Virus record (IMG/VR): IMGVR_UViG_3300005435_000020
Coordinates: 36,908 to 100,907 of that record
From: a virus
DNA: 64,000 nucleotides
Reading direction: 5' to 3' (one strand)
Shown: positions 1 to 64,000 of the stretch, piece by piece
How positions within the stretch are numbered: position 1 is the stretch's first letter
Layout: each line of letters opens with the position of its first letter
Translations under genes and position numbers: made by a program
Notes under the pieces: model-generated
The model's input: the letters and a program-made list of their open reading frames with translations, nothing else
The model's database searches: none
What the model was told of the DNA's origin: nothing

Positions 1-72
1 GTTTTTGTTGTGGACACGAATAGTAGAGATGAGGTGAGTGATATGTAGATTAGCTATTATAAGGCAGGTCTT

Positions 73-1152
73 TTGAGCACCTTTGAAGTCAAGGTGAGAC
101 GAGTCGTCGTCTCTGAGCACCCAGACCCTGAAGTGCATTCCCTGGAGCTAGGACAGGTTGACGACTACCACGTAGTGGTAGGAAAAGGGCAGTTTCACAC
201 AAACGATTTAGCCGTCTACATCCCAGAGCAGGCAGTGGTACCCGACGCCATCATCGAGGAGATGGGCCTCACTGGCAGGCTTGCAGGCTCAAAGAAGAAC
301 AGGGTCAAGGCCATACGCCTTCGCGGCGAGTTGTCGCAAGGTCTCCTCTATGTCCCCCAAGGCAGGGAGCTAAGGGAAGGCGAAGAGCTTGGTGAAGAGT
401 TTGGCATCTATAAGCATGAGCCTCCCATACCGCAGAGCATGGCGGGGAAGGTGCAGAGGCTTGGTCCTGGGCCTGGTCAGGAGAGTTTCGCTGAGGGCTT
501 CTTCAGGACCTACACGGATATCGAGAACATCAAGAAGTACCCTGATGCTTTTGAAGATGGCGAGGATGTTGTCATCACGGAGAAGCTCCACGGCTCTTGC
601 TGCATCGTCGGCATCGTGTCGGGTCAGCGCATCGTCTCTTCCAAGGGCATCGCAAAGCGTGACCTGATCCTGCAAGAAGAGGAGGGCAACGTCTACTGGC
701 GCATCGTCAAGCAGATGGGCCTCCACGAGAAGCTTGAGGGCTTCCTTGAGGAGTTTCAACATATTGGCATCACCGATGTCTTGCTCTTCGGTGAAGTCTT
801 GGGTGTGCAGGACTTGATGTATGGCTGCAAGCCTGGCGAGTTGGACTTCAGGGCCTTCGATGTCTACGTCAACTATGAGAAAGCTGGCCCACAGTTTCTG
901 GACCATCCCATCATGGTGTCTGTGCTCATCGGCAGCGGCATCCCGATGGTCCCTGTCCTCTACAAGGGTCCCTTCAGCAAGGAGAAGCTGACGGAGTTGA
1001 CGTCTGGCGAGTCCACGCTGGCGGGACACATCCGAGAAGGCGTCGTCGTCAAGTCCTATTGGGAGAAGGAAGACAGGAAGGTAGGCAGGAAGATACTCAA
1101 GTCCATCAGCCCAGAGTACCTGCTTCGGAAAGGAGGCACTGAGCTAGAATAA
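73..1152 (+). CDS. RNA ligase, DRB0094/Rnl2-like family, with N-terminal OB domain
   Basis: Nucleotidyltransferase motifs TEKLHGS (adenylated Lys), LFGEV, FRAFDV, REGVVVK, ILKSISPEYL; N-terminal 'RVKAIRLRGELSQGLL'. Confidence 0.9.
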   Translation: MSTFEVKVRRVVVSEHPDPEVHSLELGQVDDYHVVVGKGQFHTNDLAVYIPEQAVVPDAIIEEMGLTGRLAGSKKNRVKAIRLRGELSQGLLYVPQGRELREGEELGEEFGIYKHEPPIPQSMAGKVQRLGPGPGQESFAEGFFRTYTDIENIKKYPDAFEDGEDVVITEKLHGSCCIVGIVSGQRIVSSKGIAKRDLILQEEEGNVYWRIVKQMGLHEKLEGFLEEFQHIGITDVLLFGEVLGVQDLMYGCKPGELDFRAFDVYVNYEKAGPQFLDHPIMVSVLIGSGIPMVPVLYKGPFSKEKLTELTSGESTLAGHIREGVVVKSYWEKEDRKVGRKILKSISPEYLLRKGGTELE

Positions 1153-1166
1153 TATCGTGATGGATA

Positions 1167-1175
1167 TGGTATAGT
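1167..1175 (+). promoter_or_regulatory. Extended -10 promoter (TGgTATAGT) upstream of ssb
   Basis: TGnTATAGT in an AT-rich intergenic gap about 30 nt before the start. Confidence 0.55.
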
Positions 1176-1206
1176 GACTTTGTGACTAATCACGAGTGTT
1201 GGCAGT

Positions 1207-1572
1207 GTGGCTCAAGGAGTAGGTTTCAGGTTGAATACGTTTCAGGTGGTTGGCAGGCTCGGCGGTGACCCGGAGACGACGACGTTTGCGAGTGGGGACA
1301 CGAAGGTGGCCTTCAATCTCGTGGACAATCGCAAGGTCAAGGGTGTCGAGGAGTCTTCCTGGTTCAAGGTCATCGCCTTCGGCAAGACGGCTGAGATCAT
1401 CGCTTCCCATCTCCACAAGGGGAGCCAGGTCTTCGTCGCGGGGAGGATGCAGCAGCGCAAATACACAACCTCCCAAGGCGAAGAGAAGAAGGTCTACGAG
1501 GTTGTTGCTTCGCAGGTGGAGTTTATCGGACCTCGCGTGAGCAATAACGATGGAGACGAATTGCCGGAGTAG
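1207..1572 (+). CDS. ssb: Single-stranded DNA-binding protein
   Basis: N..VVGRLGGDPE, WFKVIAFGKTAE, KGSQVFVAGRMQQRKY, acidic C-terminal tail DGDELPE. Confidence 0.95.
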   Translation: MAQGVGFRLNTFQVVGRLGGDPETTTFASGDTKVAFNLVDNRKVKGVEESSWFKVIAFGKTAEIIASHLHKGSQVFVAGRMQQRKYTTSQGEEKKVYEVVASQVEFIGPRVSNNDGDELPE

Positions 1573-1650
1573 TCTCCGACACACCGCAGGCTCCCGAGAG
1601 CAGAAGGATTACGCCACAGGGGCCTGTGCTGTTTTGGCACAAAGAAAAGA

Positions 1651-1678
1651 AGGAGGACTGTATTTCAGTCCCCTTTTT
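1651..1678 (+). terminator. Intrinsic terminator-like hairpin after ssb
   Basis: ggaggactg-tattt-cagtcccc followed by TTTTT. Confidence 0.55.
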
Positions 1679-1693
1679 ACTAAGGGAGGGGCG

Positions 1694-2242
1694 ATGAGGA
1701 ACCACGGCGTGAGGCTGCTGTTGGTGGCTCTTATCGGAATATGTTGTTTGGCCCTGCATCCGAATAATGCAGAGGCTGCCCCCTTACAGACGGGGGCCAT
1801 GGAAAACCAACTGAGGAGTGACGTCAACTTCGATAGGGCCAACTACCACGCGGCTCCATTGAAAGAAGACGCCACCCTCGATGCCATAGCCCACGCGAGG
1901 GCCTGGTACATCCTGACGCACCATAGCGTCACGCATTGCAGCACAGACACCCTACAGGAAGGGTGCCATCTCCAGGTGTTGGACCAGTTTTCCTGGCGCA
2001 ACATCCCGATGGATGGGAAGTGGGCAGGTGAGAACCTGGGAGCCGCAGACTATCCTGCATCCGACGTGAGTGACATGAATGGTTATTTCATGGCATCTCC
2101 TCCCCATGAGGAGAACATACTCAATAGCCACTTCACGAAGCTGGGTGTCGGTATCCTCTGCTGCTTCGAGGGCCACATCGGCTCCACGCAGATAGGACCC
2201 AATCAGCCGTTTCCCGTCTACGTCGAAGTGTTCTCAAGTTGA
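1694..2242 (+). CDS. Secreted CAP (SCP/PR-1) domain protein
   Basis: SD gggagg before ATG 1694; signal peptide ending AEA; N..R....PL..D..L..IA..RA, GENLG, MASPPHEENILNSHFTKLGVGI. Confidence 0.85.
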   Translation: MRNHGVRLLLVALIGICCLALHPNNAEAAPLQTGAMENQLRSDVNFDRANYHAAPLKEDATLDAIAHARAWYILTHHSVTHCSTDTLQEGCHLQVLDQFSWRNIPMDGKWAGENLGAADYPASDVSDMNGYFMASPPHEENILNSHFTKLGVGILCCFEGHIGSTQIGPNQPFPVYVEVFSS

Positions 2243-2616
2243 AGCGCCTCCTCGCCATCTTCGGGTTTGTCTTCAGTCTGGCGTTTCCACTCAAAAGCTA
2301 CGCAGGCTCCGGTGATTGCACCGCCTGGGCCTACGAGATGAGGCCAGACCTCTATGGGAGTGTCTGGGGCAATGCCGGTGGCTGGGCCATAGACGCTAGG
2401 ATGTCTGGCAGGAGTGTCGGCTTCCTACCCAAGGTGGGGGCCATCGCCGTCTGGAGACCATGGACTGGGGGAGCTTGGGGACAAGGACACGTCGCATATG
2501 TGACGAGTGTCGGAGCCTACGGCTTCACTGTCACCGAAATGCATTACCCAGTTTACGGCAGAGTAACATCTCGGTGGGTGCCGAGATATTCAGGAGCTAT
2601 GTTCATCTACAAATGA
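2239..2616 (+). CDS. Secreted CHAP-domain peptidoglycan hydrolase
   Basis: Signal peptide ending SYA; GDCTAWAY (Cys), WGNAGGW, PKVGAIAVW, GHVAYV (His), VTEM. Confidence 0.88.
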   Translation: MKRLLAIFGFVFSLAFPLKSYAGSGDCTAWAYEMRPDLYGSVWGNAGGWAIDARMSGRSVGFLPKVGAIAVWRPWTGGAWGQGHVAYVTSVGAYGFTVTEMHYPVYGRVTSRWVPRYSGAMFIYK

Positions 2617-3116
2617 CTGATTACAAGAAGGCTGTTTGGGTACCATCACCCAATTTTGACCAGGGGAGGGAAGGCCACACGATAAACTCCCTAGTCCTTC
2701 ACGGTACCGCTGGCGGTGGGACTGTCCCTTGGTTCTCCCTCCCGCAAAGTTATGTGTCGGCCCACTATGTGGTGGATAAAGACGGCACCGTGACGCAGAT
2801 GGTATTGGAAGCCGACACAGCTTGGCATGCCGGAGAGGTTCCCTACAATAGCCCCTTCTATGGGCAGCCGAATCCCAATTCATGGACCATCGGCATAGAG
2901 TTTGTCAGGGATATCAATAACGCTGAGCCGCTGCCGCAAGTGCAGGTAGACGCTGGCGCTGATCTTGTGAGGGACATCTTTGCGAGGCGAGGCAGGCTCA
3001 TTGTCTTGACCCATGACGAAATTGAGCCAGGCAGAATCTGTCCAGGGCCTGGCTTTCCGGTTGAGACCTTCATGAATATTGACGCCGACACACCAGTACC
3101 GCCGATGGAGAAATAA
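2613..3116 (+). CDS. N-acetylmuramoyl-L-alanine amidase (Amidase_2)
   Basis: ATGA overlap with the CHAP gene; SPNF, LVLHGTA, VSAHYVV, AWHAG, NSWTIGIEF, THDEI..GRICPG. Confidence 0.92.
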   Translation: MTDYKKAVWVPSPNFDQGREGHTINSLVLHGTAGGGTVPWFSLPQSYVSAHYVVDKDGTVTQMVLEADTAWHAGEVPYNSPFYGQPNPNSWTIGIEFVRDINNAEPLPQVQVDAGADLVRDIFARRGRLIVLTHDEIEPGRICPGPGFPVETFMNIDADTPVPPMEK

Positions 3117-3409
3117 TGCGAGACGACGACAACAACGAAGAAGAGGAAGCACCGGCAGGAGCACTGCCACCGATAAGCACATGGCCCATCTACAGCCGCA
3201 TAGAGGTGGTGAGGGCCTTCCAAACGCTGGTACCCGTGGCGATAAAGATACCCATTCATCCCTTCCAGCAGTATGGGCAGCCTGGTGACTACATCATCGT
3301 GGGTGCCGCGAATATTATGAGGATCATGCCCAAGGCGCAGTTTGAGAAGATGTACACGTCGGGTGAGGAAGTGGCCTCGCCTGAAAAAACACTCTTGCTA
3401 GCGAGGTAA
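3116..3409 (+). CDS. Hypothetical protein, PGDYG-like motif
   Basis: GQPGDYII...PKAQFEKMY; coupled to neighbouring genes. Confidence 0.6.
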   Translation: MRDDDNNEEEEAPAGALPPISTWPIYSRIEVVRAFQTLVPVAIKIPIHPFQQYGQPGDYIIVGAANIMRIMPKAQFEKMYTSGEEVASPEKTLLLAR

Positions 3410-3410
3410 T

Positions 3411-3815
3411 ATGGCCTACTACGACGAGAACCGAGACAACTGGACCATCGACTTCCCCGTTGCGAAGCTTATCGACATCATAGAGCAGCGTCTTTTTGAT
3501 GCAGAAGCCGTCGTCAATGAGCATGCCAAGGAGGAAGCAGCAAAGCCGGTTGCGAGGAAGCGCCTCGGCTGGCTTGGCGATTTGCTTGGCCTGAATACAG
3601 ATACGTCAGGCATCTTTGGAAACTGGGAAGAAGAGTACCAGCACTATAAGAGTTACGACGAAGCCAATTTCCGAATCCGCGAGTATAAAAACTGGCTGAT
3701 GTTCCTTGGCGCGATGTACAACCCCCTCGACTGTCCGAAGTCATTGTCCCTGAATATCCGAGATGTCCTCTATTTCCAGTTGACACAGGAAGACCTCAAC
3801 CCAGGCTTGTTTTAG
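3411..3815 (+). CDS. Hypothetical protein
   Basis: SD gaggt, tight operon packing. Confidence 0.7.
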   Translation: MAYYDENRDNWTIDFPVAKLIDIIEQRLFDAEAVVNEHAKEEAAKPVARKRLGWLGDLLGLNTDTSGIFGNWEEEYQHYKSYDEANFRIREYKNWLMFLGAMYNPLDCPKSLSLNIRDVLYFQLTQEDLNPGLF

Positions 3816-3827
3816 CCCACATTAGTA

Positions 3828-3836
3828 TGGTAGAAT
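3828..3836 (+). promoter_or_regulatory. Extended -10 promoter (TGgTAGAAT)
   Basis: In the AT-rich intergenic region 3816-3900. Confidence 0.45.
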
Positions 3837-3947
3837 ATTGAGACGAGTATTATAGTGTTTGAGGAAATAATAAATCTGGTCCGTTTAGATTAGAACCTTC
3901 ACGCCAGCGTCTTGCTGACGTGGTGCCCTACTAGGAAAGGAATCTCA

Positions 3948-4097
3948 TTGTCTCCACTCGCGTGGTTCTTGCTTGTTGTCGCTGGCCTTATCTTGGTCTA
4001 TGTTTTGTATACGGTGCTGCATGTCGCCGTCGCCGTGGCTATCGTAATTGTCCTTTGTGTGATTGGCGTCGCAATCCTTGTGTCGGGAAGATATTAG
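3948..4097 (+). CDS. Small two-TM membrane protein
   Basis: SD aagga plus TTG; two hydrophobic stretches. Confidence 0.65.
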   Translation: MSPLAWFLLVVAGLILVYVLYTVLHVAVAVAIVIVLCVIGVAILVSGRY

Positions 4098-4113
4098 GTA
4101 AAGGACACGTAAC

Positions 4114-4803
4114 TTGATCACTCCCACTGCCGAAGAGTTAGGCAGACTGGCTGCTGAGGCCCTCAACATAGTAGGACACGAGTCTGCTACCTACGACGAC
4201 ATGCCGGAAAAAGACCCATATATGTCGTCTAGAGAAGACATGGAAACACTAGGTGCATATATGTTTGAGGGCTTGAAGACGTATATGGGTGCAACCCCCA
4301 CAGATTTTGTGTTCAGGACTGACGATGTAGCGAAGACCCTTGCGGAAGCCTTCGGCTATCCTTGGGATGAGTTGAGTTCCGAAGATGAGGAAAATCGCTG
4401 GTCCAAGGACTTCTGGCGTATCCTTACCAACAAGGTTCTCCGCGTCATCACCGAGAAGTCTAAGCTAGTCCATTCTCTCGATATCAAGGACCCCAATCGT
4501 CGCCGTCTCGTGGAGCTTATCGACACGGCTAAGGAAATAGCCATCACACGAGGCAACGACTATGGCGACGGAGAGGACACCTTCTCCAATGTCCATTCCG
4601 TCAAGCTGAAGGGCCAGAAACCCTCCGACTACGCCTTGAGTGAGATGTGCTCAAAGCTGACCAGGGTCATCAACGTCTATCGCAAGGGTAATGTGACGGA
4701 GAGTGCAGAAGGTCTCCACAATGATGCCATTGACCTCGCCAACTACGCCATGATATTCCTGGTGATGTATGAGGAAGAGCAGAGACTGAAGGAAGGTGAA
4801 TAA
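4114..4803 (+). CDS. Protein with C-terminal nucleotide-modification-associated (Nmad1/DUF1599-like, all-alpha NTP-PPase-like) domain
   Basis: RGNDYGDGEDTFSNV...KLTRV...DAIDLANYAMI pattern. Confidence 0.65.
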   Translation: MITPTAEELGRLAAEALNIVGHESATYDDMPEKDPYMSSREDMETLGAYMFEGLKTYMGATPTDFVFRTDDVAKTLAEAFGYPWDELSSEDEENRWSKDFWRILTNKVLRVITEKSKLVHSLDIKDPNRRRLVELIDTAKEIAITRGNDYGDGEDTFSNVHSVKLKGQKPSDYALSEMCSKLTRVINVYRKGNVTESAEGLHNDAIDLANYAMIFLVMYEEEQRLKEGE

Positions 4804-5245
4804 GCCCACCATTTATTTGGCGGGGCCACTCACTGGCATCTCTTTCGATGAGGCGAAGCTTTGGAGGAGGATGGTCCAGGAGTGGATGTCCCCCGACATA
4901 GATTGCCTATGCCCCCTCCGCAGCCAGAGCTACATCGTAGGTGAGAAGGTGCTTGCCAACACCTACGACGAGGACCCCTTCTGCACAGGGAAGTCCATCA
5001 CACTTCTGGACCACCACGACGTCAAGCGGTGTGACCTCCTCCTTGTCAACTATCTCGACGCAAAGAAAGTGAGCATCGGCACAGTCATGGAGCAGGCGTG
5101 GGCCTATGCCTATGGACATCCCGTGGTGGTTGTGATGGAAGAAAATAACCCACACTTCCATTGTATGGTGGAGGAAACCTCAACGATGGTGTTTGATGAT
5201 CTCATGGATGCCTGCTTCGCCGTCAAGACGATACTACTGCCTTAG
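4796..5245 (+). CDS. Nucleoside 2-deoxyribosyltransferase-like protein
   Basis: IYLAGP, D...VKRCDLLLV, SIGTVMEQAWAYAYGHPVVVV. Confidence 0.85.
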   Translation: MNKPTIYLAGPLTGISFDEAKLWRRMVQEWMSPDIDCLCPLRSQSYIVGEKVLANTYDEDPFCTGKSITLLDHHDVKRCDLLLVNYLDAKKVSIGTVMEQAWAYAYGHPVVVVMEENNPHFHCMVEETSTMVFDDLMDACFAVKTILLP

Positions 5246-5250
5246 GGATT

Positions 5251-5412
5251 ATGAGAAAGATGTGCTTCTTCACCATCTTCTTCTGGGCCATCATGATTGC
5301 GCTTCGCCTCATGATGGGCAGCCAGCTTGACATGGCCTTCTGGACCCTCGCCGTTTTCGGCTGGTTGATCTTCATGATGCTCATTGCACCAGACCCGAAG
5401 GCAGTATCGTGA
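5251..5412 (+). CDS. Small two-TM membrane protein (53 aa, absent from the ORF track)
   Basis: Manual translation MRKMCFFTIFFWAIMIALRLMMGSQLDMAFWTLAVFGWLIFMMLIAPDPKAVS; fills the gap and overlaps the next gene at GTGA. Confidence 0.65.
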   Translation: MRKMCFFTIFFWAIMIALRLMMGSQLDMAFWTLAVFGWLIFMMLIAPDPKAVS

Positions 5413-5663
5413 CACTCGGTGCAGGCTGGCGCATCACCGTATCCACCGAGTATGTCAGGTCCATCCTCCGGCGCTACCACGACAAACTAGGGAAGGATGG
5501 CGGCGAGTCAGACAGGGTGTTGATGCTCCTCAAAGTACTCTCAAGCGGCATGCCCAATAACGGCATGGAAATGAGTGTCGAAGACTTGGCACATCTCCAG
5601 GAAATCGAGAGGGGCCTGGGTACACGTCAGTGGCAGCGCCTCGTGGAGTCGGAGGGTGCCTAA
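5409..5663 (+). CDS. Hypothetical protein
   Basis: GTGA coupling, operon packing. Confidence 0.6.
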   Translation: MTLGAGWRITVSTEYVRSILRRYHDKLGKDGGESDRVLMLLKVLSSGMPNNGMEMSVEDLAHLQEIERGLGTRQWQRLVESEGA

Positions 5664-5922
5664 GCCTTTCGCTTCCTTTCCTACCTCTGTACCAAAAGAC
5701 GAGATGCTTGAGCTTCTCGATATACGTATATGTAAACTTGTGAGCAGCGAAAGAATCTCCAAAAGTTTATTGGCACTATGGAGATTCGATGATCACTTCA
5801 AGGCGGATATTTTCCGTATTCAGGAGTCCCTCATTGTTATGAGGGACCTCCGTCAGAAGGTTGCCGAGAGCAAAGACGACAACATAGAAGTCACCATACA
5901 GATACTGGAACAAGGGACCTAG
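5656..5922 (+). CDS. Hypothetical protein
   Basis: Probable GTG start at 5656 within ORF 5575-5922, overlapping the upstream stop. Confidence 0.55.
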   Translation: MPKPFASFPTSVPKDEMLELLDIRICKLVSSERISKSLLALWRFDDHFKADIFRIQESLIVMRDLRQKVAESKDDNIEVTIQILEQGT

Positions 5923-5978
5923 ATGGGCTGGCATCCCACCGGCAGAGCAAGCAGCGGGTGGAGGCTGCCTCGCAATTC

Positions 5979-6007
5979 TTGACGGTATAATACTCATATG
6001 GTATAGT
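5979..6007 (+). promoter_or_regulatory. Sigma70-type promoter TTGACG-N17-TATAGT (extended TG), with a second TATAAT at 5986-5991
   Basis: Near-consensus boxes with 17-nt spacing. Confidence 0.8.
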
Positions 6008-6042
6008 GAGTGTAGGAACAATAATACAGAGGAGCAGATCAT

Positions 6043-6396
6043 TTGGATGCAGACGAATACCAGCGCCTCGCCATGAAGACGGCAAACCCCAACGCCAAAA
6101 ATCTCTTCAATGCCTGCTTGGGCCTCGCGGGAGAGGCTGGTGAGGTGTGTGATCTCGTCAAGAAGCACACGCAGCAGGGGCACACACTCGATGTCAGCAA
6201 GCTAGAAGACGAGGCGTCTGATATCGCTTGGTACCTAGCACTCCTCGCCACCGTTTTGGATATCCCGCTGTCGCAGATACTCAGGCACAACGTAGATAAA
6301 TTGTCTAGTAGGTATCCGAAGGGGTTTGAGCCGGAGAAGAGCACACACCGCAAAGAGTATGTCGAAGCTGTAGCCAAAGAAGCAGAGAAGGAATAG
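6043..6396 (+). CDS. MazG-like nucleoside triphosphate pyrophosphohydrolase
   Basis: YQRLA, LGLAGEAGEVCDLVKK, EDEASDIAWYL, NVDKLSSRYP. Confidence 0.92.
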   Translation: MDADEYQRLAMKTANPNAKNLFNACLGLAGEAGEVCDLVKKHTQQGHTLDVSKLEDEASDIAWYLALLATVLDIPLSQILRHNVDKLSSRYPKGFEPEKSTHRKEYVEAVAKEAEKE

Positions 6397-6398
6397 TA

Positions 6399-7049
6399 TT
6401 GGAAGCCGAAAATACTGCCCATAACACTGAAGACGCCGAGGAGTGGGATAAGTTTTGGGACAAGGTTCTTGATGAGTTTGTCGAAGAGCTTTTCCCAACA
6501 CCGAATAATGGTGTGAAGGAAGTGAAGTCTGATACCTGGAAGCCCTGTGATCCCGGTTGCAAGGATACGTGTTCTTGCGCTGGCCTCCCACCTGACGATA
6601 TTCACGTTGAGAGTGACGCTGGCCCCGGTCAGTCTTCTGTCTTCAGTAGCAGTCCCGGTGATTTCCTCGATGGGGTCTTGGAAAGCGTCAAGAACAATCG
6701 CTTCCTCTCGAAGAAGGAGAATAAGAAATTTCGCAAGAAGCTGAAGAAACTTGCGAAGCAACAGGAGCCTGCACCCCAAGAGGCGGAAGATTGGTCCTCC
6801 GACGACGAGTTGTTCTATGGTGGTGAAGGCAATGTTCTCGAAGACGAAGAGATCACCCAGATCAGGCTCCGCAATCGTCGTCGTCGCTATGAGACGCAGA
6901 CACGCAAGGATGTGACGGCTCTTCTCAAAGAGATTGACAGGCTCAACGAGAAATACGACGCCTTCTATGATAAGGTTGGCGACTTGTCTGAGAGCCTCCA
7001 GGATGCCTTGACCTACGAAGAGGACTACGAGGAAGTCGAGTGGCCCTAA
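6399..7049 (+). CDS. Acidic hypothetical protein with C-terminal coiled coil
   Basis: SD aagga plus TTG; 216-aa ORF in operon. Confidence 0.7.
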   Translation: MEAENTAHNTEDAEEWDKFWDKVLDEFVEELFPTPNNGVKEVKSDTWKPCDPGCKDTCSCAGLPPDDIHVESDAGPGQSSVFSSSPGDFLDGVLESVKNNRFLSKKENKKFRKKLKKLAKQQEPAPQEAEDWSSDDELFYGGEGNVLEDEEITQIRLRNRRRRYETQTRKDVTALLKEIDRLNEKYDAFYDKVGDLSESLQDALTYEEDYEEVEWP

Positions 7050-7300
7050 GAGAGAGTGCCGGTGGGGAAGTGACCATCGGCACCTCCCGTATCAGGCCCA
7101 TCACACCACTCAAGCCATTGATACCCCCGTCGTTTGACGACGTATTGTCTGGGCACCTGCGAAGGTGGGTGCCCACCGCCAAAGAGGAAGGAGACGGCTG
7201 GATACTCTGCGACGCAAAGGGCAATGAGATAGACCTTTCCCGCATTGATGTGTTGATGTTGATTGCCGACGCCGTGAATAGGTATACGCCGGAGAGGTAG
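7040..7300 (+). CDS. Hypothetical protein
   Basis: Overlaps the upstream stop, operon packing. Confidence 0.55.
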   Translation: MALRESAGGEVTIGTSRIRPITPLKPLIPPSFDDVLSGHLRRWVPTAKEEGDGWILCDAKGNEIDLSRIDVLMLIADAVNRYTPER

Positions 7301-7302
7301 TA

Positions 7303-7770
7303 GTGGGTAGTGTAGGCACCGTCAAGAGAAACTTCCAGAATTACGGAGGCTACGTCTTCAGGAATGGCGTATTCCACCCGAGACACACCTGGGTCAATCC
7401 CATACACTTCAATAAGAATGTCTCCTTCTTCTATGAGATGGCGCAAGGAATAGGTAAGCCACCCGACATGCACATCCTCTTAGGAGAAGGTGAGGTGATG
7501 GTTGGCTTCGAATATACTGAGGCGTGTATTTTCTATAACTACGGGGAGGAGTCGCCGGGACCCTTCCTCAAGAAGAAGAGCCTCAATAAGTATATCTGCG
7601 CCGGAGAGATAGAAGGCTATAAGTTTCTCTTGTGGTACTACAATCCCCGAGACATCAGGATGTCTTGTTATCTCGTTGAGCCTGACGGCACACGTTGGGA
7701 GGGCATATGCGGCTATAAGTATGGGCCACAGTTTTCTTCGTCTCCACCCGACACGATACCTTTCCCCTAG
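7303..7770 (+). CDS. Hypothetical protein (aromatic-rich)
   Basis: SD ggagagg plus GTG; followed by a terminator. Confidence 0.7.
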   Translation: MGSVGTVKRNFQNYGGYVFRNGVFHPRHTWVNPIHFNKNVSFFYEMAQGIGKPPDMHILLGEGEVMVGFEYTEACIFYNYGEESPGPFLKKKSLNKYICAGEIEGYKFLLWYYNPRDIRMSCYLVEPDGTRWEGICGYKYGPQFSSSPPDTIPFP

Positions 7771-7776
7771 CCTCAA

Positions 7777-7808
7777 GCCCTGTGCCTTCGGGTGCAGGGC
7801 CTTTTTTT
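7777..7808 (+). terminator. Intrinsic terminator
   Basis: gccctgtgcc-TTCG-ggtgcagggc followed by T7. Confidence 0.9.
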
Positions 7809-7870
7809 GTCATAATGCCGATACGGTATAATGATAGTAGGGATACTATTGATTACTAATAAGAGGATTA

Positions 7871-8506
7871 TTGATGGCTACCATTGCCGACACACAAGGC
7901 TTGAAGCCTGGGCAGATTGACCTGACGGATTCCTATGTACTCGCAGCCGCGAGGAAGATGGAGCAGATACGCACCAAGAAGAAAGCAGGGTGGAGTGTCG
8001 GCCCCAACAGAAATAGCCACCTATGGGGCGCTGTCGGTGAGATATTCGTGTGTGGGCTCCTCGGCGTGACCCCAGACTGGGAGCAGAAGGACACCGATGA
8101 GGGCATCGACGGCACCTACCAAGGCGGCGTGACCTTCGACGTCAAGGTGTCCACCTTCGGCACTGGCGATGATCCCCACTTGAAGCTGCCGGTGAAGGCC
8201 AAGTACTCCGCCGACATCTACATCCTTGTCTATGCAGACCTCCAGGGACTGAAGGCGGAAGTCGTCGGCTGGGCCACCGTCGCGGAGATCAAGAAGGCAC
8301 CCGTCAAAAACTACAAGCCGGAGTGGCAGAAAAACCCTCGCCACTATCCCGATAACTATGTCCTGACTTCCAGGCAACTCCACCCCCTCTCTGAGCTTAT
8401 CGCCATGGCGGAAAATGGCACCATCAATAGCCTCAAGAGTATTGCACATACACCAGAAAAGTGTTATACTGACCTACGTAGTGCTGAAACGGCACAGCGT
8501 GGCTAG
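7871..8506 (+). CDS. PD-(D/E)xK restriction-endonuclease-fold protein
   Basis: GAVGEIFV...DEGID...FDVKVS...ADIYILV...VVGW; preceded by TATAAT at 7827. Confidence 0.6.
   Translation: MMATIADTQGLKPGQIDLTDSYVLAAARKMEQIRTKKKAGWSVGPNRNSHLWGAVGEIFVCGLLGVTPDWEQKDTDEGIDGTYQGGVTFDVKVSTFGTGDDPHLKLPVKAKYSADIYILVYADLQGLKAEVVGWATVAEIKKAPVKNYKPEWQKNPRHYPDNYVLTSRQLHPLSELIAMAENGTINSLKSIAHTPEKCYTDLRSAETAQRG
8442..8470 (+). promoter_or_regulatory. Sigma70-type promoter TTGCAC-N17-TATACT (extended TG)
   Basis: Consensus spacing, 29 nt upstream of GTG 8499. Confidence 0.75.
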
Positions 8507-8963
8507 GCCCATCAAGGCACCCGTCCCTAGCGAAAAGGGCAAGTCGCCGGATGCCAGGAAGCCTCGGAGTAGGAGCCAGAAATGGAAACTGAGTGAGAGA
8601 GAATCTTCCGTTTTCTTACGAGATGAGGATGGTCAAGACCCGGACCCCACCATCCAGCAGCTTCAGACATCCACAGGAAGATTAGGCCACCTAACAAGCC
8701 TAGGCTACGACACATCGTCAAAGCATTACGTCGGAGAAGTGAAGCGTCGGGTGCTTCCCGCCTGGATCATCGAGGCGTGGGTGCAAATCAATCAGATAGG
8801 GTTGCGGCGAAAAAGGCATCCCGTGTTGTTTTTACACATTGCCGACACACAAGACAAGAAGTTTGAGTGTGATGGCAAGCAATACGACATACCCGAGTTA
8901 CACTGCCTCACCGCCGAGAGGCATAAACAGCTACTTGAATACGAAAGGATATGCAACTCGTGA
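8499..8963 (+). CDS. Putative Holliday junction resolvase (Hjc-like PD-(D/E)xK)
   Basis: KWKLSERE...GYD...YVGEVKRR..PAWIIEAWVQ...PVLFLH. Confidence 0.55.
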   Translation: MARPIKAPVPSEKGKSPDARKPRSRSQKWKLSERESSVFLRDEDGQDPDPTIQQLQTSTGRLGHLTSLGYDTSSKHYVGEVKRRVLPAWIIEAWVQINQIGLRRKRHPVLFLHIADTQDKKFECDGKQYDIPELHCLTAERHKQLLEYERICNS

Positions 8964-9802
8964 GCATTGATATGGTGACGGGAGAGATTGTCGAAGGCAC
9001 CGACTCGGAGGCGCAAGGTCTCACGTCTCTCCCGCCTGAGCCAGTCTACGAGTTTCTCTCCGAAGACACAATCCCCGCGTACCGCAGCATCGAAGAGGCT
9101 GAGGATGCCCTCTATGACATGATGGCGAAAGGCGAGGCACTCCGCATCCAGCAGGTGCAGGTCCTCGCAAGAATCAGGGACCAGCGCCTCTATGAGCAGA
9201 AGCTCAATGGTGCCACCAACAAGCCCTACACCTCCATGGAGAGCTACCTCAAGGACTTGTGCAAGTCCACGGCTTCGTTTGCCTCCGATGCACCCAGGAC
9301 CCTGAAATCCTGGATGACACGCTGGGAGATTTACAACCAGCAGCTTGGCATCGACGCGGATGTGCTCCTGGAGATGGGGGCACACTTCGAGATACTCCTC
9401 CCCGTGGCTGCGAGGGAGAGGACCACCATGGAGCTTACTGAGGGGAATGTCCCGCAGCTTTCAGGTGGCATGAAGCTAGGCAAGTCAGGCTTTGAGCAGC
9501 TTACCCACGAGATCATGGAGAAGGTCAGGGAAGCAAGGAACAATCCAGGCGTTGACGAAGTAGCTTGGGGCGTGAAGGACACCCGAGAGAGGGTGAGGGA
9601 AATCCTGGGCCAAGACAACCACGCCGTCACCATCTCCTTCGGTGCCGCGATGCTCCCCGGCGACAAGATCAAGATGACGGATGTCACCTTCTGGCATCAG
9701 AAGATTCCTTACAAGGTAGGGGACACCATCCCCTTGGAAGTCTTCAAGAAGATTGTCGGCAATGCCACCGTGGAAGGGCTAGGCGACAATTGGAAGGACT
9801 AA
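8951..9802 (+). CDS. Hypothetical phage protein
   Basis: SD aagga; 283 aa; LARIRDQRLYE...YTSMESYL. Confidence 0.75.
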   Translation: MQLVSIDMVTGEIVEGTDSEAQGLTSLPPEPVYEFLSEDTIPAYRSIEEAEDALYDMMAKGEALRIQQVQVLARIRDQRLYEQKLNGATNKPYTSMESYLKDLCKSTASFASDAPRTLKSWMTRWEIYNQQLGIDADVLLEMGAHFEILLPVAARERTTMELTEGNVPQLSGGMKLGKSGFEQLTHEIMEKVREARNNPGVDEVAWGVKDTRERVREILGQDNHAVTISFGAAMLPGDKIKMTDVTFWHQKIPYKVGDTIPLEVFKKIVGNATVEGLGDNWKD

Positions 9803-10161
9803 ATAGCAATACCGTCACCGACTATAAGGCAGCCTACACATCCCATATGACCTGGCTGCATCGCCTCAAGACGCAGAGTGACGCGGCGGAAAGTGGCATC
9901 AAGCGTCAACTTGAAGCAGCGAAGCGAAACCTCGACGGGGCGCAGAAGGCAGCGGCGGAAGGGGAAGCGGGTGCAAGGAACCGGCTCCCCACCGCAGCCT
10001 TGGCAGTGAGAGAAGCAGAGAAGAATGTCGAAGCCTGGTATTTCGTAAACGCAACGTTGGAGCTTATCATCGCAAAGTCGATATCGGAAGAGAAAAGGTC
10101 AGGGCTGCCTCCAACCATACTAGAATGGATTGATGATGTCAGCCCCCGAGTGCCGAGTTAG
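9790..10161 (+). CDS. Hypothetical coiled-coil protein
   Basis: Probable TTG start at 9790 within ORF 9565-10161. Confidence 0.55.
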   Translation: MEGLNSNTVTDYKAAYTSHMTWLHRLKTQSDAAESGIKRQLEAAKRNLDGAQKAAAEGEAGARNRLPTAALAVREAEKNVEAWYFVNATLELIIAKSISEEKRSGLPPTILEWIDDVSPRVPS

Positions 10162-10522
10162 CTTTCGCCGCGTAGAGTTACTGGCGAAAGGCGAGAAGTA
10201 TACCATCACATCGCTATTATCAGAGGACATGAAGTACAGCCGCGATGTCGTGGAGCATCTCGTCAGGTACTTCTGGCATTTCCTCTCCACGCATTACGAG
10301 TCGAATGAGCTTTACCTTTGCATCTATTGTGATATTGTCAGCGCCGTCGAGAAGCTTGAGGACCCGAGAGAAAAGCAGGCAATGAAACTCATGATGTCAG
10401 GCTACGAGATACGAGATGCGATGAATGGCGTCGCACCTCGCCTTGGCGTTGACCAGAAACTCGCCGCCAGGATATGCAAGCGAAGTTATCGCAACATAGC
10501 GAAGCTTTTAGGTGAGAAGTGA
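10130..10522 (+). CDS. Putative transcriptional activator with sigma region-4-like HTH (RinA/ArpU-like)
   Basis: AVEKLEDPREKQAMKL...VAPRLGVDQKLAARICKRSYRNIAKLL. Confidence 0.5.
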   Translation: MMMSAPECRVSFRRVELLAKGEKYTITSLLSEDMKYSRDVVEHLVRYFWHFLSTHYESNELYLCIYCDIVSAVEKLEDPREKQAMKLMMSGYEIRDAMNGVAPRLGVDQKLAARICKRSYRNIAKLLGEK

Positions 10523-10620
10523 CGAAGCCGATACGCCTCAATCGGGAGGCACTGAAAGCCTGGGATAAAGCCTGTCAGCAATGGGAGAAGAGAAAGCCAG
10601 CAAACAAAAAAGCTAGCTAG
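10519..10620 (+). CDS. Small basic 33-aa ORF (absent from the ORF track)
   Basis: GTGA coupling; MTKPIRLNREALKAWDKACQQWEKRKPANKKAS; ends just before a terminator. Confidence 0.45.
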   Translation: MTKPIRLNREALKAWDKACQQWEKRKPANKKAS

Positions 10621-10626
10621 CACATC

Positions 10627-10660
10627 AGCCGCCATGCCTCCGGGTGTGGCGGCTTTTTTT
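10627..10660 (+). terminator. Intrinsic terminator
   Basis: agccgccatgcc-tccg-ggtgtggcggct followed by a T-run. Confidence 0.9.
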
Positions 10661-10705
10661 ATGCCAAAAGATAACCGCCTAGCGTTATACTAACGACAGG
10701 GAGGC

Positions 10706-12367
10706 ATGGTCATGATCATCGGATTACTCAGGCGCTGGTCCACACCGAATCAGACGGGAAACTTCCGGCAGGAAGCACACTTCGAGGTGATGGAGAAAGT
10801 TGTCGCCGCGAAGGGATGGGAGTTTGCCTACTACGATGAGGGGCAAGTCTCCGGCAGGGACATGAAGAAGAGGCCCAACCTCCAGAGGCTGCTTGATGAC
10901 ATCCGTCACAAGAAGGTGCAGGGCATCGGTGCCCTGGACATCGACAGGATCACCCGCGACGAATACCTCGTGGACCCTGGCATCATCCTCTCCGCCTGCG
11001 CCGACGCTGGTGCCATCATCGTCACGAGGGACAGGGTGTATGACCCTCGGAAGAAAAACGATAGGTTCATCTTCCAGGTCCAGAGTGCCATCGCGGGGAA
11101 TGAAGTCTCCACGATACGCGAGAGGATGTATGAGGGGCTTTCACGCAAGATGATGGAGTCCCCGGTGCATCGAGGCAGGACACCGTGGGGCTATATGCGT
11201 GTGCTGGATGGCGTAGACGCGAAAGGCAATGCCATCAGGCATCTTGAGAAAGACCCTGAGCTTACTCCGGTGGTAATGAGGCTCTTCGAGTTAGCCTCCA
11301 CGTCACTCTCGGTGCAGGGTGTGTCGGCACAACTCAACGGCGAAGGCCTACTGAAACGACGCTGGAAAGACACGGAGGGTGGGCCTCGTTTCTGGACACA
11401 CGCAGACGTGGCGAGTATCGTCTTCAATCCTATTTATTCGGGTAGGCACCACGTCTTGAAGCACCCGACGAAGCCCATCTGGGAAAGCGACGTCATACCC
11501 GAAGGCTTGAGGGACAAGGTTCATTACATAGAAGACTGGGCATTCCTGGACCCTGAGGATCACGATGCCCTGATGAGGCGATTCGAGAAGACGAAGGCAC
11601 ACGGGACACGGGGCAGGCGCAACGACAATGCGCTGCTTGGCATCCTCTCGTGTCTCTACTGCGGCGGCAAGATGTATTTCTCGAAGCGGAAGCCGGGGAG
11701 TAAACTCAACGACTTCCATTTCTGCTTCAACCACATGGCGTGTAAGACTAGCTGCCGTGGGCAGACGATATCGGACCACCTCGTGAAAGCAGCCGTCTTC
11801 GACTTCATCCAGGGAAGGCTCTCGAAGTCCTTGGTGGAGGAGGTAGCCAATGAGCACCAGGACATCTTCGGCTCCGGCGCTGAAGAGGAGCTACGGAGCC
11901 TGCGCCTCCAGTTGGCGACGCTAGAAGAGAAGAGGATGCGCTTCAAGCAGATGGCGAGGGCTGCGACGTCGGAAGCACTGGAGCAGACCTACACGGAAAA
12001 CGCAGCGGAGCTACTTGACGAGATTGCTAGTGTGAGGGAGACCTTGCGACAGAAGGAGACGTTTGCCAAGAATAAGGACAGGATGCTCAGCGTTGTCGAG
12101 AATGTGGTCAGGTTCCGAGACGTCATGGAACACGCGGATAGCGCCACGCAGCATGGGCTCCTCACCCACGTGTTCCGATGGGTGAAGGTGGAAGCCTACG
12201 GTGCGATGCAGCATCGGCAAGTCAGGGTAGCAGCCTGGCACCTGATGGGGGAGGAGGAGCCCCAGACGTCTTATCTCACTGACGACGCCATATCCCCATA
12301 TAACGTCGCCATTTGGATGATGCCACCAGGAGTGTGGCGTGATGTTGTCGGTATGTTCACGGCTTGA
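10706..12367 (+). CDS. Large serine recombinase (phage integrase)
   Basis: Resolvase domain (RWST..Q, DEGQVSG...RPNLQRLL, DRITRD), recombinase domain (PWGY, NPIYSG), Zn ribbon (LLGILSCLYCGGKM), coiled coil; SD ggagg and a -10 TATACT at 10686. Confidence 0.95.
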   Translation: MVMIIGLLRRWSTPNQTGNFRQEAHFEVMEKVVAAKGWEFAYYDEGQVSGRDMKKRPNLQRLLDDIRHKKVQGIGALDIDRITRDEYLVDPGIILSACADAGAIIVTRDRVYDPRKKNDRFIFQVQSAIAGNEVSTIRERMYEGLSRKMMESPVHRGRTPWGYMRVLDGVDAKGNAIRHLEKDPELTPVVMRLFELASTSLSVQGVSAQLNGEGLLKRRWKDTEGGPRFWTHADVASIVFNPIYSGRHHVLKHPTKPIWESDVIPEGLRDKVHYIEDWAFLDPEDHDALMRRFEKTKAHGTRGRRNDNALLGILSCLYCGGKMYFSKRKPGSKLNDFHFCFNHMACKTSCRGQTISDHLVKAAVFDFIQGRLSKSLVEEVANEHQDIFGSGAEEELRSLRLQLATLEEKRMRFKQMARAATSEALEQTYTENAAELLDEIASVRETLRQKETFAKNKDRMLSVVENVVRFRDVMEHADSATQHGLLTHVFRWVKVEAYGAMQHRQVRVAAWHLMGEEEPQTSYLTDDAISPYNVAIWMMPPGVWRDVVGMFTA

Positions 12368-12555
12368 AAGGGAAGCCCACGATGATCTTACTTGCTTTGA
12401 TGATCTTCGCTTTGGTAGTCTTGGTGGTAGGAGTGCCCTCGGCATTCCTCCTAGTACTTTCTATCGCTATCATAAGGATCAGTTTGAAGTTATGGTGGCT
12501 ATGGCTGATCATCGCATTGGTCTGCGTCGCGGCTGCGAATGGAGGTTCCGGTTGA
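12364..12555 (+). CDS. Small membrane protein
   Basis: Hydrophobic 63 aa, TTGA coupling to the integrase. Confidence 0.7.
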   Translation: MKGKPTMILLALMIFALVVLVVGVPSAFLLVLSIAIIRISLKLWWLWLIIALVCVAAANGGSG

Positions 12556-13031
12556 GATACTTGCTTGGTTTCTTGGTTGCATTCCTGCTGGTGGGCTGTG
12601 CGGATTCGGCACAGACGGTTGTATCATCTCCCACGGCAGTAGCCCCTGCGGCTCCTAGTGCCACACCTGGGGCTGCGGCGGCTACTGTCCCTCTCGGAAG
12701 TGACTTGGAGCTTGCCAAAGTCGCCGCCGTTGCCGACATCAAAGGCGACGAGAAAACGGTGCAACAGGTCATGCAGGCCAACCCACAGGCGGTGGCACTA
12801 TTTGTCAAGACGGATAGGCAGAGCTACAACCTCGATATGTACACGGTGGTGGGTGCTGCGGTGGAACAGAAGCCATCGTCCCCCAACCAAGATGGCACTG
12901 TCATGTATTATTTGGATGTCCCCGTGAAGACCCCGCAAGGGACATCACAGCGTTTTAGTATACAAGTCAGGGTCAATCCCGTGGCACACAGAGTGACTTC
13001 CATTGATCCGATGGGCATAGGACTTGACTAG
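12552..13031 (+). CDS. Lipoprotein (candidate superinfection exclusion or lysogenic conversion)
   Basis: SD ggagg plus TTG 12552; MRYLLGFLVAFLLVG-C lipobox; Pro/Ala linker. Confidence 0.75.
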   Translation: MRYLLGFLVAFLLVGCADSAQTVVSSPTAVAPAAPSATPGAAAATVPLGSDLELAKVAAVADIKGDEKTVQQVMQANPQAVALFVKTDRQSYNLDMYTVVGAAVEQKPSSPNQDGTVMYYLDVPVKTPQGTSQRFSIQVRVNPVAHRVTSIDPMGIGLD

Positions 13032-13036
13032 ACAAC

Positions 13037-13078
13037 AAAAATAAGCCCCCTACCCGATGAAGGTAGGGGGCTTATTTT
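13037..13078. terminator. Bidirectional terminator where the two arms converge
   Basis: aaaaataagccccctacc-N7-ggtagggggcttatttt. Confidence 0.93.
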
Positions 13079-13658
13079 ATTGCTTCAGGAATGACGTGAT
13101 GGGGATTTGCGGGGGAGGCTCCGGCGAGGGGATAGTCACCGTCGTCGTCGTGTTGGCGGGGAATGTCGGCGCTGCCGCATTGAGTGGGGGATTGGAAAGC
13201 GAGGGGTCCACCTTTGGTGTGTAGGATTCCGGCACCTTCATGGACACCGTGACGGGGATATCGACAAGCTTCATGGCGACGTCTACAGACTGCACCAAGT
13301 CTCCAGGCTTCGTCGGTGCCTCCACAGTGGCTGCGGTGCCACTTGTCTTGTCCACCGTCTGCTTCCCAAGGAAGGCTGGGATCACTTGCGTGGCACCGTG
13401 GTAGCCGAGTACTGCGCCGCCTCCAATCAAGAGGCCACCATTGTAGAGGAGCAGGAGGATGGCCTGGCTGGACTCCGGCATCCCCGAGAACATTCCCCAC
13501 GCGACGATACCGAGGGCTATGCTCACAAGGCGGATCACGGAGTCGTGGATGCTATTGTCTGGTGTGATCTTTAGCTCAATGAAGTTCTTGATGATCTGTG
13601 TGGCGATGGCAACCATCACCGCCAGGATGAATGGCGTGAGGGCATCAGCGATGGGCAT
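13077..13658 (-). CDS. Holin-like membrane protein with Pro/Thr-rich C-terminal tail
   Basis: Three TM segments, ATQIIKN motif, last gene of the late arm. Confidence 0.65.
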   Translation of the reverse strand: MPIADALTPFILAVMVAIATQIIKNFIELKITPDNSIHDSVIRLVSIALGIVAWGMFSGMPESSQAILLLLYNGGLLIGGGAVLGYHGATQVIPAFLGKQTVDKTSGTAATVEAPTKPGDLVQSVDVAMKLVDIPVTVSMKVPESYTPKVDPSLSNPPLNAAAPTFPANTTTTVTIPSPEPPPQIPITSFLKQ

Positions 13659-14118
13659 GGTAGACTGTCTCTCCTTGACTTTGTAAGACGATGACTGCCG
13701 GGGCTTCTACCCCAGGCTTGAGAAATCTCTGAATCAACCATAGTGGGGCCGGGAGATGGTGTATACCCCCTATGCCAGTATGGTGAAATTTACAAAGCGG
13801 CATCAAATTTTCTTCACTTTCACACCACATGAAGAAGGCTTCTTCGTCGGGTATGTGGAATTGGGGATACAACTCAGCAAACCTACGCCAGTCTGCGTCG
13901 CCTATCAGCGCATACTCCACGAAGTAGTGATGAAGCTCAATGGACTCCTTTGAGCAATCCTTGTTGTCGATGTAGCATTTGAGCTTTCCTTCACGACGCA
14001 TCCTCTCTCGCGTCTCATTGAAGATGTGGTAGTAGGGATCACCCTCTCTTGGAATGTGTGGAGGGTAATGCTCAAGGATTTCGATGTGCTCATGCTCAAT
14101 ATGCTCTTGCTCTGACAT
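13645..14118 (-). CDS. HNH-like (His-Me finger) protein
   Basis: C....DC...IELHH...NLMPLCKFHH....GIH. Confidence 0.65.
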   Translation of the reverse strand: MSEQEHIEHEHIEILEHYPPHIPREGDPYYHIFNETRERMRREGKLKCYIDNKDCSKESIELHHYFVEYALIGDADWRRFAELYPQFHIPDEEAFFMWCESEENLMPLCKFHHTGIGGIHHLPAPLWLIQRFLKPGVEAPAVIVLQSQGETVYHAHR

Positions 14119-14131
14119 GGGAGTGACCAAT

Positions 14132-14156
14132 AAAAAAGGACACCCGAAGGTGTCCT
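14132..14156 (-). terminator. Intrinsic terminator after the repressor
   Basis: Minus strand aggacacc-TTCG-ggtgtcct followed by a T-run. Confidence 0.88.
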
Positions 14157-14175
14157 GTGGTGTGAAGGAAAAGGG

Positions 14176-14886
14176 TTAGCTCCTGTGGAGCATCTCGGCT
14201 AAGGCTGCGACGGTTTCCTTCTCGGTGCCGAAGCTTCGGTACATGCTCTCCACGTAGAAAAGTGGCGTCATTATCGTGGTCTTCCCGAAATGGGAGATGA
14301 CGCCTTGGCCCCTCTTCGCAACTAGCGCCAGGCCCCTACCTTCTTTGATCACGACGGGGATGCCATCGGCAAGCTCCTGGTTCTCGTAGGGCAGGCAGCA
14401 GAGGACATCGCCTTGCGAAAACTGGAAGGGGAAGGGGCCTTCCTCCAGTACAGCAATACCGCGTTTCTCACTCGACACACCGAAGGTGGGGTAGGGCACC
14501 CTCGTTGCTTGGGAAACCCTCGCCACTTCGCCACTCTTGAGCAACTCGTAGCTGATGATCAGCGTATTATTATGCGCTGCGACTAGCGACTCCTGCACAC
14601 CTTGTTGGAGTGCTTCGAGGAGAGGGATGATGGGCTCACGAAAGGGGATCACGTCTCTCGTGGGGAGTGGCGGCGGCTCATCTCCGTGGAGGAGATAGGT
14701 GGTGGATACCTCCAACACTTTCGCTATTTTCTCCAGCGTCTCCGTCGTCGGCTGCGTCTTCCCACTGAGCATCAGGGAGAGTGTCGATGCCCTGATGCCG
14801 GAGGCCAGCGCAAGTTTATTGTCAAGTGTCCAGCCACGCTTCAGCATGGTCTGCTTCAGCCTCTCGGGAAACTCCACCACACACAA
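14176..14886 (-). CDS. XRE-family (CI-like) repressor with degenerate S24-like C-terminal domain
   Basis: RLKQTMLKRGWT...LALASGIRASTLSLMLSGKTQPTTETLEKIAKVLEVSTTYLL; C-terminal QGDVLCC...DGIPVVI...LVAKR. Confidence 0.88.
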   Translation of the reverse strand: MCVVEFPERLKQTMLKRGWTLDNKLALASGIRASTLSLMLSGKTQPTTETLEKIAKVLEVSTTYLLHGDEPPPLPTRDVIPFREPIIPLLEALQQGVQESLVAAHNNTLIISYELLKSGEVARVSQATRVPYPTFGVSSEKRGIAVLEEGPFPFQFSQGDVLCCLPYENQELADGIPVVIKEGRGLALVAKRGQGVISHFGKTTIMTPLFYVESMYRSFGTEKETVAALAEMLHRS

Positions 14887-14915
14887 TCCTCTTCAACACA
14901 CCAAAACACTGCTAC

Positions 14916-14944
14916 AGTATATCAGGCGGGTGGTAGTTTCACAA
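14916..14944 (-). promoter_or_regulatory. Repressor promoter TTGTGA-N17-TATACT (extended TG)
   Basis: Minus-strand boxes at 14944-14939 and 14921-14916, overlapping the end of the response regulator gene. Confidence 0.7.
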
Positions 14945-15356
14945 CGGAAAGCCAGAAGTTTGAAATGGCCGATACCACCGCCATGAATTGCTCAAGGTCA
15001 AATGGCTTCGTCACGTAGCAGTTTGCGTGGAGGTTATAGCTCTGCAATACATCCTTGTCCTCCTGCGACGTCGTGAGCACCACCACGGGAATACGCATCA
15101 GGCACTCGTCTTGTTTGATGTCTTGCAGGAGTTCCCTGCCGTCTTTGCGTGGCATGTTGAGGTCAAGGAGGATCAAGTCTGGCCGAGGGGAGTCCTGGTA
15201 GGGTGCTTCGCGTTTCAGGAACCTGAGTGCCTCCACGCCATCGGTGCAGACGTTGATGTGGTTGATGACCTTGGAGTCCCTCAGCAATTCCTGCGTGAGA
15301 TCAACGTCTGCCTCGCTGTCGTCTACGATGAGTATTTCAATGGGTACTGCCACCAC
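14922..15356 (-). CDS. Single-domain response regulator, Rcp1/phytochrome-RR type
   Basis: ILIVDD, PDLILLDLNMP (phospho-Asp), VVVLTTS, ANCYVTKP, C-terminal NFWLSVVKLP typical of Rcp1. Confidence 0.95.
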   Translation of the reverse strand: MVAVPIEILIVDDSEADVDLTQELLRDSKVINHINVCTDGVEALRFLKREAPYQDSPRPDLILLDLNMPRKDGRELLQDIKQDECLMRIPVVVLTTSQEDKDVLQSYNLHANCYVTKPFDLEQFMAVVSAISNFWLSVVKLPPA

Positions 15357-15363
15357 CTTGCCG

Positions 15364-17196
15364 CTACTTGGAGTATTTCGGGAGGGTGAAGGAGAAGACT
15401 GAACCTTTGTCGGGGACGGAGGTTGCCCAGATGGTGCCACCATGTTGTTCTATGACTTTCTTGCAGATGGAAAGACCTATGCCGGTGCCTTCGTATTCCT
15501 CCTTGCGATGGAGTTTCTGGAATACGACGAATATCTTGTCAGAGTATTGCATATCGAAGCCAATACCGTTATCCGATATATCAATTCGCCACATTGAATG
15601 TTCATCAGTACAGCGTATCAGGATATTCGGGGGGACACCAGGCTTCCGAAACTTTATCGAGTTGGCGAGGAGGTTCTGGAAGACTTGGGTCAGCCAGATG
15701 GGATCACCCGAGACGGAGGGAAGCTGGTCCCTCTCTATCTCCGCGTGGCTCTCGTTGATGGCTGCTTGTAGGCTGTCTAGTGCCGAATCCACACAGGCAT
15801 TGAGATTGGTCTGCACCATCTCCTTCGTCTTCGACGTGACCCTCGAATAGAGGAGCAAGTCTTGGATGAGGTTCCGCATCCTCTGGGAACCGGACACTGC
15901 GTAGCCTATGTACTTCTTCGCCTTGTCGTCAAGCTGCGCCGTATACTGTTTGTCGAGGAGTTGGAGATATGACGTCACCATACGCAGGGGCTCTTGCAAG
16001 TCGTGGGAGGCGATGTAGGTGAACCTCTCCATCTCGCCGTTGCTCTTGATCAGCGCCTCCTCGTATCGCTTCCTCTCCGATACATCGCGTATGGTTGCCG
16101 TGTACATCTTGCCGTCACTCTCGGATGCCCACACGGAGATGAGAAGCTCCAGTGGGAACCTGCTGCCATCTTTCTTGACACCCTGCAACTCCATGGTGGT
16201 GCCGATGACGTGTGAGGGCCACCCCTCCGCGAGGCGTCGGATGCCGTGTTCATGCTTCGGATAGAGGTCAGGGGGGATGATCTTCTCTAGCGTGTGGCCC
16301 ACCATCTCCTCCGACGTGTAGCCAAAGATGTTCTCGGCGGCGTGGTTCCAGAAGGTCACGATGCCATCCGGTGTGATGGACACGAAGGCGTCGGTGGAGG
16401 ATTGCGTCACATTCCAGTACCACTCCTTGACCTTCTCCACTTCCTTGCGCTGCTGAAGTGTCTGCGCCTCTGCCTTCCTCGTGGCATCCATGAAGAATCG
16501 CATCCCAAGGAAATTGCCTATCACCAGGAGCACACCGAAGATGCTTCCATAGAAGGTGATGCGGAGGCTATTGCGTGTGCCCTCTAGCACCGCGTCGTAT
16601 TTCTGCTGGATGGCCTTGGACTGCCTGTCGAGGATGTTGCCCAGGAGGGTGCTGGCATCGACGCCTTGATAGAGACCTTCATCTGTCATGACGAGGGCAA
16701 CGGCTTCATCGTGGGAACCTGATTGCTCAAGCTCAATGGTCCTGAGCATCTCTGATCTCTTCTGGGTGATGAGCCTCTTCGCCTCCGAGAAGTCCCTCGC
16801 ATCGTCGGTGCTGTCTTGTGTGGTGGCCTGCGTCGCGTCTATGGCAGTGTTGATGACCTTATTCGCGTCATTGTAGGACATGAGATAGAGGGGGTCCCCG
16901 GTGAGCAGGTAGCCACGCTGCCCACTCTCCATCTGCTTCAGGTCCAACAGTGTTTGGTAGACGTTGTAGTATTCTAGCCTGGCGCTGCGATAATCTTGCA
17001 GGACATAATAGACCCTGGCGACGATGACGACGGAGTAGATATACGCCGCCACGAGGATGGCGAGTGTGCCCAGGGAACAGAAGGTCAAGAAACGCTGGGA
17101 GGTCATGAGATGAAATGGAGCAGGATGCCACACAATGTTATGATGCCGCCACATACCAGGGACCAGTTTCCGAAGAGGTGAAATCTTTGGAGCCAC
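15364..17196 (-). CDS. Sensor histidine kinase TM-CHASE3-TM-PAS-HisKA-HATPase (Cph1/BphP-type transmitter)
   Basis: ESGQRGYLLTGD (CHASE3); WNHAAENIFGY..EEMVG (PAS); ASHDLQEPLR (H box); QNLLANSIKF, DNGIG, FQKLH, GTGIGLSICK. Confidence 0.96.
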   Translation of the reverse strand: MAPKISPLRKLVPGMWRHHNIVWHPAPFHLMTSQRFLTFCSLGTLAILVAAYIYSVVIVARVYYVLQDYRSARLEYYNVYQTLLDLKQMESGQRGYLLTGDPLYLMSYNDANKVINTAIDATQATTQDSTDDARDFSEAKRLITQKRSEMLRTIELEQSGSHDEAVALVMTDEGLYQGVDASTLLGNILDRQSKAIQQKYDAVLEGTRNSLRITFYGSIFGVLLVIGNFLGMRFFMDATRKAEAQTLQQRKEVEKVKEWYWNVTQSSTDAFVSITPDGIVTFWNHAAENIFGYTSEEMVGHTLEKIIPPDLYPKHEHGIRRLAEGWPSHVIGTTMELQGVKKDGSRFPLELLISVWASESDGKMYTATIRDVSERKRYEEALIKSNGEMERFTYIASHDLQEPLRMVTSYLQLLDKQYTAQLDDKAKKYIGYAVSGSQRMRNLIQDLLLYSRVTSKTKEMVQTNLNACVDSALDSLQAAINESHAEIERDQLPSVSGDPIWLTQVFQNLLANSIKFRKPGVPPNILIRCTDEHSMWRIDISDNGIGFDMQYSDKIFVVFQKLHRKEEYEGTGIGLSICKKVIEQHGGTIWATSVPDKGSVFSFTLPKYSK

Positions 17197-17223
17197 AGGA
17201 GCTTTCTTATTTCCTTACGAATT

Positions 17224-18078
17224 TTATGATGGGGTTGTTGTGGTAGTTGTCGTCGTGGTTGTTGTTGCTGGAGATGGTAAGGTGTGAGCACCTTCCTCAC
17301 TACTTCTATCAATGACGGAGGAGATGTCCTGCACAAGCCTGACTAACTGCTGCCTATTGAATGGCACAGGGAACAGGAAAACCTTTTCCGGTAGCTCCTT
17401 GTCCAGGGACAGATAGCTCCTCGATGACGGGTCACCAAACTCTAATGCGAGTATGAATGCGATTTTGTTGTATCCTGGCATCCTCCTGACGGTGTTCACG
17501 AATTCGTAGCTGTCGGATTTGAAGGACAGGACATCCACGATGATCACACCCAGCGTGGAGGAAGTCATCGTGGAGATGAGGTTCAGTGCATCGTTGCGAC
17601 TCTTTGCGACGACGACGGAGAAGCCGTGGTTGATGAGGAGTTCCTGCGTAGCCTCCCGTATCCTCCCTTCGTTGCCGACGACAAGCACCGTGATGCTTGA
17701 GGGGAGGCTCAAATCGCCTTCGTTGCCGATGAGGAAACCAAACGACTTGGCGGAATTCTTGACGGTGAGGATGAACCTCTCCTGCCTGTCCAGAGACGTT
17801 TGCATGTCCCTGATACGCTGGTCTTGCGTGTAGGCAGCGGCTTTCATGGCTGTCATCTGGCCATCCATCTGGTCAAGCTTCGTCTTCTGCGTGGCGGCGT
17901 CTTCCCTGAGTGTCTTCATGTCGTTGGTCAAGGAGTCGTTGAGGGTCTTCATCTGGCCTATGATCTCGGATTTGATGTCCCGGTGGTTGCGTCGCAGCAG
18001 CACATAGGAAGTCACCATGGCCCCGAAGCCGCCGAGGGCAGAGCCTATCTGGACTAAGGGGATGTCAGTGATGAGCAT
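17224..18078 (-). CDS. Single-TM coiled-coil protein fused to an atypical receiver domain
   Basis: N-terminal TM, heptad region, then TVLVVGNE...GFSVVVAKSRNDAL...VIIVDV...IAFIL...FPVPFNRQQLVRLV; poly-Thr tail. Confidence 0.75.
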   Translation of the reverse strand: MLITDIPLVQIGSALGGFGAMVTSYVLLRRNHRDIKSEIIGQMKTLNDSLTNDMKTLREDAATQKTKLDQMDGQMTAMKAAAYTQDQRIRDMQTSLDRQERFILTVKNSAKSFGFLIGNEGDLSLPSSITVLVVGNEGRIREATQELLINHGFSVVVAKSRNDALNLISTMTSSTLGVIIVDVLSFKSDSYEFVNTVRRMPGYNKIAFILALEFGDPSSRSYLSLDKELPEKVFLFPVPFNRQQLVRLVQDISSVIDRSSEEGAHTLPSPATTTTTTTTTTTPS

Positions 18079-18082
18079 TGCG

Positions 18083-19222
18083 TTACTTCAGGTAGAGTTC
18101 CACGGCACCAGCATACCACTGATCACCACGGTTATAACATTCAATAATACGATTAGTGAGCCTGACGCGATACCGTATCTCGCCATTCACAACCTCCTGG
18201 TACTCCCCGGTGAGGCAGGGTCCGGGGTTCTCCATATCCGCCGTGGGGTCGCCAGCGGCAACCAGCGCCAAGTACTTCTCGCGGAGGGGCTTCAGGCCAT
18301 ACTTATACAGTGCCGAATCAGCACTGGGAGGGTATCCATACATTCCATAGTAGGCAATAATAGAATCGGTAGACTGTGGCTGCGTGGGCACTGGGGTATC
18401 TCCTACTGTGACGTAATCGGCTATTGTGTCCAACACAGGATCAGTTAGCCGGAAGCTGTTCCAGTCTGTGTCGTTGCCGACTTGGTAGATGGTGGCACCT
18501 AGCTCCATAGCATCCGTCAGCATCGCGTCACCCAAGGCGATGAGTTGCGACGCATATACTTCGTCGGGGATGCCGTGAGCCCTATAGCCGTTAGTGTTTG
18601 TGTAGGAGGTGTCCCCTTGACTATTGGGGATCACGCCGAAGTCGATGCCAGCCTCCGAGTAGATGCGTGGCTTTGTGCCATAGCGTGGGTCAAGCTGGAC
18701 ATACTTGCGTGGCCTGAGTGCAAGCCAGTCAGACGACGTGAGGACACCGGGGGCACCGTAGGCGTGGTAGCTCCACGCATCTGCCTGCAAGACGCAGGGT
18801 GCCAGGATATCCAACACACGTCGTATGTCGTCGTCGCTGCCAGCGGGGGTGCCGACAGCCAGGGATAAATCGGAGACCTTAAGGCCAGCGCCTTGGAGGC
18901 GCTTCGTCACTTCGAGGTTGAATTTATTGTAGAAGACGGGATCACCGAGGGCTTCATTGTAAAGCTCCCAGTAGTCCACGATGCCTTTGACGGTTTGGCT
19001 CTCCGTCAGGATGGCCTGCGCCATCTCCTCTTCGTTGCCGTCTTGATTGATCATCCTTCGGCAGACGATGATGGCCTGCGGGTTGTCCTTACGTATCTCC
19101 ACCAGCGATTCTTCGTCGCTATTGAGGAATTTCAGGATGCCCCAGGAGCCGTTGCCTTTGTTGATGGCGTTTCTGGCGAGTGGCGAATAGTTATTGGCGT
19201 GTAGGCCAAGCTTCTTCTTCAA
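18083..19222 (-). CDS. Putative endolysin, glycoside hydrolase TIM barrel plus C-terminal binding domain
   Basis: LGLH, YWELYNEA (acid/base), WSYHAYG, IYSEAG (nucleophile); directly follows the tail genes. Confidence 0.7.
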   Translation of the reverse strand: MKKKLGLHANNYSPLARNAINKGNGSWGILKFLNSDEESLVEIRKDNPQAIIVCRRMINQDGNEEEMAQAILTESQTVKGIVDYWELYNEALGDPVFYNKFNLEVTKRLQGAGLKVSDLSLAVGTPAGSDDDIRRVLDILAPCVLQADAWSYHAYGAPGVLTSSDWLALRPRKYVQLDPRYGTKPRIYSEAGIDFGVIPNSQGDTSYTNTNGYRAHGIPDEVYASQLIALGDAMLTDAMELGATIYQVGNDTDWNSFRLTDPVLDTIADYVTVGDTPVPTQPQSTDSIIAYYGMYGYPPSADSALYKYGLKPLREKYLALVAAGDPTADMENPGPCLTGEYQEVVNGEIRYRVRLTNRIIECYNRGDQWYAGAVELYLK

Positions 19223-19257
19223 TGGTACCTCCGTTCCATTACAACGAAACGGGGGGT

Positions 19258-19668
19258 TTACGGGAGGTAATAAGGGATTCTTACCATCACACCATCCACC
19301 TTGGCCCAGGCATAACCTTTCGGTGTGGCGGGTAGAGCCGTGGCACCTCCAGCCGTCGCGGAGGTGGACGTCTTCAGGCCCGTGAATTGCAACACGCCGT
19401 TGTCGAAGAAGAGTATGCTCTTCTTATCGACGGAAGAGAGCCTCAATGCTTCGGCGGCTGCCCTATTCGATGTCGAGATGGCGAGGGCATACTGTGTGTG
19501 GTCATCCTCTTTGATGCCATCCAGCCTGGAGTGCAAGGCGATGATGCCATAGAACCTCTCCAAGTCGTCCACCCTATCCGTCAAGTCCCGTATTTTCAAG
19601 ACGGGGTTGTAGGGGACCTTCACATCAGCCAAGAGGTCTGGTCTGAACCTATCCGGCGGTGCCGCCAC
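19258..19668 (-). CDS. Minor tail or fibre protein
   Basis: Coiled coil plus C-terminal SATAGGATALPATPKGY...RIPYY. Confidence 0.65.
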   Translation of the reverse strand: MAAPPDRFRPDLLADVKVPYNPVLKIRDLTDRVDDLERFYGIIALHSRLDGIKEDDHTQYALAISTSNRAAAEALRLSSVDKKSILFFDNGVLQFTGLKTSTSATAGGATALPATPKGYAWAKVDGVMVRIPYYLP

Positions 19669-20684
19669 TAGAGTACCTCCACGAGGTATCTGACGGGTTT
19701 CGCCGCGTATTCATCGACTTCCCTGCCCACAATCCTCGCGGGGAGGCTCAAGCCGTTGGGTCCAAACGACGCAAGCTGCACCGTGATGGTGTCGCCTTCG
19801 GAGGCTTGCCCCCATTCGCCATTGTTATTCGAGGCATAGAAGTCGAGAAGCTCCCTGGGCCTGTATTTCCTCTCAAGGTTTCGCCTTGCGATGTCACTCA
19901 ATGCCGAAGCGTGAACAATGTCGTATCTCACGTTGGTGGCCTGGTAGAGGCCATACTGCGTGATGCTTGCGTGGTCACTGTGTTGGGCATGCGGCGCTGC
20001 CTCCCATGCTCCGTCTCCCCTGCCGATGAATACAGTGTCATTGATAAGCTCCTCACCATCTCGTGTGTAGGTAACTTCGTCGTCTATGTTCTGGCCTTCA
20101 CTGAAGAGCACCGAGTCTGTCTTGTCCACACCTCTATTACCCGTGTGCAGGACACCCTGCCCATTCGGCAGCATCTCCACCCACCAGTCCACACCCGTGT
20201 CGTAGGGGAGACGCCTCAAGGCAGCGAGGCCACCCGTGAAGTGGAATTCCTTGGAGAGTGGCGCTGACGTGTCGGCATTGTCTGGCGACGCGATGACGAA
20301 AGGCGAAGTGAGGGCAGTAAGCTGCTTATTCAATTCCGACGCCGACTTGTAGGGGAAAAACTCGGATTTGCCGAGACGTCGCCTCGCAAATATGTAGGCC
20401 ATCTCCTTACACGTCACCGTCAAGGTCAGTCGTGTCTCGTCAATGCGTGTGATCCAGCCTCCCCACGGCGTGATACCTGCCGTCGAGTTGATCATCACTA
20501 TCCTGCCGATGTCCAACACAGGATTGTTGCTATTGAGTTTGTAGAAAGGATTGGTCTTGTCGAGGACTAGCCTGGCCTGTCCTATCCCGTTGAGAACATA
20601 GCTTCGCTGTACCGAATACAGCTTGTTTAGCTCTCCTATCTTTCTGTGGGAAAGGTCAAAGATTCCTACCTCCGCGTAAAAGAT
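19668..20684 (-). CDS. Minor tail (Tal/hub, ReqiPepy6 gp37-like) protein; start probably non-canonical ATC 20684
   Basis: Follows the distal tail gene; frame open 55 codons upstream of GTG 20519 with AGGAG-N7-ATC. Confidence 0.7.
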   Translation of the reverse strand: MFYAEVGIFDLSHRKIGELNKLYSVQRSYVLNGIGQARLVLDKTNPFYKLNSNNPVLDIGRIVMINSTAGITPWGGWITRIDETRLTLTVTCKEMAYIFARRRLGKSEFFPYKSASELNKQLTALTSPFVIASPDNADTSAPLSKEFHFTGGLAALRRLPYDTGVDWWVEMLPNGQGVLHTGNRGVDKTDSVLFSEGQNIDDEVTYTRDGEELINDTVFIGRGDGAWEAAPHAQHSDHASITQYGLYQATNVRYDIVHASALSDIARRNLERKYRPRELLDFYASNNNGEWGQASEGDTITVQLASFGPNGLSLPARIVGREVDEYAAKPVRYLVEVL

Positions 20685-20720
20685 AGCAATACTCCTATAT
20701 TATAATATCAATGACAGACA

Positions 20721-23312
20721 TTACAGCCACGAATCATTCCAATCGACTTCGAGATTGACGCCTCCCACGGTGTCTTCTTTGTATTGGAGGAAGTTGTCTC
20801 CGGGGTGTAGCTGTAGCCAGAATGGGCGAATAATGCCTACGGTGGAGAGTGCCGAAGTCCTCAGCGTCTGAGTACCGTCAGGCGCTTGGTACCAGACTTG
20901 TTTGTTTCGGGTGTCAATCATAAGGCTTGCTTTCGGCTCAAGTGGTGTGGAGATGACGATGGCATCCCCGTCTCCCGCCGTCGCCTGCGTGATGGTGGCA
21001 TTCAAGTCGTAAAACGTCTGCACAGGCTGGGGCACAACCGACACCACATACTGGGGATTGAAGGCGATGGTGACACCCTCAATAGAGGCGAAGGTGCCAT
21101 CCTGATTATTCGGGATCAAAACAGACGTATTGACCTCAAACCTGACACGTTGCCTGGGAGGTACGATGGTATCGACGCGAGGGCTGCCGGAGGTTGAGTA
21201 GGCGACGGGGCCACCCGTCGTCAGGGAAGGCTGCCCCCACACGACAATGGGAGGGTATTGTGCATCTTCCGCCATGAGCCTCAAGACGTTATTATTCAGG
21301 TAGTCACTGCCGACGAAGCTTGTCAAGCCATAGTGGGTGACTTGTGTGATCCCTGCGGGATGGGATATTTCCCAACCATTCAGGGGCACCTCGCGGTTAT
21401 TCACGCCGACGCTGGAATGGAGCATCCCCATGACCTGAGCAATATTGGTGGTGGGGTCCTTGAGTGGAGTGTGGGTTGAGACGTCCACCGTGGGATAGAT
21501 GAAAGCATCGTCAAGCCTGCCGAGGCCCACACCCAGCAGCGACAATATCTGCACCGACACGCCGGTAGTCGTCGCAGTGAAGGGGAGTTGGATGTGTTGG
21601 TAGGCTTTGCTCCCAGCCGCATAATAAAAGGCAAGGATATTCGTAGTCGTGGAGTCCAATACCTGCACCACAAACGCATTGTCGGTGTCGGCCCAGACCC
21701 AGGCATCTATTGTGTAGCTCAGTCCCGAGATGAGACCCGCAGGGTTTGTGTTCCTGACGTATTCATTTGCCGCAAGGGGGGCAAAAGAGAGGGAGTAGGT
21801 ATCGAGTGAGCCTGGCGAGGGATTGGTGTTATCGACGCCTACGGTGCCTGTAGATGATACCGTCCACCCCGTGAGGCTCCCCGACGAGAAGGTCTGGTTG
21901 GTGAAGGTAATCGCAGGTGACGTCGCATACGCCGTTTCCTGTCCCCTATGCACTATATTATTGTCTTGCTTCCAGCCGTAGCCGACACCTTGGGACTGCA
22001 CAGGTGACCATGAGCCTGGTCTCGTGTTGTAGATGTAGTCGAAGAATTGTGTCCACGTCCAGCTATAGTTGTTGGAATGTGCCGTGTCGAGTATCAAGGG
22101 ATCACCCAACGCGAAGTCAGGCTGCGGATCAGGAAGCGTGTTCCCATACTGGATGTAGACGGTTTGCGACGCCTGTGCACCGAGATTCAGGAGAGCCCAT
22201 ACCTTCGTCTGCTGTGTGTTCAGGTTCTCCACCACTCGCGGCGCTGGGATGTTCCCCACCAGCACACGGATGTCGCTGCCGTCAGCCTTCATCTTCCCTG
22301 CGCTGATCAGCGCCGCCGTGTTCCACCCCGTGGTATTCGACGTCGGCAGGGCAGCGCCAGTCGTCGTCAATGCGGCGAGGGTCACCGTCAGCGTCGTCGC
22401 GTAGGGGTTTGGCTGCGATGTCGTGGATTGGAGTGTGAGGCTGCCGGGGGCACCAGCGTAGACGTTATAGGCGAAGGCATCCGTGGTGGTTGGGATGGTG
22501 AAAGTGACCTTGCCGCTGGCCCCCACCACCACCGACACCGGAGTAGCATCGCTTTCTCCGAGGGTGCCATCTAGCCTCGTCTTCTGGATGGTGACGGCAA
22601 CGGAGAGGGTCTGCGCCGGGATGGAGCCGCCACTCCCCGCCGTCGCGGTGAAGAGGGGAGGTGGCGTGTATCCTGTCAATTCGATGGGGATGCGTGTCGT
22701 CGCAGACAAAGCATTATTCGTGATGGTCACCGGCACCTGATAGGTGTAGAAGTTGCCGGTGTTGCCTGCGGCACCCTTGGGTGTGTTCCAGGTAATGATG
22801 AGTGTCGGAAAGGTATCCGTGGTGCCAGCCGACGTGATCTTGACTTGCTGACCCGACGTGGTGATGGGGACCATAACCTTGCTAGACGTCTCCGAGAGCC
22901 AGACGGCATCCGGCACCGCAAACTCAACCTGCACCCACCTTTCCGTCTTATTGATGGTGAAGGATTTTGCGGTACCAAGCACCGTCTTCGCAGTCTGGCT
23001 TGGCCTCTGGAGGCGAAGCGTCGAGAGCAACTGGCTGCGAGTGTCGAAGGCCCTCTTCAGGAGGTTGAGCTTCGACTCGAAGTCGAGATAGTTGGTGTCC
23101 CCCGCCACGTAGTGGATGTTGATGTGGAGGGTGATGGTCTTCTCTGCGGATATCTGCCCAGTGTAGACGGGAGGCCCAAACGCAACCTTCTGGATGCGTA
23201 AATCGGCGGGTGCCTGGTCATCGAGATTCGTGTTTGGGACGGAAAAACTCACGCCGTCATTGAGTTCCAGGCCATTGATCTGGATAGACGAGAGGGAAGA
23301 TAGTGCCGCCAT
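20721..23312 (-). CDS. Distal tail protein (evolved Dit) with inserted carbohydrate-binding-like modules
   Basis: Follows the tape measure; C-terminal WLQLHPGDN...DWNDSWL; internal DGSDIRV and CBM-like segment. Confidence 0.75.
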   Translation of the reverse strand: MAALSSLSSIQINGLELNDGVSFSVPNTNLDDQAPADLRIQKVAFGPPVYTGQISAEKTITLHINIHYVAGDTNYLDFESKLNLLKRAFDTRSQLLSTLRLQRPSQTAKTVLGTAKSFTINKTERWVQVEFAVPDAVWLSETSSKVMVPITTSGQQVKITSAGTTDTFPTLIITWNTPKGAAGNTGNFYTYQVPVTITNNALSATTRIPIELTGYTPPPLFTATAGSGGSIPAQTLSVAVTIQKTRLDGTLGESDATPVSVVVGASGKVTFTIPTTTDAFAYNVYAGAPGSLTLQSTTSQPNPYATTLTVTLAALTTTGAALPTSNTTGWNTAALISAGKMKADGSDIRVLVGNIPAPRVVENLNTQQTKVWALLNLGAQASQTVYIQYGNTLPDPQPDFALGDPLILDTAHSNNYSWTWTQFFDYIYNTRPGSWSPVQSQGVGYGWKQDNNIVHRGQETAYATSPAITFTNQTFSSGSLTGWTVSSTGTVGVDNTNPSPGSLDTYSLSFAPLAANEYVRNTNPAGLISGLSYTIDAWVWADTDNAFVVQVLDSTTTNILAFYYAAGSKAYQHIQLPFTATTTGVSVQILSLLGVGLGRLDDAFIYPTVDVSTHTPLKDPTTNIAQVMGMLHSSVGVNNREVPLNGWEISHPAGITQVTHYGLTSFVGSDYLNNNVLRLMAEDAQYPPIVVWGQPSLTTGGPVAYSTSGSPRVDTIVPPRQRVRFEVNTSVLIPNNQDGTFASIEGVTIAFNPQYVVSVVPQPVQTFYDLNATITQATAGDGDAIVISTPLEPKASLMIDTRNKQVWYQAPDGTQTLRTSALSTVGIIRPFWLQLHPGDNFLQYKEDTVGGVNLEVDWNDSWL

Positions 23313-26300
23313 TTATTGTCCCATGTGCTGTGTTTGCTGCACCCAGTAATCGACGTTTTGCGGGCTGCTCATGTCCATCTTGTCCACGTTGATGTTGGTG
23401 GTTTTGTTGACGGTATGCTGCTGGTTCTCGGAGGCTGACGCGAGGCTCCTGATGGCATCGGCAACGTTGTTCAGACTGTTGGCGATGTCGCTGGTCATGC
23501 CCTGCGAGTTGTCCCCCACTGAGTACAACATATCCTTCACGCCACTTGCCACCTGCTGGATGACGTCTTGGAATGGCGTGATCTGGCTGCCGCGAGGGAG
23601 GTTCAGAAGTTCTTGCCCCTTCTCACCGACCCACGTCAAGCCGCCCATCCAGTTGCTGGTACCCGCGGCATTGTGGCCAGGAGGGGGTGTTGTCGCTGCC
23701 ACGGCGGCGGCGTGGGCAGCCTCCCATTGTGATTTGGGAAGAGCAGTCCTGCCAGCAGCCACTTCGCCTTCGTAGGTCACACCATCACCCGCCACCCCGC
23801 CACCGGAAGGGGCACTCCCGCCACCACCAAGACCCATTAGCTCTTGTATTTTTGCTTTCACCGCATTGATCTTATCGCTTATGTTTTGGATAAGACCATT
23901 GAAAGGACCAGTCAATGCAGTTTCTGCGGCGGTAATGGCGCTGGTAAACGCGGCAACTATGGCGTCTTTGAAGGTAGGCCACCACCCTGCCAAGAAGGTT
24001 CCTACAAGTTTCAATAAGGCCCCGAAGACATCGCTGATGAATTTCGAGAGACCCGCCGCGAAATCAGAAATACTGTTCCTATTCAGGAAGTCAAGCAGGG
24101 CAGTCCATATGGCCTTTACCTTGTCCCACAAGGCACCGGCCCATGTCGAGGTTTGGGATACCCAATACTTGAACCACTGGGTCATCAGGCCATCTATCCA
24201 CGTCTGGAATTGATTGAGTGGATTGGAGTCTGCCGTGATGTCATCCATGGCACCCTTCCACATCTCGGCAATCTTAGCCTCAAGGTCTGTGGCCCATTTC
24301 CCCAGCATGCTGCCAACGTGGTCTTGTATCCATTTCGACACGAGGTTGTCAATCCAGCCCTCGAAGCGTGTCTTGGGATTGTCGTCTCCTATCAGGAGGT
24401 CAAGTGCCTTGAGGAACAGGGTCAGGAGTTTATCTTTGAGGCTCTGTGACCTATTCGGCTGCTCCGAGTCCTGGTGCTTCCAGAAGGCTGGGAAAAGTGT
24501 CGTGTCAAGCCAGGCTTGTAGCTGGGCAAGTGGCCCACCGTCTGCCACGAGGCTTGCCACAGCCTGCGTGAACATCGTGAGGAAGAAGGTGAAAAGCTGA
24601 TTGGCCCAAGTCCCTAGCTGGCTCATGGCGTAGCCGATGAGCTTGACGATGAGGCCACCGAACCACACCGTGAGGTCAAGGAGCAGTTTCCCCGCAGCGT
24701 AGAGTAACTCGAAGGCTGCTTCCATCACCAAGATGAGGACAGGCCCCAACGCTGCACCCCACGCGGGAGCATTGGCCTTCACCCAGTTGACGAGGTTGGT
24801 GATCAGCTTCTCGAAACTCTTGCCCATGGAAGAGCCTCCACTCCCTTGCACCCCTCCGTCTGAGGTGATGGCCTTGTCGATGTTATTGAGAAACTCGGCC
24901 ATGATGTGGTACCAACCGGCGAGGAGTTTCAAGGCGAAGGGAACCGCTTGGGTGACGATGAAGTTGACGGCAGCGCCGATGAGGTCACCCAGCTTTGCGC
25001 CGACGATGGGTCCATATGTCTTGAGGGTGTCTCCCACCGCGTCAGTAAAACTCTTCCAGATGACGGAGAAGTTGTCGCTTATCGTCTTGCCCCACTTCGG
25101 AGCATTTGCCCTGATGGTTGCGACGATGTTCCCGATGATGGTGCCCAGCGCAGTGCCAAGGTCACCGCCTATCTTCCCGATGTCCCCGAAGATGGCCCCG
25201 AGTTTGTCTCCGAAGCTCAGGTTCTTATTGTTGAGGATGCCCATGATGTCTTGGAAGATGGGCTGCGCCGCAGACCAAAATCCTTTCAAGGCGGTGGTCA
25301 TCCCCATCCAGTTGGTCTCCCAACCGGCTTTCAACATCTGGATGATCTGGATGATGTTGAGTGCCCAGCCCACGATGGGGACAGCCCTCAAGATGCCGCC
25401 GATGATGGGAAACCTCAGGAACACACCGAGAAAATCACCGAGAAGCCCTATCAGTGGTGTGATGGCTGCTTTCGCCCCGCCTAATATGGTCCCAAAAACA
25501 CCGAAAGCACCGCCAGCCTCCGTGATAAGCCTCGCAAACATCGGGAGTGGCACCAACATGTCCTTGATGACGCCACTAAACTCTTTGATAGCAGCGATGG
25601 GGAGCCTGTCGAGACCAGTGACCTTACCGATGCCCCCGAGAATGTCTGAGCCGACACCTCCCACAGCACCGGCTGCGCTGCCAACCGCGTCGGCAGCCCT
25701 TGATCCATAGGCCAGGGGCCTTGCCAATCCCGCAAGCCTTCCCGGTGCCCCCACAATCCCGCCGCCGCTTACCGATGCCCTGATGGCGAGGTCTTTGAGG
25801 ATGTCTCCCAGCCCTTGCGTTGCGCCTGTTCCGAGGAGGTCAGCGGCACCTCCGGCAAGTCCACCTTCACCCAGGAGGGAACCAGGGAGGCGCAGACCCC
25901 TGACGAAGCCTGAGACCTGTGGGCCACCGAGAGCCCTGCCAGCGAAGAGGCCCAACACGTCGCTGAGCTTGCCACCAACGCTGCTGAGATTGGAAGCAGC
26001 GGAGGTGAGGGCTCCCAGTCCCGGTATGCCACCCGTCGCAGCCATCGCCGCCGTGATCAGCGGAAGGTTGTTGGCAACGCCGGAATCTTGCTGCTGACGG
26101 AAGCGAGACGCCGAAAGTCTGCCCTCTGTCCTGGCATTCATTCTCGTGTCGTAGAGGGCATAGTCGTGGTAGTACTGCTGCAAGGCGGCGTCTTGGTCCT
26201 CTGTGGAGCCTCCCATCCTACCGCGAAGTCTTGGCCTCGCTATGGCACCCTGGCTAGCATTGACACCAAAAGCGCCGAGGATGCCATCGGTGAAACTCGT

Positions 26301-29300
26301 GAGCTTGTCGCCAAGGACAGAGAGCTTGTCGGAAGCATCCTGTTTTGCGCCGCTGAAGCCAGCCGACACGGCATTGAAGGGATTGAGTTGCTTGATGATG
26401 TTGCCATTGGCGTCGAGGCCCATGGCCTGCATGATCTGCGCTTGGAGGGCTTCGGGGGAAAGGTCACCGGGAGACGCAGGCTTATTGATCCCCGCCAGCG
26501 CAGGCAGCCCCGTGGGGCCACCACCCCCAATGCCCATCATCTTGTCGAAAGAGGTGGGGCCTGGGCCTTTGGGGCCTTTCGCCGCTGCCGCAAGCCTCTG
26601 CTGCTGCGCCAGGGAAAGCTGATTGATCTCCTGCGCTATCTTGTCGGCTTCTTGATCAATGGCAAGCTTCGCCTTGGCAGCATCCAGTGCCTGCTGAGCC
26701 GCCTTGACTGCGGAGCCTGCGGTGCCACCAGACGTCAGGGCATCTTGCAGCGCCTTGATCTCCCTGGCGATGGGGTCCATGTCGTTGATCTTGATGCCAG
26801 CATTTGCGTGGGTGAGGGCAGCAATCCTCTCGTCAAGTTTCTTGATGCTGTCATCGACGGTTTTGGCCTGCAAGTCGATGAGCTTCTCTTGCCTGTCGTC
26901 AGCCGTGATCTGCCTGTCGATGACTTGCATCTGCTTGTCGATGCCAGCCATCTTCTTGTCTTCTGCGGCAGTCTGGTCACGGATGGCTAGCTCTTGCGCC
27001 TTGTAGGCGTCTTGCTGGCCCTTGAGGACATTGACCTGATCATTGATGTTAAGTTGCTGGTTCTTGAGGTTGTCGATGGTCTGCTGGTTGTCAAGCTTAT
27101 TCTGTGCAGCCTCCATGTTGGACTGGGCAAGCTGCATATTGTAGCTGTCGGTGGCGGCTTTCGTCTTGAGGGCAGCCTCTTGCTGCGCCGCCTTCAAGGC
27201 GTGATCCGCCACGTCATACTGAATCTGGAGTTGGTCCTCGGTGACCTTGTGCTCAGCCTTCATCTGGTCAAGCTGCGCCTGGAGTGCCTTGACCTGTGGG
27301 CTGCTGGTTGTCTGGCCCTGCGCCTTCAGTTGGTCTATCTTGAGGTTCAGCGGCTCCTCATCGAGGTTGGCCCGGTCCTTGGCGTTGTTCAGCGCCTGTT
27401 GCGCCGCATCTGCCGAGTTGGTCAGCGGCAGCAGCGCCTGGTCTGCGATGGCCTTATTGAGGTCAAGCTGGTCCTTGAGGAGGTTCAGCGTCTCCTGCTG
27501 CTGCTGGTGCTCTATGTCGTAGCGGCGCTGGATCATGTCTATCTGATCCTGCATCGCCTGCTTCTGCTGGTTCAGGACATCAATCTGATCCTGCAAGGCT
27601 TGCTTTGCGTCGTTGATGGCCTGGGTCTGCTGTTTCAGGTTGTCGAGGATGTCCTGTTCCTGGTCCTTCTGGGCCTGGAGGCCATCTTTCTCAGCATCAA
27701 GCCTCGCCTTGTCGTTTTCGTATTGCTCCTTGCCATCCTCAATGCCTTGCTTCTGGATATTGAGGCCATCCTTCTGCAAGTTGAGTTGGTCTATCGTGGC
27801 CTGATTCGCGTCGATTTGCTTCTGCGGGTCCACCAGTTTTGCCTGCAAACCGGCAATCTGGTCCTGAATGGCAGCGACGGCTTGCTGTGCCTGACCCAAC
27901 GCAAGGGTCTTCTGGATCATCGTCTCGATGTCGTCGGAGTAGGGGCCAAGGGCAGACTTGAGGCTATCCCACATATCCTGACCAACCTGCTTCCCCTGGA
28001 TGGAAAGCTGGATGATCTGCGCCATGGTGTTGCGCTGCTGCTCCCATATCGGGAAGGCATCGCTAGCATTCATCTTGTCGGCTTCAATCTCAGACTTGAG
28101 ATGGTCCATGACCATCGTGGAGAAGTCTGAGAGTATGGTGAAGTCTGCCTGCGTGAAGCCCTTGAGAAACGCCGTGGCGATGTTGGCACCCCAGACCTGA
28201 ATATTCATCAGGGCACCTTGCTTCGGCGGGGAGTGGCCCTCCAGGAAGTTGGCAATCATCTGGATCACGGCATTGATGGCGGGGACCACGTAGGCATTGA
28301 TGGCGTCTACCATGCCCTGAGCAAAGGCACCCATCACTGCCCTGCCCCACCCAATCATCGAGGTGGCGAGGCCATTGAATGTCGTGTCAATCCACTTGAT
28401 TGCGCCATTCAAGACGTCTGCGATGACCTTTCCTATTGCCGAAAAGGCATTGCCGAAGCCTGCGACGAAGGTGACGACGATATCCTGAGCCGCCGTGAAG
28501 GCTTGTTTCCAGTTGCCGGAGAAGATGCCCGCGAGAAACTGTATGACATCATTGAGGATGGTGAGGAGGGAGCCGAAGGCATCGTGGATGGCGGTGACCA
28601 TCGTCGTGACGTCTGCGGCGAGTTTGGCATTGTCCCGCATAGCCGTCTGGAATGCCACCACAACGACGATGACGGCACCTATCACCGCGATGATGGGCAG
28701 GAAAGCGCTTTCCATCACACCCATCAAGGTGCCAACAGCCATCCATACCTCTCGGAAGGCTGCGACGGCTTGCGTGGCCTTGCCGATGATGAGCAAACCG
28801 GCACCTAACGCCACGAAGAAGGTCCCGAGTATGGCGACTCCCTGGACTATCCCCAGGAAGGTGCTGCTATTCTCCCTCGCCCAGAGCCGCAAGCCATCGA
28901 GGACTTGATTGATGACCTTGATGATGGGGAGGATTGCGCCTTCCGCTGCGGTGCCCAAGTCGTAGAGTGCAAACTTCGCCTGGTTTATCTGTGAGCCAAA
29001 CTGCACCTTGATGGTTTGGCTGACCTGATCCCATTTGTCATTGAAAAGCTGCAACATCCGAGACTGGTCACCCAGCAGATTGGAGAAGGTCTGGATGTCG
29101 GGGATAAAGCCTTTGGTCACGTCGCCACCACTCTGCACAGATTTCGTGTAGGCTTCGAGGAGTGGCAGCAATTCCCGGAAGCCAACTTCGGATTCCATGG
29201 TGTGCATCGCAAGGAGTTGCTGCTCAGGCGTCAACTTCTGCATCCCATCGTAGAGTTGGTGCAATGCGCCGCTGACCTTCACACCGCTGGCGTTGGTGGA

Positions 29301-30269
29301 GTCGAGGAGTCCCACAAACTGCCCACCAGGGAATATGAAGTCACGCCAAGAGCCTTGTAGCCCCCTATTTGTGACGATGAGGCCCTGGAGCATGTCGTCG
29401 GCGGATTTGGCTGGTTTGATGAAGCTATCGAGGACACGTTGCAGTCCCCTACCGGCTTGTGTGCCCTTGATGCCCATATCCGCCATGACGCCGAGGGTCG
29501 CCGTCGCGTCACCGATGCTCTCCCCCATCGCTTTCGCTTGGGGACCCACCATCTTGAAGCTTGCGATGAGGTCATTCATCTCGGCTTCCGTCATGTGGGT
29601 GGTGTTCATCAGGACTGCGGTGACATACGCCGTCTGCGACGTGTCGAGACCAAACTCCGACATCGCGTTGGCGACGCCACGGATGACGGTTTGTGCAGAT
29701 GCCCCCGACATCACCGACGCCTTCATGATGACGTCGAGTTGCCCTGACACCTCATTGAGCTTTGCGAGGCTATCCACCGTGGTGTTGGTGGCGGCAGTCC
29801 ACAAATAGAAAGCGTGGGAAACGTCGGCGGGTGCCAATGCGCCGACACTCTCCGTCACACCCTCGATGGCCCTGCGGAAGGTGTCGTTTTGATTCGCAGT
29901 CCACTGCACCACCTGTCCAAGCTGGTTCACTTGTTCCGTGACGGCTTGGGTCTTGACGGCCCAGAAGTCGAATTCCTGCCCCGCCTCGATGCTCTTCATG
30001 ATGAGGCCATCGATGGCACCGCCGAGGATCATGAAGCTCTCACCGACACGGGACATCTGCTGCCCTGCCCTATACAAGGCGTTGATGTTGTCGGTGAGTT
30101 TCTGGATGCCAGACGCGGCAGTGGTGGCACCCTGTCCCGTCGCGGCGAGGCCAGTATTGATGGACGTGGTGGTGGCCTGGACCTGACCCCGAAGCTGGTT
30201 CAGGGAGTTGAGGAAGGGGGAGATGTCGAGGGTGGCTCTTCCCTGGATGACGTCAACGATGCCAGGCAT
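23313..30269 (-). CDS. Tape measure protein (TP901-like), 2318 aa
   Basis: MADMGIKGTQAGRGL core, long Q/D/K coiled coil, aromatic-spaced repeats, C-terminal GLTWVGEKGQEL. Confidence 0.97.
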   Translation of the reverse strand: MPGIVDVIQGRATLDISPFLNSLNQLRGQVQATTTSINTGLAATGQGATTAASGIQKLTDNINALYRAGQQMSRVGESFMILGGAIDGLIMKSIEAGQEFDFWAVKTQAVTEQVNQLGQVVQWTANQNDTFRRAIEGVTESVGALAPADVSHAFYLWTAATNTTVDSLAKLNEVSGQLDVIMKASVMSGASAQTVIRGVANAMSEFGLDTSQTAYVTAVLMNTTHMTEAEMNDLIASFKMVGPQAKAMGESIGDATATLGVMADMGIKGTQAGRGLQRVLDSFIKPAKSADDMLQGLIVTNRGLQGSWRDFIFPGGQFVGLLDSTNASGVKVSGALHQLYDGMQKLTPEQQLLAMHTMESEVGFRELLPLLEAYTKSVQSGGDVTKGFIPDIQTFSNLLGDQSRMLQLFNDKWDQVSQTIKVQFGSQINQAKFALYDLGTAAEGAILPIIKVINQVLDGLRLWARENSSTFLGIVQGVAILGTFFVALGAGLLIIGKATQAVAAFREVWMAVGTLMGVMESAFLPIIAVIGAVIVVVVAFQTAMRDNAKLAADVTTMVTAIHDAFGSLLTILNDVIQFLAGIFSGNWKQAFTAAQDIVVTFVAGFGNAFSAIGKVIADVLNGAIKWIDTTFNGLATSMIGWGRAVMGAFAQGMVDAINAYVVPAINAVIQMIANFLEGHSPPKQGALMNIQVWGANIATAFLKGFTQADFTILSDFSTMVMDHLKSEIEADKMNASDAFPIWEQQRNTMAQIIQLSIQGKQVGQDMWDSLKSALGPYSDDIETMIQKTLALGQAQQAVAAIQDQIAGLQAKLVDPQKQIDANQATIDQLNLQKDGLNIQKQGIEDGKEQYENDKARLDAEKDGLQAQKDQEQDILDNLKQQTQAINDAKQALQDQIDVLNQQKQAMQDQIDMIQRRYDIEHQQQQETLNLLKDQLDLNKAIADQALLPLTNSADAAQQALNNAKDRANLDEEPLNLKIDQLKAQGQTTSSPQVKALQAQLDQMKAEHKVTEDQLQIQYDVADHALKAAQQEAALKTKAATDSYNMQLAQSNMEAAQNKLDNQQTIDNLKNQQLNINDQVNVLKGQQDAYKAQELAIRDQTAAEDKKMAGIDKQMQVIDRQITADDRQEKLIDLQAKTVDDSIKKLDERIAALTHANAGIKINDMDPIAREIKALQDALTSGGTAGSAVKAAQQALDAAKAKLAIDQEADKIAQEINQLSLAQQQRLAAAAKGPKGPGPTSFDKMMGIGGGGPTGLPALAGINKPASPGDLSPEALQAQIMQAMGLDANGNIIKQLNPFNAVSAGFSGAKQDASDKLSVLGDKLTSFTDGILGAFGVNASQGAIARPRLRGRMGGSTEDQDAALQQYYHDYALYDTRMNARTEGRLSASRFRQQQDSGVANNLPLITAAMAATGGIPGLGALTSAASNLSSVGGKLSDVLGLFAGRALGGPQVSGFVRGLRLPGSLLGEGGLAGGAADLLGTGATQGLGDILKDLAIRASVSGGGIVGAPGRLAGLARPLAYGSRAADAVGSAAGAVGGVGSDILGGIGKVTGLDRLPIAAIKEFSGVIKDMLVPLPMFARLITEAGGAFGVFGTILGGAKAAITPLIGLLGDFLGVFLRFPIIGGILRAVPIVGWALNIIQIIQMLKAGWETNWMGMTTALKGFWSAAQPIFQDIMGILNNKNLSFGDKLGAIFGDIGKIGGDLGTALGTIIGNIVATIRANAPKWGKTISDNFSVIWKSFTDAVGDTLKTYGPIVGAKLGDLIGAAVNFIVTQAVPFALKLLAGWYHIMAEFLNNIDKAITSDGGVQGSGGSSMGKSFEKLITNLVNWVKANAPAWGAALGPVLILVMEAAFELLYAAGKLLLDLTVWFGGLIVKLIGYAMSQLGTWANQLFTFFLTMFTQAVASLVADGGPLAQLQAWLDTTLFPAFWKHQDSEQPNRSQSLKDKLLTLFLKALDLLIGDDNPKTRFEGWIDNLVSKWIQDHVGSMLGKWATDLEAKIAEMWKGAMDDITADSNPLNQFQTWIDGLMTQWFKYWVSQTSTWAGALWDKVKAIWTALLDFLNRNSISDFAAGLSKFISDVFGALLKLVGTFLAGWWPTFKDAIVAAFTSAITAAETALTGPFNGLIQNISDKINAVKAKIQELMGLGGGGSAPSGGGVAGDGVTYEGEVAAGRTALPKSQWEAAHAAAVAATTPPPGHNAAGTSNWMGGLTWVGEKGQELLNLPRGSQITPFQDVIQQVASGVKDMLYSVGDNSQGMTSDIANSLNNVADAIRSLASASENQQHTVNKTTNINVDKMDMSSPQNVDYWVQQTQHMGQ

Positions 30270-30289
30270 TGCGATACTCCAGGGAAGTC

Positions 30290-31092
30290 CTACAAAGCGA
30301 GGCCACGCAGTATCTCGTCTATCGTAGGCGCATTCTCAACCTTCAGGGAGTCTTGATAGGCTTCCATGTCGGCTTGGCGCTGCTGTGCACTCTCGTAGTG
30401 CTTGTCGGAGATATCTCTGTGGCCAGAGGATGTAGTGCCGTTATTCTCGCGGGATATGCGCTGATGGCGCTTTGCGAGGTATTGGAAGAGTTGTGGCAGC
30501 GTGAGTGTCCATTTGCACTCTGCGAGTGTCCAGCCGTATGCTTCCGCGAATATCTCGAAGATGGGGATGAATTGGTCATCGAGACTTACGCCGTCTCGGT
30601 TGTCGTCTCCGGCTTGCGGCTGACCTTCTTCAGGAGACGACTCACGTTTTTTTGTATCTCCTCAAGGCCCATCATGTCGATGCCGACGTCGATGACGTCG
30701 AAGACGGCTTGCGGCTCCGCGTGTTCCTTGAGTTCCTTCACCTTCACTGCGATGAGGTCATCCAGGGTGCCGTCGTCTTCCGCATCCATCACCTGCTTAT
30801 TGGGGAGCAGGATGATGGCAAGCAATTCGTAGAGCTTTGGCCTGGCGGTGTGGATGAGATTGGGAAGCTTCTCCACGAGGGCCTGGATGAAGGTCTGCTG
30901 GCTGCCATCTTGGAGCAGCGACGCGACTTCACCTTGTTCAAAAAACTCCGCGAGTAGCTCCAACCCGATGAGGGTCTTCCCCACTTTGAAGGGGGTGACT
31001 GTGTATTTGATTGGCTCCCCACTCTCGTCTCGGTAGCCAATGACGACTTCCCTGCCACGCTTGGCGAGGGTGGACTTCTCGGTGGTGGACAA
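30290..31092 (-). CDS. Tail assembly chaperone G-T fusion via -1 frameshift
   Basis: Slippery A AAA AAC at 30652-30646; -1 frame reads ..DQFIPIFEIFAEAYGWTLAECKWTLTLPQLFQYL.. to TAG at 30290. Confidence 0.85.
30586..31092 (-). CDS. Tail assembly chaperone (G)
   Basis: Between tail tube and tape measure; SD aaggag plus TTG. Confidence 0.85.
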   Translation of the reverse strand: MSTTEKSTLAKRGREVVIGYRDESGEPIKYTVTPFKVGKTLIGLELLAEFFEQGEVASLLQDGSQQTFIQALVEKLPNLIHTARPKLYELLAIILLPNKQVMDAEDDGTLDDLIAVKVKELKEHAEPQAVFDVIDVGIDMMGLEEIQKNVSRLLKKVSRKPETTTETA

Positions 31093-31120
31093 AAAAGAAA
31101 CTCCTTACGGGGCCTTGCAT

Positions 31121-31160
31121 AAAAGTATTGGGGTGGAGGCTATTCCACCACCCCAACAAT
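31121..31160 (-). terminator. Terminator after the major tail protein
   Basis: Minus strand ttggggtgg...ccaccccaa followed by tactttt. Confidence 0.7.
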
Positions 31161-31168
31161 AGACTAGG

Positions 31169-31747
31169 TTAGCTGACTTCGATTCTGCCGAAGCTCTTTT
31201 TCGTGAGGGCAGCGCCATTCTCGTCAAGGGTGGAAGCAAACGCCTCGAAGTTGAGGGTCACCTCGTCAACCTTGCCGAAAGCAGCGTCGGGAACCGTCTC
31301 CCACGCAGACATGACGGTGCAGCTATACCAGACGGCAACGACGAAGCCGCCAGTGCCATCGGGGTGCCGACCCACCATCGAAGCCCTCACCGCCACACGC
31401 GGGGGCAGAAGCTCCTCGATGGTCTGCATGTCCTTCACTTCAACCGCAACACCGGAGCCTACCAGCCCCGAATACGTGGTGGTGCCGCTGGAAGCCGACA
31501 CACCCGTGACCTTCTCGATGATGTTCAGGGAAAGCATCGACGCCTTTGCGCTGATGGTGCCCTTCTGCGTGTGATAGAACACGCCAAGTCGCGTGTCGTC
31601 GCCGTAGTACTCGACTTCCGTGACGGAACCCTTATACTGCGCCTGATTGATGCCCACCACCTGTGTCCAGGCACCCGGCGCATCCGTCGGGAGCTTGATC
31701 CACAAATCGCGGAGACTAAAAGGGGTAATAACCTTCGTGGCTGCCAT
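31169..31747 (-). CDS. Major tail (tube) protein
   Basis: Position, size and EYYGDD motif. Confidence 0.8.
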   Translation of the reverse strand: MAATKVITPFSLRDLWIKLPTDAPGAWTQVVGINQAQYKGSVTEVEYYGDDTRLGVFYHTQKGTISAKASMLSLNIIEKVTGVSASSGTTTYSGLVGSGVAVEVKDMQTIEELLPPRVAVRASMVGRHPDGTGGFVVAVWYSCTVMSAWETVPDAAFGKVDEVTLNFEAFASTLDENGAALTKKSFGRIEVS

Positions 31748-31780
31748 TGTATAGCCTATGAAAAACGGGTCACAAGACCC

Positions 31781-32215
31781 TTAGTGGGTGAAATCTGTGT
31801 CTTGCACAGTCATCTGGAACCTGATACCTGCGTTGTCGGCTTGGAAGTTGTCGTCGTAATACGCTGGCGTGTTCCACGTCCAGAGCATCCCCAAGACGCT
31901 TCGCGTATCGGGTGTGGTCACATTCAGTATCTGGTTGTGGAGGAGTTGCTTGATCCTCCGACGTATCTGACCAATGCGGTAGTAGCCGTAGTTTTGGTCA
32001 TAGATGCGAAACGTCACCGTTTCCGTCGATATGTCGGGTCCCAGGAGTGGCCTCTCGCCTTGCGAGGTGATGGTCACCAAAGGCACCTTGGTATCGAAGT
32101 TCTCCCCGGTGAGGTCCCTCTCTTCGTAGATGGACTGGGCACCGGAGTTGAGCATACCGACCAGTTGGGTGTCTGCGGCGAGTATCGCCACGATGGCGTT
32201 GAGTACATCATCCAT
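31781..32215 (-). CDS. Tail terminator protein
   Basis: AIVAILAADTQL...PLVTI...RIKQLLH; synteny. Confidence 0.7.
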   Translation of the reverse strand: MDDVLNAIVAILAADTQLVGMLNSGAQSIYEERDLTGENFDTKVPLVTITSQGERPLLGPDISTETVTFRIYDQNYGYYRIGQIRRRIKQLLHNQILNVTTPDTRSVLGMLWTWNTPAYYDDNFQADNAGIRFQMTVQDTDFTH

Positions 32216-32266
32216 AACACACCAAGGTCATTTCTATAGACATCCTGCGACAATACATCGCTACCC

Positions 32267-32839
32267 TCAGATGAGTGTCCTGAGCAGGGCCATAATCTCG
32301 GCTTCGAGGCCAGCGATGACGTCTGCTTCGTGGTCCATCAAGATGTACTCTGTGACGGGGATACCCCTTGGCGCTGCGGAGGGATTGACGGATTGCGACG
32401 TATTCCCTGATTCCCAGGCTTGCAGATAGGCTGCGTGGTCCTCTGCCATCGTGATGAGACCCTGGATGAGTGTGGGTATCTCGGGGGGAATCGGCGTGTC
32501 CATGGAGGTATGCATCTCGGGTGCAATGGGATTGCCGGAAGGCCCCCACCTCTCTCCCGCCACGCTGAAACCCGCGAAGGGGCTTGCGTTGGCACCCACG
32601 GCGAAGCCTACCAGCGCCTCCCTCGCGGTGCCAGTGACCTTATACTTGAAGAGCCAAGGCGTCTCGACTACGGTGCCGTCTGGATTCCAGTCTGCTTCCG
32701 TCTTCGCAAGCCTCGCCATCTCCTGCATGACGTTATTCATGGCGGCTTTCGAGACGATGCCAAACTCCGTTTGCACCCTCAAGAGGCTTGAGAGGAATGC
32801 GGGATTGATGGTGAGTTGTATCTGTGCCCCGCCAGCCAT
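32267..32839 (-). CDS. Neck or tail-completion protein (HK97 gp10-like)
   Basis: AK..ADW...TGTAREAL; synteny. Confidence 0.6.
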   Translation of the reverse strand: MAGGAQIQLTINPAFLSSLLRVQTEFGIVSKAAMNNVMQEMARLAKTEADWNPDGTVVETPWLFKYKVTGTAREALVGFAVGANASPFAGFSVAGERWGPSGNPIAPEMHTSMDTPIPPEIPTLIQGLITMAEDHAAYLQAWESGNTSQSVNPSAAPRGIPVTEYILMDHEADVIAGLEAEIMALLRTLI

Positions 32840-33237
32840 TAGCCTGTGATGTTGAGAATGGCCTCAATCTTGTTGGTGCCATACGTGACGACGTTGATGC
32901 AACGATAGGAAACGCCGTCTACCCTCACCGTGTCCTGGTCCTTGATGTCGATGGTATTGCCCTGGACATCGGTTCCCACCCTGATCAGGAGCAAATAATA
33001 TCGCTGCGTGGAGATGCCGACTTCCGATACCTTGTCGGCACCCCTCGAAAATATGGGCCTATACGAGTCGATGCGACACTGGAAGGTGGAAACCTGGGTC
33101 AGTCCCGTGGGTGTGCCCTGCGACGTATTCCTCTGTGGCCTGTACACGACGGCGGTGGAGGGCTTCGCGTCGATGAGCCTCTGGATGGTGTCGGAGAAAT
33201 CGGTGCTAGTGAAGCGGCTAGTAGAGATGGTCCTCAT
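32839..33237 (-). CDS. Head closure (stopper) protein
   Basis: DIKDQDTVRVDGVSYRC; synteny. Confidence 0.7.
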   Translation of the reverse strand: MRTISTSRFTSTDFSDTIQRLIDAKPSTAVVYRPQRNTSQGTPTGLTQVSTFQCRIDSYRPIFSRGADKVSEVGISTQRYYLLLIRVGTDVQGNTIDIKDQDTVRVDGVSYRCINVVTYGTNKIEAILNITG

Positions 33238-33965
33238 TAGCTGCTCCTCATCGCCACCACGCTATCGGCTATCTTCTCGATGGTCTGCGCCGTGAGGATC
33301 ATGCTCCTTCGGCGCAAGTCCTCCGGGTTGAAGTTGACTTGTGTCTGGCCCTCCCGGTAATCACCCGATTTACTGAACATCGTGGCGAGGATGTCCAGGC
33401 ACTTCGCTTCCATCATCGAGACGATGTACTGGACATCGGCGGTGGGGATGGTGGCGTAGTCGCCGTTGGCGTTGGCGACGTGGAGGGCAGAGTAGTCGAT
33501 GTTCCACAGTATATTTGCGTCAGCCGGTGCCGGATAGAAGATAACTTGCGGGTTACCTGTGTCATCGAGGGTGTAGGGAGCATAGATGGGCTGGCCAAAC
33601 TGTGCATACAGGGAAATCAGGTCATTCCTCATCATGATCAGGTCCCTGTCACCGATGATGATATCCTGAATGAAAGTCCAGGTGCCGAAGGCATTGTAGA
33701 AGTAGCTCAAGTCGAAGGAGTCGGGTGTGGTGATGTTGTCGATCCACGCGGCGTCAGGGGGCAATGCGTAGATATCCTGCCCCGCCACGGAGGTGAGGGT
33801 GGTCCTCTTCTTGTTGGGGCGGTAGGTGCTGTAGGTCTCGACGGCTTCCGCGAGGTGCCTATCCAGTTCTGCGTCGGTGAAGGTCAGCTTCGTCTGGTCA
33901 TTGGTGGGGGAATAGTCGCTAACCAAATCCCGGACACGTTGTAAGACGACGGAAGACTTGAGCAT
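33237..33965 (-). CDS. Head-tail connector or adaptor protein
   Basis: RVRDLVSD...FTDAELD; SD aggtg before ATG 33965. Confidence 0.7.
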   Translation of the reverse strand: MLKSSVVLQRVRDLVSDYSPTNDQTKLTFTDAELDRHLAEAVETYSTYRPNKKRTTLTSVAGQDIYALPPDAAWIDNITTPDSFDLSYFYNAFGTWTFIQDIIIGDRDLIMMRNDLISLYAQFGQPIYAPYTLDDTGNPQVIFYPAPADANILWNIDYSALHVANANGDYATIPTADVQYIVSMMEAKCLDILATMFSKSGDYREGQTQVNFNPEDLRRRSMILTAQTIEKIADSVVAMRSS

Positions 33966-34029
33966 GTGGCACCTGTAGAAAAAGGAAAGCTCCCTCACCA
34001 CCTACAACGGCACTAAGGGAGCTTCTTGT

Positions 34030-34824
34030 TTAGCCGAATAACTCGGGACGAATAAAATATTCCTTCACACCCACCAACGGCTTGAGGATGGCAGGCAAGT
34101 CGTAGGGTGATGTCGTCTTGTCGAAGAGGGGACCAAACTCGCCGGAGGCAAGGGCCTGCTCCGATTCCGCCGCGAGGTCTTGGTACATCTGCTTGGCGGG
34201 ATAGAGCTTTGCGTGGTTGATCCTCTTTCTGTGGAGGTTCACCGGGAATACATAGCCGACGTGGCAGAGTGGCTTCGGAAACGACGTATTGACCATCGTG
34301 GGTCCTTTTCCTTTCCAGAAGCGCCAGCCGTCGCCGTCGCTGGACCAGCCTGCATTGGTCTTGACGAGCATTTCTGCCTGCGTGAAGCACTGCGTATTAT
34401 ATTCATCCAGCGTCTGGAAGTTATTGGCTAGGTGTAGGTAAGGAATAGAAATAGCACCCATATCGAGAGAACAGTAATGCGGAATCAGCACAGCACTCTC
34501 GGGGTGCCACACTTCGTCTGCGTGGGCACACAAGGCGTAGTCGCCGGTACACAATTCAAGGCCCCTATCCTGCGCAATACCAGACACCCTCCCTTCGCCG
34601 GAGCCATACACCTTGGTAGTGTCGGGCCACCCACCATATTCTATCCTGACCTTCTCGGGATATTTGTGGCGAAGCATCTCCCACCAATATTCGGTGTTAT
34701 CTTGGGAGCCGCATTCCAGCACCACATATTCATCCACGACGTCGATGAGACTCAACGCCGTTTCTATGTAAGGGTACCCGAGAGACAGCAAATTGCGGGA
34801 TATCGTGAAGGCAGATATCTTCAC
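34030..34824 (-). CDS. Glycosyltransferase family 2 (GT-A)
   Basis: KISAFTISRN...VDEYVVLECGSQDNT...CTGDYALCAHADEV; GTGA coupling. Confidence 0.88.
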   Translation of the reverse strand: MKISAFTISRNLLSLGYPYIETALSLIDVVDEYVVLECGSQDNTEYWWEMLRHKYPEKVRIEYGGWPDTTKVYGSGEGRVSGIAQDRGLELCTGDYALCAHADEVWHPESAVLIPHYCSLDMGAISIPYLHLANNFQTLDEYNTQCFTQAEMLVKTNAGWSSDGDGWRFWKGKGPTMVNTSFPKPLCHVGYVFPVNLHRKRINHAKLYPAKQMYQDLAAESEQALASGEFGPLFDKTTSPYDLPAILKPLVGVKEYFIRPELFG

Positions 34825-36092
34825 GAGAGCTTCCTCATGACACCCAACAACTCTTTGACCATCACTTCCCGAGAAAACTTGCGCCTGACGTAGGAAGCGG
34901 CTTTCTTGCCTTTCGCCTTGGCTTCGTCTCGGTTGTCGTAGATGTGGCGCATGAGGTGGCTTACTTGCTCCATGTCGCAGTTCCACCAAAGAAGGGGTTT
35001 ATAGTCTCTCATGCCGAGAGGAGACTCCACCAAGGGCTTGTGCGGGTCCAGCCCCACGGTGTAGCAATATTTGTCGTCTGCCCACGCGGAGCAACCGGAG
35101 TGTGTCGGCGCAATCACCGGCAATCCCGTCGCCATGGCCTGGAGAGGCGGCATGAAAAATCCCTCACCGTGTGAGAGGAAGCAAGCAGCGTCTGCTTCGT
35201 GGGCGAGTTTCGCCAGTTGCCAGGTCTCCCACTCTTCGTCAATGATGGTGACGCGGCTATCCGCCACGGCGGGGATGCCTGCCCTGCCCACGCCGAAATC
35301 GTGGTTGCGTGTCTTCATGATCAATCTGACGTCTGGGTATTTAGAGACGGGAAATGCCTTCCAAAATGCGATAAGCGTTTCGTTGGGGCACTTGCGGCTG
35401 GACATCCGTGACCAGGAGACGAAGGTGAAGGTATCCTTCTCTTCCCTCTCCTTGTAGGCATATTCCGACACGTCAATTCCGATGGGCACCGCATACATGG
35501 GCTGAGTGCACCCGCTGCTCCTGAATATCTCTATCTGCGACTCGGCGGGGACGATGATGATATCAGCCGTCTTCAGTGGCTCATCCCAGGTGCTGGGTAC
35601 TTGCGTGGACTCGTACATCGTGGAGAGGACACGATGCTCTGTGGGAAGCTCATCTAAGGCGTTGGGGTAGCCGAAGGCGATACCCCAGCGTGTCGGGTAC
35701 TTCGGCTCCCTCTCGATAAGCTCCACGATGCCTGGGTACATCTTCGTGAGGGATTCCCGCATACTCGGGTGGACGCCATTCACTGAGGAAATGCGGACCC
35801 CGTGTTGCTCCAGGCCCAGGAGGCTGTGGATGGAATAGGTGCCGTAGCCTTCCGTGGGATGCACCGGGATGGTTGCGGTGAGGTAGAGGGTCTTCCCTTC
35901 TTTGTGCTTGCAGTCTTCCCAGGCGATGGACCAGTGCTTCGTGTCCCTGGCGAGTTTGATGCAGAGGATGGGGTCCACTTTGTTGGTGGACTCACCCGGC
36001 TCCAGCCTGACTTGGGCATCGGAGAGGTACTCGGTCCTGTTGCCGACATTCTTGAGGATGGGCAATGCGTGGCAATCCTTCTCACTGGACAA
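34821..36092 (-). CDS. Glycosyltransferase family 4-like (GT-B)
   Basis: GYG, MYEST, VPIGID, RK, ADAACFLSHGEGFFMPPLQAMATGLPVIA. Confidence 0.92.
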   Translation of the reverse strand: MSSEKDCHALPILKNVGNRTEYLSDAQVRLEPGESTNKVDPILCIKLARDTKHWSIAWEDCKHKEGKTLYLTATIPVHPTEGYGTYSIHSLLGLEQHGVRISSVNGVHPSMRESLTKMYPGIVELIEREPKYPTRWGIAFGYPNALDELPTEHRVLSTMYESTQVPSTWDEPLKTADIIIVPAESQIEIFRSSGCTQPMYAVPIGIDVSEYAYKEREEKDTFTFVSWSRMSSRKCPNETLIAFWKAFPVSKYPDVRLIMKTRNHDFGVGRAGIPAVADSRVTIIDEEWETWQLAKLAHEADAACFLSHGEGFFMPPLQAMATGLPVIAPTHSGCSAWADDKYCYTVGLDPHKPLVESPLGMRDYKPLLWWNCDMEQVSHLMRHIYDNRDEAKAKGKKAASYVRRKFSREVMVKELLGVMRKLS

Positions 36093-36094
36093 AT

Positions 36095-36141
36095 AAAAAA
36101 GGGGCGTCTCCCTGTCGGTGAGGACAAAGAGACGCCTTCCT
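36095..36141 (-). terminator. Terminator downstream of the major capsid gene
   Basis: Minus strand aggcgtctctttgtc-ctcacc-gacagggagacgcccc followed by T6. Confidence 0.8.
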
Positions 36142-36157
36142 TTGTATCCCTATGATC

Positions 36158-36166
36158 ATTATACCA
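36158..36166 (-). promoter_or_regulatory. Extended -10 promoter TGgTATAAT
   Basis: Perfect TGnTATAAT in the intergenic gap after the capsid gene. Confidence 0.55.
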
Positions 36167-36181
36167 TAGAGATGTGGCTAT

Positions 36182-37246
36182 TTAGGATAGCGTGACGGTA
36201 ACAAACTCGTCGGGAATGGTGCACTTCCTGGCTGCTCTGGTCCTGATGTTCCGCAGCCACTGATCCACCGTGGGGTCGTAGTACTGGGGCATCAGTTCCA
36301 GCGGGACATACGGCGCATAGATGTAGCCGACACCTTTGGTGCCAAGCAGAAGTTGCGTGGTATTCGGGAATTGTGGAGCCGCGTAGACTTCCCACTGACC
36401 TGCGAAGTCCCCGAAGTGCCGGACACCCATCGCAAAGTCGGTGGCGGCTGCGCCATTCGTCAAGGCGAAGGAGTCAAGCTTGCGGAGCTTCGCGACGGCG
36501 GAAGGATGGCCAACGATGTAGTTGGTCTGGTGGAAACGTCGAAGCTGCACCAACACATCGGCATCCACGATGCTCTGGTAGAGGCGGTTCCTCGCATCCA
36601 GATTCGTCTCGCCGCTGGAGATGGCGCTAGAGTAGGTGACATTCTGCGAAGCATTGGCAAGCATGTCGCTGAGCACAACCCAGTCGATTTCACCGAGGAT
36701 TTCCTGGGCCAGCGCCGCAAGCAAGTCCTGCTCCACGTTGATGTTGCCCATCGCCTGGGCATCCTCAGCCAACTCGGTGCTATACGCAGCCTGGAGAATC
36801 CACTTCTGCGCCGTGATATCGGTGGAGGCGAGGACCATCCTGCCGGTTTTCACGGTGCCAAGCTCAACGTTTGACGCATAGCTGCCGCTGTGGGTCAGGC
36901 TATTCGCGGCATTGTCGGTATAGTGCTTGTAGTACACCCTACCGATGGGGCCAGTCATAGGATAGACCTGGGCAAGCTTCGTGGCGAGAAGCTCAGGGAA
37001 GACCTGATTGATCAGGGGAAACGCAAACTTCGTCGGGAACACCGACAGGGGCAGGTTAGCCGTCGAGGAGTCCTCGTGGACAGCCTCGCGTCGGCGCTGG
37101 TTCTCGCAGAGGACAGCAACCAACTCCTGGCTGCGACGCGGCATGCCGCTGTCCTTGAACATATAGTCGTATTTCTCAACGAGGCGATTGATGTACTTGC
37201 CTCGCAGGGCATCGTTGCCTTCGTAGGATTCGTAAGAGTCTTCCAA
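36182..37246 (-). CDS. Major capsid protein, T4 gp23-like
   Basis: AVLCENQ, PLINQVFPELLA...QVYPMTGPIG, YSTELAEDAQA...EILGEID, YIYAPYVPL, TR. Confidence 0.9.
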   Translation of the reverse strand: MEDSYESYEGNDALRGKYINRLVEKYDYMFKDSGMPRRSQELVAVLCENQRRREAVHEDSSTANLPLSVFPTKFAFPLINQVFPELLATKLAQVYPMTGPIGRVYYKHYTDNAANSLTHSGSYASNVELGTVKTGRMVLASTDITAQKWILQAAYSTELAEDAQAMGNINVEQDLLAALAQEILGEIDWVVLSDMLANASQNVTYSSAISSGETNLDARNRLYQSIVDADVLVQLRRFHQTNYIVGHPSAVAKLRKLDSFALTNGAAATDFAMGVRHFGDFAGQWEVYAAPQFPNTTQLLLGTKGVGYIYAPYVPLELMPQYYDPTVDQWLRNIRTRAARKCTIPDEFVTVTLS

Positions 37247-37288
37247 CGTAGTTACCTGGAAATGCCGCGAGTGGCGGCAACAAAAGAC

Positions 37289-39163
37289 TTAGACGGGGAG
37301 CCCCCGCAACTGACGGAAATGAATCTCCTCTTTCGTGTAGCGAGGAGTGTCGGTGGATTCCTTCGTAACAGCACCACGGCTCTGGACAGCAGGCTTGTCG
37401 CCGCTGTTCCGCAGCGTGATGCCAGATTTCACCTTCTCAAACTGCTCATCGACGTCGGCAATGGTGTTTGCACTCTTGCGGAGCACATTTGCTATCGCCT
37501 TGCCGAATCTCTCATCAGCCGTCTTCGCGGCGATGTGGGACTCAAGTCGGCTCTTGTGGTAGGACTGCACCAACGTGTGCAGGATGTCTCGCAGCCCTTC
37601 CGCAGCCTCCGTCTTCGCCAGTCGATTCTGCTTGCTCTCTCCAGCGTCGCCGGCATCTTCCATGTCGTCTGCCGCGTCATCCATGACGTCGCAGACCTGA
37701 CGCCACGAAACCTCTTGGCCCATCGCCGCAAGGAAACTCGCGTCATCCCAATCGTTGTCGCCAAGCTCAGCGACGAGTGCCGTCTTGATGGCGGCAAGGA
37801 AGGTCAGGAGGGAGTCTGCGTTTTCCAACACAGGCTTGAGATGGGACTCCAGCGTGGCGACGCGACTCCGGCTCTCGGCCAATGCGGATTCGGCACTGGC
37901 AAGTTTCTCCTCCGCTTCAGTCAGCTTGATGCCTAGCTCTACGACTTTTTCTGTCGTTGCCGATTCCTTTTGGGCACCTTCTGCGTTGGCCTTGCCTTCT
38001 GCGGCGGGAGTTTCGGTGGAAGCCTCAAGCGTGGTCTCCGATGGTGTGACGGCTTCTCCGACGTCGATGCCAGCCGTCTTGGCGATGCCTTGCGCCTTCT
38101 TGATCAGTGCATCCTTCTCGGCTTGCGAGAGGCCCTTGGCCTGGGGGATGCGAGATAAAGCATTCTTGATGTGTGCAGGATCAACCTTGCCGTCTTTGTC
38201 CTTGTAAGGGAATTTCCTGACGTCACCCTTCACGTAGAGGAAGGCGCTGTCGGGAAGGGCATCCTTGTAGGCGGTGGACCAGACGGCTTCGTTGACGATG
38301 GACTCGTCATCCGAGTCGTCAATGCTCTCAGGCGTGGCGGAAGTCTTCGGCGGGGCACCATCGGCATTACTATTGATGGGTGCCGTCTCGGGAGCCGGTG
38401 GCTCCTTGCCGCCAGCGGGATACTCTCGCTGGGCATTGGCCTCGTCGGGAGGAAGATTCTGCGGGTCATCAGGCTTGCCCTGCGGGGTCTTCACCGCCGT
38501 AGGCTGCGGCGTGTCCTTCTCAGGGTCCTTCGGGGTGCCGTCTTCGCTGGTGCCAGACGACTCCGCGACAACCTGATCAATAAGCTCATCAAGCTTATCT
38601 TCGGATATCTTCATGATCTTGTGTTCTATTCTGTCTATGACGCGGTTGAGGGCTTCGAGGCTGCGTATTCTCGCGTCAGCGACGGAAGGCTCAACAACAG
38701 CATCGAAGGTTACGAGTTCAAAGTCTGGCTGGATGATACTTGCGTTTTCACCCTTCCATTGGCCCCTCTCCATCGTTGCATAGCCGCGAGAAGAGATGCC
38801 GACTTCGACGCCAGCCCTAATCAGGGCTTCGAGGTCTTTGCCCCGCGAAGTCCCGAGAACCTCAGCTTCAAACAATACATCACTACCATCAATACTCAGG
38901 CTGGTAAACTTGAGTGCCAAGTCCTCAACGCGAGGTTCACGATGTGGGTGATTGACTGCACCTATTCTGTCACTTCGGCTCAATCCACCCTCTACCATCC
39001 TGGAAATCTCTCTTTCCATCGTGGCCTTGGGGTAGACCCTGCCGTTTTTATTCAACACATCGACTTGCGACGCCACACCGGCGATGGTGAGCCTGCCGGA
39101 TTGCTGCGTGGCGGTTTCGATGACGCGAAGCCGCTGATAGTTGGTTTCAACTACGAGGTCCAT
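37289..39163 (-). CDS. Prohead protease (T4 gp21-like) fused to scaffold (gp22-like)
   Basis: NKNGRVYPK, GAVNHP, T.RGK, GISSRGY, DFELVTFDAVVEPS; acidic coiled-coil C-terminus; internal ALPDSAF...FPYKD...HIKNALSR domain. Confidence 0.9.
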   Translation of the reverse strand: MDLVVETNYQRLRVIETATQQSGRLTIAGVASQVDVLNKNGRVYPKATMEREISRMVEGGLSRSDRIGAVNHPHREPRVEDLALKFTSLSIDGSDVLFEAEVLGTSRGKDLEALIRAGVEVGISSRGYATMERGQWKGENASIIQPDFELVTFDAVVEPSVADARIRSLEALNRVIDRIEHKIMKISEDKLDELIDQVVAESSGTSEDGTPKDPEKDTPQPTAVKTPQGKPDDPQNLPPDEANAQREYPAGGKEPPAPETAPINSNADGAPPKTSATPESIDDSDDESIVNEAVWSTAYKDALPDSAFLYVKGDVRKFPYKDKDGKVDPAHIKNALSRIPQAKGLSQAEKDALIKKAQGIAKTAGIDVGEAVTPSETTLEASTETPAAEGKANAEGAQKESATTEKVVELGIKLTEAEEKLASAESALAESRSRVATLESHLKPVLENADSLLTFLAAIKTALVAELGDNDWDDASFLAAMGQEVSWRQVCDVMDDAADDMEDAGDAGESKQNRLAKTEAAEGLRDILHTLVQSYHKSRLESHIAAKTADERFGKAIANVLRKSANTIADVDEQFEKVKSGITLRNSGDKPAVQSRGAVTKESTDTPRYTKEEIHFRQLRGLPV

Positions 39164-39182
39164 GGGGTTTCCTAGGAAAGCC

Positions 39183-39827
39183 TTACGAAGGAGGGATGGG
39201 ATCGGTGGAGGTGACCCACTGCGAGTTGAGGGTGGACCATCTCACGTAGGACTGGTAGAAGAGGCCACCGACGTTGTAGTGCAAGGCGAAGTAGCCGGTG
39301 GTGAGTTGCAACGTGAAGCTGCCGTCACCCGCCGTCGTGGTCTTCGCTATCACGGTTTGCAGGTCAACGATGGCGCTTTGGTCCGGTGCCAGGGCATCCT
39401 GCGCCTTGTAGGCGTAGACAACCACGCCAGCCTGCGGCACACCCGCGAGGGTGACGGTATTCGAGTAGGAGAGGCCACCACTCCCAGCGCCGATGCTGAT
39501 GTCTTGGCCTTTGTTGGCGAGGTTCATGATCCTGTCGAAGACGCTGCCCCCGACGCGGTACACGCTATCCACGTAGGCTTTGGTGGTGGTTTCGTAGATG
39601 CTGACGATGTAGACGCCGGGTATGGTAGGCGTGAAGGTGTAGGTGTAGATGCCTGCGGAAGTGCCATCGGCAGTCACCGTGATCTGGCTGGAGATGTCGG
39701 CACCGTTGGGGTCCCTCGCCAGCGGCTGGAAGACGGCAGAGCTTGTGACCCTGTTCCCCGTGGTGGGATTGATGAGAGAGAATTTCTCAACAATCGGGAC
39801 GCCAATAACGTAGCCATTATCTGCCAT
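39183..39827 (-). CDS. Putative virion structural protein (Ig-like plus carboxypeptidase-regulatory-like); paralogue of 50495-51175
   Basis: GIYTYTFTP..PGVY, RIMNLANKGQ, TTTAGDGSFTLQL..GY. Confidence 0.65.
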   Translation of the reverse strand: MADNGYVIGVPIVEKFSLINPTTGNRVTSSAVFQPLARDPNGADISSQITVTADGTSAGIYTYTFTPTIPGVYIVSIYETTTKAYVDSVYRVGGSVFDRIMNLANKGQDISIGAGSGGLSYSNTVTLAGVPQAGVVVYAYKAQDALAPDQSAIVDLQTVIAKTTTAGDGSFTLQLTTGYFALHYNVGGLFYQSYVRWSTLNSQWVTSTDPIPPS

Positions 39828-39874
39828 CGGTGACTCCGAGGTAAGCGACATATCTTTCGATACAACAACACCCG

Positions 39875-42800
39875 TTACGCATAGGAAGCCCTGATATACC
39901 ATTTCGAGGTGCCGTCGCTGTAGATAGCCACGGCTTGATACTGGGAAGCCAGCACCAACGTCGCCAAGCCATCGATGGTGTCGGAGCCTGCCGCTGCGAC
40001 AACGACGCTATTGCCACTCGCGGTGTCTATTCTCTTGAATTCGTAGACCCTCCCCTTCACCACGGCGCTGGCGGCGGGGAGTGTGAAGGTGACGGAACCA
40101 GATGTCGCATCCCCGAGGAGGATGGCGTCACCCGTGGTGACCGTGTAGGAAGACGTCTTCGACGCGAGGGAGACGGCGATGCCTGCACCCGCAAACTCAC
40201 CGGCTGCCGTGACTTTGGCCTTGCCGACACCCAGTACTTGCAAGTCGAGGAGGTTGCCAGCGAATGCGGTGGGAGCATTGATGGCAAGCACAGTGCCGCT
40301 GGATGAGCCCACGAAGTGCCCACCCGTGGAGCCGTCGAAAGCGCCGCTTCCGAGGTTCAGGAGGCCATAGTTTGCCGTCGCCGTCACTGCGGTGGGGAAG
40401 ATGATCCTGTCCGTGTAGAGTGTCTGGAGTGTGGTGCCGGTGACCTGGATGTTCCCCGGAGAGGTGCTGAGATTGATGGAAGACAGCGAGAGTGTCCCGC
40501 TGATAGTCCCCGCCACCGTCAGATTGCCGGAGGCGTCTACCTTGAATTTCGAGGAACCTGCGAGTTGTGCATCTATCAGGTTGCCAGTGTACCCCGATGC
40601 CGTATTGATGGCCAACACGGTGCCATTGGCGGAACCGACAAAATGACCGGCGGAAGACCCGTCGTAGGGGGCATTCCCGAGGCTCAATAAGCCGATGGTG
40701 GTGCCATAGACGGTGGAGGATATCCTTGCCCAGATTGCGGAGGTGCTATCCTGCCATTGCTGCAAATCTGCGGTTTGCGACGCCATCCCCTTCACGACGA
40801 AGAGGGGAGACGCGACATTGTTCCGCTGGCTCAGCGTCGTGGTGGTGCCGCTGACGTCGAGGAGGGGGCCATTATTCGCGGCATTGACGATGCTAGTGCC
40901 CAAGAGTGTGGGGACCGTCACGCCACCCGTCGCGGAGACCTTGAATTTGGAGACGCCTTGCACCTGCAAATCCACGAGGTTCCCCACGTATCCCGTCGCC
41001 GTATTGATGGCGAGGTAAGTCCCACTCGCGGAGCCGACGAAGAAACCCGTGGTAGTGCCATCGAAAGCGCCATTGCCGAGGCTGAGCCTGCCGTAATTCG
41101 CAGACGCCGTGGGTGCCGTGGGGTGGAGGACCCTATCCGTGTACAGGGTCATCACCGTGGTACCCGTGACTTGCAAGTTGCCGGGGTTAGAGGAGAAGTT
41201 GATCCCCGTGAAGGAGAAGGTCCCCGTGATGGTCCCGGCAGCCGTCACATTACCGCTTGCATCCACCTTGAATTTGGAGACGCCAGCAACCTGTGCATCC
41301 GCGAGATTGCCGCCGAAACCGCTGGGTGCATTGAAGCCGACGAGGGTGCCGCTGCTGGACCCCACGAAGTGGCCTGCGGCTGCGCCATCCCAAGCGCCAC
41401 TGCCGACACTCACGGTGCCATAGTTTGCGGAAGCAGCCACGGCGGTGCCGAAGATGGTCCTATCCGTGTACAGCGTCTGGACGGTAGTGCCAGTGACCTG
41501 GAGATTGCCGGGGGACGCCGAGAAGTTGACACCCGTCACGCTGAAGGAGCCGGTGATGGTGCCAGCGACGGTGAGGTTCCCCGAAGCGTCTACCTTGAAT
41601 TTGGAGACACCCGCGACTTCCGCATTGAGCAAGTCACCCGTATAGCCGGTGGCGGGGTTGATGGCGAGGGCAGTACCCTGTGCATTCCCGACGAAGTGAC
41701 CTGCCGTCACACCATCGAAGGTGCCATTGCCGAGGTTCAGTTGCCCATAATTGGCGGAAGCCGTGATGACAGCAGGATGGATGGTCCTGTCGGTGTAGAG
41801 GGTCTGCACCGTGGTGCCGGTGACTTGCAGGTTGCCAGGATTCGACGTGAGGTTGACGCCAGCCTGCGAGAAGGTACCCGTGATGGTGCCAGCCACGATG
41901 AGGTTGCCGGAGGCATCGAGGCTTGCCTTCGACACGCCATTGACCTGTGCATCGAGGAGGTTGCCAGTGAAGCCGGTGGGCGCATTCAGCGCCTGGAGGG
42001 TGCCATTTGCGCTGCCAGCGAAGTGACCCGTGGTAGTACCATCGAATGGTGCAGACCCTGTATTGACGGTGCCATAATTCGCCGTCGCCGTGACAGCGGT
42101 GCCCTGGATGATCCTATCCGTGTACAAGGTGAGCAGCGTGGTGCCGGTGACCTGTATCGTGGAGGGGTTGGTGGAAAGGTTGATATTCGAGAGGGAGAAG
42201 CTATTGACGGCGAGGCTATTGCCGACGATGTTGCCGCCGCTGTCTACCTTGAATTTCGAGGTGCCATTGATCTGTATATTGATCAGGTCACCGCTGAATG
42301 CCGAGACAGCGTTGCCAGCCAGGAGGCTCCCATTCGCGGAGCCCACATAGTGTCCCGCCGAAGTGCCGTCGAATGGCCCGCCGCCGAGACTGAGGAGGCC
42401 ATAGTTGGCAGTGGCTGTGACGGTGTGGGGGAAGACGGTCCTATCCGTGTAGAGTGTGGCAACCGTGGTGCCGCTGATCTGGAGATTTGCGGGGGAGGCA
42501 TTGAAGTTGATGTTATTCGTCGCCAGCGTCGCAACGGAGAAGCCAGCCACCGTGAGGGTGCCGCTTCCATCGACTTTGAATTTCGAGACACCCGCAACCT
42601 GCAAATCCACGAGGTTGCCTGCGTAGGCGGCGGGGGCATTGAGGGCAATGTGGGTGCCGGATGCGCTACCGATGAAGTTGGTCCCGCCACCCGCGAAGCC
42701 GCCACTCCCTAAGTTGAGGAGGCCATTATTCGCCGTGGAAGGTGGCAGAGTCTGGGCATTGACGACGGAGCTTGTCGTGATGGCCCCTGCGCTGAGGGAG

Positions 42801-43156
42801 CCTGCCGCGACGACGTTGCCACCCGACGAGATGGAGAGCTTGCTACTCCCCGCAACCTGCACATCGAGGAGGTTCCCTGCGAAACCAGACGCAGCATTGG
42901 CGGCGATGACGGTACCGGATGAGGAGCCGACGAAATGACCAGCGGAAGAGCCGTCGAAGGCTCCGGTGCCGTGGTTGGCCTGCCCATAGTTGGCGGTGGA
43001 GGTGATAGTAACCAGCGCAATGCGCCTGTCGGCGTAGTACCTCTCCACGCTGGTGCCATTGATCTGCAAATCGCCGGGAGCAGACGGGAAGTTGACAGCC
43101 GTTGCAGTGCCGCCACTGCCCCCGCCGCCTGTGCCTGGATACCAAAGATTTGCCAC
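39875..43156 (-). CDS. Long repetitive fibre-like protein (1093 aa, G/S/T/A/N-rich)
   Basis: About nine copies of a ~100-aa unit; C-terminal domain shared with 47566-48018. Confidence 0.8.
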   Translation of the reverse strand: MANLWYPGTGGGGSGGTATAVNFPSAPGDLQINGTSVERYYADRRIALVTITSTANYGQANHGTGAFDGSSAGHFVGSSSGTVIAANAASGFAGNLLDVQVAGSSKLSISSGGNVVAAGSLSAGAITTSSVVNAQTLPPSTANNGLLNLGSGGFAGGGTNFIGSASGTHIALNAPAAYAGNLVDLQVAGVSKFKVDGSGTLTVAGFSVATLATNNINFNASPANLQISGTTVATLYTDRTVFPHTVTATANYGLLSLGGGPFDGTSAGHYVGSANGSLLAGNAVSAFSGDLINIQINGTSKFKVDSGGNIVGNSLAVNSFSLSNINLSTNPSTIQVTGTTLLTLYTDRIIQGTAVTATANYGTVNTGSAPFDGTTTGHFAGSANGTLQALNAPTGFTGNLLDAQVNGVSKASLDASGNLIVAGTITGTFSQAGVNLTSNPGNLQVTGTTVQTLYTDRTIHPAVITASANYGQLNLGNGTFDGVTAGHFVGNAQGTALAINPATGYTGDLLNAEVAGVSKFKVDASGNLTVAGTITGSFSVTGVNFSASPGNLQVTGTTVQTLYTDRTIFGTAVAASANYGTVSVGSGAWDGAAAGHFVGSSSGTLVGFNAPSGFGGNLADAQVAGVSKFKVDASGNVTAAGTITGTFSFTGINFSSNPGNLQVTGTTVMTLYTDRVLHPTAPTASANYGRLSLGNGAFDGTTTGFFVGSASGTYLAINTATGYVGNLVDLQVQGVSKFKVSATGGVTVPTLLGTSIVNAANNGPLLDVSGTTTTLSQRNNVASPLFVVKGMASQTADLQQWQDSTSAIWARISSTVYGTTIGLLSLGNAPYDGSSAGHFVGSANGTVLAINTASGYTGNLIDAQLAGSSKFKVDASGNLTVAGTISGTLSLSSINLSTSPGNIQVTGTTLQTLYTDRIIFPTAVTATANYGLLNLGSGAFDGSTGGHFVGSSSGTVLAINAPTAFAGNLLDLQVLGVGKAKVTAAGEFAGAGIAVSLASKTSSYTVTTGDAILLGDATSGSVTFTLPAASAVVKGRVYEFKRIDTASGNSVVVAAAGSDTIDGLATLVLASQYQAVAIYSDGTSKWYIRASYA
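40180..43100 (-). repeat. Degenerate ~300-bp coding tandem repeat
   Basis: Recurring NLQVTGTT..TLYTDR / ANYG.L.LG...FDG...GHFVGS / GNL.D.QV.GVSKFKVD; DNA 'ttgaattt' recurs within it. Confidence 0.85.
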
Positions 43157-43165
43157 TGATCTACC

Positions 43166-44827
43166 TTACGACATACCAACCGCAGAAGCGATTTGCACCC
43201 AGTTAGTACCGTCTACGTTGAGAAACGTGATGGAGTTCTTCTTATTCGCCGTGGTGGTGGGGGACCAGTTCTGGTGGAAGTTGGTGCCAAAACTCGTGAC
43301 CCTGCCTCCGGTGGCGTCTTGTGTGAGAATATACGTCAACTGGCAGCCTGCGTGGCCCGTCACCGGATTGGCAAGCGTAATGGCCCCCGTCAGCGTGATG
43401 CTCACGAAGCCGCCACTATAGGGATTGACGGCCACGGAAGCCGCATACGCAGGAGTCTCCGTCCCAAGTTGGTTGTTGATGATGATGGTGTTGCCACCCG
43501 CCCAGCCGCCGTTGCCATTATTGATGAAATGCAGGCTATCCGCGAAATACCCCTGGGCCTGGATGTAGTTACCGCCGGATGAGCCAGCAAACTCCACGAT
43601 TTGGTCCAGATGGCTGCCCCCGTAGGGAGGAGTACCGCCTACAAACCTATCCAAGGCGACGAAACCCGTGATGGAGTTGAAGTTGCCGTTATTGATCTTT
43701 ATGGCGGCGTGGGTCGTGGAGGTGCCATTATTGCAGCTATCAGCGTTGCACCCCGACATGACCTGATTGCTGGCACCGTCGAGGTAATAGCCCTCCATGG
43801 CGCAGTCTTGTGCATCGCAAGAAGAAAGGAAATTCGGCTGGATATTGCCAGGATTGATGTGCCAGCCCCACCCCGACGCGGAGACGGAGCCGGTGAGGTT
43901 CCCCGCCAGGTTCCCCTTGCAGTTGACGAAGTGGTTATTGCCGCCGAGTATCGCCCAGCACTCCAGTTGGCACTGTGTGACGTCGCAGTTGACGAAGTAG
44001 TTGTCGATGGTGCAGACAATGCCCCTACCAACAGCGGAATACACGAAAATATCGCTGAAGACGTTGGTGGACTCCGAGGTAAGCTGGAGACCATCACCCG
44101 CCGTGTCCCTCACATAAATATTATGGATGGACTGCCTGGCTTCGGCGGATTCGTCGGTATTCACCAAGTCAACGCCGGAGAACACTGTGTTCCACACCAC
44201 TCCATGGCAGGCAGTAGGCGTCGTGCCCTGGCAGACTCGGTTTCCCTGTATGGTGATGTTCTCAAGGCCAAGCTGCCTGGCGTGGCTGTCCCCCTGGATC
44301 ATGGCTGCGCCGATGTCTGGCGCTGCACACAAGATGACGTGTTTACCGGCACCCTTGATGGTGGTGTGGTGGTACTGCGTCAGTGTGCTGCTGATAATCG
44401 TGGAAGCGGGGATGAACACCACGGCACCGTCTTCTTGCGCCGTCGTCTTCGCCGCCGTGTGGGCAGCCGTCAGTGCAGCCTGTATCGCCGCCGTGTCGTC
44501 GGTGCCCCAGAAAAGCGTGGAGATGTTGGGAGACGCGGGGGAGCTTGCCGTCGCGTTACCGGAGAGGGTGATCTGCGTGGCTGATTGCACAGAGGCGATG
44601 GTGACGTTTTTCACCACCACGGAATAATTCTGGAAGTTGATGATCCACGCCTTCTTGCCGACATCGGCAGACGTGAAGTTTGCGGTGGCAGACGTGACGA
44701 TGGCAGAGCCAGACGTTGCGACGGCATCCTGCACCTGTTTCAAGTCGCATTTTGCGCCGAATCGTGTCACATCGAGGTATTGTTGTGACCAGGGAGATGC
44801 TGGGAAGACAACCTTCTGGAGGGCCAT
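43166..44827 (-). CDS. Beta-helix (pectate-lyase-like) tailspike or depolymerase
   Basis: DVTRFGAK, TDDTAAIQAAL, VVFIP, Asn/Cys ladder; C-terminal LTQDATGGR domain. Confidence 0.85.
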   Translation of the reverse strand: MALQKVVFPASPWSQQYLDVTRFGAKCDLKQVQDAVATSGSAIVTSATANFTSADVGKKAWIINFQNYSVVVKNVTIASVQSATQITLSGNATASSPASPNISTLFWGTDDTAAIQAALTAAHTAAKTTAQEDGAVVFIPASTIISSTLTQYHHTTIKGAGKHVILCAAPDIGAAMIQGDSHARQLGLENITIQGNRVCQGTTPTACHGVVWNTVFSGVDLVNTDESAEARQSIHNIYVRDTAGDGLQLTSESTNVFSDIFVYSAVGRGIVCTIDNYFVNCDVTQCQLECWAILGGNNHFVNCKGNLAGNLTGSVSASGWGWHINPGNIQPNFLSSCDAQDCAMEGYYLDGASNQVMSGCNADSCNNGTSTTHAAIKINNGNFNSITGFVALDRFVGGTPPYGGSHLDQIVEFAGSSGGNYIQAQGYFADSLHFINNGNGGWAGGNTIIINNQLGTETPAYAASVAVNPYSGGFVSITLTGAITLANPVTGHAGCQLTYILTQDATGGRVTSFGTNFHQNWSPTTTANKKNSITFLNVDGTNWVQIASAVGMS

Positions 44828-44881
44828 CGCACCATAAAGAGAGATGGCACCAGAGTCTTCTCTGGTGCCAACGTGGCGAGA

Positions 44882-45166
44882 TTACGCGGTAGGCGGGACT
44901 GCCGGAGTAGTCGCGGGTGCCGGAGTCGGAGCCGGTGGGTTGAGCTTGGCGAGGATGCCATTGATCTCGTCAAGCACCGACTGGTGCTCAGCCGCAGAAG
45001 ACGTCTCAGCCTTCGAGATGCCATCCTGATCCTGGGACTGCTTGGCGAGATTGTCTCGATTCGTCGCAGCCGTGGCGGCGTTGGCGGTGTGGGTGTCCAC
45101 GATGCCCTTGATCTTGTCCCTCACGGAGGTCAAGTCGGTGACTACCTGCTGGTCATTCGGGTCCAT
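44882..45166 (-). CDS. Small coiled-coil protein with Pro-rich tail
   Basis: SD aagga plus ATG. Confidence 0.7.
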   Translation of the reverse strand: MDPNDQQVVTDLTSVRDKIKGIVDTHTANAATAATNRDNLAKQSQDQDGISKAETSSAAEHQSVLDEINGILAKLNPPAPTPAPATTPAVPPTA

Positions 45167-45251
45167 GGTATCCTTATGAAGAGAACACTAGCATAGCGCC
45201 AGTATTATTCCTTACGTCTCTTACAACGGCACTGGGAGGGGAGGCGACGCA

Positions 45252-46676
45252 TCACCCTTGGTGACGTATCGCGTCTGCGTAGTCGGAGAGGGTGACGCCT
45301 GTCCCGTTTGCATCGGTGAGACTGTAGTATTTGTAGAGGTCAGCCTCGAAGGCCCAGCAAAACTCGACGTAGCTCCCCGACAAGGCGGATTCCATGCAGC
45401 CCTGGAGCATGAGCCTATTGTAGTTTGTTTGCCCCAAGCTATTATTGGCGGAATCGGTGTGTGAAGGATTCTCCCCGCCTTTCAGCCACCCTTTCCTGTC
45501 AGCCAGGAAGGCTATCCATCGCTGGCTGGCCCACGAGTTGATGTCGGAGCTAGTCAAGTAGGTGTTCCCTGCGTTGGGGCCATAACGCAGGATATCGGAG
45601 CTATTCGGTATGCGCTGGGAGTCTGGCAAGGAGGAGCCGCTAGTGTCCCACACGCTGCTGCAATGGAGGATGATCTTCGAGTCGTTGTTGAGGAGGTCAG
45701 AGAGCTTGTGGAAGACACAAGCCCTTCCCATCACGCTATTGGTATCAGAAGTGCCATTGAGCCTATTCGTGAGGTTGGGTCCATACTCCGATGGCCTGAT
45801 GCCGAGACCAGCGAAGTCCACCATGAAATAGCCAGTGTAGCCGAGTCCCCTCAGCGTGGACATCTGCCAGTTGATCACGTCTGCCAATGCGGCAATGTAC
45901 CAATTGAACCACGTCTCCGTGTTGGAGCCGACACCCGCCGTGAAGGCTGCGCCTTGGTATTGCGTCTCCCCTGGGGACCACCAAAACGTGGAGCCGGATG
46001 CCCCTCCCGTGGTGCCATTATTCGCGTAGCCGGTGCCCTTGAATGGGCACACTGGCACCGACGATGGCCTATCCGTCGCATTGCCTTGGGCATTGGCATT
46101 GTAGCCCCAATATTGATTGGAGCCGTCGCCACTCACCACATTCATATACGGGAAACCCGACTCGACTTGTCCCCCGCCGCCGATACGGATGCCCCAGATG
46201 TTTTTCCAACCTAAGACGTTGCCGATTCGCGTAAGATACGCGGCAGCCTTGGTCCTCACCGTCTGTGAGAAAGCAAACGACGCGGTGCCACTGGCGTGTC
46301 CAAGCTGATTGACGTCTTGCGTATTCGCCAAGGCGAGGAGCCAAGAAGGGGGGTAGTGGAGGTCCGGGGTAAGAAAGACCTTCATGCCATTGCTGAGATA
46401 CGTCTGAAGTTCTGCTACCCTTTGCGCCTCGAAACTCGCGGAGAATACGCCATCTGCCGTCTCCCAGACATTCCAACCAGTTTCCATGCCTGCTACCGTG
46501 ATGCCAGCAGACACGTCGGTGGGTGCCTTCGCTGATGTAGGCTGGAGCACACCGAAGAGGGTGCCGGAGCTATTGGCGCTGGCATCATTGAGGCCATCAT
46601 CGAATGTGGGGGACGTCATCGTCACCCTCCCCGACTTCGCTGTGCTCCCCACCCTCCCTTGCTTCAACGCCGCCAT
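45252..46676 (-). CDS. Glycoside hydrolase (GH42/GH14 beta-amylase-like TIM barrel)
   Basis: WNVWETADG.F, GMKVFL..DLHYPPSWL, IRIGGGGQVESGFP, GGENP. Confidence 0.7.
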   Translation of the reverse strand: MAALKQGRVGSTAKSGRVTMTSPTFDDGLNDASANSSGTLFGVLQPTSAKAPTDVSAGITVAGMETGWNVWETADGVFSASFEAQRVAELQTYLSNGMKVFLTPDLHYPPSWLLALANTQDVNQLGHASGTASFAFSQTVRTKAAAYLTRIGNVLGWKNIWGIRIGGGGQVESGFPYMNVVSGDGSNQYWGYNANAQGNATDRPSSVPVCPFKGTGYANNGTTGGASGSTFWWSPGETQYQGAAFTAGVGSNTETWFNWYIAALADVINWQMSTLRGLGYTGYFMVDFAGLGIRPSEYGPNLTNRLNGTSDTNSVMGRACVFHKLSDLLNNDSKIILHCSSVWDTSGSSLPDSQRIPNSSDILRYGPNAGNTYLTSSDINSWASQRWIAFLADRKGWLKGGENPSHTDSANNSLGQTNYNRLMLQGCMESALSGSYVEFCWAFEADLYKYYSLTDANGTGVTLSDYADAIRHQG

Positions 46677-47530
46677 CAGACTAGCTCCAGATAGATGTCC
46701 AGGTTCCATCCCGAGGTTAGCTGCTGCACCGCGAGTTTGAATGCCGTGGCCCCGTGGCAAGGGTAGGAGAAGACCTGATACAAAGGCTGCCCTATGCCGG
46801 TGAGTGCCGACACGATATAGGGGCTCCCCGCCAGCCATCGCTGCGTGTCCAGCGTATTCTGCTCAAACGGGACAAGGATGCACTGGAGGGGGGTCCTGGG
46901 GTCGCCATACTGGGGGGTCCTCGGCGTAAGCTCCACGAAAATCCTGACTTCGCTTTTATTCTGCGTATTGACGGAGGTGGGGATGGTGATGTCGATGCCA
47001 GTGAGGGAAGACCAGGGAAGGCTCCCCATCGTGGGGCCACTCGTGTAGCCGGAAGCACCCACGGTGACGGTACCCGCGGTGCCACCCGTGGCACCCGTGA
47101 CGGGAGCACCACCGGCAGCCGGTGGGTTACCATTGATCACGAAGCCAGCAGCCCTTTGCGCCTCCGTGATCCTGCCGATCCACCGCGTATTCGGGGGGTC
47201 CTGGTTGGTGTCGCTGCCTTCGTCGGCAAAGATATCGTAGAACCACCCGCCGTCTGCGCCACTCGGCTGTGGTATGACCAGGACAAACGCATTATTGGTG
47301 CCACCGGGAGTTTGGTGGCCTGAATTCCACGGGGACATGGGGCCAAGATGGTTATTTGCGATGACGCTGACGTTATAGTAGCTGCCGCCGCTGAGTGTGC
47401 AGCCAGCCACGGTTGCCGGTGTTATCGACGTCACTGACGTGGTGCCGACATCCGTGATGGCCTGATTCTTGTATTCTGAGCCTAGTGCTGTCCTGCTGCC
47501 AAACGGCTCAACTGCCGCAAAGTAGCTCAT
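46676..47530 (-). CDS. Putative virion structural protein
   Basis: G/T-rich 284 aa within the fibre block; SD gaggt. Confidence 0.65.
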   Translation of the reverse strand: MSYFAAVEPFGSRTALGSEYKNQAITDVGTTSVTSITPATVAGCTLSGGSYYNVSVIANNHLGPMSPWNSGHQTPGGTNNAFVLVIPQPSGADGGWFYDIFADEGSDTNQDPPNTRWIGRITEAQRAAGFVINGNPPAAGGAPVTGATGGTAGTVTVGASGYTSGPTMGSLPWSSLTGIDITIPTSVNTQNKSEVRIFVELTPRTPQYGDPRTPLQCILVPFEQNTLDTQRWLAGSPYIVSALTGIGQPLYQVFSYPCHGATAFKLAVQQLTSGWNLDIYLELV

Positions 47531-47565
47531 AATGAACCTCTAGGAAAATAACGCCAGACGGCGGA

Positions 47566-48018
47566 TTAGATGAGATACCAGTGGGATGAGCCGTCGCCTA
47601 TCAGCGTCATGGAATTCCATTGGCTGCTGATTACCTGAGTGGCGAGGCCATCTATCGTGTCGGTGCCAGCGGCTGCCACCGTGATGGCGTGGCTGGAAGA
47701 ATCAATCTTCTTGACGACGTATTGCTTCCCCGCCGACACTCCATTCGCCGCTGGTAGCGTGACGGTGAAGGCTGCGGAGGTGCCGTCACACACAACCACG
47801 GCATCGGAGGCTGTGATGGTGTAGGCTGCCGTCTTCGATGCGAAGGCGACGGCGAGACCCGACGTGACCAGCCCATTCCCCGTGATGGTCAACTTATGGC
47901 CACTCGCTGGCGCTGCCGTCATCTCCCCCGTATTATCGATGAGGAAAGAAGCACCGGCATTGCTGAGGTACCCGCCTGTGACGGTTCCCTGGCTGCCTGA
48001 TATCGTGAGGGAGGACAT
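47566..48018 (-). CDS. Small fibre-domain protein
   Basis: SKTAAYT...FTVTLPAA...GKQYVVKKID...DTIDG...DGSSHW, homologous to the C-terminus of 39875-43156. Confidence 0.75.
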   Translation of the reverse strand: MSSLTISGSQGTVTGGYLSNAGASFLIDNTGEMTAAPASGHKLTITGNGLVTSGLAVAFASKTAAYTITASDAVVVCDGTSAAFTVTLPAANGVSAGKQYVVKKIDSSSHAITVAAAGTDTIDGLATQVISSQWNSMTLIGDGSSHWYLI

Positions 48019-48050
48019 GGGCAAGGCTCATGAATGCCAGTGTTGGCGGC

Positions 48051-48428
48051 TTACTGCTTCACGAAATATTCTGTGAGCACTCTCTGTATAGTTTCCTGCA
48101 CACCATCTGCGTAGGAAACGACGAGACCATCGCGGAAACCCTCGGATGGGTCACCTAGCTGGTAGTGCTGGTGGACATGCTCAAGCATGACCTTCTCGAA
48201 GAGGTCTTGTGGCGTATTCACGTCATAGCGTTGCATCCTCACCTCGTCAACGAAAGTGAGGAGGTGGTTGTCAGCCTCGAAGTGCTTGATCTCCACGACG
48301 TTACCTTCCTCGTCTTTCGTGACGGGTATCTCGTCTTTCCTGGGGAGGTCAAGGATGAGCCGGAGGTGTGGGCCATCGCTGCGGTTCTCGACGCCACACG
48401 CCGTGACGATGATATGGGGAGTGTCCAT
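48051..48428 (-). CDS. Hypothetical protein (possible fibre chaperone)
   Basis: Acidic 125 aa directly after the fibre gene. Confidence 0.6.
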   Translation of the reverse strand: MDTPHIIVTACGVENRSDGPHLRLILDLPRKDEIPVTKDEEGNVVEIKHFEADNHLLTFVDEVRMQRYDVNTPQDLFEKVMLEHVHQHYQLGDPSEGFRDGLVVSYADGVQETIQRVLTEYFVKQ

Positions 48429-48429
48429 T

Positions 48430-50175
48430 TTAGAGTGTTCCCATCGCAAACCAAGTGCAAGCTATGCTAGTGCCAGCGCCGCTTCCATAGGTGGTGGACC
48501 TATACAACGTGAATGACGACGTGGAAGGCGACTGTGCATAGAAGCTGATGTTGCCGGTGATTCCGCCGTTGGGGGACACGGCAACGTTGGGTGTGCCGGA
48601 AAATGCCGTGGGGAAACCGACACTGATGCTTGTCGCATCTGCGGCGATACCAGATGACACGCCAGACTGGATGGCATAGTTGTTCCCGACGGGTGTCCTC
48701 AGCACATATTGACCATTGGCCTTGACGTTGCCGCCGTTGGAGATGGAAAATCGGGAGATACCAGCCGTGAAAAAGTCGAGGCCATTCTGGTTGCCGCCAG
48801 TCCTGTTGGAGCCGATGCCCTCGCCGGAGCCTGATGCCCCGAAGGAAATGGTCAGGCCACCGCCATTGAGGTTCTGTGTGTCGAGGAGTAGCTCACTCCT
48901 CGTCAAATAGGCACCCATCGTGGCACCGAAGTACCATTTGTGCATCCCACCCGTGGCGTCACCAGTGCTATACCACAGTGTGGAGCCATCCACCCCGATG
49001 GTATAAGAGTTTGCATCTGTTCCCGTGTCGTAGAAGATGAGTTTGGTGCCGGCACTGTAGCCTGTGCCGCTGGGGGGAGCCGCCGTCTGGTTGAATATAA
49101 TATGATTGTTGAGCCTAACGACGGAGCTTTTATCGAATCCCAAATAGATGGAGCCTGTGCCGGATGGATTGATAATAAGATTGGTTCCGTCGCTGCGTAT
49201 CCATGGCCTTCCTGGGTCGGTGGAGCTATTTTGGTTGTTGATGATGATGCCGTTTGCACCACCCAGATAAATAGCATTCCCCGTGTCGTAGGCGAGGGCC
49301 ACATAGTTGCCTGTCTTCGGGTTGAGGAAGACGCTGCCGCCATCACTCCTGAGCCACGGCATGCCAGGATCAACGTTGCTATTGTCGCTGCGTATCTGGA
49401 AGCCGAAGCTGCCATTGACGACGGAGAAGGTGTTGATGACGTTGACGCCGCCAGCAGACTTGTAGGTGACTTGCGGGTGCCAGTTGGTGCCATCATCGAA
49501 GCCAAACACCACGTCGTCGCTATTCGCTGCCCTGAGCCATCCTGCGGCTTGCGAGACGCCATTCCCTAGCTTGATGCCCTCCACATTCGCCGTATTGCTG
49601 ATGCGGTTTGCGGAGAGTTGGGCATTGGATAGTCGCATCGTGGTGCCGACGTTGGCTTGTGCCGTCACCACACCCGCTGCCGTCATGGACAGGAGGGAGC
49701 TTCCGTCTCCGTAGACTGCGAAGGTCTGGGCACCCGTGATGGTGAGGCTGAAGGCACCCGTGAAGGTGATCCCGCCGCTGCCGGTAAGCTGCCCCGCGTG
49801 ATTGATGCTCAGGAGGGGATTGCCGCTTTCATCCTGCCACTGCTGGATGTCGGAGGCATTGGAGACGTTGCGCTTCACGCTGAAGCCGATGCCGCTGCTC
49901 CCCTGCACCACCTGGCTGCTAGAGAAGCTGAGGGCACCCGTGGAGGAGAAATTCCCCGCCTGGTCGAAATAGGCAACCCTCGTATTCGAGGAGTTGTAGA
50001 TTTCTAGGAGGTTGCCAGTCTGCCCCGTGGCAGTGTGTAGCTCCAGCGTCGCAGTAGACGCGGAGGGGGCACCCGTGATGACAAGGCGCTTCTGAAACGT
50101 CTGTGTGCCCAGCCAAGTCCTGTCACCCGCAAGAGTGAGTGGGATACTGAGGAGAGCACCGCCGCCTCCACGCAT
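48430..50175 (-). CDS. Fibre or receptor-binding protein with C-terminal gp53/H-type-lectin-like domain
   Basis: IQSG...VGFPTAFSGTPNVAVS...STSSFTL...WFAMG; internal duplicate DPG.PW.RSDG. Confidence 0.75.
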   Translation of the reverse strand: MRGGGGALLSIPLTLAGDRTWLGTQTFQKRLVITGAPSASTATLELHTATGQTGNLLEIYNSSNTRVAYFDQAGNFSSTGALSFSSSQVVQGSSGIGFSVKRNVSNASDIQQWQDESGNPLLSINHAGQLTGSGGITFTGAFSLTITGAQTFAVYGDGSSLLSMTAAGVVTAQANVGTTMRLSNAQLSANRISNTANVEGIKLGNGVSQAAGWLRAANSDDVVFGFDDGTNWHPQVTYKSAGGVNVINTFSVVNGSFGFQIRSDNSNVDPGMPWLRSDGGSVFLNPKTGNYVALAYDTGNAIYLGGANGIIINNQNSSTDPGRPWIRSDGTNLIINPSGTGSIYLGFDKSSVVRLNNHIIFNQTAAPPSGTGYSAGTKLIFYDTGTDANSYTIGVDGSTLWYSTGDATGGMHKWYFGATMGAYLTRSELLLDTQNLNGGGLTISFGASGSGEGIGSNRTGGNQNGLDFFTAGISRFSISNGGNVKANGQYVLRTPVGNNYAIQSGVSSGIAADATSISVGFPTAFSGTPNVAVSPNGGITGNISFYAQSPSTSSFTLYRSTTYGSGAGTSIACTWFAMGTL

Positions 50176-50191
50176 CGTGAACCTCTAGAGA

Positions 50192-50461
50192 TTACCCTTC
50201 GGTGGGTGCTGTTTCGTTGTCGCTGGGGACCATCTGGAGGGGGGCCTTCTCCTCCGTCGCCTTGGGTACCGGCACAAACGTCTTCGTATCGGCGTCGAAG
50301 GTGTGGTCCTCGATGGAGATGCCCAAATCCTTGGCGACACCCGCCATATAGGTCTGAAGCTCACCGTAGGCGGCATTCGCTGGCTTCGCAAGCTCCTGCC
50401 ACTTCTCGAAGAGATAATCGAAAACCGCAACCTGCTTGTCGTTGAGACTGAGATTAGCCAA
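50192..50461 (-). CDS. Small hypothetical protein
   Basis: SD aaggt plus TTG. Confidence 0.65.
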   Translation of the reverse strand: MANLSLNDKQVAVFDYLFEKWQELAKPANAAYGELQTYMAGVAKDLGISIEDHTFDADTKTFVPVPKATEEKAPLQMVPSDNETAPTEG

Positions 50462-50494
50462 GACTGGGAAAACCTTTCACTGAGGATTTATTCT

Positions 50495-51175
50495 TTAGGA
50501 GGGATTTATCGGTGTCTGCTGCAACGTAAATGTGGTAGCCGTCACGAGACTGAGGTACCACACGGGTTGGGCACCATTCTGGTCAATCGTCGTGAAGAAG
50601 TAGTAGCCAGGGTTGAGGGCAACCTGGAAGCTGCCGGTGCTCGACGTCAGTGCCTCCGCAATCTGCGAAGAGAAATCTATCTGCGTCGTCTTATTACTGT
50701 TGCCGCTGTCGATGATGGTGGTGGCATTATAGAAACGCAGCGTCGCGTTGGTGACGGGAGTTGAGCCCTCCATCAGGGTGTCGGTGAAGATGATCTGTCC
50801 TGCGCCTGGGCCTAGCGTCACCGGCTGCCCCTCGTTGGCGAGGTTCATGAGCCGCGTCGAAAGCTCCACGTCGTTGTTGTTGCCTACCAACACCTCATAG
50901 AAGAAGTGGGCCGGTATCGTCGTCTCGTCCACCTTGACGGAGTACTGACCAACCACGCTGGGCGTCCAGGAATATGCGTAAATACCGGCAGGCGTCGCGG
51001 CATCAAGCTCCGTCATACTGGCGAGGTTGACAATCTTCGTGAGACTGATGGTACTACCCGCGATGACTTCCTGGTAGATGGTTACTTTCGGGGTTTTCCC
51101 CGTGGCGGGATTGCCACTCCCATCCAGAATCTCCTGGACTATGAAGAAAGGGACGTTGACTTTGGCATCAATCAC
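50495..51175 (-). CDS. Putative virion structural protein; paralogue of 39183-39827
   Basis: GIYAYSWTP..VGQY, RLMNLANEGQ, LTSSTGSFQVAL..GY. Confidence 0.65.
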   Translation of the reverse strand: MIDAKVNVPFFIVQEILDGSGNPATGKTPKVTIYQEVIAGSTISLTKIVNLASMTELDAATPAGIYAYSWTPSVVGQYSVKVDETTIPAHFFYEVLVGNNNDVELSTRLMNLANEGQPVTLGPGAGQIIFTDTLMEGSTPVTNATLRFYNATTIIDSGNSNKTTQIDFSSQIAEALTSSTGSFQVALNPGYYFFTTIDQNGAQPVWYLSLVTATTFTLQQTPINPS

Positions 51176-51219
51176 GAGGAATCTCCTGCCTCTACACCGT
51201 CACAGGCGCAGAGTTGCGA

Positions 51220-51504
51220 TTAGGGAAAAACGCTTGGCCTGACATCGAATTGGGCCTCTTGCGCCGCCGTGGCGACGCCTGTGCCTTCGACGCGATACCA
51301 CCACACGCCACACGTCGCAACGAGGATATCGACGTGATAGTTGCCGGTGGAATCTTTGATAACGGCAGCACCCGAAGATGTGGTGATATTTCCCAGCGGG
51401 TCCATGACCTTGAAGATCACCGTCGAAGGGTCTTGAGGCGCATTGTTCACGTCGAAGACGGCACTGAGCCTCACCTCGGTGCCCTTCGTATAGCTATTGT
51501 TCAT
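51220..51504 (-). CDS. Small Ig/BppU-N-like structural protein
   Basis: DPSTVIFKV.DP.G...KDSTGNYHVD...GVWWYR. Confidence 0.65.
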   Translation of the reverse strand: MNNSYTKGTEVRLSAVFDVNNAPQDPSTVIFKVMDPLGNITTSSGAAVIKDSTGNYHVDILVATCGVWWYRVEGTGVATAAQEAQFDVRPSVFP

Positions 51505-51511
51505 CGGTTAC

Positions 51512-53071
51512 CTAGGGATTTGTGTCACTCTCCAGGACTGTCGAGAGTGGTGTGTCGGAAAGTGACACCGAAGTAATGGTCATGTCGTTGAGTGCAGCCG
51601 TCGCTAGCGCAGCATCATTGACGGAGACGTGTGCCGGGAGGACACTGAAACTGAGGAGTACCGTGGCCCCGGCGGAAGCAGTGGATGTCTTCTTGAGGAG
51701 GACAATGCCGCCAGCACTCGGCGCTAGTCGGTTCAGGAAGACGCAAGCCCCCGCAGATGCTTGCCCTTGTCGTGACAAGAGGGTGCTTGCGGGTGAGACT
51801 AGGCTTCCAATACGTTTCAGGAGAAGGTGTGCCGGTGCCACGCCTTGCGCCTGGGCCTGCAACACTACAGCACTACTAGCGGCAAGTGGCCTCGTGGAGG
51901 CGAGGAGTGCCGATGCCGGAGCCTGAGTCGCTGCGACTTTCGACAGGAGCACCACGGAACCAGCCGACACACCACCTTGTCTGCGTAGGAGAGTGGTGGC
52001 GCTGGCCTGATCAGCGGAGGCGCTGAGGAGCACCACGGAGCCGGGTGCCGACGCTGCGTGGCTTTGTCCTAGAAGCACCGAGGCGGGAGCCGCTTTCGAC
52101 GTCTTCAGCGTCAGGATTGCCGTTGACGTCGATGTGGCGGGGAATGTTCCCTTCAAGAGTGCCGTCGCAGGGCCTTGCTGCGGGATTCCCGTGTTCTTGA
52201 GCAGGACATGGCCAGCCGCAGATGCCTGATAGCTCCCCGAGAGGAGCACCGATGCCGGTGCCGATGTGGACCTTGTGATGCCGAGTAAGGCGTGTGACGA
52301 GGCAGCAAGGCTCCCAGCCTTCTTCAGGAGTGTGTGGGAGGCTGCCTGGTCAGAGAATGTGCCCTTCAGGAGAGTAGACGCGGGAGCCGGAGACGCTATC
52401 GCCTTGACGAGTAAGACGGAGGCGGGAGCTACGCCAGTCCTGGTGCCAGCCAGCAAGACATGGGAAGGGGCCGACACGCTATGCGACGCGATGAGGACTG
52501 CGTGTGCCTGTGCGGAATCCGCATTGACCTTCGAGAGGATGGTGTGGGCACCGGCAGAGTCACTCCCTGCCTTTGCCAAGAGGGTGTGGGAAGGCGCAAC
52601 GACAGTCCCAGACTTTGCGAGGACCACACACGAAGCTGCGCTGCTGGTCCCTGTCCTCTTGAGGATTGCCTGGGAAGGAGACGACGCAGAGAAAGTGCCC
52701 TTGAGGAGGGTGTGGGCAGGGGCTATCCCGGTCCCCGACTTTGCGAGGAGCACCTGAGTAGAGGCGGTGTCGGTGCTTTGCTTCTGAAGCTGCGCCAATG
52801 CAGACGCGAGGCTGGTCCCCGTCTTCGTCAGAAGCGTGTGGGCAGGTGCGGTATCGGTGAAGCTGCCCTTGAGTAGGGCAGACGCGGGGGCGATGTCGGA
52901 GCCGCTTTTGGCGAGGAGGACATGGGCTGCGGCGTTATCGGTGCCTTGTTTCTTGAGGAGGGTGTGTGCTCCCGCAGGGTCTGTGGCAGCCTTCGAGAGG
53001 AGTACCGTGGCGGCTGCTGGCGCTGTAGAGGTAGCCGCAGATGCTGCGGGTATATATCGCCAAACAGCCAC
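51512..53071 (-). CDS. Ala/Ser/Thr-rich protein built from a 15-aa tandem repeat
   Basis: About 30 copies of [AS]x[APS][AS]x[TV]LLx[KG]xxxxx. Confidence 0.8.
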   Translation of the reverse strand: MAVWRYIPAASAATSTAPAAATVLLSKAATDPAGAHTLLKKQGTDNAAAHVLLAKSGSDIAPASALLKGSFTDTAPAHTLLTKTGTSLASALAQLQKQSTDTASTQVLLAKSGTGIAPAHTLLKGTFSASSPSQAILKRTGTSSAASCVVLAKSGTVVAPSHTLLAKAGSDSAGAHTILSKVNADSAQAHAVLIASHSVSAPSHVLLAGTRTGVAPASVLLVKAIASPAPASTLLKGTFSDQAASHTLLKKAGSLAASSHALLGITRSTSAPASVLLSGSYQASAAGHVLLKNTGIPQQGPATALLKGTFPATSTSTAILTLKTSKAAPASVLLGQSHAASAPGSVVLLSASADQASATTLLRRQGGVSAGSVVLLSKVAATQAPASALLASTRPLAASSAVVLQAQAQGVAPAHLLLKRIGSLVSPASTLLSRQGQASAGACVFLNRLAPSAGGIVLLKKTSTASAGATVLLSFSVLPAHVSVNDAALATAALNDMTITSVSLSDTPLSTVLESDTNP

Positions 53072-53112
53072 GAGAGTTGCCTACGAAAGTTTCACATCCC
53101 GTAGATGTGGTG

Positions 53113-53892
53113 TTAGACGCTGTGAAGATGCTGGTAGGGCCTCTCGAATCGAGACAGCAATTCGGCGCTGGACAACCTTCGTGTCCAAATACCAGCGGAG
53201 AGGATGGTGCCCTTGAATCCCGTCAGATTTTGCGTGGGATACGGGTAGGAGAGCACACAGATAGGTTGATTGACAATAAGTATCGGCTGCGCCGACCCAA
53301 ACCAGAGTGATTGTGGAGAATCCACCTGAAAGCCGTCTCGATAGAAATTGCAGTAGGCACCGTCGAAGGCCATTACGTATTCGTGAATATTGCCGTCACC
53401 CAATACGTAGGGATTGGTTGCCCCACTTGCATACATATCGGTGGTGCCAGCGTCGCTGCTATTCCAGTGTGCCTGATTATTGGTGCTATTCATCTGGAAG
53501 TTGACGCCATACGGGGAAGAGTTTGTGGAGTTATAGGGAATAGTGAGTATGGAGTTGTAACTTATGGTCGGCAACGAGTCGATAACGCAACGCACCATTA
53601 CCGTGAGTTGCTTCCACGTCCCTTTCAAGTGACCCGACATGGGCCAATATGCGGATTGCGTGTTCTTTGCTCCTCCGATGGGGCAGCGGAGCCCAGGGCC
53701 TTCTAATGACGGATAGTTGGTCTTGTAATCCCCCAACACAGGGGGAATGCCGGAAACCAGGTCTTCCATGGCCCCCGTCGTCGGCGCAACAAACCACCGA
53801 AGGTCTTGGCTGTGTGGGTGCCCCTGGTTGATGGTCACGGCATCCTGGAGTTGCTTGCCATACTGAAGGGAAAGCGTGTAGGGTCTCGGCAT
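53113..53892 (-). CDS. LamG/concanavalin-like domain structural protein
   Basis: HEYVMAFDG..CNFYRDG...FKGTI..AGIWTRRLSSAE. Confidence 0.75.
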   Translation of the reverse strand: MPRPYTLSLQYGKQLQDAVTINQGHPHSQDLRWFVAPTTGAMEDLVSGIPPVLGDYKTNYPSLEGPGLRCPIGGAKNTQSAYWPMSGHLKGTWKQLTVMVRCVIDSLPTISYNSILTIPYNSTNSSPYGVNFQMNSTNNQAHWNSSDAGTTDMYASGATNPYVLGDGNIHEYVMAFDGAYCNFYRDGFQVDSPQSLWFGSAQPILIVNQPICVLSYPYPTQNLTGFKGTILSAGIWTRRLSSAELLSRFERPYQHLHSV

Positions 53893-53893
53893 A

Positions 53894-54394
53894 TTACTGG
53901 CTCTGGTATTGCATGGGGAGCAGCGTCACTTTGCATTGGGTACTCTGCCCTGCGGTACCCGCGAAGGCCAAGCCGCTTTGGTTCTCCAACACGAAAACAA
54001 CACTATCCGGTATGTCCCCGAGAAGCGCCACGAGGTGCTTGCCACTGAAGTATTTAGTGACGTTGGCGGTGTCGATGGGGAGGTAGAGCACCGCCATGGT
54101 GGGGTTGGTGAGCATCGTGTAGGCTGCGTCGCCATCCGTCACACCATCGGTGTAGTTGGTGCCCCCGACGCTGGGTATCGCCACCCAGAGCCTGGCATAT
54201 GCGGGGGAACCGAGGGTACCTGTTGCGGTGTTGAGTTGGACACGTATCCACGCATTGTCAATGGTCCCGGTGAGCCCACCGATGCCGGAAAGCGTGACTT
54301 TGGTAGACTTCCTGGCGGCACCCGACGCAATGCCGTCTGCGCTGAGAGTGACGGTTACTTCAGTACCATAGGTAGGACCAATAATGGCAGCCAT
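53894..54394 (-). CDS. Putative virion structural protein
   Basis: Beta-rich 166 aa in operon. Confidence 0.65.
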   Translation of the reverse strand: MAAIIGPTYGTEVTVTLSADGIASGAARKSTKVTLSGIGGLTGTIDNAWIRVQLNTATGTLGSPAYARLWVAIPSVGGTNYTDGVTDGDAAYTMLTNPTMAVLYLPIDTANVTKYFSGKHLVALLGDIPDSVVFVLENQSGLAFAGTAGQSTQCKVTLLPMQYQSQ

Positions 54395-54396
54395 GG

Positions 54397-54750
54397 TTAG
54401 TCAACGACTCCGGCGATGGCATTCCAAAAATTGGTGATTGCCGTGAGTAGCTGTGCATCGGTGAATGTCTGCGCCGTCACACTGCTATTGGTTACCGTGG
54501 TCCCCGCCTTGACGTTTGCATCGAAGGTACACGCGAAGGCCAGTCCCAAGACGGAGTTATTGGTGACCACGGGATTGTTGAGGACTGCCATGGCGAGGCG
54601 ACTGCGACGTTGCCAGTTGCTCACGGTGCCGTCGTGGGCCTCATTCTGCACAGTGCCCCCCGCATACTGCATCGCAGCCATCAGGACACGCTGCTGATAG
54701 GTGGCGTTTTGAGAAAGGACAAACTGATCCGTATAAAGACTGATGGCCAT
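54397..54750 (-). CDS. Hypothetical phage protein
   Basis: QQRVLMA...R.RLA..VL.NP...TDAQL...W.AIAG. Confidence 0.65.
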   Translation of the reverse strand: MAISLYTDQFVLSQNATYQQRVLMAAMQYAGGTVQNEAHDGTVSNWQRRSRLAMAVLNNPVVTNNSVLGLAFACTFDANVKAGTTVTNSSVTAQTFTDAQLLTAITNFWNAIAGVVD

Positions 54751-54765
54751 TGGTGTGTAGGTCCT

Positions 54766-55176
54766 TTAGATGAGGGTGTCTTCATCCGTGACGTAGGAGA
54801 CACCTTCTTCGTTGATGTAGGTCAAGCTCTTGAAGTTGGTATCGTTGACAGTCCTCTGGAAGCCGATAACCTGGAAGGAGGGTCCTTGGTGCTGGTGAAC
54901 AATGTCAATGTCGTCAGACGCAACGTAGCCAAGGGCACCAATCCTCTGACGGAGTCGATAGAAGATGAGGCGTCTTCCATTCCCGAGTTGCACTGCAAAC
55001 TGTGGGAGCCCAGGGATGAGGGGATAAAGGATCAGGCCACCAAGCTTATTCTGGTCAATCTCGGCGTACCCGTGGAGGGTGCCGTCGTCTTCGATTTCTT
55101 CCAGGGTGCTGCCGTCGTTATAGATGGCCTGCCACATCCAGTGGTCAATATGTTCAGCAGGAATGACTTTCGGCAT
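54766..55176 (-). CDS. Hypothetical phage protein
   Basis: WQAIYNDGS.L...RLIFYR...IGFQ. Confidence 0.7.
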   Translation of the reverse strand: MPKVIPAEHIDHWMWQAIYNDGSTLEEIEDDGTLHGYAEIDQNKLGGLILYPLIPGLPQFAVQLGNGRRLIFYRLRQRIGALGYVASDDIDIVHQHQGPSFQVIGFQRTVNDTNFKSLTYINEEGVSYVTDEDTLI

Positions 55177-55240
55177 TGTATTGCCCTTTCTTGGCCCTTG
55201 TATGGGATTGTTGAGGCTGTTGTGTTACCTATTAGTAACC

Positions 55241-56002
55241 CTATTGTTCCTGATACGTAAGAACCAGATTCGGAAGCGCAATGGTCCCCGTCGTCGTCAC
55301 CGTCTGGTCCACACCAAACAAGAGACGCTGGAAAGCTCCATTTGCCGTGGCGGGAGCAGTGTTCTGCGTCGCTGCGCCAGCGACACTCGTGGTGTCGTAG
55401 TTGGCGGGGGTCGTCGTCATCGCGGCGTTATAGCCAGTGGGAACAGCGCCAGCAGTGCCGCCATTGGCGGGAGCCGCAGCACCTTGCACATACGACGAGT
55501 CGTTGGCAGTCTTCTGGAAGAGGTACATGCCACTCGGCATGCCAGACGCGATGGAAAGCTGTCGATTCGAGATGTTGGATTGGGGAGACGCGGCAGTGAC
55601 GATGCCCAAACCGACGACAATCTCTCGGGAGTAGGCGGTACCCGTAGACGTCGGGATTTGAATAGCCGTGGTGCCTGTGTTGGAATCATCGAGAGTGAGA
55701 CGGAAAGGAACCGCCACCACACCACCCGACGTGTAGGCACCGGGAGCCGCCATCGTCAGGGTAAACGTGGTCCCCGTGGCCGTCGTGACGGCGAAGGTGC
55801 CATTGACACCCGTAGCGCCGACAACACCTGAGATGGTGACATATTGGCCCGCAACCAACCCATGGTTGGAAGCTGTGGTGATGGTGGGGTTGGTGACATT
55901 CGTGACGTTGGTGATGCCGCCACCCACCGAGGTAGACAGGGGAGTGCCTACCTGGGATGCAGCAGCACCCGTATATCTGACTATCGTAGTAGTTGCAGCC
56001 AT
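55241..56002 (-). CDS. Structural protein with FCCH-like beta domain
   Basis: ITNVT...ITTASNHGLVAGQYVTISGVVG...NGTFAVT...TFTL. Confidence 0.7.
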   Translation of the reverse strand: MAATTTIVRYTGAAASQVGTPLSTSVGGGITNVTNVTNPTITTASNHGLVAGQYVTISGVVGATGVNGTFAVTTATGTTFTLTMAAPGAYTSGGVVAVPFRLTLDDSNTGTTAIQIPTSTGTAYSREIVVGLGIVTAASPQSNISNRQLSIASGMPSGMYLFQKTANDSSYVQGAAAPANGGTAGAVPTGYNAAMTTTPANYDTTSVAGAATQNTAPATANGAFQRLLFGVDQTVTTTGTIALPNLVLTYQEQ

Positions 56003-56051
56003 TGTTGTATCCGAAAAAGCGAGGAAGAGTCCTCAGTAAGTACAGTGCTAC

Positions 56052-56336
56052 TTAGGCCATGGTCAGCGGGATGGAGACGGAATCGGAGCCCACGGGGAGG
56101 CTGATGTTCTGCAATACCTGCCCCCTCACGGAGATGTTGAGGCTCTCATTGTCTCGGTGGGGGATAAACGGGAAGGTGACCTTCCCTTGTGCATCCGTCT
56201 TCACGACGTATTCTTCCTTCACCTCACCATCGAGGAGGAGTTGGAGTGTGATGGGGCAGAATGCCCAGAAGCCGCCAAACATCCTATTCAGGGTGATGGT
56301 GACCTGGATAGGCGTTACTTTTCCCTGTTGCAGCAT
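56052..56336 (-). CDS. Small Ig-like protein
   Basis: TGATG coupling; VKTDAQGKVTF. Confidence 0.6.
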   Translation of the reverse strand: MLQQGKVTPIQVTITLNRMFGGFWAFCPITLQLLLDGEVKEEYVVKTDAQGKVTFPFIPHRDNESLNISVRGQVLQNISLPVGSDSVSIPLTMA

Positions 56337-56545
56337 CAGTGTGCCGAATCCGCATTGACTGCCCACTCACGCTGGCGACGTCGTTGCTTTTTCCCTGCCT
56401 GCGTGAGTTGGGAGATCATCTCGCTATTGTTTGCGTAGTGTGTGTCACACACCGGGCAGATATACACGTTACGTTTGTGTAGAAACCTGACCTCTACACC
56501 TTCCAGGCAGTACTTGCAATAAAGCAAGGGAGCTTCGTGGGCCAT
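56336..56545 (-). CDS. Small Zn-ribbon protein
   Basis: CKYC...CPVC. Confidence 0.65.
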   Translation of the reverse strand: MAHEAPLLYCKYCLEGVEVRFLHKRNVYICPVCDTHYANNSEMISQLTQAGKKQRRRQREWAVNADSAH

Positions 56546-56731
56546 TTACTTCTTTCGTGAAGGTTGGGGCGTCGTTACTTTCGTGTTTGGTGTGTAGGAT
56601 TTGCGTGTGGTGTCGGGAGCACCCCGATTCGAGAGCCCTGGGACGCTGCCTGGGTAGTGGTTGTGGAGCAGTGGCTGGATGTCAGCGTCAGTCTCCGTGT
56701 TGCCAGGCTGTGGTGTCGGATCAATGTCCAT
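56546..56731 (-). CDS. Small Pro/Thr-rich disordered protein
   Basis: Strong SD ggagg plus ATG 56731. Confidence 0.6.
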   Translation of the reverse strand: MDIDPTPQPGNTETDADIQPLLHNHYPGSVPGLSNRGAPDTTRKSYTPNTKVTTPQPSRKK

Positions 56732-56766
56732 GGTGTACCTCCAACCCATACACCGCGACATGAATC

Positions 56767-56802
56767 AAAAAAGCCCTTTCTGGATTGCTCCAGAAAGGGC
56801 TT
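56767..56802 (-). terminator. Intrinsic terminator
   Basis: Minus strand aagccctttctgga-gcaa-tccagaaagggctt followed by a T-run. Confidence 0.92.
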
Positions 56803-56815
56803 GTGGTGAATAGGG

Positions 56816-57232
56816 TCAGAAACTCATCATATTGTCGGAATACTCTATTTTCTCATCGGGGGCGATGGCCTCTTCTTGCTTCTTGTTCCAGGCTTCCAAT
56901 TCGATGAGGTAGCGGTGCTCATCCCAAAACGGCACCCACTCCTTATAGCCTATCGACGGCTGATTATCCCACTCTAGCGTGTCGTCGTCTCGGAGCCTGA
57001 GGAGGGCTATGACGGGGTGGGGGCCATCGTCTCTGGCCTCCTCATAGATTCGGATTTCCCTCCCTGGCACCATGAGCTTGCGCCAGTTTTCGAGGCGGGA
57101 GCCTTCACCAAACTTGTCGAGGTTGTAAACGACAGGCCCACCGGCACCGGAGTCTTGGGTTGAGGTCAGTCGCAATTCTCCCTTGACAGTCCTGATACCC
57201 TTCGCTAGCGTAAACTCCGCATACTTCTGCAA
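56816..57232 (-). CDS. Hypothetical protein (moron-like unit)
   Basis: SD ggagg plus TTG; own promoter and terminator. Confidence 0.75.
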   Translation of the reverse strand: MQKYAEFTLAKGIRTVKGELRLTSTQDSGAGGPVVYNLDKFGEGSRLENWRKLMVPGREIRIYEEARDDGPHPVIALLRLRDDDTLEWDNQPSIGYKEWVPFWDEHRYLIELEAWNKKQEEAIAPDEKIEYSDNMMSF

Positions 57233-57398
57233 CGACAGGCACCCTCCAAGTTATGAAATTTGGGTTGAGATTTTACCCACACGCCACCAAAGGGTTACGA
57301 AACCTTAGGGCTTATGGCATACTAGATAGTCAGCCAATCCATCAAGATATGATATGAATCGCCACTATAAATTCTGCCTACACAACCACCACATATTT

Positions 57399-57407
57399 AG
57401 TATACCA
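57399..57407 (-). promoter_or_regulatory. Extended -10 promoter TGgTATACT
   Basis: In the AT-rich intergenic region 57240-57490. Confidence 0.55.
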
Positions 57408-57715
57408 TGTCCATGCGTAACGCGACGAGGCATCTCCCGTAGTTATATGTGGGGGTGTCAGCTCCGGCACCTAGAACAAATATTCTAAAGGATACCTCTC
57501 AGCGTTGTATGCCGACGAAGAAGAATCCCCCCTGAGTTCTTACTGCATCTCCGTCTGCCCAGCGGTGCAGTGCCTCGATACTGATGGGCAGACCCTCCAC
57601 CTCTGTCGGATTGTGGGCTGCCCCATTCATCAGAAACTCGATAAGGACAAGAAGGGAACCATCTCTTTCGACTTCCCCGGTGACCCGCCGGAAGACGCAA
57701 GCCCACCAAGAGACT

Positions 57716-58501
57716 TCAGGCCAGAGGCCAGCCAGCCGCCGTGAAGACCTGACGCCTCTCCTTGGCCTCAATTTGACTCGTCTTCCCTGTGTGCCAGTGG
57801 AGGACTATCCCGTTATCCAGCGGCAAATACGCATCGGTGCCGTTGGCCCACTCCGAATAGAGTGGGGGCGTGGGATTGAGTACATCATCCTGGCCATTCT
57901 GGACCCAGTTGCGATACATACGCATCCACGCCAATCCCAGTGCCGTAGGATTCCATTTGGCCCCAAAGGTCTCGAAATAGGCGATGCCAGCCTGTAAAAC
58001 GGAGTCCACAGTTTCCTTCTTCTTGGTGATCACAATAATGTAGTTACCGAGGGCATACTGGTTGACCTGATCCCAGGTCCACTTGTTCTCAACACCCTGC
58101 CACGGGTTATTGATAATCGCAAATGGTGTGTCGGCGTCTCCTCTGATAACCGTGAAATGCCCACCCGTCAGGGTGTCAAGATTCCAGTACCTCAAATAAA
58201 TTATCGGAAAAGAGTCATTATTCGCCTGCTTCACCGAGGCGGCGACGTCTTGAGGCTGCGCTATATAACAAGGCAGCCCCTTCCGACTCAAGAAGTCGGC
58301 AAGCTGGCTCACATAGGTATAGCCCTGATAATATGCATCGCCTGTTTCAGTGGTGATGATGTCCTCCACGGAATCGTCAAGCCCATAATAACGCAGGATC
58401 ATGAGCACAGACTCGGGGCCACACGAGTTGGCCCTATTTTGGGGATCATTGTCGTCAATAGGAGATAGTTGGTCTAGCAGTGGTATATCAAGAAGTGTCA
58501 T
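57716..58501 (-). CDS. Peptidase C39-like protein with C-terminal domain shared with the endolysin
   Basis: DQ...NSCGPESVLMIL (Cys), GGHFTVIRG (His), INNPW. Confidence 0.85.
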   Translation of the reverse strand: MTLLDIPLLDQLSPIDDNDPQNRANSCGPESVLMILRYYGLDDSVEDIITTETGDAYYQGYTYVSQLADFLSRKGLPCYIAQPQDVAASVKQANNDSFPIIYLRYWNLDTLTGGHFTVIRGDADTPFAIINNPWQGVENKWTWDQVNQYALGNYIIVITKKKETVDSVLQAGIAYFETFGAKWNPTALGLAWMRMYRNWVQNGQDDVLNPTPPLYSEWANGTDAYLPLDNGIVLHWHTGKTSQIEAKERRQVFTAAGWPLA

Positions 58502-58755
58502 TTGTCTAACGTATACGTCTCCCTGGGCTGCCGTGGCGTCTTGTAGTAGGACTTCTCCACAAGCTCCGTGTGGCGGGTGCCATACAGCGTCTTGATCAGG
58601 TCCAAGAGGTGCTGCACAGGCACCATGAATTGGGCTCCGTCTTGCTTCTGGAAGATGGCGAAGAGGGCACCGTATTCAGTCCTGTGCCAGTCCTGAATGT
58701 GCATCATGCCCCTCGCCTTCTTGGGCAATTCTTTCGTGTTATTCTCCATCTTCAT
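58498..58755 (-). CDS. Hypothetical protein
   Basis: ATGA coupling to the peptidase gene. Confidence 0.6.
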   Translation of the reverse strand: MKMENNTKELPKKARGMMHIQDWHRTEYGALFAIFQKQDGAQFMVPVQHLLDLIKTLYGTRHTELVEKSYYKTPRQPRETYTLDK

Positions 58756-59017
58756 ACTCGATGCTCATATCCGACACGGCATTGACGCCGTGGGGATCAC
58801 ACATATGATCCGGCGATTTCTTGAGTCCAAAGCCCTGGAAAGACGGTGCCTCCAAGGGCTCATCATTCTCAAGTTTGTCGTAGCACTCTGGGCACACCCC
58901 GAGTACCTGCGCCGCTATCAGGACAAGCTGCGGTGCCTTCCTGGTGAGGCTCCTCACCTCGCCGCAGACGGGACAGGAATAGTACTGGGGTAGCTCCGCG
59001 AAATTGAGGGTGGCCAC
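58739..59017 (-). CDS. Zn-finger protein
   Basis: CPVC...CPEC. Confidence 0.6.
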   Translation of the reverse strand: MATLNFAELPQYYSCPVCGEVRSLTRKAPQLVLIAAQVLGVCPECYDKLENDEPLEAPSFQGFGLKKSPDHMCDPHGVNAVSDMSIEYEDGE

Positions 59018-59020
59018 GTA

Positions 59021-60670
59021 TTAGTTGCTTTCTTCTGCCTGGGTTGGTGTGACGCCTGGCGGCGGGTAGGCTGCGAGTGTCACTAAGTCGTGTTGGTGCT
59101 GTTCCTTGGCCTTTGCGCCGCCTTTCTGCCCACCAGTCTTCTGCTTCGATTTGGTGGTGGCGTCTGCCGGTGTGTCGGGTGGTTCAGGTGCTTCCGGCGT
59201 GGCTCCGAGTTTGCCGAGACCTTCACCCTCGCCTTGCCCACTATTCGTCGGGAAGAGGGTGCCAAACTCCTTCAACTCAGCCAGTACCTGCTTCGCTTCG
59301 GCGTCGCTTTCCTCTTTCGACATCCCAAACTCACGCATCCTGATGGTCTGCTTCGATATGGCACCCATGGCGTTATAGTTCTGGTCCTTCATCGAGTTTC
59401 GGAATGCGCCGTCAGCGTAGCGCCAGTCTGTGTGGACGAAGGGCCTGGGGAAGATGATGTCGTAGGCGATGTTCATGTAGCCCTGCGCCAGGAGAGACCT
59501 GTCGATGATCTGACGGAGGCCCACTTCTATCTGCCGCTGCACATGCTGCGTGAATTTCGCCAAGGCGATGTCCTGAGGCGTCATATCACCCTGGCTTGCA
59601 TCCACGATGCCCACGGTGGCAGCGGGGACCCTATTGAAGAGCTTGCGGCGCAGGTAGACAACATCGGTGATGGTGCCGATGCCATTGAGTGTCGGGTCCA
59701 GCATCTGCAAGCTGTCGAGTTTGGGGTAATTCTTGCCGTCTGTGCCGGTGACGTAGCCTGTGGAGAGGAAATAGTCTTCATCAGGCTGCATCGGTGCCTG
59801 CTGCTCCGCACCCGATGCCGTCTTCTTCCTAGTAATACCTTTGATAAAGTCAGCCATCTTCTGGGTTGCGTCTTTGAGGCTCTTCCCTGTCATGTCTCGG
59901 AGCCACACAAGGCGTGGATAGGCCCTTGAAGCCCTCGCCACCACCATACCCTGCTCAAGCCAGTTGAGCTTCTTCCAGTCAAACCTAATTGTGTCAAGAA
60001 GGCTGCGTATCGAGTAGACGTGTTTCTTACTCGGGTAGAGCTTGAAGTGGACCATCTCGAAAGGCTGCCATCCCGCTATGACCTTACCTCCTGATGCCCT
60101 TTGCTGATAGGCGAGAGGATTGCCCTTGTCGTCGGTGCCTAGCTCAAAGTTGCCTTTGTTGTCCTTGCCGACAAACATATCCCTGACGATGTGGGGCTGG
60201 ATGCCACTGAGCCTGTCTTCCGAATCCCAGAGTAGCTCCACGAATTCGTCACCATACTTCAGGAGGTCCCTCGTGATGGGCCTCAACTCCTGGCGCAAAT
60301 CCGTCTCTTCCAGCATTGTCCTGACGACTTCTTTGGCCTTCGCGGGTGCAGACTTGAAGTCAATCTTGAAGCAGTCTGCCCTCAGGAGGATGTCGTCTTG
60401 GTTGGTGGGGTTCTCCTCGAAATTCAGCGCCTGGTCCACCACGGTATCGAGGATGATAGCGACGTCACCCGTGTCCATCTGGTCGAAGTCGTCGTAACGG
60501 CTGCGCCTATCCAGGGGCAAGCCGAAGGCTTCCTCCCAGCTACGCAATGTCGTGTGGGGGAAGGTGTCGCTTGCGCTGACGGCACCCTTCGTCTCCGTAT
60601 CCTGTTCTGCCTTCACGACAGCCATCTGCTGGCGAAACACTCTGCGGGAAAGTGCCTCAAAGATATTCAT
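59021..60670 (-). CDS. Portal protein, T4 gp20-like
   Basis: RDLLKYGDEF, MVHFK, WKKLNWLEQGMVVARASRAYPRLVW..D, EDYFL, ITDVVYLRRKLF..VP; follows the terminase. Confidence 0.88.
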   Translation of the reverse strand: MNIFEALSRRVFRQQMAVVKAEQDTETKGAVSASDTFPHTTLRSWEEAFGLPLDRRSRYDDFDQMDTGDVAIILDTVVDQALNFEENPTNQDDILLRADCFKIDFKSAPAKAKEVVRTMLEETDLRQELRPITRDLLKYGDEFVELLWDSEDRLSGIQPHIVRDMFVGKDNKGNFELGTDDKGNPLAYQQRASGGKVIAGWQPFEMVHFKLYPSKKHVYSIRSLLDTIRFDWKKLNWLEQGMVVARASRAYPRLVWLRDMTGKSLKDATQKMADFIKGITRKKTASGAEQQAPMQPDEDYFLSTGYVTGTDGKNYPKLDSLQMLDPTLNGIGTITDVVYLRRKLFNRVPAATVGIVDASQGDMTPQDIALAKFTQHVQRQIEVGLRQIIDRSLLAQGYMNIAYDIIFPRPFVHTDWRYADGAFRNSMKDQNYNAMGAISKQTIRMREFGMSKEESDAEAKQVLAELKEFGTLFPTNSGQGEGEGLGKLGATPEAPEPPDTPADATTKSKQKTGGQKGGAKAKEQHQHDLVTLAAYPPPGVTPTQAEESN

Positions 60671-60687
60671 GTTGTCTGGTTTTCTGG

Positions 60688-62331
60688 TTATACGAGGGCA
60701 GCGGCAAGCCGCGTGATCTCGTCTTCTTCGTCATCTCCGTAGGGAGAGAAGTCGATGTTGAGTTTGTCGCTCCCGGCGACATACAAGCCGGAGGCGCTGC
60801 GCCTCACCGTGAACACCATGCCATCGGGGGATTCCAGAGTCTCGGGGGATTCCTTGAGCAGAATCTCATTGATGGCGTGGTTTGCCAACGCGAGGGACAT
60901 CACGTAGTCAGTCTGGAGCTTCTTGTCCTCCCACTCGTAGTACACAAGCTGGTCCACGAGTTTAGGGATATGCGGAAACAGCACAGACGTGTCCTGAATG
61001 GCCATCTGCAACTCGATGAGGAGGTTCTCTTTCGCGGAGCCTCCGGCGAAGTTGTAGCCTTCGGCGTCGAGGTTGTAGGGCTCCTTCTGGAGGGCCTCTA
61101 ACGGGGCATCGCCCATGCCGGTGGAGTCAACCATCACGGGGCAATTGCCATACGACATGGCGAGGTTCTTGACCATATCGTAGATATTGGTCCAGGATGT
61201 GTTGGTCAACTCTCGATACGCGACGAGTTTGTGGGGTGGACCCATCTGCAAGACGATGGCTACGGTGGAGTCATGTTTCCTCGCCAAGTCAACGCCGACA
61301 ACGTAACGGAACCTCTTACTCGATTTCTTGACTTCGACAAGCTGCTCAACGTTGACGCCATCACCTACTGTAGAGTACTCGACGGTGTAATTCATCGGTA
61401 TCGGCAGGAGATGGCCATAGTTCTGGTTGACGGTACAACGCATCACGGCTTCTGCGGGGAAAACCGTCGCCATCTCCGCGAATCTGCCGTAGATGTTCTG
61501 CTCCACCCACGTCGGGGACATCGACTTCATCATACGACGGATATAGTCTTGCGAGACGTTGGGGTTCTCGAAGACTTCGCCGCGACGCGAGAAGTAGTAA
61601 CTATCCGTCGTCTGGCCCATCTGATAGAAGCGCCAGAACCAGTTTTTGCCGTTTGGTGAGGAGATCAAGTCGATTTTCCCTGCTTGATCCGCCATACGCA
61701 TCCTCAAGACGGCATCCATGATGGACTCGCCATCTAAATCGAAGGCTGCCTCGTCGTAATTCAGGAAGTTGAAGGTCTTGCCGAGGAGGAATTTGGCCCT
61801 GTGTGCCGTGGACCTTGCCCAGATATCGGAGAGTATCCTGTCGTGACCAGATGGCGCATTGGAGATGGTGATGCAAGGGAAGGGGGCACCGATAACCTTC
61901 ACGACAAACTGCCGGAAGCGTGGTGCCATCGTGGCGAGGCGGTGTGCATCATTCCACGCTAGCATCGCCTGGTCAAGGGACATCGCCACGTTGACGGCTT
62001 TGTAGGGCCTGGGCCTACCCAACGTGTCGAAGTTATATTGGTCTGGCCTGATCTGGTAGAATGCGTGGTGGAGGAGCTTCACTCCGGCTGCGAAGCTTTT
62101 TCCCCACCTATTGGCGCAGGAGAGGGCAGCTTCTCCCGCGTCTGACTTGATAATGCCGTCGTTGGTCTTCCTATCCCACCAGTCTCTCTGTCCTTGATGA
62201 GGCTCAACATCGAGGAAATCCTCAGCGAAATTCCCGATATTGTCGTAGCCCCTCTCAAGGCACTCCGAGATGATGCGGCGGTTGATCTGATTGGCTGGCT
62301 TCTTCGCGGCAGCCTGCGCCTTGATGCTCAC
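60688..62331 (-). CDS. terL: Terminase large subunit
   Basis: PHQGQ, Walker A NRWGKS, Walker B NYDEAA, ISSPNG.NWF, nuclease GVDLARKHDST ... DYVMSLALA. Confidence 0.95.
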   Translation of the reverse strand: MSIKAQAAAKKPANQINRRIISECLERGYDNIGNFAEDFLDVEPHQGQRDWWDRKTNDGIIKSDAGEAALSCANRWGKSFAAGVKLLHHAFYQIRPDQYNFDTLGRPRPYKAVNVAMSLDQAMLAWNDAHRLATMAPRFRQFVVKVIGAPFPCITISNAPSGHDRILSDIWARSTAHRAKFLLGKTFNFLNYDEAAFDLDGESIMDAVLRMRMADQAGKIDLISSPNGKNWFWRFYQMGQTTDSYYFSRRGEVFENPNVSQDYIRRMMKSMSPTWVEQNIYGRFAEMATVFPAEAVMRCTVNQNYGHLLPIPMNYTVEYSTVGDGVNVEQLVEVKKSSKRFRYVVGVDLARKHDSTVAIVLQMGPPHKLVAYRELTNTSWTNIYDMVKNLAMSYGNCPVMVDSTGMGDAPLEALQKEPYNLDAEGYNFAGGSAKENLLIELQMAIQDTSVLFPHIPKLVDQLVYYEWEDKKLQTDYVMSLALANHAINEILLKESPETLESPDGMVFTVRRSASGLYVAGSDKLNIDFSPYGDDEEDEITRLAAALV

Positions 62332-62948
62332 GCCTCTTCCCCGTCTTCGAGGGTAGGCGTGTAGATATCCTGTAGGGCATCACGAGGCGTGATGTCGATG
62401 ACCTTGGGCTTCGACTTCTGGCGTCGCTTCTTCTGGTACTCTTTCCATTCGTCTGCGACGGTATTCTCGTCTTGGAGCCCCTGCACATCCTTCAGGAGCC
62501 TCATCGCCACCACGAAATCCTTGCTTTGTATCTTCTCGGGGTGGCGCATCAGGGTTTCGTAGGCAACCTGCACAAAGCTCTTGAGGATTTTCATGGGGTC
62601 AATCATCTCGACGGGTGTGCTGTCGCTGCGACAAACCTCCCCATCTCGGATGATGTAGCCTTCGGTGTGCTGCTTGACCCTCTTCTTGTAGCGGCTCAGG
62701 TGGATGGTGGTCAGTTGGTTGGCGGGGTCCGGGTACTTCGCATTCAGCGCCTTGACAAGATTGACTGCGGTTTTGATGTAGACGCCATCAACCCTCGTCA
62801 CGCCGTTATTGATCCACTCCACAATCTCTTCGAGACCAGGGTGCATCTCCACTTTGGAGCCGTCGCTTTTCGGAAGGCTAGGAGATATCGGTGTCAGACT
62901 CGTCGGTGTCGTCGGTGTCATTGGTTTCGTCTTGGGTATAGGCGTCAT
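62328..62948 (-). CDS. Probable terminase small subunit
   Basis: Immediately upstream of terL with GTGA coupling; helical; start uncertain. Confidence 0.55.
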   Translation of the reverse strand: MTPIPKTKPMTPTTPTSLTPISPSLPKSDGSKVEMHPGLEEIVEWINNGVTRVDGVYIKTAVNLVKALNAKYPDPANQLTTIHLSRYKKRVKQHTEGYIIRDGEVCRSDSTPVEMIDPMKILKSFVQVAYETLMRHPEKIQSKDFVVAMRLLKDVQGLQDENTVADEWKEYQKKRRQKSKPKVIDITPRDALQDIYTPTLEDGEEA

Positions 62949-63258
62949 CCTCCGTGTGATCCTCTATGAAGGGCCTCATGTACTCTTCGTAGCTGATGAC
63001 GTCGGGGGTGATGCCTGCGGTTTTCAGTCGGTATATCCGCATCCTGCGTGACTTCTCCTTGCGGATCAGGTCACACATCCACGGCTTCTCTTTCTCGTCT
63101 TTGAACAGACGATAGCAGCGCATACATAGCTCATCAGGGAAGCTGCGCTGCTTATTGAGGCGAAGGGGCACTCCGCAATAAGAACAAGCATAAGGAATAT
63201 TATCAAGGTTGGCATTGATGGTGATGTATCCAATATCCGGCGAGGAGTCGGTGATGAT
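62878..63258 (-). CDS. Zn-finger protein, paralogue of 63376-63678; probable ATC start
   Basis: Extended frame IPYACSYCG...PDELCMRCY...PW...KEKSRRMR; AGGAG-N7-ATC. Confidence 0.7.
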   Translation of the reverse strand: MITDSSPDIGYITINANLDNIPYACSYCGVPLRLNKQRSFPDELCMRCYRLFKDEKEKPWMCDLIRKEKSRRMRIYRLKTAGITPDVISYEEYMRPFIEDHTEDDAYTQDETNDTDDTDESDTDIS

Positions 63259-63312
63259 TGGATGGCTCCTTTGGGTGTCGGCTTTGCTTGAAACTACAAC
63301 GATACGGCAGAC

Positions 63313-63345
63313 AAAAGAAAAGACCCCGGTTTGTTGCCGGGGTCT
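63313..63345 (-). terminator. Intrinsic terminator at the early/late boundary
   Basis: Minus strand agaccccgg-caacaaa-ccggggtct followed by tttctttt. Confidence 0.85.
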
Positions 63346-63375
63346 CTCGGGGTATAGCGGCGTATAGGCGAAGGC

Positions 63376-63678
63376 TTAGATAGCCTGAAACTCCTGTTGC
63401 CTGCACTCCTCATAACTGATCATGGGGATTGAGTCGGTCCTGCCGTTGCGCCGCCTCCACATCCTCATTCTTCTGGCTTTCTCCTGTCGGAACAGGAAGA
63501 GCAACCAAGGTTCCTGCTTCTGTGTCTCGTAGGAGTCGTAGCAACGTGTGCAGAGTTCATCGGGGATATTGCGACGCTGCCTGAAGGGAGGGACCGCCAC
63601 ACCGCAGCAGGCGCAGACATAGGGAATTTCCTCGGTAGGAGGCGTGTAGGCGTATCCCAGTATGGGGCCAAGCTTCAT
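63376..63678 (-). CDS. Zn-finger protein
   Basis: IPYVCACCG...PDELCTRCY...PW...QEKARRMR; ATGA coupling to thyX. Confidence 0.75.
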   Translation of the reverse strand: MKLGPILGYAYTPPTEEIPYVCACCGVAVPPFRQRRNIPDELCTRCYDSYETQKQEPWLLFLFRQEKARRMRMWRRRNGRTDSIPMISYEECRQQEFQAI

Positions 63679-64000
63679 TCGGATGCCCTCACTTTGGGTA
63701 CGATGTCCACGCGGGAGATGTGGGGGCGTATATGGCAATGCTGGTCCCGATTCCTACTTTCTCTGCATACCCCTTCCGCTATACACCGAATAGTCAGGTG
63801 GTCTTTCATCCAGGGAATGGCTTTCACTGTCTCTCGTCTCACCGCAGCCATCAACCGCCTTATCTCCCACTGTGAGAGAACACAAAGTCTGACGTGGCAA
63901 ATGTTTATGAGACTGTTCAAGTTAGCCGTCATTATCAGGTTGGTTGGTGTCGCGTTGGGGAGCACAAACCTCGCATCTTCTGACGGCACTCCTGCGCTTA
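63675..64000 (-). CDS. thyX: FAD-dependent thymidylate synthase (5'-truncated by the window edge)
   Basis: EDARFVLPNATPTNLIMTANL...RLC..SQWEIR. Confidence 0.9.
   Translation of the reverse strand, partial: SAGVPSEDARFVLPNATPTNLIMTANLNSLINICHVRLCVLSQWEIRRLMAAVRRETVKAIPWMKDHLTIRCIAEGVCRESRNRDQHCHIRPHISRVDIVPKVRASE

Follow-up and report, generated by a model that had tools for sequence, protein, structure and literature searches.

A phage-owned signalling module with an outward-facing sensor kinase and an Rcp1-type receiver at the end of a late operon

The data support the presence, in a temperate phage, of a genuine, long-resident and phage-owned signalling module of three proteins: a CHASE3 sensor histidine kinase, an Rcp1-type receiver and a coiled-coil protein of 284 aa that has a putative degenerate receiver domain. 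We tentatively suggest, with a probability of roughly one in three, that this module is expressed by read-through from the late (tail-lysin) operon and tunes the breaching of the envelope late in infection. Phages eavesdrop on peptides and quorum signals, and an outward-facing kinase module could let a phage read outside conditions. Tuning of lysis or induction by the module, if true, would give viruses a new way of timing host killing by such conditions. To our knowledge there is no experimental study of a complete phage-owned kinase-to-receiver relay with an outward-facing sensor, and a literature search for a phage kinase-receiver relay returned only the receiver-less agr kinase of phiCDHM1.

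The window (the whole stretch of DNA that was analysed, 64,000 nt) is part of a 100.9-kb (100,907 bp) IMG/VR contig. The source element is phage DNA, with a Gp23-type capsid protein and an S77 prohead protease on the contig, and the phage is counted as temperate because it carries a large serine recombinase (Table 1). No close relatives of this phage were found. The cassette forms the distal end of the late operon, on the minus strand, in the order GH-A glycosidase, 284-aa coiled-coil protein, CHASE3 kinase, Rcp1-type receiver and XRE regulator. Beyond the XRE gene on the same strand there are a terminator, an HNH gene, a holin-like gene with three TM helices and a second terminator. Pfam and PHROG scans and reading of the junctions confirm the gene content and layout originally predicted between the putative endolysin and the holin-like gene.

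Table 1. Features of the cassette and related genes, with window coordinates
Feature	Coordinates	Strand	Basis
Secreted CHAP protein	2239..2616	+	CHAP 5e-12; PHROG endolysin/amidase families; signal peptide
Amidase_2 protein	2613..3116	+	6.5e-24; PHROG endolysin/amidase families
Large serine recombinase (integrase)	10706..12367	+	Resolvase 1.4e-16, Recombinase, Zn_ribbon_recom
Perfect 18-bp inverted repeat between convergent operons	13038..13078	not assigned	Scan and sequence read
Holin-like protein, 193 aa, three N-terminal TM helices, Pro/Thr-rich tail	13077..13658	-	TM prediction
HNH endonuclease	13645..14118	-	phrog_8048 1.7e-11
Intrinsic terminator, 8-bp GC-rich stem and T run	14137..14156	-	Scan and sequence read
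XRE-family regulator, 236 aa, N-terminal HTH_3 and C-terminal domain of ~160 aa	14176..14886	-	Pfam/PHROG
Sigma-70-like candidate promoter, TTGTGA-17-TATACT, extended TG	14916..14944	-	Consensus scan, 9/12 positions
Single-domain Rcp1-type response regulator, 144 aa	14922..15356	-	Pfam, PDB, motif residues
Sensor histidine kinase, TM1-CHASE3-TM2-PAS-HisKA-HATPase_c	15364..17196	-	Pfam, TM helices, PDB
284-aa orphan: N-terminal segment, coiled coil of ~70 aa, putative degenerate receiver, poly-Thr tail	17224..18078	-	Pfam/PDB/alignment
Clan GH-A (beta/alpha)8 glycoside hydrolase, 379 aa, C-terminal beta domain	18083..19222	-	Fold, residues, fusion

The kinase is intact, as had been claimed, with every domain and catalytic motif present. 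There are Pfam matches to CHASE3 (2.2e-24), PAS_9 (6e-13), HisKA (2.5e-11) and HATPase_c (7.7e-27); the scores for HisKA (43.9 bits; cut-off, 26.9) and HATPase_c (94.4 bits; cut-off, 26.4) identify a histidine kinase, and the boxes read SHDLQEPLR (H-box), NLLANSIKF, DNGIGF and GTGIGL. The CHASE3 match (86.3 bits; cut-off, 28) covers profile positions 14-134 of 138 and has a TM helix on either side (aa 42-60 and aa 213-231 in the 610-aa ORF), the arrangement of an extracytoplasmic sensor. Against PDB, the transmitter matches kinase core 8F71 at 8.8e-50 and bacteriophytochrome kinase cores at 3e-35. The CHASE3 domain is extracytoplasmic, the PAS domain is cytoplasmic and the transmitter is complete and of the bacteriophytochrome type. 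Translation starts either at GTG 17196, giving the 610-aa ORF, or at ATG 17106, which is the public gene call (580 aa).

The gene directly after that of the kinase encodes the predicted intact Rcp1-type receiver. The ORF is open to ATG 15443 (14922-15443), and the likely start is an in-frame GTG at 15356, approximately 7 nt past the kinase stop. Response_reg is matched at 3.5e-23 (82.3 bits) in Pfam, and the PDB matches are Rcp1 (1JLK/1I3C, 4e-43), RcpA (1K68, 9e-42) and 5TE9 (4e-48). The catalytic DD, D, T and K are all present (conserved D13, D65, S/T97 and K117) and there is no output domain. Rcp1-type receivers have no fixed output.

The 284-aa protein had been described as a TM-coiled-coil-pseudoreceiver. 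The coiled coil and a weak match to a degenerate receiver stand, but the TM segment is marginal: the N-terminal stretch is weakly hydrophobic and falls under the Kyte-Doolittle threshold of 1.4, so that the protein may, at most, be called a candidate for membrane association. The Response_reg match is sub-threshold (E 0.003, with 18.2 bits where the cut-off is 30.2), receiver domains in PDB are matched weakly over aa 131-252 (E 0.016) and jackhmmer gives a weak receiver match at 2e-4. In a weak alignment the phospho-acceptor Asp is kept, DD has become GN, and the Thr and Lys are lost. The coiled coil weakly matches a PHROG Rz-like spanin. A word-index search of 5.8 billion proteins found no homologue among those of 156-497 aa.

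The order membrane coiled-coil receiver protein, kinase, Rcp1-type receiver is also kept in five other large IMG/VR contigs (L014/L046, L015/L050, L019/L048, L047 and L049), which supports the 284-aa protein being a true third component of the module. In these contigs the first gene codes for a membrane-anchored coiled-coil protein that carries a receiver domain and ends in a Pro/Thr-rich stretch, a make-up that the 284-aa protein may share. There, an intact receiver domain stands at the N terminus and the TM helix at the C terminus, and similarity to the 284-aa protein is detectable within the receiver domain only. The kinases of the five contigs are short (about 355-386 aa), and the neighbouring genes encode GroEL, clamp-loader and HNH proteins; none of the 25 most frequent PHROG families listed for the neighbours is a lysis family. 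That several large phages have these three genes in this order points to a wider class.

More generally, kinase-plus-receiver pairs recur in IMG/VR, where 27 loci have such a kinase with varying sensor domains (PAS, GAF, ETR1_N) and neighbourhoods. In Microcoleus phage My-WqHQDG (OR578706), a transmitter of this kind (40% identity) precedes an Rcp1-type receiver (34% identity), and there is a 4-nt overlap between their genes. In contrast with the cassette described here, genes for primase, helicase and nuclease surround that pair; neither a CHASE3 domain nor a degenerate receiver protein nor an XRE gene was seen at it and no lysis family is among the neighbours listed. Such pairs are uncommon in phages, as originally stated, but precedents exist. 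In bacteria, the closest parallels are Cph1-Rcp1 and bacteriophytochrome-receiver pairs: the phage transmitter, with its SHDLQEPLR H-box, matches bacteriophytochrome kinase cores, the receiver matches Rcp1 and RcpA at about 1e-42, and the receiver gene directly follows the kinase gene. Their sensors are bilin-binding PAS-GAF-PHY rather than extracytoplasmic CHASE3 and PAS, and the present pair differs from the bacterial Cph1-Rcp1 in being phage-encoded and accompanied by a degenerate, possibly membrane-anchored receiver protein.

We considered whether the module might be host DNA, passively and recently captured, or a chimeric assembly, in either case of no use to the phage. In favour of this, only one phage of this kind is known. 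However, the closest kinase homologues in a set of 5.8 billion proteins share 42-45% identity over approximately 58% of the length, and no near-identical cellular pair was among them. By tetranucleotide profile the module falls at the 37th percentile of the windows along the contig, and its GC3 (0.70-0.74) is the same as in the structural genes. The distance to cellular homologues and the phage-like composition together show that the kinase is not a recent capture. Additionally, all catalytic motifs are intact, the junctions are tight or overlapping and records of these proteins exist for two contigs (100,907 and 99,211 bp). Capture or chimerism is highly improbable.

The arrangement of the genes suggests how the module is expressed. 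The junction before the glycosidase gene, read from the sequence, is 35 nt. There are 4 nt between the glycosidase stop and the start of the 284-aa gene, and no ribosome-binding site proper to the 284-aa gene was found in the sequence upstream of it; for these reasons it is probably translationally coupled to the lysin gene. The gap to the kinase gene is 27 nt with GTG 17196 or 117 nt with ATG 17106, and the receiver and XRE genes are 35 nt apart. A terminator scan found no minus-strand terminator-like site from the tail genes down to 14156, bearing out the predicted absence of an obvious terminator, and inside the module region the only such sites are at 14156-14137 and 13078-13038. This supports the module being read through from the late operon.

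The glycosidase at the head of the cassette had been called an endolysin. It starts at a TTG codon with GGAGG upstream, and scans of Pfam and PHROG gave no match even at E up to 10, so no recognised peptidoglycan-hydrolase domain or endolysin family stands behind the name. The fold, catalytic residues and domain fusions nevertheless make it plausibly a lysin-type cell-envelope hydrolase. The AF2 model (pLDDT 90) has PslG, GH5, GH128 and GH39 as its top Foldseek matches. HMMER finds 775 homologues, and R55, N89-E90, H153, Y155 and E190 are invariant. Amidase_2 is present in seven of 50 homologues and SLT in one of the 50; in a 552-aa relative (P0124) the same barrel is fused to an Amidase_2 domain 52% identical to the phage's own amidase. 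Consistent with an endolysin context, there is this association with cell-wall hydrolases, a place after the tail genes, and no TM helix or signal peptide. This lysin candidate belongs to a glycosidase family so far unrecognised among endolysins. The canonical CHAP and Amidase_2 hydrolases, together with a small 2-TM protein, are 10-15 kb from the module on the opposite strand.

On the reading that we prefer, an envelope or extracellular cue and the cytoplasmic PAS input would set autophosphorylation of the kinase, and the phosphate would pass to the Rcp1-type receiver. As the receiver has no DNA-binding part, its phosphorylated form would act through protein contact. The likeliest partner would be the degenerate, possibly membrane-associated 284-aa receiver protein, and the output, most likely at the membrane and late in infection, would tune the moment of envelope breaching. 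Any role in the timing or inhibition of lysis, or in the choice between lysis and lysogeny, is a positional inference. Against a link to lysis, the canonical CHAP/Amidase_2 genes are 15 kb away, the module occupies the accessory slot between lysin and integrase, and comparable viral kinase-receiver modules sit among replication and chaperonin genes.

A more specific version is unlikely, in which the phosphorelay is a lysis clock that reads an extracellular or envelope cue late in infection, and the phosphorylated receiver docks on the degenerate receiver domain of the 284-aa protein, made together with the lysin and placed at the membrane, to gate holin triggering. If true, the phage would have an analogue of T4 lysis inhibition based on phosphorylation, and the REC-coiled coil-TM/kinase/receiver modules of large phages would make up a wider class, so far undescribed, of phage signalling systems with membrane output. 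T4 RI-T lysis inhibition works by direct periplasmic binding, with no phosphorylation, and LytSR is a host two-component system with a DNA-binding receiver that acts on the holin-like/antiholin-like Cid/Lrg genes; the concept shared with both is that of holin-dependent lysis put off or adjusted in response to a signal from outside or at the membrane. Pfam and PHROG scans of the cassette found no T4 RI/T or AimR/AimP/AimX families, no homology to LytS, LytR, Cid or Lrg was seen either, and resemblance to RI/T or arbitrium is in purpose only. The holin itself is a candidate. The three predicted TM helices of the holin-like protein stand, but it has no match in Pfam or PHROG and no holin HMM, and the assignment is only a lead from language-model and structure comparisons (viral clusters at 0.87-0.88 in Atlas; Phage_holin_5_2 at a score of 0.87 and, by structure, TM 0.39/0.53). 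At 193 aa with an uncharged Pro/Thr-rich tail it is atypical for a holin. Its gene has a strong AAGGAG ribosome-binding site and is separated from the module by the terminator and the HNH gene.

Alternatively, the module could be lysogenic-conversion or accessory cargo that mainly serves the lysogen, as a sensory path altering host physiology or surface or informing the prophage, a role of the kind proposed for the agr cassette of phiCDHM1. The serine integrase is 0.7 kb past the cassette, followed by a lipoprotein-like gene, the XRE gene has its own promoter-like site and terminator, and no lysis family is among those listed for the neighbours of other viral kinase-receiver pairs. In the Clostridium difficile phage phiCDHM1, also temperate, an agr cassette (agrD, agrB and the histidine kinase agrC) adjoins the endolysin gene, in the same usual accessory place between lysin and integrase, and is transcribed during infection (PMC3901668). 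That cassette serves peptide quorum sensing and lacks a receiver encoded by the phage, whereas kinase and receiver are both encoded here; it is also low in GC relative to its phage and has close host homologues (PMC3901668), in contrast with the fully phage-like composition of the present module and its distance from cellular pairs. A consensus scan found no promoter-like site ahead of the 284-aa, kinase or receiver genes, and the position of the 284-aa gene immediately past the lysin stop suggests coupling to the late lysin. We regard the cargo explanation as unlikely.

It has also to be considered that the kinase serves sensing during infection unrelated to lysis, cross-phosphorylating host receivers or draining their phosphate. 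The recurrence of the kinase-plus-receiver type in the 27 loci, with varied sensors and neighbourhoods, and the lack of a fixed output in Rcp1-type receivers are consistent with this, but a place at the very end of the late operon, beginning 4 nt past the lysin stop, is unlike that of an early takeover function, and we think it improbable. The same reprogramming of host pathways may hold for the early-region modules of large phages. Still less probable is binding of the phosphorylated receiver to the C-terminal domain of the XRE regulator, by which the cue would alter repression for induction or the lysis-lysogeny choice. The phage is temperate and the XRE gene directly follows that of the receiver. 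Its product has an HTH (HTH_3, 6.5e-12 in Pfam; PHROG repressor families also match) and a C-terminal domain of no recognised family, PDB matches being confined to the HTH; there is no Peptidase_S24 at E <=0.01 in Pfam, unlike in a CI/LexA-type repressor. However, two other XRE genes are located just ahead of the primase/DnaB module, the usual place of an immunity switch, and this XRE gene has no divergent partner. The motif in its promoter region recurs nowhere else within the window, and a homologue is near none of the 27 other viral kinase loci. The sigma-70-like site ahead of the XRE gene, which overlaps the receiver stop, is a single consensus match and only a lead to a candidate promoter.

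Finally, there is an HNH gene past the first terminator, as predicted. Its composition is atypical (GC 0.485; GC3 0.54), and it is probably a later insertion. The inverted repeat between the convergent operons may be a bidirectional terminator or, possibly, attP.

The gene order predicted for the minus strand is borne out by the reading of open reading frames, Pfam domains and terminators, and the features are listed in the table below. The long minus-strand late operon extends down to 13077. The kinase is intact as originally proposed, every domain in it scoring above the Pfam cut-off; its CHASE3 domain is bracketed by transmembrane (TM) helices and its transmitter matches bacteriophytochrome kinase cores. 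The downstream receiver was likewise assigned correctly to the Rcp1 type, since it matches the Rcp1 and RcpA structures at approximately 1e-42. Its most likely start is the GTG at 15356, approximately 7 nt past the kinase stop, giving a protein of 144 aa. The HNH gene, whose GC (0.485) and GC3 (0.54) are far below those of every other gene measured, overlaps the start of the gene for the 193-aa protein and looks like a recent insertion separating the XRE regulator from this holin-like gene. The gene for the 193-aa protein has a strong ribosome-binding site, and the protein itself has three TM helices; its resemblance to Phage_holin_5_2 is only a lead. The perfect inverted repeat is a bidirectional terminator, although it might alternatively be attP.

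Features of the signalling cassette, the other lysis-type genes and the three-gene modules of five large viral contigs (window coordinates, except for the L-numbered IMG/VR loci)
Feature	Coordinates	Strand	Remarks
Secreted CAP-domain protein	1550-2242	+	
Secreted CHAP peptidase	2239-2616	+	
Amidase_2	2613-3116	+	ATGA overlap with CHAP stop
61-aa protein	3912-4097	+	Two TM helices
Large serine recombinase	10706-12367	+	End of plus-strand block
Perfect inverted repeat (hairpin)	13038-13078		18 bp, 5-nt loop; between convergent operons, 0.7 kb from serine integrase
HNH endonuclease gene	13645-14118	-	phrog_8048
Terminator	14156-14137	-	Clean; directly 3' of XRE
XRE regulator	14176-14886	-	ORF
Receiver	14922-15443	-	Open reading frame
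Kinase	15364-17196	-	ORF; CHASE3, PAS, HisKA, HATPase_c, all above Pfam cut-offs
284-aa protein	17224-18078	-	ORF
379-aa enzyme (glycosidase)	18083-19222	-	ORF
Receiver-coiled coil-TM protein, PAS kinase, Rcp1-type receiver	L014/L046 6907-9393		Three-gene module
Same	L015/L050 6729-9169		Three-gene module
Same	L019/L048 6772-9333		Three-gene module
Same	L047 5995-8376		Three-gene module
Same	L049 6028-8514		Three-gene module

The data show a real module that is intact and belongs to the phage. In a search of 5.8 billion proteins the closest relatives of the kinase reach 42-45% identity, confined to the PAS-transmitter part. The module's tetranucleotide profile lies well within the contig's range (37th percentile), and its GC3 (0.70-0.74) is the same as in the genes for capsid, portal and tail; by composition the HNH gene alone stands out. 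In addition, the same proteins are recorded on two contigs. Taken together, these results argue against recent passive capture, one of the outcomes named as refuting the original prediction, and capture or a chimeric assembly is highly improbable.

The 379-aa enzyme had been called a putative endolysin. It matched no Pfam or PHROG family, but a full HMMER scan gave 775 relatives, and R55, N89-E90, H153, Y155 and E190, invariant across an alignment of 50 sequences, form the signature of clan GH-A. The AlphaFold model built from this alignment (pLDDT 90) predicts a (beta/alpha)8 barrel and a C-terminal beta domain; its closest solved folds are PslG, GH5 mannanases, GH128 and GH39, and phage GH5-like proteins come top in a viral library. 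Amidase_2 is present in 7 of the 50 relatives and SLT in one. In P0124, a 552-aa relative on a 3.2-kb Logan contig, a barrel 43% identical to that of the glycosidase is followed by an inserted Amidase_2 domain, 52% identical to the phage's own amidase, and then by the C-terminal beta domain (46%). This fusion ties glycosidase and amidase to one process, cell-wall breakdown, and we therefore accept the glycosidase as a lysin-type hydrolase of a family not recognised among endolysins. P0124 further hints at a family of endolysin domains, catalytic and wall-binding, that has gone unrecognised.

Scanning genomes with the glycosidase gave two distant Anaerolineales matches only, and 401 genomes of that phylum held only distant relatives (14 genomes, best E 5e-34). 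Nothing was found with small glycosidase alignments against IMG/VR or with a two-sequence alignment against JGI metagenomes. No close relative of the phage emerged when IMG/VR was scanned with four single proteins: the kinase, the glycosidase, the 863-aa tail protein and the putative large terminase. The 148.5-kb contig carrying P0123, another glycosidase relative, is probably a related phage.

A profile scan identified 27 IMG/VR loci with this transmitter type, and in at least 17 of them an Rcp1-type receiver lies directly downstream of the kinase. The same pairing of transmitter and receiver occurs in Microcoleus phage My-WqHQDG, where it is placed among replication genes; GenBank phage matches were otherwise mostly bacterial contigs filed as phage. 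None of the 27 kinases has in its neighbourhood a relative of the 284-aa protein, the XRE regulator, the glycosidase or the 193-aa protein, and the three that were scanned for sensors have PAS, GAF or ETR1_N rather than CHASE3. Further receiver domains were found in 12 of 144 neighbouring ORFs. Five large contigs (82-372 kb) have, immediately ahead of the kinase, a gene for a protein with an intact receiver, a coiled coil of approximately 130 aa, a C-terminal TM segment and a Pro/Thr-rich tail. These modules share the gene order seen here, and their first protein mirrors the 284-aa protein, although sequence similarity between the two is undetectable outside the receiver domain. L014 and L019 have an extra single-domain receiver downstream. 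The neighbours of the five modules include GroEL, clamp-loader and HNH genes, and the 25 most frequent PHROG families listed for these neighbours include no lysis family. Another family of phage receiver proteins, 257-275 aa long, lies right behind the Rcp1-type receiver in three loci (L010, 9138-9911; L022, 9151-9978; L029, 9078-9884); its members have in common a helical C-terminal domain of approximately 140 aa with no Pfam match.

The 284-aa protein had been read as a TM-coiled-coil-pseudoreceiver, and this may hold in part. Its receiver-like part scores weakly by every measure (Pfam E 0.003; PDB E 0.016; jackhmmer 2e-4) and aligns across the whole domain, and in the alignment the phospho-acceptor Asp is kept while the other catalytic residues are lost, the acidic pair being GN and the Thr and Lys absent. 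The N-terminal hydrophobic segment, rich in Gly and Ala, is a marginal TM helix. A protein database search found no homologue beyond the protein itself. Given the receiver, coiled-coil and TM parallel in the five large contigs, the 284-aa protein can credibly be regarded as the third component of the relay, and the parallel points to a membrane output. We also considered an Rz-like spanin and rejected it; the match is confined to the coiled coil, and the positive charges behind the hydrophobic segment put the remainder of the protein in the cytoplasm.

What the module does is less certain. The reading that we prefer, at a probability of about 35%, is a relay expressed late in infection whose receiver would act on the degenerate receiver (284-aa) protein and so tune the timing of envelope breach. 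No terminator is seen between the late genes and the module, implying late read-through, and the start of the 284-aa gene, 4 nt past the lysin stop, suggests translational coupling. Both speak for action close to the lysis machinery at a late stage of infection. On the other side, the modules of other phages are not placed with lysis genes, and accessory cargo, too, usually resides between lysin and integrase. Cargo serving the lysogen is the next most probable role, and the agr cassette of phiCDHM1, which has a kinase without a receiver, likewise adjoins the endolysin (PMC3901668). General infection-time sensing is unlikely.

Input through the XRE regulator is more unlikely still. A complex prediction for the receiver and the XRE C-terminal domain scored 0.01, which is no answer and counts neither way. 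An immunity switch is more usually located just before the primase/DnaB region. Two further XRE-family HTH genes lie there tail to tail, immediately ahead of the genes for primase and DnaB-like helicase (L003, on the phage's own contig, 795-1732; contig 20.8-21.7 kb), encoding 181 aa on the plus strand and 131 aa on the minus. The motif in the promoter region of the cassette XRE has no other copy in the window, where no repeated operator or operator set was found. These two genes and the lack of a repeated operator make a master-repressor role for the cassette XRE unlikely.

The signalling cassette is not the sole lysis locus. The CAP, CHAP, Amidase_2 and 61-aa genes, the last of which could encode a holin, are on the opposite strand 10-15 kb from the module, showing that the lysis genes are scattered.

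The source record is a linear IMG/VR virus of 100,907 bp, estimated to be 66% complete, with a Gp23-type major capsid protein and an S77 prohead protease as phage markers in the window. No tRNA genes were found. The serine recombinase at the end of the plus-strand block indicates that the phage is temperate. Directly behind it is a lipoprotein-like gene (12339-13031, plus strand) whose product has a hydrophobic stretch followed by an LVGC lipobox; it is a candidate for superinfection exclusion or conversion. Finally, a glycosyltransferase-like gene of group 1/GT4 (34821-36092, minus strand) adjoins the major capsid gene; its Pfam matches (1e-6) include the 'GT4 in conflict systems' family.

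Follow-up and report, generated by a model that had tools for sequence, protein, structure and literature searches.

FrzS of Myxococcus xanthus joins a receiver fold without the catalytic residues to a long coiled coil (PMC1974792). The protein is soluble, its receiver is N-terminal, and it is without the phospho-Asp. Pseudo-receivers of this kind (as defined in PMC12632262) are expected to act by protein contact and localization, not by phosphotransfer. Stand-alone receivers are a second point of comparison. In Cph1/Rcp1-type systems, a phytochrome sensor is paired with a receiver that has no output domain, and to our knowledge most Rcp1-type receivers have no known target. Phage lysis proteins are a third. 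The T4 holin T with RI/RIII, the N4 pinholin gp63 (PMC12642591), LysZ of actinophages (PMC13123898) and the Rz-type i-spanins combine one membrane segment with a long helical or regulatory domain, and they lie at the end of the late genes. None of them has a CheY-like fold; the N4 “Receiver domain” is a name only. Finally, receivers of Alteromonas phages have been filed in the literature as auxiliary metabolic genes (CheY-like/PhoB), with their neighbours left unassigned (PMC7289586, PMC10579305, PMC8228385).

We analyzed P0001, a phage gene for a predicted membrane anchor, a coiled coil and a degenerate receiver in one chain. It lies in a window of 64,000 nt (the whole stretch of DNA that was analyzed), which makes up the right-hand end of an IMG/VR virus record of 100,907 bp (CheckV completeness 66%). 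The recognized genes (TerL, portal, protease and major head protein) are those of a tailed phage. The tape measure (2318 aa) and tail proteins are on the minus strand and run towards low coordinates. This late arm ends, in order, with tail proteins, a 136-aa protein, a 379-aa protein, P0001, a 610-aa kinase, a receiver, an XRE-type regulator, an HNH nuclease and a 193-aa membrane protein. It converges with the plus arm, whose last gene is a serine recombinase, near 13,050 at a long hairpin terminator (13078-13038, 18-bp stem) that follows the 193-aa gene. The IMG/VR search returned no close kin for four marker proteins of the phage (glycosidase, kinase, tail protein and terminase).

The record has further features of its own. 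A glycosyltransferase gene (34821-36092, minus) lies between the capsid and neck genes, and among the early-arm genes are an RNA ligase and a nucleoside 2-deoxyribosyltransferase (73-1152 and 4796-5245, plus). Outside the window (L101, G000:C1 ~11,900-19,000), we observed a tandem array of ten or more paralogous ORFs (~115-160 aa) with a common Cys/His-containing N-terminal pattern and an “IFP.AD”-like motif.

P0001 occupies 17224..18078 on the minus strand and is read from 18078 to 17224 as an intact frame of 284 aa. The ORF list, the translation and full-length homologues gave the layout as membrane anchor, coiled coil, linker, pseudo-receiver and poly-Thr tail. A reading of the sequence alone (hereafter the sequence-only reading) had proposed most of these parts, and they largely held. 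The N-terminal membrane helix it described was found by hydropathy at residues ~8-28 (17995..18057, minus) as a weakly hydrophobic, Gly-rich segment with GxxxG spacing. Its Kyte-Doolittle mean is just 1.28, so membrane insertion is a prediction; the relatives score higher (1.6-2.3). The flanking charges are −1 on the N side (one Asp) and +2 on the C side (RRNHRDIK), which predicts an N-out/C-in orientation. From the short N-terminus, the anchor and the positive cluster after it, the coil and the receiver fold are predicted to be cytoplasmic.

Heptads follow at residues 31-101 (17776..17988, minus), a stretch of ~70 residues compared with the roughly 80 first estimated. Hydrophobic residues fill 14 of its 20 a/d positions, a count reached by 0 of 2000 shuffles, and AF2 modeled a single helix across residues 9-109. 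This coil should hold at least two pseudo-receiver domains at the membrane, with the oligomeric state as a prediction. An Atlas search with the N-terminal half returned only sub-threshold viral “hypothetical” clusters and long-helix look-alikes. The linker at residues 102-128 (17695..17775, minus) has the pattern F..(N/T)V..S...(L/F/I)G......G, is conserved in an alignment across both subfamilies described below, and had low pLDDT in AF2. The C-terminal Thr run (residues 272-282; 17233..17265, minus) uses all four Thr codons, as had been noted, and is eleven residues long, not ten. It is absent from the relatives.

The C-terminal half was recognized as a receiver by several methods. The domain spans residues 129-256 (17311..17694, minus). 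Pfam Response_reg (PF00072) matched P0001 at E = 0.003 and 18.2 bits, below the 30.2-bit gathering cut-off (18.8 bits in a six-frame search). Among the weak NCBIfam matches, 20 of 22 were response-regulator or hybrid-kinase models aligned over residues 121-262, and a phmmer search of the PDB matched CpxR and other receivers. Modeling by AF2 in single-sequence mode gave a clean (beta-alpha)5 fold at 130-255 (E130-134, H139-150, E154-158, H161-170, E176-182, H189-198, E207-213, H217-223, E233-238, H242-255). Nearly all PDB matches of this model in Foldseek were receivers (TM by target ~0.8). The receiver fold, which the sequence-only reading had set as a point to be checked, is thus borne out by the model and its structural neighbours.

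We mapped the active site using the phage’s own canonical stand-alone receiver as the reference. The substitutions were exactly those first described: the acidic pair DD is replaced by G-N, the Thr by Leu (“ILALE”) and the Lys by Val (“FPVPF”). [quoted passage not shown] Because D182 is the sole catalytic residue retained, P0001 is a pseudo-receiver and not an aspartate-less one, by the definition that we took from PMC12632262. We also considered a recent duplication of the phage receiver and rejected it, since BLASTP between the two was not significant (E 0.09) and aligned only an alpha1 stretch with “TQELL”.

P0001 resembles FrzS in carrying a receiver fold stripped of catalytic residues on a long coiled coil, and we expect it likewise to act by contact and localization. 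In contrast to FrzS, the order is anchor, coil, receiver, and the Asp is kept. P0001 is also phage-borne and lies beside a complete kinase/receiver pair; the kinship considered is that of the receiver superfamily.

The retained D182 leaves some room for inefficient phosphorylation (PMC12632262). One reading is that P0001 is a weak but real phospho-acceptor that uses this Asp and a Glu just after the lost pair, and serves as a membrane-bound phosphate sink or competitor of the stand-alone receiver. Every family member has an Asp at the D182 position, the lost pair is followed by acidic residues (G-N-E, G-A-E-E, G-A-D-D), and phosphotransfer can survive substitutions of DD, T or K (PMC12632262). 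However, four of the five catalytic residues are gone together, including both Mg ligands and the Lys, and a retained Asp can serve structure or dimerization, as in GlnR and RamR (PMC12632262). We consider a phosphate sink improbable.

P0001 belongs to a very small family. A word-indexed search returned only the self-match, and an exhaustive phmmer search of 1.84 billion representatives found five further 50%-identity clusters. Two of these matched over the full length: P0002 (33% identity, E 2.5e-31) and P0003 (25% identity, E 4.9e-23). P0056, P0059 and P0067 were remoter matches, equal to P0001 in length and layout. The members are therefore P0001, P0002/P0079, P0003, P0056, P0059 and P0067. 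All six share a short N-terminus, a Gly/Ala-rich anchor, a more positive C flank, a coil, the linker and a receiver, and in all six the charge flanks give N-out/C-in polarity and hence a cytoplasmic receiver.

The family falls into a canonical and a degenerate subfamily. P0056, P0059 and P0067 have DD, D and T/S; the Lys is present in P0059 and P0067, and P0056 has Glu at that position. P0001, P0002 and P0003 have in common the degenerate pattern of G-[NA], D, no T and no K. Comparison of the two subfamilies by hhalign gave 99.1% probability (E 1.5e-18), linker included, and the canonical-subfamily HMM matched P0003 over positions 3-242. The degenerate members also carry two conserved motifs that set them apart: SSR(S), following beta4, and FP(F/Y)RQ, at the KPF position of canonical receivers. 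They single out what may be a new functional surface of the alpha4-beta5-alpha5 face.

If P0001 were a canonical membrane-tethered receiver in decay, with no function left, this would account for the lost active-site residues and for the low-complexity Thr tail that is unique to the P0001 copy. Against decay, the reading frame is unbroken, coupling to the neighbouring genes is tight, and P0002 and P0003 share the substitutions and the extra conserved motifs at just 25-33% identity. A degenerate state that is shared and conserved at this distance argues for selection and function, and we judge a remnant very improbable. These comparisons support P0001 as a member of a real conserved family and not a chance ORF.

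All family sequences came from metagenomes, and none from NCBI genomes. Pattern scans of IMG/VR with both subfamily alignments detected no family member, two metagenome scans returned generic receivers only, and a GTDB pattern scan returned an OmpR-type regulator only. Searches of GenBank phages by tblastn either had no match or led to a bacterial OmpR/kinase contig with a wrong phage label. The family HMM, run over 401 Chloroflexota genomes, matched receiver parts only and no family member; the best match (L091) was an N-terminal receiver adjoining an integrase, in another architecture.

P0001 is packed against signalling genes. The next gene, 27 nt downstream, encodes a 610-aa sensor histidine kinase (15364..17196, minus) with the Pfam order TM, CHASE3, TM, PAS, HisKA, HATPase_c, in which hydrophobic segments flank CHASE3 on both sides. 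It is followed by a stand-alone receiver of 144-173 aa (14922..15443, minus; Pfam E 3.5e-23) in which alignment showed DD, D, T and K to be present. The likely true start of this receiver is a GTG at 15356, 7 nt past the kinase stop. The contig contains one HATPase_c/kinase, one full receiver and one sub-threshold receiver, which is P0001. We observed no predicted terminator between the 379-aa gene and the receiver; the next on the strand are at 14156-14137 and 13078-13038, by a consensus scan that may not fit the host. This packing with the phage’s only kinase and only intact receiver argues for the functional integration with signalling genes that had first been read from the fusion. The tie is well supported in this phage, the one in which linkage of the family to a kinase gene was seen.

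Since the stand-alone receiver lacks an output domain, it needs a protein partner. We tentatively favour, at a little under an even chance, a reading in which P0001 is a membrane-tethered coiled-coil pseudo-receiver (an atypical response regulator) and the third component of a phage module with the CHASE3-PAS kinase and the stand-alone receiver, acting by protein contact. The pseudo-receiver would not be phosphorylated in the normal way. It would dock the phosphorylated stand-alone receiver through its alpha4-beta5-alpha5 face, or bind the DHp domain of the kinase. An outside signal read by CHASE3 would in this manner be turned into a change at the membrane late in infection. The most plausible output, at weaker strength, would be control over when a late envelope event, for instance lysis, takes place. 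Compared with Cph1/Rcp1, the phage likewise pairs a kinase with a receiver lacking an output domain, but its sensor is CHASE3 plus PAS, and a third gene, for the membrane-tethered pseudo-receiver, lies ahead.

The host is likely a member of the Chloroflexota, because the cytoplasmic part of the kinase is 40-45% identical to Chloroflexota kinases and the Atlas neighbours of the 379-aa protein are mostly from this phylum. A kinase match at E ≤ 1e-60 was present in 58 of 401 sampled Chloroflexota genomes, the unpublished G273 among them. Such identity is also what is expected of a captured host gene, and the module adjoins an XRE/CI-type HTH regulator (14176..14886, minus) near the serine recombinase, a location where temperate phages often carry accessory genes. 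P0001 could on these grounds be a factor for lysogenic conversion or host takeover unrelated to lysis: a membrane decoy for the host's kinases or receivers, or a scaffold that lets the phage kinase act on host physiology or, through the XRE regulator, on a lysis-lysogeny switch. However, the family is missing from the 401 Chloroflexota genomes searched. The module has no promoter-like site before it and is apparently read from the late arm, whereas a separate promoter-like site (14944-14916) and terminator (14156-14137) serve the XRE gene, a weak point because the calls come from the consensus scan. We regard a host-directed role as distinctly unlikely.

The sequence-only reading had placed P0001 4 nt after an endolysin stop. 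The spacing was correct: the ATG lies 4 nt past the TAA of the upstream 379-aa gene (18083..19222, minus). The endolysin identity was not supported: none of the peptidoglycan hydrolase families matched the 379-aa protein, which resembles a TIM-barrel glycosidase of clan GH-A and carries a beta domain at its C-terminus. It had no Pfam, PHROG, NCBIfam or PDB sequence match, even at E 10, and its single known homologue is P0101 (52% identity). Both proteins keep WELYNE and, ~100 residues on, SEAG, and we read this pair of conserved Glu motifs as typical of retaining glycosidases in clan GH-A. Its Atlas neighbours are Chloroflexota cellulase, GH42 and GH10-type clusters, and Foldseek gave a weak match to PslG on a poor AF2 model (pLDDT 42). 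We know of no peptidoglycan hydrolase family in clan GH-A. Its candidate functions are a depolymerase on the virion, a lysin acting on some other wall polymer, or a different activity altogether.

Better-supported lysis candidates lie elsewhere. CAP-domain, CHAP and Amidase_2 genes stand in a row after ssb in the early arm (1550-3116, plus). The CHAP and Amidase_2 genes (2239-3116, plus) are ~14 kb from P0001 on the other arm, and Amidase_2 was matched at E 6.5e-24, as were numerous endolysin and amidase families of PHROGs. The amidase is followed, ~800 nt downstream, by a 61-aa ORF (3912-4097, plus) that hydropathy showed to be very hydrophobic. The last late-arm gene (13077..13658, minus) encodes the 193-aa protein, with three hydrophobic segments and a Pro/Thr-rich tail by hydropathy; it had no family match and is holin-like by layout only.

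The earlier assignment of P0001 to a holin/antiholin position followed from calling the upstream gene an endolysin. It was not supported: the neighbour is GH-A-like, Amidase_2 and CHAP are elsewhere, and searches of Pfam, PHROGs and NCBIfam matched P0001 to no family of holins or antiholins. P0001 could still be a lysis effector or regulator itself (holin-, pinholin- or antiholin-like), in which the Gly-rich helix oligomerizes or blocks a holin and the pseudo-receiver gates it according to the kinase and receiver. The gene's position at the far end of the late arm, past the tail genes and a hydrolase, is consistent with this, as is a weakly hydrophobic Gly-rich anchor with GxxxG spacing followed by a coil. 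Single-TM holins with a soluble regulatory part have precedents in T4 T and N4 gp63 (PMC12642591), and cultured phages carry unfused anchor-coil and receiver pairs beside lysins or spanins. Set against these points are the missing family match, a size of 284 aa with a globular domain that is unlike known holins, the location of Amidase_2 and CHAP, and the other holin candidates, the 193-aa and 61-aa proteins. We consider a direct holin-like role rather unlikely.

T4 T, N4 gp63, LysZ and Rz-type spanins resemble P0001 in layout and late position. They had no sequence match to it except for the coil: the only lysis-category PHROG matched was 739 (Rz-like spanin; E 3e-5), over 58 coil residues (42-99). 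We rejected an Rz-like i-spanin. The charge flanks predict C-in, the opposite of a spanin, whose coil is outside the cell; a spanin topology would put the receiver fold outside the cell, which makes no sense. No o-spanin was found, and the minus strand contained no lipoprotein ORF embedded in or adjoining P0001.

The unfused pairs occur in cultured Alteromonas phages. In all four examined (V22, A5, R9Y3 and XX1924), a gene for a membrane-anchored helical protein lies directly before an intact receiver gene (pair loci L103 5370-6578, L105 2131-3386, L106 2127-3447 and L107 1742-2457). The myovirus V22 has the order tail fibre, chaperone, papain-like amidase, gp29, gp30, gp31. Its gp29 (125 aa) starts with a Gly/Ala/Ser-rich segment, continues with DKKKGDK and then a helical region; gp30 is an intact 149-aa receiver whose five catalytic residues are all present, and gp31 has matches among the Rz-like spanin PHROGs. 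The schitovirus A5 carries a homologous block (gp10/gp11) with an annotated endolysin three genes past the receiver gene. In the siphovirus R9Y3, a 121-aa N-terminally anchored helical protein and a receiver (gp13/gp12) are followed by a lysozyme. The XX1924 pair follows a tail fibre gene.

Three of the four pairs have the same parts as P0001 in the same order, namely a short N-terminus, a Gly/Ala-rich anchor, a positive cluster, a ~90-aa helical region and a receiver; XX1924 differs in having its coiled-coil protein tail-anchored, at the C-terminus and not the N-terminus. Anchor hydropathy is close (1.26 in V22 gp29, 1.28 in P0001). The pairs lie after tail genes, and three of them have a hydrolase or Rz-like gene next to them. 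With equal parts in one chain, P0001 behaves like a fused version of the pairs. The differences are that the pairs are two genes and P0001 one, that the V22 receiver keeps five catalytic residues and P0001 one, and that the stretches examined around the pairs contain no kinase gene, whereas P0001 adjoins one. The hosts of the Alteromonas phages are diderm Gammaproteobacteria.

The likeness is one of architecture only. Comparison of the N-terminal half by hhalign gave 0.7% probability, and V22 gp30 ranked 96th of 105 against the family profile; specific sequence kinship with V22 gp29/gp30 was therefore rejected. The sequence-only reading had proposed that P0001 physically links a phosphorelay to the lysis machinery. 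We infer such a link as a possibility that only the unfused Alteromonas pairs help, and a role for P0001 in timing host lysis is plausible.

The fusion may act as a Rosetta stone. Membrane-anchored helix and receiver pairs beside lysins in unrelated phages could be one device, a lysis-timing regulator controlled by a phospho-signal. In phages with no kinase the input would come from a host kinase; here it would come from the phage’s own CHASE3 kinase through a stand-alone receiver docked on the pseudo-receiver. We put this forward as speculative and, on balance, unlikely. If true, lysis control would gain a new class, with the phage timing the bursting of the cell from an extracellular cue.

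Pseudo-receivers are common yet poorly understood, and Rcp1-type stand-alone receivers mostly lack a known target. One operon with a sensor kinase, a stand-alone receiver and a predicted membrane-tethered pseudo-receiver offers a concrete, testable set of partners. The fixed pairing near lysis genes, together with the fused form, suggests that the receivers of marine phages are parts of an undescribed membrane signalling device and not “auxiliary metabolic genes”. If this device sets the timing of lysis, it would give phages a new route to read their environment.
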